Assembly: GCF_000008565.1 (NCBI RefSeq)
Contig: NC_001264.1
Location: forward strand, 187,418 to 219,417
Direction: 5' to 3'
Length of the DNA stretch: 32,000 bases
Origin: Deinococcus radiodurans R1 = ATCC 13939 = DSM 20539
GTDB lineage: Bacteria; Deinococcota; Deinococci; Deinococcales; Deinococcaceae
Position 1 is the first letter of the stretch; every line of letters begins with the position of its first letter. A program made the translations under genes and the position numbers. Positions 1 to 32,000 of the stretch are shown in pieces. Below the pieces are notes generated by a model. That model saw nothing but the letters and a program-made list of their open reading frames with translations. It was not told the DNA's origin and ran no database searches.

Positions 1-83
1 GCGGCGAAGCGAGGAGGGCGGAATAGGGCGGTGGTGTGGGGGCCGGAGTTGGGAGAAGGAACGGGATGACAGCTTCAGGTAGC

Positions 84-111
84 TTGTTTTTTATTGACAT
101 AGGCATATAAA
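84..111 (+). promoter_or_regulatory. Putative promoter for a leaderless transcript of the recombinase-like gene (TTGTTT, 16-nt spacer, TATAAA, then 7 nt to ATG 119)
   Basis: There is an AT-rich island at 81-120 in otherwise GC-rich DNA. TTGTTT lies at 84-89 and TATAAA at 106-111. No Shine-Dalgarno sequence precedes ATG 119, which fits a leaderless start. This is a motif-only call. Confidence 0.25.
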
Positions 112-118
112 ATTGTGT

Positions 119-991
119 ATGCATCCACAGGACGAACGGCAACTCAAGCTGACGCGAGCGTTGCAGGAAGCGGACCTCGACACCGTGCTGGGGATTCTGG
201 GGCCGGAGCTGCGCTGGCCGCTCAAGCAACTGCGGAGCAACCTGCGGCTGATCTTCGCGGCGGCGGAGCGCGACCATGTCAGCTTGCTGCATCCGCCTGC
301 CGATTTCGTGACGTGGTTGCAGGGGCCACTGCACGAAACGGTTAAGGGGCCGGGCACTGCCAAGGCGAATACCGTGGTGGCGCGGCTTTCCACCATCTCA
401 CGGCTGTACGAACTGTTGATGGACGAGGGCGTTGTGATTCGTCAACCGCTGCGGGGACTGGTGCGCCCGCCGGGGGAACGCAAGGTGGAAAAGGTGCCGC
501 CGCGTGAAGACATCGAGCGGCTGCTGGTGCACGCGCAGCCTGACCCGGCGCTGTTCGCCGCTTTGACGCTGATGTACCGACATACCTTTCAGGTGGCCGA
601 GATGCTCGCGCTGCGCTGGTCGGCGTTCCGGCACGAAGACGGCACCATCCTGCGGCGGCGGACGCTATGCCAGCTTGACGACGCGAGTTATGCGGCGCTC
701 GACCGGCTGCTCGCGCAGGCGGGGGGGCCGCTGTCTAATCCCGCCGGGCGCATTTTCCCCTTTGAAAACAACGACGCGCTGCGGACCCGAATTTTTCAGG
801 TGTGCCGGGAGGCCAATCTCACCTTCGTCAATCCAGCCAAGCTGCGCAAGGCAGGGCTGCGCGACTTTCCACTTACGCCCGATCAGGCAGGCTTTATCGG
901 CGACGAGGCGTATGCGCTGGCAAGAGAACTGGCGAGCCGCTTGACGGAGGAGGACTCCGTCTCTTCTGCCACTGGGTCGGTCAATCAATAA
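119..991 (+). CDS. Tyrosine-recombinase/phage-integrase-like protein with an apparently degenerate active site (290 aa)
   Basis: The ORF track gives 113..991 (TTG); the first ATG is at 119. It has an N-terminal core-binding-like segment (TAKANTVVARLSTISRLYELLMDEG). The C-terminal region resembles recombinase box I/II (FAALTLMYRHTFQVAEMLALRWSAF; NPAKLRKAGLRDF; DEAYALAREL). Gln sits where Arg-I is expected relative to the E-x-L-A-L-R-W block, and the box II histidines are replaced (A/K). Confidence 0.5.
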   Translation: MHPQDERQLKLTRALQEADLDTVLGILGPELRWPLKQLRSNLRLIFAAAERDHVSLLHPPADFVTWLQGPLHETVKGPGTAKANTVVARLSTISRLYELLMDEGVVIRQPLRGLVRPPGERKVEKVPPREDIERLLVHAQPDPALFAALTLMYRHTFQVAEMLALRWSAFRHEDGTILRRRTLCQLDDASYAALDRLLAQAGGPLSNPAGRIFPFENNDALRTRIFQVCREANLTFVNPAKLRKAGLRDFPLTPDQAGFIGDEAYALARELASRLTEEDSVSSATGSVNQ

Positions 992-1105
992 CTTCGCGCT
1001 TGTGACCTGCACTTCGGCGCGATAGAAGCGATGATCGACGAGGCACAGAATCTCGTCGGGGACATAGCCCTATTCATATATTTTTTTGTTTAGCCAACAA
1101 GACTT

Positions 1106-1137
1106 AAAAACCGGGCTGTAGCGCCCGGTCCTTTTTT
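1106..1137. terminator. Bidirectional intrinsic terminator between the recombinase-like gene and the convergent permease gene
   Basis: An A5 tract (1106-1110) precedes a 7-bp stem (ACCGGGC 1110-1116 pairing with GCCCGGT 1123-1129) with a 6-nt loop, followed by a T6 tract (1132-1137). It lies 4 nt from the permease stop codon (1142-1144). Confidence 0.7.
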
Positions 1138-1141
1138 ACCC

Positions 1142-2536
<1,395 letters not shown>

Positions 2537-2601
2537 ACCATGAGCATACGCTTAGGCGACGGTCAAGGATGGGGGGCAGCGGGTTGCTGGGGGTTGCCGG
2601 T

Positions 2602-2709
2602 CTAGAGCATTTGCCGTAATAAAGACCCCTCACCCCTGCCTTTGGCAGGCCCTCTCCCCTTGAGAGAGGGTCAAACAGCGCGAGGCAATTCTTTTGTCAA
2701 ATGCTCTAG
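2602..2709. repeat. Small noncoding repeat / MITE-like element, copy 1 (108 bp, perfect 12-bp terminal inverted repeats)
   Basis: CTAGAGCATTTG (2602-2613) and CAAATGCTCTAG (2698-2709) are exact inverted repeats. Internal hairpins are CCTGCC-TTT-GGCAGG (2635-2649) and CCCTCTC-N7-GAGAGGG (2650-2670). The core is shared with the element at about 6684-6806. Confidence 0.8.
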
Positions 2710-2725
2710 GTGTGCGCGTCGCCTC

Positions 2726-3652
<927 letters not shown>

Positions 3653-3680
3653 GCGCGACAGGATAGGGGAAGGACCGCGT

Positions 3681-5228
3681 TCAGGTGGCTTTGGCCTCTG
3701 CCGCATTTTGCACACTCAGCGGGCCGAACTCGCGGGCCCAGAGGTCGCCCTTCTCCCCCACCCCGGCGAGGTCGAGGGGGGTGACACCGCTCACCCGCAG
3801 CTGCCAGCCCTGGCCCTGGCGCCGCAAGTCGTCCACCCGCGCCAGGCCGGTGTGCGCGCGGTCCAAGCCGTCGGCCACCCGCAGGATGCCCGCGAGCCGG
3901 GCAACCAGGGCGCGGTCGGCGGGCGCGAGGGCCACGTAGTCGGGGTGCGAGGGCTTGGGCAGGCTCTTGCGGTGGTAACGGGCGATCTGGGCAATGAGTT
4001 CGATGTCCTGCGGCCCGAACCCGCGCAGCCCCGCGTGGCGAATGAGGTAGGCGCCGTGCTTGTGGTGACTGCTCTGGCTGACGATCTGCCCCGCCTCGTG
4101 CAGCACGGCGGCGGCGGTGAGCAGGCTGCGGGCGGGCGGGGGAAAGGTCTCGCCCGCCGCGAGCAGCCGGTCAAAGAGTTCGCGTGACAGCTCGGCCACC
4201 TGCCCGGCGTGCGAGAGGTTGACGCCGAAGCGCCCGGCGGTCGCGAGCACGCTGCGCTGGCGGGTGCTGAGCGCCAAGCTGAAAGTCTGGACCTGAGCGA
4301 GTTCCTCGATCAGCATCCCTTCGCGCAGGGCACCTTCGCTGACCGTCACCTCACGGGCGCCGAGGGCGTCGAGCGCGGCGTGCAGCACGCTCAGGGCGGC
4401 GAGGATGGTGTCGCCCCGGCGCTCCAGCCCCGGCACCCGCGCACGCTGGGCAGGCCGCAGCCGGGCGACGTGGGCAAGCAGGTCGGCGAGTTCGGTGAGG
4501 GTAAAGCGCTCGCCGTTGACCCCACCTGCCGCCTCAGCCGGGCGCCCGCCGCGGCGCTGCGCGATGGCGTCGGCGGCGGCTTCGGCGGTGCCGCTCGACA
4601 GGAAAAACTGGGTGCCGGGCCGCGCGGCGAAGCGCCCAGCGTGGGGCCGCAGCAGCTCGCGCACCTGCCGGGCCACCGCGTCGGCCACGTCGCGCCCGGC
4701 GTTTTTGCCGTCTCCCTCGGGAAAGGCGCGGGTCATGCGAATGGCGCCGAGGGGCAGGCTCAGGACGTCCGCCGCCCGCTCCTCGGCGCCGCGCACGAAT
4801 TCCAAACTGCCGCCGCCGAGGTCGAGCAGCACGTTGTCGGGGCCGAGTTCGACCGCCTCGCGCACGCCGAGGTAGGTGAGTTCGCCCTCGCGTACGCCGC
4901 TGATGACCGCCGGGTACAGGCCGGTGCGCTGCCGGACGCGCTCGGCGACTTCCGCGCCGTTGGGCGCCTCGCGCAGCGCGGAGGTCGCGTAGACGCGCAC
5001 GTCTCCCGCGCCCGCCGACGCCGCCAGCTCGCGGAAGCGGGTCAGGGCGGACGCGAGCCGCTCCTCACCTTCGGGAGTCAGCTCGCCGCGCGTGTCCAGG
5101 CACTCGCCCAGGCGGGTGCGGTCCTTGAGGGTGTCTATGACCCGGAAGCCCCCGGCGTCGCCCGGCAGAGCCTCGGCAATCAGGAGGTGACTGGAGTTGG
5201 TTCCCACATCGGCGACGGCGACCCGCAT
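3681..5228 (-). CDS. ppx: Ppx/GppA-family exopolyphosphatase with C-terminal HD-type domain (515 aa from ATG 5228; alternative ATG at 5279)
   Basis: It has the N-terminal actin-fold phosphatase motif [19 protein letters not shown], then DLGGGSLEF, and a C-terminal block [28 protein letters not shown]. It lies 29 nt upstream of pdxY on the same strand, so it is probably an operon. Confidence 0.8.
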
Positions 5229-5410
5229 ATGGTGCAGAGTAATCCCTGCGGCGGCCTGCGCGTGCGGGGGCTGACCCACTTCCCCTCCGCCCCAATGGGT
5301 GAGCGCGTCCTATTGCCTTGCCCCGGCTGTGACAGGCTGTCGAGCATGACTTTATCGGCGGCCCAGCGCCCTTCTTCTTGCCTTCTTTCCTTTCTTTCAG
5401 GAGTTCTGCT

Positions 5411-6627
<1,217 letters not shown>

Positions 6628-6644
6628 GGGACGAGGATATTCAG

Positions 6645-6689
6645 GAGCAAGGGGCGCTTCCAACGCGGGCGCCCCTTGCTCTTTCATTT
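6645..6689 (+). terminator. Intrinsic terminator downstream of the P450 gene
   Basis: A 13-bp perfect stem (GAGCAAGGGGCGC 6645-6657 pairing with GCGCCCCTTGCTC 6669-6681) with an 11-nt loop is followed by TTTCATTT. It begins 18 nt after the P450 stop codon (6625-6627). Confidence 0.75.
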
Positions 6690-6806
6690 GACAGAATGAG
6701 TTTCTGTTAGAGCTGGTCTGGACGCCCCCTCACCCCTTGCTTCGCAAGGCCCTCTCCCGCAAGGGTAGAGGGTCAAAGACATGCAATATCTTTATGTCAA
6801 AAGCTC
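6684..6806. repeat. Small noncoding repeat / MITE-like element, copy 2 (boundaries approximate)
   Basis: The core CCCTCACCCCTTGCTTCGCAAGGCCCTCTCCCGCAAGGGTAGAGGGTCAAAG (6728-6779) aligns with 2628-2675 of copy 1. The ends are inverted: CATTTGACAGAATGAG (6684-6699) against CTTTATGTCAAAAGCTC (6790-6806). Confidence 0.7.
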
Positions 6807-6817
6807 CGAATGTATTC

Positions 6818-6857
6818 GAGCGAAAAGGGGCGCCACATTGAAGGCGCCCCTTGCTCG
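6818..6857 (-). terminator. Intrinsic terminator downstream of uvrA2 (minus strand)
   Basis: The 10-bp stem is AAGGGGCGCC (6825-6834) pairing with GGCGCCCCTT (6843-6852). On the minus strand the hairpin runs into TTTT. It lies 13 nt below the uvrA2 stop (6870-6872). Confidence 0.6.
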
Positions 6858-6869
6858 TTTGTTTTGCTC

Positions 6870-9398
6870 TTACCTGAGAGCCGCTCGCAGGTAAGGCGCC
6901 GTCACACTTCCCGCCGCCTGCGCCACCTCGGCGGGCGTGCCCTGGGCCACCAGCCGCCCGCCGTCCTCGCCCGCGCCGGGGCCGATGTCGAGCACCCAGT
7001 CGGAGGCGGCCACCACCTGCATCTTGTGCTCTACCGCAATGACGGTGTTGCCGGCGTCCACCAGCTTGACCAGTTGCCGCTGCAAACGCTCCACGTCGGC
7101 GGGGTGCAGGCCGGTGGTGGGTTCGTCCAGCACGTAGACGGTGCCGCCGCGCCCGCTGCGCTGCAACTCGGTCGCGAGTTTGATGCGCTGCGCCTCACCG
7201 CCCGAAAGTTCGGTGGCGGGTTGCCCCAGCCGCAGGTAGCCCAAACCGACCTCGCGCAGGGTGTCCAGCGCCCGGAAAATGGCGCTCTCGTCGGCGAAAA
7301 AGTCGTGTGCCTCGTCTACCGTCAGGGCCAGCACGTCGGCGATATTTTTGCCACGGTACTCCACTTCCAGCGTTTCGGCGTTGTAGCGGGTGCCGTGGCA
7401 CACCGGGCAGGGCGCGTACACGCTGGGCAGGAACAGCAGTTCCACCATCACCCAGCCCTCGCCCTGGCAGTGTTCACAGCGTCCGCCTTTCACGTTGAAG
7501 GAGAAGCGGCCTGCGTTGTAGCCGCGCTTCTTGGCCAGCGGGGTGGCCGCAAACAGCTTGCGAACCTGGTCGAAGAGCCCCGTGTAGGTCGCCATGTTGC
7601 TGCGCGGAGTGCGGCCAATCGGCTTCTGGTCCACCCGCACCAGCCGGGTGATCTGCGCCAGGTCGCCGCCCAGCCGCGCGCTGCCGGCGGTGTGGTCGGC
7701 GGGGTCTTCGTCGTCCTCGGGGTCGGGGTTCACCGGCTGTCCGAAGTGCGCCGCCAGCGCATCCACCAGCGCCTGACTCACCAGGGTGGACTTGCCCGAA
7801 CCCGATACGCCCGTCACCGAGGTCATCACGCCCAGTGGAAAGCGCACGTCCAGATTATCCAGGTTGTTGCGGGTCACGCCGTTCAGTTCCAGCCAGCCGG
7901 CAGGCTCACGCGGCGTATGCGGTTCGGTGTGGCGGTCGGCAAAGAGATACTGGCCGGTCTGGGACTCGGGCACGTGTTTCAGCCCTTCCGGCGGCCCGCT
8001 GTAGAGAATTTCCCCGCCTTTCTCGCCGGCTTCCGGGCCCACGTCCACCAGCCAGTCGGCGCGGCGAATCACGTCCAGATCGTGTTCCACCACGAACAGG
8101 GAGTTGCCGCCCCGCTTGAGGTTCTCCAGCGCCGAGAGCAGCGCCTCGGTGTCGGCGGGGTGCAGCCCGGCGGAGGGCTCGTCCAGCACATACACCACGC
8201 CGAAGAGGTTGGAATACAGCTGCGTGGCGAGGCGCAGGCGCTGCAACTCGCCGGGCGAGAGGGTGGGCGTGGAGCGGTCCAGTCCCAGATAGCCCAGCCC
8301 CAGGTGCAGCAGCACGTCCAGCCGCTTGACCAGGTCGGCGGCCATCCGTTGCAGGGCGATGGCCTGCTCGGGCCGGTTCTTGACGCGTTCGGCGTGGCCC
8401 GGTTCGCGCTCCTCGGCGTAGGGGCGTAGTAGCTCCGAGACTCGCGCCAGCGGCAGCCGCGACAGCTCGGTGATGTCCAGCCCGGCAAAGGTCACGTTCA
8501 GCGCCTCCTGACGCAGCCGTTTGCCGTGGCACAGCGGGCACTCCTCAGAAATCATGTAGCCCTGCACCCGCTTTTTCATGGAGGCGCTTTCGGTATTGGC
8601 GAAGGTGTGCAGCACGTGGCGCCGGGCGCTGGAAAAGGTGCCCATGTAGCTGGGTTCCATCTTCTTTTTCAAGGCGCGCTGCGTTTCGGCGGGGGTCAGG
8701 CCCGGGTAGACCGGCACCACCGGCTGCTCGTCGGTAAAGAGAATCCAGTGACGCGTTTCCTCCGGCAGCTCGCGCCAGGGCACGTCCACGTCGATGCCCA
8801 GCGTGACCAGAATGTCGCGCTGGTTCTGCCCACCCCAGGCCTGCGGCCACGCCGCCACCGCCCGCTCGCGGATGGTGAGGCTGGGGTCGGGAACCATCGA
8901 ATCCTCGGTGACGGTGTACACCCGGCCCAGCCCGTGACATTCCGGACAAGCGCCCTCGGGGGTGTTGGGCGAAAAACCCTCGGCGTACACGATGCCCTGG
9001 CCGGGCGGATAGTCACCGGCGCGCGAATACAGCATCCGCAGCAGGTTGGAGAGGGTGGTCACGCTGCCCACCGAGGAGCGGGCGGTGGGCGTGCCGCGCG
9101 CTTGCTGCAGCGCCACAGCAGGGGGCAGGCCGTCAATGGCGTCCACGTCGGGCACCCCGGCCTGATTGAACAACCGCCGGGCGTAGGGCGACACCGATTC
9201 GAGGTAGCGGCGCTGCGCCTCGGCGTAGAGGGTGCCGAACGCCAGCGAGGACTTGCCCGAGCCGGAGACGCCGGTAAACACCACCAGGGCGTCGCGCGGC
9301 ACCTTAACCGAGATGTCTTTGAGGTTGTGCTGACGGGCGCCGCGCACCTGCACGAAGCCGCCATCTGGAAAGTCAGGAGAAGGGCGGGAAGGAGTCAT
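6870..9398 (-). CDS. uvrA2: Class II UvrA (UvrA2) ABC ATPase lacking the UvrB-binding domain (842 aa)
   Basis: The ORF track gives 6870..9713, but the first 105 codons are Arg/Ser/Pro-rich junk. ATG 9398 gives [31 protein letters not shown]. There are two Walker A sites (GVSGSGKSS and GVSGSGKST), two signature motifs ([12 protein letters not shown] and [12 protein letters not shown]), and zinc modules CPECHGLG and CEHCQGEG...CPVCHG. Only about 20 residues separate YSRAG from [13 protein letters not shown], where class I UvrA carries the large Zn-module/UvrB-binding insertion. Confidence 0.9.
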
Positions 9399-9618
9399 TG
9401 CCCGGCAGTATGAGCGGCGGCGCCGGGAAGGCGGGAAAAGTCGCAAGGTTGGCTGAAAAGGCGGCGGGTCGCTCTCCCCTGTGCCGCGCGATGCGCTACA
9501 CTGCCGGGCTGACTGCACTGCTGGGCCGGCCGCTGCCCCGAACACGGGGCGGGACAGGACAGACCGCAGGACCAGAAAGATCCAGAAAGATAACGACAAG
9601 GCGCCCCGGCAACGGCGC

Positions 9619-11133
<1,515 letters not shown>

Positions 11134-12705
11134 TCACTCTGGGCCGCAAAATTCCGGAATACAGCCGCTTTTGCCCTCCCAGTCGAGTGTTTGTGGGGTG
11201 GCACTCAGCCAGCGGGTCTGACCGTCCGCGCCCGTGATCAGGAGACCGGCGCGAACTTCGTATTTGCCCGCCGGGGCCAGGGTGCCGTCGCTGCGGCGGG
11301 CGTTCCAGCTCGCGTCGAGCCTTTCGCCTGCTCGGGCAGGGCAATGGTTGGCCCGGCTGCTGGCCTGCAACTGGCGGGCAAAGACCACTTCCCCGCTGCG
11401 GGCGTCCCGGACTGCCGCCACGAAGGTGCAGTTTTTCGCTCCCTCGACCGCCGCCACGTTCAGGGGCTGGAAGCGCAGGCCAAAGCTCACGCCCTGGGGC
11501 GACGACCAGCGACTCACCTGCAATTCGGCGTCTTGCGGCTGGCCCACAGGCGGCAGCAGCGGCGCGGGCTTGACCCAGATGCCAAGCCGCGCGAGCGAGA
11601 CGCCCTCCCTCTTCGCCAGCGCTTGCACGGCATCACGGGCGCGGGCGTCGGGCACGGTCAGCAGCAGTTTGGGGACGCCGTTTTGGACCGCGAACTTCAC
11701 GTCGTAGTCAATGCTCTGCACCGTTCGGGCCGGCGAAAAGACCTGCAACGCCTTTCGCATGGTGCTCGCCGGGGTGGCGGGCAAGACCGTGAACGTCACG
11801 TCCGGCGCCCGCACCGCGTTTTTGCCCTCCCCGTAGGCGGCTTGCAGGACGTACTTGCCGGGGGCCACCACCTGACCGCGCGTGTCGAGCAGGTCCCAGA
11901 AGACCGGCCAGCGGCCCTGAGCAACCAGTTCCCCGGTCTGACCCGGCGCAACGACGAGCGGTGGAGAGCCCACTTGCGCACAGCCCCCCGGCGCCGGAAC
12001 AGGCCGGACTTCGGTGCCTGTCGTGGCGTTCAGGACGCGATACTTGAAAGTGAAACAGCCCTGCGCGAGCGAAATGGGCTTGCGGCCAGTGTTCGTCAGC
12101 TTGAAACTCAGCGGCAAAATGTCGCCCTGCGCCACCTGCGCGGGCACGTTCAGCGCGGCGCGGTGCGGCTGGCTCAGGGTGCTGCGCGGCGGCAGGGTGG
12201 GCGACGCGGCGGCCACGAGGTCGAGCGCGTCCGCCGGGATGCCCTTTTGCCGGAAAAACTCGGCGGCCTGCTGACGGTAGGCGGCGTGCTGAAAGGCGAT
12301 GTGGAGCTTGTTGGCCTTCACGTCCACGTAAATCTCGCTCCAGCCGCGCAGGCCGCGCGCCAGAAACCGCGCCTGCGAGAGCTGCGCGGCGTTGTACTTC
12401 ACCGGCACGAAGCGGGGAGCCGTCAGGGTGTGCCCGGTCTGGTTCAGGCTGGCCCCGCGCTGCTTTTTGACCTCGGCCAGCACCTGCCGCCGCGCCGCCG
12501 GGTCCGTGCTGGTCACGGCGAGCGCCACGCCCCCACCTTCCACCCACAGCCCCGCGAAGGCCGGCGCCCGGAGCGCCAGCGCTGCGTCGTCATCGCCAGG
12601 GGTCACAGGAAGGGCACCGAAACTGGTTTTGACCGGCGGATTCGGGGCAGCCTGGGCGTGTGCCGGAAGCAGCAGCAGGGTGGAGAGCAGCAGAAGCTTA
12701 CGCAT
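11134..12705 (-). CDS. Secreted protein of unknown function with a two-fold internal duplication (alpha/beta module + Cys-pair Ig-like module, twice), 523 aa
   Basis: The ORF track gives 11134..13134; the extension is Arg/Pro/Cys-rich junk. ATG 12705 gives a classic signal peptide, MRKLLLLSTLLLLPAHAQA/AP. Repeated modules are GCFTFKYRVLNATTGTEV...GCAQ...APGKYVLQA and NCTFVAAVRDARSGEVV...HCPA...APAGKYEVRA. The six cysteines fall in three local pairs. Confidence 0.65.
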   Translation of the reverse strand: MRKLLLLSTLLLLPAHAQAAPNPPVKTSFGALPVTPGDDDAALALRAPAFAGLWVEGGGVALAVTSTDPAARRQVLAEVKKQRGASLNQTGHTLTAPRFVPVKYNAAQLSQARFLARGLRGWSEIYVDVKANKLHIAFQHAAYRQQAAEFFRQKGIPADALDLVAAASPTLPPRSTLSQPHRAALNVPAQVAQGDILPLSFKLTNTGRKPISLAQGCFTFKYRVLNATTGTEVRPVPAPGGCAQVGSPPLVVAPGQTGELVAQGRWPVFWDLLDTRGQVVAPGKYVLQAAYGEGKNAVRAPDVTFTVLPATPASTMRKALQVFSPARTVQSIDYDVKFAVQNGVPKLLLTVPDARARDAVQALAKREGVSLARLGIWVKPAPLLPPVGQPQDAELQVSRWSSPQGVSFGLRFQPLNVAAVEGAKNCTFVAAVRDARSGEVVFARQLQASSRANHCPARAGERLDASWNARRSDGTLAPAGKYEVRAGLLITGADGQTRWLSATPQTLDWEGKSGCIPEFCGPE

Positions 12706-12739
12706 GGCCCAAGCATGAGGGCTGAAAGCTGACGGCGTG

Positions 12740-13684
12740 TTAGAGCAGGCTGACGCGCTCGCGGCCTTGCGCCACCCGCGCCGCCGCCTCAGCGTGGTCG
12801 CACCACTCGATTTCCACCCCCGGCAGGCATTCGCGCAGCAGTTCGGGAAAAAGCGAGCTGACCCGCAGGGCGCCGCCCGTCGCCCGCAGGGGCAGGTCGC
12901 CCGCCCGCACCTGCACCCGCCGCCCGAGTTCGGCGAGCGACGTGGCGGCCTCACGCAGCAGTTCCAGCGCCGCCGCGTCGCCCCGGTCCGCTCCCCGGCC
13001 CACCGCCGGCGCGAGGCGGGCGAGGGCCGACGCTCCCGGCGCGGCGTACACGAAGGCGCGCAGGGTGTCCCAGTCGAGGCCCCCGGTGATGGCGGCGACT
13101 TCCTCGGCGAGTGGCCCCGTCGCTTCTCGCCCAAAATCGAGCGCGTCGGTCACGTGCCGCAGCGCCCCCCGGCCCAGGCTGGCCCCGGCCCCGTCGTCGC
13201 CGATGCGGTAGCCCCGGCCCCCGGCACGGAAGGTGTCGCCGCTCGCCGTCACGTGATAGGCGATGCTGCCGGTCCCGGCGTAGATCAGGATGCCTGCACC
13301 GGGCGCGAAGTGGGCGCGGTAGGCGAGGGCGAGGTCGCCTTCCACGCTCACCTGCTGCGGCGACAGGCCGAGGGCCGCAGCGAGGTGCGCCCGCGCCGTC
13401 TCCGCCTGGGGCGACCCCGCGCTCAGACCGGGCAGCCCGGCGTGAAGGCGCTCCGGCAACGCGGGCAGGGCGTCTCTTAGGCTTCTGAGCGCCGTCTCCC
13501 CCGCTGGCGTCCCGAGCAGGGCAGTCGTGAGGGGCGGAGCAGTGCCTGCCCCCACCCGTTGTGGGCCGCGCAGCAATACCCACTGCGTGCCGCTGCCCCC
13601 CGCGTCCAGACCGAGGGCGAGGGGCGGCAGTTTGGGAGCTGACGGGTGAGCGGGCGGCGTGTGGCAAGGCATGGGGGACAGCAT
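12740..13684 (-). CDS. BadF/BadG/BcrA/BcrD-type ATPase, N-acetylglucosamine-kinase-like (314 aa; alternative ATG at 13672)
   Basis: Actin-fold kinase motifs are present: LGLDAGGSGTQWVLL (phosphate 1), YAGTGSIAY, and GGRGYRIGDDGAGASLGRGALRHV. It ends 34 nt upstream of the secreted-protein gene on the same strand. Confidence 0.7.
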   Translation of the reverse strand: MLSPMPCHTPPAHPSAPKLPPLALGLDAGGSGTQWVLLRGPQRVGAGTAPPLTTALLGTPAGETALRSLRDALPALPERLHAGLPGLSAGSPQAETARAHLAAALGLSPQQVSVEGDLALAYRAHFAPGAGILIYAGTGSIAYHVTASGDTFRAGGRGYRIGDDGAGASLGRGALRHVTDALDFGREATGPLAEEVAAITGGLDWDTLRAFVYAAPGASALARLAPAVGRGADRGDAAALELLREAATSLAELGRRVQVRAGDLPLRATGGALRVSSLFPELLRECLPGVEIEWCDHAEAAARVAQGRERVSLL

Positions 13685-13738
13685 GACATTTTGCGTTTGG
13701 CACGGGGCTTTCCTCTAACGACAATTCAGCGAACTGTC

Positions 13739-14059
13739 ATGGCGCTGAGGCTGGGGAGCTCCATTGTCGGCGGTGGCGGACGCGGCATGGCGGCTTCGGG
13801 GATGCTCGCCCCCGGCCTGACCGAGCGCAGCATGGCCGCCACCGTCATTCCCGGCAGCCACAGCAAAAAGCCGCCGCTGCCCGCGTCCGAGAGTGCCCTC
13901 TACCACCCGTCGAACGCCCTGCGTGAACGCGGCGACTCCCCCGGCCACATGCACGACACGAGCGCCTACACCGAAACCGCCTCGCGCTCCGGGCTGCTGA
14001 AAGTGGCGGCGGGCATCGGACTGGCGGCGCTGGCGTGGCAGGTCTTGCAGCGGGAGTGA
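13739..14059 (+). CDS. Hypothetical small protein with C-terminal hydrophobic anchor (106 aa)
   Basis: This is the only plus-strand gene candidate in an otherwise 434-nt gap. Read codon by codon from ATG 13739, third positions are overwhelmingly G/C, as in the real genes here. The C-terminus GLLKVAAGIGLAALAWQVL is TM-like. It is followed directly by a strong terminator. No recognisable family. Confidence 0.4.
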   Translation: MALRLGSSIVGGGGRGMAASGMLAPGLTERSMAATVIPGSHSKKPPLPASESALYHPSNALRERGDSPGHMHDTSAYTETASRSGLLKVAAGIGLAALAWQVLQRE

Positions 14060-14068
14060 TGCGCGGCA

Positions 14069-14117
14069 AAAAAGAGAGGTGGGAAGACTCGCACGCTTCC
14101 CACCTCTCTTTTATTTA
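14069..14117. terminator. Bidirectional intrinsic terminator (ends the eight-gene minus-strand operon and the small plus-strand ORF)
   Basis: An A-tract (14068-14072) precedes a 14-bp perfect stem, AGAGAGGTGGGAAG (14073-14086) pairing with CTTCCCACCTCTCT (14096-14109), with a 9-nt loop. It is followed by TTTATTTATT. It sits between stop 14057-14059 (+) and stop 14119-14121 (-). Confidence 0.8.
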
Positions 14118-14118
14118 T

Positions 14119-14832
14119 TCAGCGCCAGCTTCTCAATTCCGGCGTCAGGTGACCTTCCTCGTTGAAGGAGTCGAGGCTCAGGCGTCCGCCACCGAAGGTA
14201 AAGCGCGTCAGGCTGCCGTTTTTGACCCGCCAGTTGAGTTTGAGGGCCGAGGCGTCGGGCGCGTCAAGGGCGAGTGCCACCGCCAGCCCGATCACGCCGC
14301 CGCTGGTAAAGAGGACGGCGGTGGTGCCCGCCGGGAGCCGCAGCACGTCGCCCAGGCCAGCGCGGACGCGCGCGCGGAAGTCGGCCCAGCCCTCGACCTC
14401 GGGGTGGGTCACGGTGCCCGCCTGCCACGCCGCCGCCAGCGCTTCGAGCATCCGCTGAAAGTGGCGGTTGCGCTCGGGCGAGTCGCGGTGCTCGCGGAAA
14501 GTCGTGGCAAGGGTGCCGAATTCGGCGTCCTGCTGAGCCAGCAGCGGGGCCAGTGTAGTCACCAGCCCGTCGCCGTCGAACTCGGAGAGGCGCGGGTCGA
14601 GGGTCGGCGCGGGCCAGCCCGGCTCATTCCCGGTCTGCCCTTCCCCGGCGAGTTCCGCTGTGCGCCGCTGCCGGACCAGCGAGCCGTGCAGGACGTGGGT
14701 GGGCCGCACCCCCTGCGCGGTGAGCGCCGCGCCCACCGCGCGGGCCTGCTGCTCACCGAGGGCCGAGAGGCGGTCGGTGGCCTTCTCGAAGGGCGTCGCC
14801 TGACCGTGGCGGACCAGAATCAGTTCACTCAT
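14119..14832 (-). CDS. Histidine-phosphatase (phosphoglycerate-mutase-like) superfamily protein, 237 aa
   Basis: The N-terminal catalytic motif is LILVRHGQATP (RHG). The C-terminal block VLFTSGGVIGLAVALAL aligns with the usual V-S-H-G-G-V-I block but has Ser in place of the second His. The start overlaps the kinase stop by 8 nt. Confidence 0.75.
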   Translation of the reverse strand: MSELILVRHGQATPFEKATDRLSALGEQQARAVGAALTAQGVRPTHVLHGSLVRQRRTAELAGEGQTGNEPGWPAPTLDPRLSEFDGDGLVTTLAPLLAQQDAEFGTLATTFREHRDSPERNRHFQRMLEALAAAWQAGTVTHPEVEGWADFRARVRAGLGDVLRLPAGTTAVLFTSGGVIGLAVALALDAPDASALKLNWRVKNGSLTRFTFGGGRLSLDSFNEEGHLTPELRSWR

Positions 14833-15985
14833 CGGTGGCCTGGGACGGAGGGGTCTGGGACGGTGCCGTCTGCAACTCGCCCTGCGCGCCGGGCGCCTGC
14901 GCGATGCGGCGCCACGCCTCCTCGATCAGCCACTGGGCCTGCCCGGCGAGCGGGGCGAAGCGCGGGTCCTGCGTCTGGCCGAGGCGGTAGCGGGCGAAAA
15001 TCTGCAGGACGATGACCGCCAGCTTGAAGTGCCCGAGGACCTCGTACCACGCCACGTTGCTCACGTCGCGGCCACTGCGCTCGGCGTAACGCTCAAGCAG
15101 CTCTTCGCGGGTGTAAAAGCCCTGGTCACTCGCCGCCGCGCCGATGCGGTTGGGCACGCCACCGGGCTGGTCGGGAATGGTCCAGTAGGTCAGCGTGAGG
15201 CCGAGGTCCACCAGCGGGTCGCCCACGGTGGTCATTTCCCAGTCGAGCAGCGCCGTGACTTTCGAAGGGTCCGCCGGGTCGAGCATCAGGTTGTCGAGCT
15301 TGAAATCGTTGTGGACCAGCGTGTGCGCCGTTTCGTCGGGCACGTTCGCTTCCAGCCAGGCGATGACGAGTTCGTCGCGCAGCTCGGCGGGCGGGGGCAG
15401 GTCGCCCGAGTCCTTGAGCAGCTCGCGCGCCCGGCGCCAGCGTCCGGCCCAGCCTTCCACCTGACGGCGGTTGAAGCCCTCCGGTTTGCCGATGCCGCGC
15501 AGCCCCGCCGCGTCGATGTCCACCGCGTGCAGATCGGCCAGTGTGTCGGCCAGCGCCTGCGACATCTGCCGGGGGGCGTCGGGGAGTGCGGCGTACTCGG
15601 CAGGCAACTTGGTACGGACCACCGTGCCGCGTCGCCGCTCCATCAGATAAAAGGGAGAGCCGAGCACCGCCGGGTCCTCGACGAGCAGCGCCGGAGCAGG
15701 GGCCACCGCCAGCACCGGGTGAATCTTTTCAAGCAGGTGGTACTCGCGCGCCATGTCGTGCGCGCCCTTGGCGACGGGGCCGAGCGGTGCGCGGCGCAGC
15801 ACATATTCCTGGTCGCCGGCCCGCAACAGGTAGGTCAGGTTGGAAAACCCGCCGGGAAACTGCTCGACTTCGAGGGCATCCACGTCGCCGGGCACCTGAC
15901 CGCGCATCGCGTCCCGAAGGCGGTCGAGCGGCAATTCCTCGCCGGGGCGCACCGGGGCGGTATCGGGCCGCCCGCCCGTGGTCAC
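14825..15985 (-). CDS. APH-fold phosphotransferase of the type fused to ACAD10/ACAD11 (LvaA-like candidate 4-hydroxyacyl-CoA kinase), 386 aa
   Basis: The GTG start at 15985 overlaps the upstream stop (GTGA). Motifs are FPGGFSNLTYLL...EYVLRRAP (nucleotide-binding lobe), the catalytic loop LVHNDFKLDNLML, and the metal-binding DWEMTTVGDPLVDLG. Confidence 0.75.
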   Translation of the reverse strand: MTTGGRPDTAPVRPGEELPLDRLRDAMRGQVPGDVDALEVEQFPGGFSNLTYLLRAGDQEYVLRRAPLGPVAKGAHDMAREYHLLEKIHPVLAVAPAPALLVEDPAVLGSPFYLMERRRGTVVRTKLPAEYAALPDAPRQMSQALADTLADLHAVDIDAAGLRGIGKPEGFNRRQVEGWAGRWRRARELLKDSGDLPPPAELRDELVIAWLEANVPDETAHTLVHNDFKLDNLMLDPADPSKVTALLDWEMTTVGDPLVDLGLTLTYWTIPDQPGGVPNRIGAAASDQGFYTREELLERYAERSGRDVSNVAWYEVLGHFKLAVIVLQIFARYRLGQTQDPRFAPLAGQAQWLIEEAWRRIAQAPGAQGELQTAPSQTPPSQATDE

Positions 15986-16818
15986 GGGTGGCCCTCGGTG
16001 CGGGGGGCCTGACCGGCGGCGGCTTCGGCGGCAGCCTGGGGTGCCTGAGCAGCATGTGCCTCGACGAGCGCCATCGCCTTGGTCCGCAGGTGGCGCATCT
16101 TACTGATCCACACGTCGTAATTTTCCGCCTTGTTGCGGAAGGATTTGAGGGTGGTGTCGTGGGTGGTGATCAGGAAGCCGTCTGCCCGCAGCACCTCCAG
16201 CGCCTTCTCGACGAGTTCGTCGGTGGTGATGGCGGTCTGCTGCAAAATCGGCGCGTTCTGCACCATCGGGGTCCAGACGCCCTCGGGACACAGGCAGGTG
16301 ACCTTAATGCCCCGGTCGCCGTAGGTCACCGCCAGCCACTCGGCAAAGGCGAGCGCGGCGTGCTTCGTCACCGCGTAGGGCGCCGAGTGCAGTTCGGTGA
16401 GCAGGCCCGCCGCCGAGGCGGTGTTCAGGAAATGGCCCTCGCCGCGCTCCAGAAAGTGCGGCAGCAGGTGCCGGGCGGCCCAGACGTGGCTCATCACGTT
16501 GATGCGGTGCACGAGGTCCCAGACCTTGTCGGGCGTTTCCGGCCCCTCGCCCTGCGCGACGCCCGCATTCGAGCAAAACAGGTCGATGCGGCCTTCCTGC
16601 GCCAGCACGTTCTCGATGATGGCCTGCACGCCCTCCTCACGGCTGATGTCGGCGGGGATGAAACGCGCACCGATCTCCTGCGCCTTCTGCGCCCCGACTT
16701 CGGCATTGCGGTCAGAGGTGATGACAGTGGCGCCTTCCTGCACGAAGCGGGTGGCGAGCGCGAGACCGATACCCGAAGCGCCGCCGGTCACGACGACGAT
16801 TTTGTTCTGAAATTCCAT
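15982..16818 (-). CDS. Short-chain dehydrogenase/reductase (278 aa)
   Basis: The ORF track gives 15982..16965; ATG 16818 is preceded by GGAG. Motifs are KIVVVTGGASGIGLA (TGxxxGxG), SNAG, and SAPYAVTKHA (YxxxK). Confidence 0.85.
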   Translation of the reverse strand: MEFQNKIVVVTGGASGIGLALATRFVQEGATVITSDRNAEVGAQKAQEIGARFIPADISREEGVQAIIENVLAQEGRIDLFCSNAGVAQGEGPETPDKVWDLVHRINVMSHVWAARHLLPHFLERGEGHFLNTASAAGLLTELHSAPYAVTKHAALAFAEWLAVTYGDRGIKVTCLCPEGVWTPMVQNAPILQQTAITTDELVEKALEVLRADGFLITTHDTTLKSFRNKAENYDVWISKMRHLRTKAMALVEAHAAQAPQAAAEAAAGQAPRTEGHP

Positions 16819-16906
16819 GGGGACTCCGTGGTGCGGGGTGGGGCGCGGCGGACTTTTCTCCGGCCCGGCGCCCCTGGGAGTTGTTGGTTCAGTGGAGGTG
16901 ACTGGC

Positions 16907-18150
<1,244 letters not shown>

Positions 18151-18154
<4 letters not shown>

Positions 18155-18558
18155 GCGGGTTCCTCCAGGGGGGAAACAGAAACTGGGGTCAGGGGGCGCA
18201 GATCGGCGCTCGGGCCGCCGACGCCCAGCAGATCTATGCCCAGCAGAAAGTCGCGGCACAGCCCGCCGCCTTCGCGCCGCAGCACCAGCCCCAGCCCCTG
18301 CACCTCGGCCTGCACGGCTTCGGCGCGGGCAAAAGCCTCGGGCGAGCGGTCATGTGCCAGCTCCTCGGCGAGGCGGTTGTCTTCCTCGAACAGCGCCCGG
18401 TACGTCTCGTAAGCGGGCAGCGGCTCGAAGGCGCAGCGAAAGGCGAAGGGACGCAGTTCCAGCACGATCAGGTGCCCGAGCGGCAGCCCCGCGCCGCTGA
18501 GCAGCAGCACGCTTTCGCCGGGGCGCCAGGGGGCGGGGACGGCCTGTTCGGGGGTCAC
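18151..18558 (-). CDS. Hypothetical protein, 135 aa, translationally coupled on both sides
   Basis: The GTG start at 18558 overlaps the thioesterase stop (GTGA), and the stop overlaps the ACAD ATG (ATGA). Amino-acid composition looks normal (not Arg/Pro/Gly junk) and includes an amphipathic helical stretch, [20 protein letters not shown]. No family recognised. Confidence 0.6.
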
Positions 18559-19049
18559 GAGCCCTCCGTCTCGGTTGTTGGGCCGTTTGCCGCCGAAGTG
18601 GGCACATCGGCGAGCACGATGGTTCCGAGCGCCGTCGCCACCAGCTTTTCGTCGCCGCCCTTGACCGCATAGATGTCGCAGCGGGTCACGGCCTGCCGCT
18701 TGGTGGCGCTCACCACGCTGGCGCGCGAGACGAGTTCCTCGCCTACGCCGGGGCGCACGAAATTGATCTTGAACTCGCTGGTGAGCACGTTGGGTCCCAG
18801 CGCCAGCGCGCCGATGAAGGTCAGCGAGATATCGGCCATGGCGGACATCAGCCCGCCGTGCGCGAAGCCGTGGTGCTGGCGCAGGTCCTCGCGCAGCGGC
18901 ACGCGCAAGGTGGCCTGCGAGGGGGTGATGTCGGTGAACTGGGCACCGATCAGGGTGGAAAAGGACTGCGCGGCGATCACCTGATTGGCGAAGGCCAGAA
19001 CTTCGGCGGGAGACTGTGTTGGCTCAGACTGGGGAGGCTGTTGGGTCAT
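18555..19049 (-). CDS. PaaI/4HBT-type hotdog-fold thioesterase (164 aa)
   Basis: The motif LRVPLREDLRQHHGFAHGGLMSAMADISLTFIGA is typical of PaaI-family thioesterases. The size is right for a single hotdog domain. Confidence 0.8.
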   Translation of the reverse strand: MTQQPPQSEPTQSPAEVLAFANQVIAAQSFSTLIGAQFTDITPSQATLRVPLREDLRQHHGFAHGGLMSAMADISLTFIGALALGPNVLTSEFKINFVRPGVGEELVSRASVVSATKRQAVTRCDIYAVKGGDEKLVATALGTIVLADVPTSAANGPTTETEGS

Positions 19050-19081
19050 GAAGGGCCGCTCCTGTGGCTGGTGGCGGGGGA

Positions 19082-19543
19082 TTACAGGTAGACGCGGAAG
19101 ACCGTTTCCGCGATGCAGGCGGGCTTGGACGCGCCCTCGATTTCCACCGTGTTGAGCACCGTCATCTGCAAAAAGCTCTCGCCTTGCTCCACGCTCTGCA
19201 AGGTCGCGTGGCTGCGCAGGCGGCTGCCGACGCGCACCGGGGTGGGAAAACGCACCCGGTTGAGGCCGTAGTTGAGCGTGACTTTCGCGCCGGTGATCTC
19301 GGGCATACCGCCGCCGTTCAGAAAGTCACCGGCGAGCATCGAGAGGCTCATGAAGCCGTGGGCGACAGTAGTGCCGAAGGGGCCCTGGGCGGCTTTTTCG
19401 GGGTCCACGTGAATGAACTGGTGGTCGCCCGTCGCGTCGGCGAAAAGGTTGATGCGCTCCTGGGTGACTTCGACCCAGTCCGACACGGCGAGTTCCTGCC
19501 CGACGAGTGCCGGGAGGTCCTGGGGCGTGAGCGAGCGGCTCAT
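19082..19543 (-). CDS. MaoC-like (R)-specific enoyl-CoA hydratase/dehydratase (153 aa)
   Basis: This is the C-terminal part of track ORF 19082..20386. ATG 19543 overlaps the upstream SDR stop (ATGA). The hydratase-2 motif is FADATGDHQFIHVDPEKAAQGPFGTTVAHGF. Confidence 0.85.
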   Translation of the reverse strand: MSRSLTPQDLPALVGQELAVSDWVEVTQERINLFADATGDHQFIHVDPEKAAQGPFGTTVAHGFMSLSMLAGDFLNGGGMPEITGAKVTLNYGLNRVRFPTPVRVGSRLRSHATLQSVEQGESFLQMTVLNTVEIEGASKPACIAETVFRVYL

Positions 19544-20316
19544 ATCGCGGTGATGCCGCCGTCCACGGCGATGTTCTGGCCGGTCATGTAGGCGCTGGCG
19601 TCGCTGGAAAGCAGCACGGCGAGACCCTTGAGGTCCTGGTCGGTGCCCAGGCGGCCCATCGGCGTGTGGCTCATGATGGCTTGCTCGGCGGCGGCGAGGG
19701 TGCCGCGCGTCATCTTGGTGGGAAAGTAGCCGGGGCAAATCGAGTTGACGGTGATGCCCTTGGGCGCCAGCTCGGAGGCCAGGGCGCGGGTAAAGTTCAC
19801 CACGGCGCCCTTGGAGGTGTTGTAAGCCATGGTGGGCATCATCTGCGGCGAGTTGCCCTTGAGGCCCGCCACGCTCGCCACGTTGATGATGCGGCCCTTG
19901 CCGGCGGGCAACATGCAGCGGTTGAGCACGCTCTGGGTGAGCAGGAACGTTCCGTTGACGTTGACGTTCATCACCTTCATCCAGGCGTCGAAGGGATGCT
20001 CGGCGGTCGGTGCGCCCCAGGTGGCCCCGGCGTTGTTGATGAGGATGTCGATGGGCCCGACTTCCTGATGAATTTGCGCAATGAGCGGGTCGATGCTCTC
20101 GAAGTTGCCGAGGTCGTTGGCGTAGACGTGGGCCTTGACGCCCAGCCCTTCGAGGTGCGCCTTCGCCTCGTCGAGTTCGTTTTGCTTGCGGGCGGTGAGC
20201 ACCACGGTGGCGCCGTACTCGCCGAGCGCTTCGGCCATCTGCAGGCCGAGGCCACGCGAGCCACCGGTGATGAGCGCCACTTTGCCGGACAGGTCGAACA
20301 GTTCTTTCAGGGCCAT
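19540..20316 (-). CDS. FabG-like short-chain dehydrogenase/reductase (258 aa), first gene of the operon
   Basis: GGAGGA lies 4-5 nt upstream of ATG 20316. Motifs are GKVALITGGSRGLG, NNAG, and AYNTSKGAV (YxxxK). Confidence 0.85.
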   Translation of the reverse strand: MALKELFDLSGKVALITGGSRGLGLQMAEALGEYGATVVLTARKQNELDEAKAHLEGLGVKAHVYANDLGNFESIDPLIAQIHQEVGPIDILINNAGATWGAPTAEHPFDAWMKVMNVNVNGTFLLTQSVLNRCMLPAGKGRIINVASVAGLKGNSPQMMPTMAYNTSKGAVVNFTRALASELAPKGITVNSICPGYFPTKMTRGTLAAAEQAIMSHTPMGRLGTDQDLKGLAVLLSSDASAYMTGQNIAVDGGITAI

Positions 20317-20381
20317 ACTTTCCTCCGTCGAAACCGGCCTGCGTGCGGCCGGCGAGCCATGCTGGATTGCGGAACGGCCTC

Positions 20382-20411
20382 AGCATACGGGGAAATTTAC
20401 GTGCACGTCAA
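20382..20411 (-). promoter_or_regulatory. Putative promoter of the eight-gene operon with an overlapping near-palindromic operator
   Basis: The minus strand reads TTGACG (20411-20406), an 18-nt spacer, then TATGCT (20387-20382), about 65 nt upstream of ATG 20316. The 16-bp near-palindrome TTGACGTGCACGTAAA (20411-20396; central ACGTGCACGT is a perfect palindrome) overlaps the -35 box and spacer. This is a motif-only call. Confidence 0.3.
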
Positions 20412-20456
20412 TTCTGGACGTGGAGGGATATTTTTTGGAGCCTCTGGCGACACAGC

Positions 20457-20511
20457 AAAAGGCGCCCCGATTCACCTCGCACGGCAAGGGCCGAGGAGGA
20501 GCCGGGGCGCC
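20457..20511 (-). terminator. Probable intrinsic terminator downstream of nadE
   Basis: On the minus strand, the stem GGCGCCCCG (from 20511-20503) pairs with CGGGGCGCC (20469-20461). The interior is large and partly self-paired, and the hairpin is followed by TTTT (plus-strand AAAA, 20457-20460). It begins 16 nt after the nadE stop. Confidence 0.5.
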
Positions 20512-20526
20512 GCAGAACGTCTTTTT

Positions 20527-21390
<864 letters not shown>

Positions 21391-21419
21391 GGGCGCAGTA
21401 TGCCCGGAGCCGGGGCATG

Positions 21420-21447
21420 AAAAAACCTCTCCCGGGATGGGGAGAGG
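21420..21447 (-). terminator. Strong intrinsic terminator after the SodC-fusion gene
   Basis: The minus strand has an 8-bp GC-rich stem, CCTCTCCC (21447-21440) pairing with GGGAGAGG (21433-21426), with a 6-nt loop, followed by T6 (plus-strand A6 at 21420-21425). It lies 17 nt after the stop at 21465. Confidence 0.75.
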
Positions 21448-21464
21448 CCGAAAAGAGAGAGTGC

Positions 21465-22853
21465 TCAGAACTTGGCGAAGCGGGTGAGCTTGAACGGCGT
21501 CTCGGGTGTGCCGCCGATGCGGTCCAGTTGCGCCTGCGTCACCACGAGGTCGTTCCCGACCTTCGCCAGCGTGGCGGGAAAGCGCAGGCCGTTCAGAGGC
21601 TCCTGCGCGACCAGTTGGCCGCTGCCGTAGTCGGCGCTGAGGCTGACCTTGGCGACGACCTGGTCCTTGTTGCGGGCGACGTAGAGGGTGCGCCCGTCGA
21701 GCAGGAGGCCGTCGCCGTTGACGAGGCCGTCCATGACCTTTTTGACCGCCTTGGTCTTCAGGTCGATGCGCCACAACTCGCCCGTGTTGAGCTGCACGGC
21801 GAGCAGGTACTTGCCGTCGGGCGTGGCAGCGATGCCGTTGAGGTTGACGCCGGGGCCGTACTTGATGGGCGTGCCGGCGAGGTCGAGCCAGGCCGTCAGC
21901 TTCAGCGCCTTGTCCACGCGGAAAATGACTGGGCGCGAGGAATCGGTGACATAGAAGTTGCCGTCGGGCGCCAGCACGAGGTCGTTGATGTAGGGACGCG
22001 GCGACTTGGGGGTCTCCAGCACTGCCAGCGTCATGCCGTCGGGCGTGAGGATGCTGACCGTTCCCTGGGCACCGCCCGCAATCCACAGTCGGCCCTGGGG
22101 GTCCACCTTGAGGCCGAGCGCGACCTGACGGCCATAGGCGCCGCCTTCCTGAAACTTGGTCACGGCGCCGCTCTGGGCGTTGATGGCGTAGATGGTGCCG
22201 TTCTGGGCGCTGCCAGTGTAGATCAAGCCTTTCTTCGCGTCGTAGGCGACGCCTTCGGGGTGGTCCACCGGGCCGGGCAGCGCGTAGTCGCGCACGCTCA
22301 GGCCGTCGCGCACGATGACGCCGCAGCGCTCGCGGGCACCGGACATGCCCGCCGGGTCGGTCTTGTAGTCGTCGGGGTTGGCGTGGATGACCAGACTGCG
22401 GTTCAGGATGCCGTTTTCGCCGGTCAGGCTGATTTTGGTGCTGGTAAAGCTCGCTTTGCCCACACCGTCGGCGCCCACGCTGAGCATCGGGGTGTCGCCG
22501 CCGTGCCCGTGTTTGTTGTCGGTCTGGGGCGTATCGTGGTTGCGGCTCATGCTGGGGTCAAAGTGCCCGCCCGCCGCGCCGAAGGGCACCACTTTGTTGA
22601 CCGCCGGGTCCACGCCGGGAGTGCAGCGCCCGAACTCGTGGACGTGCATCCCGTGCATCCCGGGCGTCAGGCCGCGCACGTCCACCGTGACCTGCACGCC
22701 CGCGCCCTGCTGCACGAAGCGGGCACTGCCCACGACCTGCCCGGCACCGTCACGCAGGGCGGCGGTGGCACTCAGGGGAGTCGCCGGCTGCGCGCCGCCC
22801 GCGCTCGCCAGGCCCAGGGTCAACAGCCCGAGCAGCGCCGTTTTACGCATCAT
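21465..22853 (-). CDS. sodC: Secreted Cu/Zn superoxide dismutase domain fused to a C-terminal beta-propeller (SMP-30/gluconolactonase/NHL-like) domain, 462 aa
   Basis: ATG 22853 overlaps the upstream stop (ATGA). The signal peptide is [22 protein letters not shown]. All SodC ligands are visible: HVHEFGRC (Cu His pair plus disulfide Cys), GGHFDP (bridging His), [16 protein letters not shown] (Zn His/His/Asp), LVIHANPDD (Cu His), and ARERCG (Arg plus Cys). Residues from about 190 to 462 show repeated blade-like motifs ([32 protein letters not shown]). Confidence 0.85.
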
Positions 22854-24094
22854 TTCTGGCCTCCCACGTACTGCACGCGGTAAATCACGCCGCTCTGGTC
22901 GTCGGTGAACAGCAGGCTGCCGTCGGTGTAGACCGCCAGCCCCGCCACGCGCCCGAACTGCTTCCACTCGCCGCCTTCCTGATAGACAAAGCCGGTCACG
23001 AAAGGCTCGATCTTCTCGGGTTTGTTCTGCGCGTCAAACACCACGCGGGCGACTTCATAGCCGCTCGGCTCGTTGCGGTTCCACGAGCCCCGGAAGGTCA
23101 CGAAGGCGTCATTGCGGAACTCGGCGGGAAACTGTGTGCCGGTGTAGAACTTCAGCGCAATCGCGGCGGCGTGCGCGGTGTAGTTCAGGGTGCTCGGCTC
23201 GGTCGTCGCGCAGTACTCGGCCTTGGTGATCTTGCCGGGGATGTTGGCGACATTCACGAAGGGATCGGGGTTTTTGGCGCCGTAGCAAAAGGGCCAGCCG
23301 TAGTTCTTGCCGCGCTTGATGACGTTCAGTTCCTCAGGCGGAATATTGTCGCCGTGCCAGTCGCTGCCCTGGTCCATGCCGTAGAAGGTCTTGGTGACGG
23401 GGTGCCAGCCGAAGCCGATGGTGTGGCGCAGGCCCCGGGCGTACACCTCGCGCACCTGACCGTCGGGGCGAATGCGCAGGATGGTGGCTTCCTCGGGGTT
23501 CTGGGTGGGGGCGTCATTGTTGGTCGCGCCGAAGGAGGCGTAGAGGTAGCCGTCGGGGCCCCAGCCGAGCTGCCGGGCGGGGTGCTGCCCGGCGTCGGGG
23601 AAGTTGTCGGCAAAGACGCGGGGCACGCTGAGAGTGCCGTCCCTGGCGATGTCCATGACCCATATGGTCTTTTCGCCCACCGCGTAGAGCTTGCCCTGGC
23701 GGGTATCGATGCCGTGCACCAGCTTGAGCTGGTCGGCCACCCGGCGGCGCTCGGTGGCGTCGATGGTGCCGTCGCCGTTGACGTCCTTGAGGTACCAGAT
23801 GTCGCCGTTCTGGCGGCGCGACAGGTAAATGCCGCCGTCGGGCATCACGTGCAACATGCGGGCGTTGCCGAGTTCGGTTGCCATCACGCTCACCTTGAAA
23901 CCGGCGGGCACCTTGAGGCGGGCGAGCTTGTCAGGCGTGAACTGCTGGGGCGTGGGCTCGTTGCGGGTCACGGTGGCCGTGGCGGGCGGCTCGGGCGCGG
24001 GCAGCGGGCGGTCTATCGGCGCGGGCGGGGGCGTCTGGGCAGCGGCAAGGGCGCACAGGGCTACGGTCAGGGGAGCAAGGAAAGTTTTTCTCAT
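22850..24094 (-). CDS. Secreted PQQ-dependent (soluble glucose/sorbosone dehydrogenase, YliI-like) beta-propeller sugar dehydrogenase, 414 aa
   Basis: The ORF track gives 22850..24181; ATG 24094 is preceded by GGAGG. The signal peptide is MRKTFLAPLTVALCALAAAQ. Family blocks are GWGPDGYLYASFGATNN and GLRHTIGFGWHPVTKTFYGMDQGSDWHGDNIPPEELNVIKRGKNYGWPFCYG. Confidence 0.8.
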   Translation of the reverse strand: MRKTFLAPLTVALCALAAAQTPPPAPIDRPLPAPEPPATATVTRNEPTPQQFTPDKLARLKVPAGFKVSVMATELGNARMLHVMPDGGIYLSRRQNGDIWYLKDVNGDGTIDATERRRVADQLKLVHGIDTRQGKLYAVGEKTIWVMDIARDGTLSVPRVFADNFPDAGQHPARQLGWGPDGYLYASFGATNNDAPTQNPEEATILRIRPDGQVREVYARGLRHTIGFGWHPVTKTFYGMDQGSDWHGDNIPPEELNVIKRGKNYGWPFCYGAKNPDPFVNVANIPGKITKAEYCATTEPSTLNYTAHAAAIALKFYTGTQFPAEFRNDAFVTFRGSWNRNEPSGYEVARVVFDAQNKPEKIEPFVTGFVYQEGGEWKQFGRVAGLAVYTDGSLLFTDDQSGVIYRVQYVGGQK

Positions 24095-24205
24095 GAAGCC
24101 TCCACGCTCACAGTGAAGGCTGGGCCGAGCAGAAATTTTGCCGCTGCTCACCTTATGAGAGGAAGATGGGCGCCGCCCCAAAGTTTGCTGACAGCCTGTT
24201 TCCTC

Positions 24206-24637
24206 TCAGCGCGGGCCGGAAGGCAGGGCCGCCACGCTGAACCAGAAATTGCCGAGCGAGCGGATCACTTCCACGAATTCACCGATGGACACTGGCTTGG
24301 GAATGTAGGCGTTGGCGTGTAGTTTGTAGCTGCGCCACACGTCCTCCTCGGCGCGGGAGGTGGTCAGCACGATCACCGGGATGTGCTGAAGCTGCGGGTC
24401 TTCCTTGAGGATGTCGAGCAGTTCGAGTCCGCTCAGGCGCGGCATGTTGAGGTCGAGCAAAATCACGTCGGGCGTGGGCAGCTCGCCGTTTTCCTCGCGC
24501 CGCAGGAAGGTCAGCGCCTCTACCCCGTCGCGGGCCACATGCAGGCGGTGGGGAAAATCGGCTTCCTCGAAGGCCTCTTCGGTCAGCAGGATATCGGCGG
24601 GGTTGTCCTCGGTCAGCAGAATTTCGATGGCTCTCAT
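24206..24637 (-). CDS. Single-domain CheY-like response regulator (receiver only, no output domain), 143 aa
   Basis: ILLTEDNPAD is the acidic pocket, VILLDLNMP carries the phospho-acceptor Asp, and VLTTS and IPKP carry the conserved Thr and Lys. ATG 24637 overlaps the kinase stop (ATGA). Confidence 0.9.
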   Translation of the reverse strand: MRAIEILLTEDNPADILLTEEAFEEADFPHRLHVARDGVEALTFLRREENGELPTPDVILLDLNMPRLSGLELLDILKEDPQLQHIPVIVLTTSRAEEDVWRSYKLHANAYIPKPVSIGEFVEVIRSLGNFWFSVAALPSGPR

Positions 24638-26232
24638 ACTTGTTGCTCCACAAGAGGCGGGGTGTCGGGAAGAAAGAAATAGAAGGTGGTGCCCTGGCCG
24701 GGCTCGCTCTCCAGCCAGACGCGGCCCCCGTGTTGCTCGGCGGCGTTGCGGGTCACGGCGAGGCCGATGCCGCTGCCTTCATACTCGCCCACGCCGTGCA
24801 GGCGCTGGAACACCTCAAAGATTTTCTGATGATACTCCGGCTCGATGCCGATGCCGTTGTCGCGCACGGCGAACTGCCAGCCGTTCCCGGCCTCGTCCTG
24901 GCCCGCCACCCGCCCGGCCCACACGTCCACGCGCGGCGGACGGTCCGGGTGACGGAACTTGAGCGCGTTGCCCAGCAGGTTGAGGAAAATGTGGTGCAGC
25001 AGTTCGCGGTTGCCCTGCACAGTGGGCAGCTCGCCGATGTGCAGCTCGCCGCCGACTTCGCGCAGCTTGACTTCGAGTTCGGCGCGCACCTGCTCGGCGA
25101 GTTCGGCGGTGTCCACCGGCCCGAAGACCCGGCCCGTGCGGTGCACCCGCGAGAACACCAGCAGGTCCTGAATCAGGGTCTTGAGCCGGTGCGCCGCCGA
25201 GATGGTGAACTTGATGTACTGCTCGCCGCGGGCGTCGAGTTTGTCGCCGTAGCGCCGCGCGATGAGTTCGGTGTAGCTGCCGATGGTCCGGAGAGGTTCT
25301 TGCAGGTCGTGGCTGGCGACGTAGGCGAAGCGCTCGAGTTCGCGGTTGCTGCGCTGCAAGCTGGCGTTCGTCCGTTCGAGCGAGCGCGCACTCTCGGCGA
25401 GCGCGGCCTCACGCTGCTGCACCGCCTCGGCCATCTGGTGAAACTGGGCGCTGAGGCGGTCGAGTTCGGTGATGCCGAGTGGCTGCACGCGCTGCTCATA
25501 GTGCCCGGCGGCAATCTGCTGGGTGCCCTCGGTCAGCTGCGAGACGCTCAGCGACAGGGTGGAAATGATGCGCCGCACCGCCAGCACGAGCAGCAGCGCC
25601 CCGAGCAGCAGCAGCAGCGGGGTCAGAATCAGCAGTCGGCGCAGCGCCGTGTTGCTTGCCTTAAGCGCGTTCGACAGGCGCTCGTTTTCGAAGCCGATCA
25701 TGATGTTGAGGGTTTCGCGCGCCTCATCGGTCAGGTGACGCCCGGTGCCGGCACTGACCCGCGCCACGGCACTTTCCAGCGAAACGCGCCGGGCGGCGAT
25801 TTCCGGCTGCGCGGCGACGAGCTCCCACTGCGCCATCAGGGTTTCGACGCGCCCGATGTTCTCGCGCTGGCGGTCAGTGACGGTCAGCGGCTCGTAGCGC
25901 CTGAGGTGCTCGGCAAAGTTCTGCTGACCGCGCTGGTACGGTTCCAGAAAGGAAGGCTGCCCGGTGATGACGTACCCGCGCTCGCCGTTTTCCATGTTGG
26001 AAATGTCGGTGAGCAGCAGTCGCAAGGTCAGCAGCCGCCCCTGCGAGGTCTGCGCGAAGCGGGCGCTCTCGGCACTGAGATTCACACCCCAGAGCACCAG
26101 CCCGGCCATCAGGAGCAGCAAAAGCAGCGGCAGCACCAGCGGGCGCACGATCAGCGAGGTCAGGGGGCGTGGTCGGCGCCCGGCCCTCCAGGGTTCCAGA
26201 CCGGTGTTCCCGGAAGGCAGGGGCAACTTCAT
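24634..26232 (-). CDS. Sensor histidine kinase with periplasmic CHASE3-like domain, HAMP, HisKA and HATPase domains (532 aa)
   Basis: It has an N-terminal TM segment (PLVLPLLLLLLMAGLVLWGV). The CHASE3-type signature is NMENGERGYVITGQPSFLEPY. A second TM is followed by HAMP, then the H-box FAYVASHDLQEPLRTI, and the N/G boxes LLGNALKF, DNGIGIE and GSGIGLAV. Confidence 0.85.
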   Translation of the reverse strand: MKLPLPSGNTGLEPWRAGRRPRPLTSLIVRPLVLPLLLLLLMAGLVLWGVNLSAESARFAQTSQGRLLTLRLLLTDISNMENGERGYVITGQPSFLEPYQRGQQNFAEHLRRYEPLTVTDRQRENIGRVETLMAQWELVAAQPEIAARRVSLESAVARVSAGTGRHLTDEARETLNIMIGFENERLSNALKASNTALRRLLILTPLLLLLGALLLVLAVRRIISTLSLSVSQLTEGTQQIAAGHYEQRVQPLGITELDRLSAQFHQMAEAVQQREAALAESARSLERTNASLQRSNRELERFAYVASHDLQEPLRTIGSYTELIARRYGDKLDARGEQYIKFTISAAHRLKTLIQDLLVFSRVHRTGRVFGPVDTAELAEQVRAELEVKLREVGGELHIGELPTVQGNRELLHHIFLNLLGNALKFRHPDRPPRVDVWAGRVAGQDEAGNGWQFAVRDNGIGIEPEYHQKIFEVFQRLHGVGEYEGSGIGLAVTRNAAEQHGGRVWLESEPGQGTTFYFFLPDTPPLVEQQV

Positions 26233-26279
26233 CGCCGCCGAGTGTACCCCGCCGCCGAGTGTCGCCTGTCGCCGAGTGG
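26233..26279. repeat. Three direct repeats with exact 17-nt periodicity abutting the kinase start codon
   Basis: CGCCGAGTG occurs at 26236-26244, 26253-26261 and 26270-26278. The first two copies share 13 identical nt, CGCCGCCGAGTGT (26233-26245 and 26250-26262). On the coding strand this reads CACTCGGCG three times, ending at the ATG. Confidence 0.6.
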
Positions 26280-26344
26280 GAGGGCACGAACACGCAAGTC
26301 GCGCCCGCTGCCTCCTCCCCGGCAGACGCGGCTTGCGGGCTGGC

Positions 26345-28060
<1,716 letters not shown>

Positions 28061-28258
28061 CGGGGGCAGTCTAGCCCAGCGGCGTTCGCGCTCCATACAC
28101 CCTGGAGAACAGGTCTGGGAAGGCGCAGGACGACAGGAACGCGGGCCTGCCCCGCGAAGAGGACAGGCCCGCGCCAACAACCGAAGTCATACGGTTTTAA
28201 TCCGATTCCCGAACATCCGGAAAGGCGCCGGATGCCCGCCCATCTCCTTGAAACCGTA

Positions 28259-29821
28259 TCAGTTCAGAGTGATGGGTTCTAACATCGTCACGCGGCCCGG
28301 CGTCGCCTGCACGTTCGGGAGCAGTATTTTGCCGTCCACCCGCACGTCGAAGGCGCCCTGTGGCAGGTTCAGGAAGCCGTAGCGGCCCTGGCCGTCGCTG
28401 AAGGTCGCGGCCACCACGTCGTTCCAGGTGCCCCCGGCGCGGACGAGTTCGACCGAGTGGTGCCCGGGCCGCGCCGCGCGCAGTTCACCGCTCAGGCCGC
28501 GCACGCTGGCTGCCGGCAGGGGCGCGTGCTTCACGAAGGTCGGGAAGGGGCCGCCCGCGTCGGTCAGGCGCAGCTTGAGGTCGGCGAGCACCTCGGCCGC
28601 CCCGCGCTTACCCTCGTTCACGTCCTTGTCGGGGGTGCGGTAGGAGTAGCCCGCCCAGCCCAGGCCCGCCGCCTGCGTCTTGCGAATCTGGCTGACGGTG
28701 CTGGCGATGTCGTTGAGATAAATCGCCGCGCCGCTGACCTGCTCGGTGTGGGGGTAACGCTGCCGGAGACCCGCCGCGAAGGTGTTCCACTGGTCGAACC
28801 ACCCTGCCTGGAGCGGCACGAAATCGCGCTTGTAGTTCATCATCACGTTCTGGTCGAGGTAGCCGGACTTGACCCAGGTCAGCCAGTCCTGCCCGACCTC
28901 GGCGTAGGGGCGCGAGGCGGCGAAGGCGGCTTCGTCGGCGGGGCCCTCGCCGTAGGTGATGGTGGCGGCGGCGATCGCCACACCGGGCTTGACGGCCTTG
29001 ACCGCCAGCGCGGTTTCACGGACCAGGTTGGTCACCTGCTGGCGACGCCACGCGCTCCACTGCGGGTCGGCGGGGTCGGGAGTGCCGGTCGCGCCCGTCT
29101 CGGCGCGGTAGCGGGCAAGCGCCGTTTCGTTGTAGCCCCACTGCACCGGGCCGCCCACCGGGTTGTAGTCCGGGTAGCGCACGCGGTCGAACATGATGCC
29201 GTCTACCGCGTAGTTTTTCGCCACGCTGACATACATGTTGCGGATGTAGGCGGCGGCGTCGGGGTGACCGGGGTCGAGCACCCAGTCGGCGCCCGCCTTC
29301 ACGGTGCCGTCGGCCTTCACGGTCAGCCAGTTGTCGCGGCCCGCCGCATTCGGCCCGTGGGTGTTGAAGGCGTGCTCGGCACTTTTGGGCGGCGTCACGC
29401 TATTCCACAGCGCCGTGGTGATAATCCAGGCATTGACCTCGATGTCTTTGGCGTGCGCCTTGGCAATCACGTCGGCCAGGGGGTCGAAGCCCGCCGGCAC
29501 CTCGGGGTCGTCGGTGCGCGGCATGGCGGCGTTGTTGCAGTAGCAGTCGCCCCGGCGCCCCACCTGCACGTACAGCGTGTTGACGTTCATGGCGCGGGCG
29601 GTGTCCACCAACGTGCTGACTTCCTCGGGGGTCTTGATGCCGGGGCCGAAGGCGTCCACCCACAGGCCGCGCACTTTGCCGCTCGGGGTGCCGGGCGCCT
29701 CCTCGGTGGGGTTGGGCAGCGGCTGGGGCGCAGGTTGCGGGCCGTTCTCAGGGCTTCCACAGGCGGAGAGCAGGAGGGCGCCGAGGAGCAGGGCGGACAG
29801 GGAACGGGACTTCGACATCAT
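28259..29821 (-). CDS. Lipoprotein with glycoside-hydrolase-like family 10 (GHL10/YngK/YddW-type) domain and C-terminal carboxypeptidase-regulatory-like beta-sandwich (520 aa)
   Basis: AAGGAGG precedes a pair of adjacent ATGs (29821 and 29818). The lipobox is ALLLSAC/G. The GHL10-like block is VRGLWVDAFGPGIKTPEEVSTLVDTARAMNVNTLYVQVGRRGD...DIEVNAWI. The C-terminus is DGQGRYGFLNLPQGAFDVRV. The family assignment is from memory of motifs only. Confidence 0.55.
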   Translation of the reverse strand: MMSKSRSLSALLLGALLLSACGSPENGPQPAPQPLPNPTEEAPGTPSGKVRGLWVDAFGPGIKTPEEVSTLVDTARAMNVNTLYVQVGRRGDCYCNNAAMPRTDDPEVPAGFDPLADVIAKAHAKDIEVNAWIITTALWNSVTPPKSAEHAFNTHGPNAAGRDNWLTVKADGTVKAGADWVLDPGHPDAAAYIRNMYVSVAKNYAVDGIMFDRVRYPDYNPVGGPVQWGYNETALARYRAETGATGTPDPADPQWSAWRRQQVTNLVRETALAVKAVKPGVAIAAATITYGEGPADEAAFAASRPYAEVGQDWLTWVKSGYLDQNVMMNYKRDFVPLQAGWFDQWNTFAAGLRQRYPHTEQVSGAAIYLNDIASTVSQIRKTQAAGLGWAGYSYRTPDKDVNEGKRGAAEVLADLKLRLTDAGGPFPTFVKHAPLPAASVRGLSGELRAARPGHHSVELVRAGGTWNDVVAATFSDGQGRYGFLNLPQGAFDVRVDGKILLPNVQATPGRVTMLEPITLN

Positions 29822-30004
29822 TTCCTCCTTGAGGGATGCGCGATTAAGCGCGTGGGCGACAGAAGAAAGGCGGGAAGGACTGAGTACCTCGAAGTTCATC
29901 TTCAGATGAACCGAGCGAAGCGAGTATCGAAAAAAGTACGCCGAATCGGGAATGGAGCCGTTTCTGTGCAGTTCCGAAACTGCGGAATGTTAGGTTCGAA
30001 GTCC

Positions 30005-31114
30005 TTAACGGCTCTGGGTGTCGGCCGCGTCACGCAGGGCGTCGCCCATGAAGTTGAAGGCGAGGACGCTGATAAAGACGAAGAGGCCCGGCCACAGCAG
30101 CCAGGGGTAACTGCTCACGACTTCGAGTTTGCTCGCGTCGCGCAGCAGCAGACCCCAGCTCGTCATCGGTTCCTTGATGCCCAGGCCCAGGAAACTGAGG
30201 GTGCTTTCGCCCAGGATGTAGCCCGGCAGCGCCAGGGTCGCGGTGACGAGCAGAAACGAGCTGAGGTTGGGGGTGATGTGCCGCAGAATCACGCGCAGGT
30301 TGCTCGCGCCCATCGCCTGCGCCGCCGACACGTAATCGAGGTTGCGTGCCGCGAGCACTTGCCCGCGCACCACCCGGGCCAGACTCGCCCAGCCGATCAG
30401 CGCCAGCACCGCCACGATGCCGGTGTACACCCAGGTCGAGGGCCAGCGCGCCGGAATCAGCGTGGCGAGCGCCAGCAGAATCGGCAGGCGGGGAAAAGAC
30501 AGCAGCACCTCCACCACCCGCTGAATCAGGGTGTCCACCCAGCCGCCGAAGTACCCGCTGACGCCGCCGAGCAGGATGCCGAGGGCAAACGAAATCAGCA
30601 CGCCGACGACCCCCACCGTCATGCTCACCTGAGCGCCCACCAAAGTGCGTGAAAACAGGTCGCGCCCAAGCTGGTCGGTGCCAAAGAGGAAGAAGTAGCG
30701 CGGCACCTTTTCCCCGTACTCGTCCTGACCATCCGGCACGCCGAAGAGGTGGCGGTCGGACTGAAGGCCCAGGAAGGAATAAGGCTCGCCCTTCACGAAA
30801 AACTGGACCGGCAGCGGGTGCGCGGTGTCGGGCACCGTCTTCTTGGCGAAGGTCACCGGGTCGCGCTTGGTGGTCGAGCCGTAGACGAACGGGCGGTGCA
30901 GGCGGCCCTGGTGGATGAGGTGCACCGTCTGCGGGCGTTGGTACTCGTAGCCCTCATGCTGGGTGGTGATGTTGTACGGCGCCAGAAAGGGCGAAAGCAG
31001 CGCGATAACGTAGAGCGCGATGAGCACCCACCCTGCAATCACGCCGGGCCGCGACTTGCGGTAGCGCCGCCACGCCATTTGCAGCGGGGTCCGGGTTTCG
31101 GGGCCGCCGGTCAC
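30005..31114 (-). CDS. Peptide/nickel-type ABC transporter permease (DppC/OppC-like), 369 aa
   Basis: The GTG start at 31114 overlaps the upstream stop (GTGA). It has the N-terminal OppC-type segment VIALLSPFLAPY, six hydrophobic spans, and an EAA-like loop, YVSAAQAMGASNLRVILRHITPN. Confidence 0.8.
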   Translation of the reverse strand: MTGGPETRTPLQMAWRRYRKSRPGVIAGWVLIALYVIALLSPFLAPYNITTQHEGYEYQRPQTVHLIHQGRLHRPFVYGSTTKRDPVTFAKKTVPDTAHPLPVQFFVKGEPYSFLGLQSDRHLFGVPDGQDEYGEKVPRYFFLFGTDQLGRDLFSRTLVGAQVSMTVGVVGVLISFALGILLGGVSGYFGGWVDTLIQRVVEVLLSFPRLPILLALATLIPARWPSTWVYTGIVAVLALIGWASLARVVRGQVLAARNLDYVSAAQAMGASNLRVILRHITPNLSSFLLVTATLALPGYILGESTLSFLGLGIKEPMTSWGLLLRDASKLEVVSSYPWLLWPGLFVFISVLAFNFMGDALRDAADTQSR

Positions 31115-31998
31115 GAGTACCTCACGCGGGGGTCGGCCCAGGCGAGGGCGAGGTCGGAAAGCAGGTTGCCGATGAGCAGCAAGAAGGCCGAGAGCATCAG
31201 CAGGGTCATGGCGGTGTACTGGTCCTTGTTGAGCAGCGAATCGTAGAGCAGCGGCCCGATGGTGGGCAGGCTCATGACGATGGAAATGATGATGGTCCCA
31301 CTAATGAGCGTGGGCAGGCTGAGGCCCGCGAGGCTGATGAGCGGGTTGATGGCGTTGCGTACCGCGTGCTTCCAGATGACGCGGCCCTGCGGCAGGCCCT
31401 TTGCTTTGGCGGTGCGGATATAGTCCTGGCTCAGCACGTCGAGCGTGCTTGCCCGCATCTGGCGCATCAGGCCCGCCACGCCTTCGAGGCCCACCGCCAG
31501 CACCGGAATCCAGAGGTGCGCGAGCAGGTCGAGGACTTTGGCGAAAGACCACGGCGCGTCGATCATGTCGGGTCTGAACAGCCCGCCCACGTTCGTTCCG
31601 CCGAGCTGCCGCACCAGCACCACGAGCAGCAGCGCCGCCAGAAAGTCGGGAATGGCGAGGCCCACATAGCCCAGAAAGTTAGCGATTTGCGCGGGAATGC
31701 CGTAGCGGTTAAAAGCCGTGTAGATGCCGAGCGGCACCGCGATCAGCCACGTCAGCGCCAGCGTGAGCGCGGCGATAAACACCGTCCAGCCCAGCCGCTC
31801 GCCGATGATGGACGTGACCGGCGCCCCCGACGCGAAGGAGTACCCGAAATCGAGCCGCGTGACCACGCCGGTGATCCAGTTGAGGTACTGCTTCCACGCC
31901 GGCTGGTCGAGGCCGAGCTGCCGGGTGATGTTGGCGACGGTTTCCTTGGAGAACCGGGGGTCTTCGAGGTACTGGTCAATAAAAGAACCGGGCTGCAA
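31111..31998 (-). CDS. Peptide/nickel-type ABC transporter permease (DppB/OppB-like), 5' end beyond the window
   Basis: The ORF is open to the window edge. The EAA loop is DYIRTAKAKGLPQGRVIWKHAVRNAINP, and the multi-span hydrophobic pattern fits the family. It is partial (295 codons visible). Confidence 0.8.
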   Translation of the reverse strand: MQPGSFIDQYLEDPRFSKETVANITRQLGLDQPAWKQYLNWITGVVTRLDFGYSFASGAPVTSIIGERLGWTVFIAALTLALTWLIAVPLGIYTAFNRYGIPAQIANFLGYVGLAIPDFLAALLLVVLVRQLGGTNVGGLFRPDMIDAPWSFAKVLDLLAHLWIPVLAVGLEGVAGLMRQMRASTLDVLSQDYIRTAKAKGLPQGRVIWKHAVRNAINPLISLAGLSLPTLISGTIIISIVMSLPTIGPLLYDSLLNKDQYTAMTLLMLSAFLLLIGNLLSDLALAWADPRVRYS

Positions 31999-32000
31999 CT

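Follow-up and report, generated by a model that had tools for sequence, protein, structure and literature searches.

The eight genes DR_A0200 to DR_A0193 on chromosome II of Deinococcus radiodurans R1 probably encode a split bacterial form of the ACAD10/ACAD11/Lva pathway, by which gamma-substituted fatty acids enter beta-oxidation, a reading to which we assign a probability of roughly 70%. Most likely, the operon feeds 4-hydroxy fatty acids into beta-oxidation, and perhaps 4-oxo fatty acids as well. This reading is carried by the anatomy of the operon, by the family membership and retained catalytic residues of an acyl-CoA dehydrogenase (ACAD) and of an APH-fold kinase, and by the recurrent linkage of their genes across genomes. 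Throughout, the window refers to the whole stretch of 32,000 nucleotides that was analysed.

Operon organization

The preliminary description of this DNA had reported an eight-gene minus-strand run from 20316 down to 14119, and every coordinate is borne out by the sequence (Table 1); gene lengths of all eight ORFs, here called g1 to g8, are identical to the published annotation of DR_A0193-DR_A0200. The five start/stop overlaps that had been claimed are all read at the gene junctions, and the only gaps are the two short ones already reported. A coding-type GC pattern is seen in 8/8 ORFs (GC3 0.82-0.90, GC2 0.43-0.53). Additionally, a Pfam profile search assigned every domain that had been named, and the motifs quoted, including DWE, were all found in the translations.

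Table 1. Genes, junctions and flanking signals of the operon (window positions)
Feature	Position	Strand	Description
g1 (DR_A0200)	19540..20316	-	Classical SDR, 258 aa, FabG / 'gluconate 5-dehydrogenase' subfamily
g2 (DR_A0199)	19082..19543	-	MaoC-type (R)-specific enoyl-CoA hydratase, 153 aa; start overlaps g1 stop
g3 (DR_A0198)	18555..19049	-	Hotdog-fold (PaaI-like) thioesterase, 164 aa; accessory gene
g4 (DR_A0197)	18151..18558	-	Small protein, 135 aa; overlaps both neighbours (GTGA, ATGA)
g5 (DR_A0196)	16907..18154	-	ACAD10/ACAD11/LvaC-type acyl-CoA dehydrogenase, 415 aa
g6 (DR_A0195)	15982..16818	-	SDR, 278 aa
g7 (DR_A0194)	14825..15985	-	APH-fold small-molecule kinase, ACAD10/11 kinase-domain type, 386 aa
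g8 (DR_A0193)	14119..14832	-	Histidine-phosphatase-superfamily protein, 237 aa
Overlap g1/g2	19540-19543		ATGA
Gap g2/g3	19050-19081		32 nt
Overlap g3/g4	18555-18558		GTGA
Overlap g4/g5	18151-18154		ATGA
Gap g5/g6	16819-16906		88 nt
Overlap g6/g7	15982-15985		GTGA
Overlap g7/g8	14825-14832		ATGAGTGA
Candidate promoter	20382..20411	-	Sigma-70 type, TTGACG-18-TATGCT; consensus match only
Near-perfect palindrome	20394..20413	.	AATTGACGTGCACGTAAATT, over -35 hexamer; sequence observation only
Bidirectional intrinsic terminator	14068..14112	.	Hairpin 14070-14112, A-run and T-run on either side

The single candidate promoter proposed upstream of g1 corresponds to a promoter-like site about 65 nt from the start codon, and the scanned 7.2-kb region holds two sigma-70-like sites against 0.4 expected from shuffles. 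The palindrome that lies over the -35 hexamer is a possible operator. At the other end, the proposed bidirectional terminator is real and strong (dG -36.1 kcal/mol, z = -6.06; 0/200 shuffles fold as well), although the 14-bp stem ascribed to it is a slight undercount, the hairpin having a stem of about 17 bp; it is common to the operon and the convergent ORF 13646-14059 (DR_A0192). A consensus terminator scan missed this hairpin, probably on account of its interrupted stem top or its loop size. Taken as a whole, a single promoter-like site at one end, a strong terminator at the other and five overlaps between them predict that DR_A0200-DR_A0193 form one transcription unit.

The acyl-CoA dehydrogenase and the kinase

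As the preliminary description had anticipated, g5 groups with ACAD10/ACAD11 rather than with ordinary FadE enzymes. Against the dehydrogenase domain of human ACAD11 (2wbi; 59% identity) its score is 478 bits, and against the M. abscessus orthologue 448 bits, whereas the best ACAD outside the clade reaches 136 bits, more than 340 bits below ACAD11. Residues R260, H268 and R271, which belong to an R...HCMR motif, and the catalytic Asp D387 are equivalent to R626, H634, R637 and D753 of mouse ACAD11, which are specific to ACAD10/11/LvaC and required for activity (Rashan et al., PMC12440821). None of the four varies among nine bacterial sequences drawn from several phyla, and g5 has, together with the HCMR motif, an Asp in place of the catalytic Glu of ordinary ACADs. 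By analogy with these enzymes, g5 is predicted to eliminate phosphate from 4-phosphoacyl-CoA.

The kinase g7 (Pfam APH, 1.7e-49) matches the crystallised Caldalkalibacillus (C. thermarum) 'ACAD10 kinase' (9o56) with 323 bits and 46% identity, and the kinase domain of mouse ACAD11 ranks next with 140 bits. R64, E81, D227, K229, N232, D248 and E250 of g7 account for 7/7 mutationally tested residues of 9o56. These matches agree with the earlier proposal that g7 is of the type that animals fuse to an ACAD10/11-type ACAD, and a 4-hydroxyacyl-CoA kinase activity is predicted from the characterised homologues.

The published annotation (acyl-CoA dehydrogenase, hypothetical protein, phosphoglycerate mutase-like protein, gluconate 5-dehydrogenase) would also suit an ordinary beta-oxidation or fatty-acid cluster in which g7 is an unrelated aminoglycoside/antibiotic phosphotransferase and g8 a passenger. 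In this regard, the NCBIfam search returned only weak APH(3')/thiamine-kinase matches for g7 and no equivalog for g5. Such a cluster with a resistance kinase is, however, contradicted by the sequence tests on both proteins and we regard it as highly improbable, given the distance of g5 from ordinary ACADs and its altered active site, the much higher scores of g7 with ACAD10/11 kinases than with APH(3') (31 bits), and a kinase-ACAD adjacency that exceeds chance.

Gene linkage across genomes

An APH kinase gene lies within 5 kb (<=5 kb) of the ACAD gene in 26/55 well-flanked loci (47%), with linked loci in Acidobacteriota, Planctomycetota, Verrucomicrobiota, Bacillota, Pseudomonadota and Deinococcota. 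A genome is estimated to hold only few APH genes, and adjacency at this frequency is therefore not expected by chance. In 29/55 loci the ACAD is found without a nearby kinase; in a P. putida locus of this kind (L043) its neighbours are only a LysR gene and a CoA-transferase. The linkage expected in related genomes is borne out by every related Deinococcus locus and by roughly half of the 55 diverse genomes.

The ACAD-SDR-kinase set occurs in 4/4 other Deinococcus loci, and a histidine phosphatase gene follows the kinase in three of the four (L081-L083), with 4-nt overlaps wherever genes abut. In D. peraridilitoris, co-oriented FadB, thiolase and FadE genes lead straight into the cluster, and Deinococcus clusters other than that of D. 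radiodurans have alpha/beta-hydrolase and esterase genes on their flanks. In other phyla, too, genes for the histidine phosphatase, for SDRs of both types and for the MaoC hydratase are found next to the kinase-ACAD pair. In four Paraburkholderia loci (L011, L019, L020, L026), the kinase gene immediately precedes that of an ACAD with 68-69% identity to g5, and a MaoC gene is nearby.

Accessory genes

Gene context suggests roles for g1, g2, g3, g6 and g8. The hydratase g2 (Pfam MaoC_dehydratas, 1.6e-27) scores 171 bits against M. tuberculosis Rv0130 (PDB 2c2i), an (R)-specific enoyl-CoA hydratase, and a MaoC gene directly follows the ACAD in 8/15 loci with a g7-type kinase. The thioesterase g3 (Pfam 4HBT, 9e-11; NCBIfam TIGR00369 above cut-off) is confined, among 83 loci, to those of D. 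radiodurans and D. metallilatus.

Both SDRs belong to Pfam adh_short (g1, 1e-58; g6, 1e-42). After strand beta-2, g1 carries the Arg-Lys signature typical of NADP(H) enzymes and g6 the Asp of an NAD(H) signature. The closest solved relatives of g1 are gluconate-5-DH and FabG enzymes (NCBIfam PRK08213, 414 bits, cut-off 279), and that of g6 is the Candida MFE-2 (3R)-hydroxyacyl-CoA dehydrogenase (2et6, 116 bits). Orthologues of g1 (54-58% identity) adjoin an ACAD10/11-type ACAD in L053, L069 and L070, an LvaA-type kinase being encoded between the two in L053 and L069 and L070 having no kinase match. The g6-type SDR, the more tightly linked of the two, immediately follows the ACAD in L001, L003, L004, L005, L009, L021, L046, L059, L082 and L083, and in L081 a MazE/Fic/MazE insertion separates them. 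The preliminary description had taken g6 as LvaD-like and g1 as the FabG-like enzyme of the next step; two SDRs are indeed present, but this division of labour is not established. The roles could be swapped, since other phyla have minimal kinase-ACAD operons with one or the other type as their sole SDR, and the nearest solved relative of g6 is a (3R)-hydroxyacyl-CoA dehydrogenase.

In the case of g8 (Pfam His_Phos_1, 6.9e-21), the RHG motif (R8, H9), R54, E84 and a conserved His228 near the C-terminus are kept. Ser177, however, aligns to the His of the PGAM5 'CH' motif, the second catalytic His position, and Ser occupies this position in 12/12 aligned ACAD-neighbourhood orthologues from five phyla. 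Lacking the second catalytic His, g8 may therefore be an inefficient phosphatase. A g8-type gene adjoins the kinase in 7/15 loci with a g7-type kinase, as well as in L081-L083. The parallel that had been drawn with the HAD domain of ACAD10 holds for g8 as an analogue, but not as a homologue.

The kinase g7 and g8 also bear on a proposal newly made for ACAD10, under which both would act on glycerol-based lipids (1-O-alkyl-/acylglycerols and their phosphates) and the surrounding acyl-CoA enzymes would serve a different or additional lipid-remodelling function. According to a 2026 preprint, prokaryotic homologues of the g7-type kinase phosphorylate 1-O-alkylglycerols (chimyl alcohol) in vitro, some of them being fully active only with acetyl-CoA (PMC13596139); the activity of the ACAD10 phosphatase domain on ether-lipid phosphate would find its parallel in g8. 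We nevertheless consider this quite unlikely for the Deinococcus operon, as the kinase shows linkage across phyla to an ACAD with an active site for phosphorylated acyl-CoA, and further linkage to hydratase, SDR and thioesterase genes for CoA thioesters, as neither operon nor window contains a glycerolipid gene, and as g8 and the HAD domain are not homologues. The preprint itself calls the relation between both activities unclear (PMC13596139).

The small protein g4 had previously been counted as a gene without an assigned function. No Pfam or NCBIfam family was found for it; the ORF shows the coding-type GC pattern, with GGAGGG upstream of its start. The family is real, with 32 representatives (E<=1e-3) among 1.84 billion proteins, and is linked to kinase/ACAD genes within Deinococcus only, its distant members standing in unrelated gene contexts. 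An AF2 model (pLDDT 69.5) gave no fold match against the PDB.

Proposed pathway

The findings on g5 and g7, namely their families, residues and linkage, support the earlier proposal that the operon encodes the chemistry of ACAD10/ACAD11/Lva on separate polypeptides, and homologues characterised by others allow us to propose the central reactions. In this model, g7 would phosphorylate the 4-hydroxyl of 4-hydroxyacyl-CoA, and g5, an atypical flavoenzyme, would bind the resulting 4-phosphoacyl-CoA via R260, H268 and R271 and, using D387 and FAD, eliminate phosphate to yield 2-enoyl-CoA with no net redox change. Hydration by g2 would then give (3R)-hydroxyacyl-CoA, which one SDR (g1 or g6) could oxidise to 3-oxoacyl-CoA, the thiolysis of which would fall to enzymes with unlinked genes, while the other SDR would interconvert 4-oxoacyl-CoA and 4-hydroxyacyl-CoA (the LvaD role). 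Additionally, g8 might serve as a regulator or safety valve, with either the kinase or the phosphorylated intermediate as its target, and g3 could free CoA from dead-end thioesters. In line with this model, a B. pseudomallei kinase/ACAD pair can replace the ACAD10 domains in vitro (PMC11342911), and P. putida LvaA(B)/LvaC (Rand et al. 2017, cited in PMC6692424) is a further experimental precedent for split bacterial pairs.

The operon had been said to encode no acyl-CoA synthetase or thiolase, and the same is true of the whole window, which contains no transporter or regulator gene either. Pathway entry and exit would therefore depend on unlinked genes.

Context offers some indications of how long the acyl chain of the substrate may be and where the substrate may come from. 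A system dedicated to levulinate (4-oxopentanoate) or gamma-valerolactone, functionally orthologous to Pseudomonas lva rather than a general 4-hydroxy fatty acid pathway, would fit the four core parts shared with a levulinate-induced cluster of P. citronellolis (kinase, His-phosphatase, ACAD, SDR) and the two copies of an SDR suited to 4-oxoacyl-CoA reduction, and the hydrolases and esterases flanking other Deinococcus clusters could open lactones. We find it unlikely: neither an LvaE-type CoA ligase nor an LvaR-type regulator nor a transporter is encoded in the window, g7 belongs to the ACAD10 type and is only ~30-33% identical to the LvaA-type kinases that adjoin the ACAD in Burkholderiales and Marinobacter, and the long-chain FadE/FadB/thiolase set joined to the D. 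peraridilitoris cluster points to longer acyl chains, chain length itself not being readable from sequence. With respect to origin, the suggestion that lipid-peroxidation products are the substrate in an oxidative-stress specialist finds no support, since the module is widespread in ordinary soil bacteria and viable recA isolates with above-baseline gamma-resistance have lost the entire region.

Comparison with known systems

One close counterpart of the proposed 4-hydroxy acid pathway is that of mammalian ACAD10/ACAD11, kinase-ACAD fusions in 4-hydroxy acid catabolism (PMC12440821, PMC11342911). Both systems share the ACAD, with its four clade residues, and a kinase homologous to the N-terminal domain (HxDxK...N and DWE motifs); ATP-dependent 4-O-phosphorylation followed by FAD-dependent phosphate elimination to 2-enoyl-CoA would be common to both, as predicted from sequence on the Deinococcus side. 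A phosphatase-type domain with an incomplete catalytic motif is likewise attached to the kinase of ACAD10, although it has the HAD fold and the Deinococcus partner the histidine-phosphatase fold. In contrast to the fusions, the Deinococcus kinase and ACAD are separate and not adjacent, an SDR gene lying between them, and an R-hydratase, two SDRs, a thioesterase and g4 are encoded in addition.

The operon lvaABCDE of P. putida (Rand et al. 2017, cited in PMC6692424) likewise groups a kinase (LvaA), an ACAD10/11-type ACAD (LvaC) and an SDR (LvaD). In P. citronellolis LA18T, the cluster induced by levulinate contains LvaA, LvaC and LvaD homologues plus a histidine phosphatase (PMC6692424); with the latter gene beside the kinase and without lvaB, its four-part core is that of g5-g8. 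The Deinococcus operon differs from lva in gene order, in having no LvaE CoA ligase, LvaR regulator or transporters, in its MaoC hydratase, second SDR and thioesterase, and in a kinase of the ACAD10-like branch when compared with Burkholderiales/Marinobacter LvaA-type kinases. There is also no demonstrable LvaB equivalent, because outside Deinococcus no linkage of the g4 family with kinase/ACAD genes is seen.

The B. pseudomallei LvaA/LvaC orthologues (PMC11342911) are a split kinase and ACAD pair of the same two families, but with a kinase from another sub-branch and in a two-/three-gene cluster instead of an eight-gene operon. Finally, g2 and one SDR would provide an R-specific pair like that of peroxisomal MFE-2 (D-specific hydratase and (3R)-hydroxyacyl-CoA dehydrogenase), whose Candida dehydrogenase domain is the best, if modest, match of g6 among solved structures; in Deinococcus the two are separate proteins. 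Seen against these systems, the operon would be a new bacterial case of a pathway that has precedents in mammals and in Pseudomonas.

The acyl-CoA dehydrogenase and the kinase

Within the operon of eight minus-strand genes that runs from 20316 down to 14119 (g1, DR_A0200, to g8, DR_A0193), g5 encodes an acyl-CoA dehydrogenase (ACAD) and g7 an APH-type kinase. Enzymes of the ACAD10/11/LvaC clade convert 4-phosphoacyl-CoA into 2-enoyl-CoA without an external electron acceptor and do not use plain acyl-CoAs. When compared with all solved structures, g5 scores 478 bits against the dehydrogenase domain of human ACAD11 (59% identity across 399 aligned residues), 475 against mouse ACAD11 and 448 against the M. 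abscessus orthologue, versus 136 bits for the best ordinary ACAD outside the clade. As marks of this clade, Rashan et al. described in mouse ACAD11 a catalytic Asp (D753) replacing Glu, H634 and R637 of the HCMR motif and the upstream R626; these residues adjoin FAD, are required for activity and are common to LvaC, and H634, R637 and R626 accommodate phosphate (PMC12440821). In g5, D387 (LRLADGPD) aligns with D753 at the canonical ACAD Glu position, and QGR260LGPGRIHH268CMR271 is identical to ACAD11, with R260, H268 and R271 at R626, H634 and R637 (mapping from the structure-search alignment, allowing for a PDB chain that is offset by one residue; numbering from PMC12440821). The equivalents of R260, H268, R271 and D387 are invariant in 9/9 bacterial homologues from several phyla. 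Both the difference in score and the four retained residues bear out the placement of g5 with ACAD10/11, and not with ordinary FadE enzymes, that the preliminary description had put forward.

Kinases of the ACAD10/11 type, which are related to LvaA, carry out the ATP-dependent phosphorylation of 4-hydroxyacyl-CoA. The closest solved relative of g7 is the crystallised 'ACAD10 kinase' of Caldalkalibacillus thermarum (9o56; 323 bits, 46% identity), followed at 140 bits by the kinase domain of mouse ACAD11 and at 136 bits by 3dxp, and its matches to NCBIfam resistance kinases fall well under their cut-offs. The catalytic set of the APH/protein-kinase-like fold is present (beta-3 Arg, alpha-C Glu, HxDxK, Asn and DWE), and R64, E81, D227, K229, N232, D248 and E250 account for 7/7 residues whose mutation lowered 9o56 activity. 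The observation is real, and these sequence features indicate that g7 and g5 probably perform the kinase and dehydrogenase chemistry proposed for them.

A different substrate has been put forward in a 2026 preprint, which reports 1-O-alkylglycerols as in vitro substrates of the ACAD10 kinase and of its prokaryotic homologues, and an ether-lipid phosphate that is dephosphorylated by the ACAD10 HAD domain (PMC13596139). We keep an action of g7 on 1-O-alkylglycerols as an alternative because the bacterial enzyme crystallised in that study is its closest relative; it is, however, quite improbable, given that the kinase has a conserved association with enzymes of CoA thioesters and with an ACAD that binds phosphate, and that no glycerolipid gene is present. 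For the operon as a whole, we favor a 4-hydroxyacyl-CoA route of the LvaA/LvaC-ACAD10/11 family, to which we would assign a probability of about 0.7.

Organization and predicted control signals of the operon

Gene order and lengths agree with those of DR_A0193-DR_A0200 on chromosome II, as compared with Table 3 of PMC8149714, and the g5 product matches a Deinococcus radiodurans protein at 100% identity. The sequence bears out exactly what the preliminary description listed: eight ORFs on the minus strand, start/stop overlaps at five junctions, and gaps of 32 and 88 nt. A coding GC pattern is seen in all eight ORFs (GC3 0.82-0.90, GC2 0.43-0.53; genome 67% GC), and a GGAG-like Shine-Dalgarno precedes most of them. 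The one candidate promoter announced upstream corresponds to a single promoter-like site 5' of g1. The announced terminator is likewise present 3' of g8, as a hairpin between A- and T-runs (dG -36.1 kcal/mol, z = -6.06), with a stem of about 17 bp versus the 14 bp claimed.

Features of the operon and of the window (g1-g8, operon genes; positions are window coordinates)
Feature	Position	Strand	Assignment	Source
g1		-	SDR, NCBIfam PRK08213 subfamily, 414 bits	Pfam/NCBIfam
g2		-	MaoC, Pfam MaoC_dehydratas 96 bits	Pfam/NCBIfam
g3		-	4HBT hotdog thioesterase	Pfam/NCBIfam
g4		-	no family	Pfam/NCBIfam
g5		-	ACAD, N/M/C domains	Pfam/NCBIfam
g6		-	SDR	Pfam/NCBIfam
g7		-	APH, 1.7e-49	Pfam
g8		-	His_Phos_1, 75 bits vs cut-off 21.7	Pfam
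Start/stop overlap	19540-19543	-	ATGA	read from sequence
Start/stop overlap	18555-18558	-	GTGA	read from sequence
Start/stop overlap	18151-18154	-	ATGA	read from sequence
Start/stop overlap	15982-15985	-	GTGA	read from sequence
Start/stop overlap	14825-14832	-	ATGAGTGA	read from sequence
g5-g6 gap	16819-16906		88 nt
Promoter-like site	20411 to 20382		TTGACG-18-TATGCT
Near-perfect 20-bp palindrome	20394-20413		AATTGACGTGCACGTAAATT, candidate operator
Sequence related to the palindrome	12317-12331		TTCACGTCCACGTAA
c4-a1b1 match	17856-17911	-	sub-threshold, most likely chance	Rfam
DR_A0202	21465-22967	-	500 aa, SodC
DR_A0186	5378-6367	+	329 aa, 'cytochrome P450, putative'

A near-perfect palindrome covers the -35 hexamer of this promoter-like site, the only one upstream of the operon, and a related sequence lies within the DR_A0190 ORF; matches at three mismatches or fewer number 5, versus 0.42 expected. 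The palindrome may be an operator for some regulator. An RDRM-type radiation-response operator was considered and rejected, the palindrome showing no fit to the RDRM consensus. Searching the operon region for RNA families (riboswitch or leader RNA) with Rfam returned only sub-threshold chance hits; a c4-a1b1 match within the ACAD coding sequence (25.8 bits vs gathering score 46.7, E = 0.0028) is most likely due to chance.

The accompanying enzymes

The MaoC protein g2 scores 171 bits against M. tuberculosis Rv0130 (PDB 2c2i), an (R)-specific enoyl-CoA hydratase. Of the two SDRs, g6 comes closest among solved proteins to the (3R)-hydroxyacyl-CoA dehydrogenase of Candida MFE-2 (116 bits), and g1 to gluconate-5-dehydrogenase and FabG enzymes. 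In SDRs, binding of NAD(H) is signalled by an Asp after strand beta-2 and that of NADP(H) by Arg-Lys; the former is found in g6 (...VITSD...) and the latter in g1 (...LTARK...), suggesting that g6 is an NAD(H)-type and g1 an NADP(H)-type enzyme. The SDR family of both stands as first described; as to their roles, g6 had been named the 4-oxoacyl-CoA reductase and g1 the 3-hydroxyacyl-CoA dehydrogenase, and our data allow this arrangement or the reverse.

The histidine-phosphatase-type protein g8 keeps the RHG nucleophile motif (LVR8H9GQ) as well as R54 and E84. Its Ser177 (FTSGG, vs the usual SHGG) aligns with the His of the PGAM5 'CH' motif, presumably the second catalytic His, H230. A Ser at this position together with an invariant His close to the C-terminus (H228, motif 'HL') occurs in 12/12 aligned orthologues from ACAD neighbourhoods of five phyla (loci L002, L005, L010, L015, L029, L032, L046, L059, L067 and L081-L083); g8 would be an active variant of the family or else a regulatory pseudo-phosphatase. 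The ACAD10 HAD domain, whose DxD motif is incomplete, shows negligible activity toward the intermediate and still restrains the kinase (PMC11342911). The parallel between g8 and this domain, drawn at the outset, is notable but holds by analogy only, g8 being of the histidine-phosphatase family.

A tentative proposal, against which we would set the odds, is that a catalytically atypical phosphatase-type protein was attached independently to the 4-hydroxyacyl-CoA kinase, a HAD domain in animals and a Ser-variant member of the histidine-phosphatase family in bacteria of at least five phyla, g8 being a dedicated proofreader of, or brake on, 4-phosphoacyl-CoA build-up. If so, g8 would not be a general phosphatase, and the operon, with its MaoC hydratase and NAD-type SDR, would constitute a self-contained, R-specific way into beta-oxidation that mirrors peroxisomal ACAD11 and MFE-2.

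The small protein g4

With 135 aa, g4 is similar in size to LvaB (12 kDa). Only 3 close relatives were retrieved by word-index search, and exhaustive profile search brought the family to 32 cluster representatives; no Pfam domain matched the family. Its members (P0124-P0154) have about 100-130 aa and share the pattern C-x-F-x-P-x-P-A-F ... R-x-L-F-E-E-[DE] ... L-G-L ... F-L-L-x-I-D-G-x-x-A-x-F-R, with a predicted topology of a three-stranded sheet, a helical hairpin and two more strands. The AF2 model of g4 (pLDDT 69.5) had no fold match in the PDB, and homology to the 117-aa ORF at the equivalent position in D. peraridilitoris was not detectable. On sequence grounds, g4 belongs to a real, so far undescribed small-protein family. 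With regard to a possible equivalence with LvaB, no family member is found in 80 non-Deinococcus ACAD loci and three distant members lie in neighbourhoods unrelated to the kinase/ACAD pathway; g4 is thus not a general kinase partner.

Conservation of the locus in Deinococcus and other bacteria

D. metallilatus, D. maricopensis and D. peraridilitoris share the array [600-aa FadE]-[alpha/beta hydrolase]-g1-g2-(g3)-(small ORF)-g5-g6-g7-g8-(esterase), in which abutting genes overlap, in most cases by 4 nt. FadB and thiolase genes continue the array upstream on the same strand in D. peraridilitoris. A Deinococcus MAG (L001) holds only g5-g6-g7. The g5-g6 junction is the only sizeable gap in D. radiodurans; genes overlap there in D. 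maricopensis and D. peraridilitoris, and D. metallilatus carries a MazE/Fic/MazE and small-ORF cassette between ACAD and SDR (locus L081, 11271-12494).

Beyond this genus, an ACAD alignment was scanned against species-representative genomes and 80 loci from many phyla were kept, their ACADs being 65-79% identical to g5; the eight window proteins were compared with these loci by tblastn, the P. putida lva locus lying outside that set. An APH kinase is located within 5 kb of the ACAD in 26/55 loci with at least 5 kb of flank on each side, and in 4/4 other Deinococcus loci, so that the kinase-ACAD linkage anticipated for related genomes is indeed found. Two kinase branches occur at these loci. 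The g7-type (39-63% identical to g7) is present in Acidobacteriota, Planctomycetota, Verrucomicrobiota, Bacillus, a Rhodobacterales MAG and Deinococcus; the LvaA-type (about 30-34%) lies directly upstream of the ACAD in Burkholderiales-type loci and downstream, past an SDR, in Marinobacter. Fifteen loci carry a g7-type kinase; a g8-type His-phosphatase adjoins it in 7, a MaoC gene is found in 8, usually right after the ACAD, a g6-type SDR directly follows the ACAD in 4, and a g1-like SDR occurs in 5. Taken together, the conserved core of the system is g5-g8, with g1-g2 as a frequent extension and g3 and g4 as lineage-specific additions.

Other arrangements were also observed. A g6-type SDR follows the ACAD with no kinase nearby in L003, L004 and L009; compact SDR-kinase-ACAD arrays with a g1-type SDR (54-58% identical) occur in two Casimicrobiaceae genomes, L053 and L069 (the latter Pfam-confirmed), and in Paraburkholderia fungorum (L070) such an SDR lies directly upstream of the ACAD, with no kinase hit. 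In many Pseudomonas genomes, an ACAD 66-70% identical to g5 has no kinase within 10 kb (L022, L023, L025, L036-L038, L043, L047, L050, L056, L074, L077 and L080); in L043 it is flanked by a CoA-transferase gene and a divergently oriented LysR regulator gene. These strains may encode the kinase at another site, or else use the ACAD independently of it.

Physiological context and genomic surroundings

A 35-kb region (187,425-222,947) was deleted in 5/5 sequenced gamma-irradiated recA isolates, all of them obtained by selection for above-baseline gamma-resistance and viable in rich medium (PMC8149714). The window (about 187.4-219.4 kb, chromosome II) nearly coincides with it, and the operon, UvrA2, NadE, SodC and all else in the window are dispensable in rich medium because they were lost in these isolates. 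The link to oxidative stress offered in the preliminary description finds no support, as the module is widespread in soil bacteria and the region is deleted in viable isolates of above-baseline gamma-resistance. Specificity of the operon to radiation-resistant organisms was rejected as well, the module being also found in Acidobacteriota, Planctomycetota, Pseudomonadota and Bacillota and the region being dispensable. On the expression of DR_A0193-0200, a literature search turned up only a deletion table.

Two neighbouring genes deserve mention. DR_A0202 combines a Cu/Zn superoxide dismutase domain with a C-terminal SMP-30/gluconolactonase/NHL-type beta-propeller and an N-terminal signal-like segment, an unusual SodC architecture. 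In DR_A0186, the P450 profile matches only residues 281-313 (profile 326-359 of 462), near the C-terminus, and the protein looks truncated or highly divergent.

Comparison with known systems

According to PMC6692424 and PMC11342911, the lva operon of P. putida encodes the kinase LvaA with its 12-kDa partner LvaB, the ACAD LvaC, the SDR LvaD and the ligase LvaE, and takes levulinate through 4-hydroxyvaleryl-CoA and 4-phosphovaleryl-CoA. There, lvaD follows lvaC, as g6 follows the ACAD here; the Deinococcus operon has a second SDR, g1, whose type takes part in SDR-kinase-ACAD triads in Betaproteobacteria, and either of the two might be the LvaD counterpart. The P. putida cluster includes the synthetase LvaE, the regulator LvaR and transporters, whereas the Deinococcus operon has none of these alongside: no transporter or regulator was found next to it and, extending the absence first reported for the operon, no AMP-binding ligase or thiolase is encoded anywhere in the window.

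In P. citronellolis, the cluster that levulinate induces has no lvaB; a histidine-phosphatase gene adjoins the kinase gene instead, and homologues of LvaC and LvaD complete the set (PMC6692424), the same four parts as in g5-g8. In vitro, a kinase/ACAD pair of B. pseudomallei can substitute for the ACAD10 domains (PMC11342911).

Our findings allow eight poorly named genes ('hypothetical', 'phosphoglycerate mutase-like', 'gluconate 5-dehydrogenase', 'nodulation protein N-like') to be re-annotated as one coherent pathway, and place the 4-hydroxyacyl-CoA kinase/ACAD module, lately worked out in mammals, as a variable operon widespread in bacteria, with a His-phosphatase-like protein, one of two SDR types and an R-hydratase as recurrent partners. 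They also provide soluble, separately encoded bacterial proteins for the study of the unusual redox-neutral ACAD mechanism and of the role of the phosphatase-type partner. On its own the operon reveals no new chemistry; it is a gene-rich new example of the known LvaA/LvaC-ACAD10/11 pathway family, and not a new kind of system.
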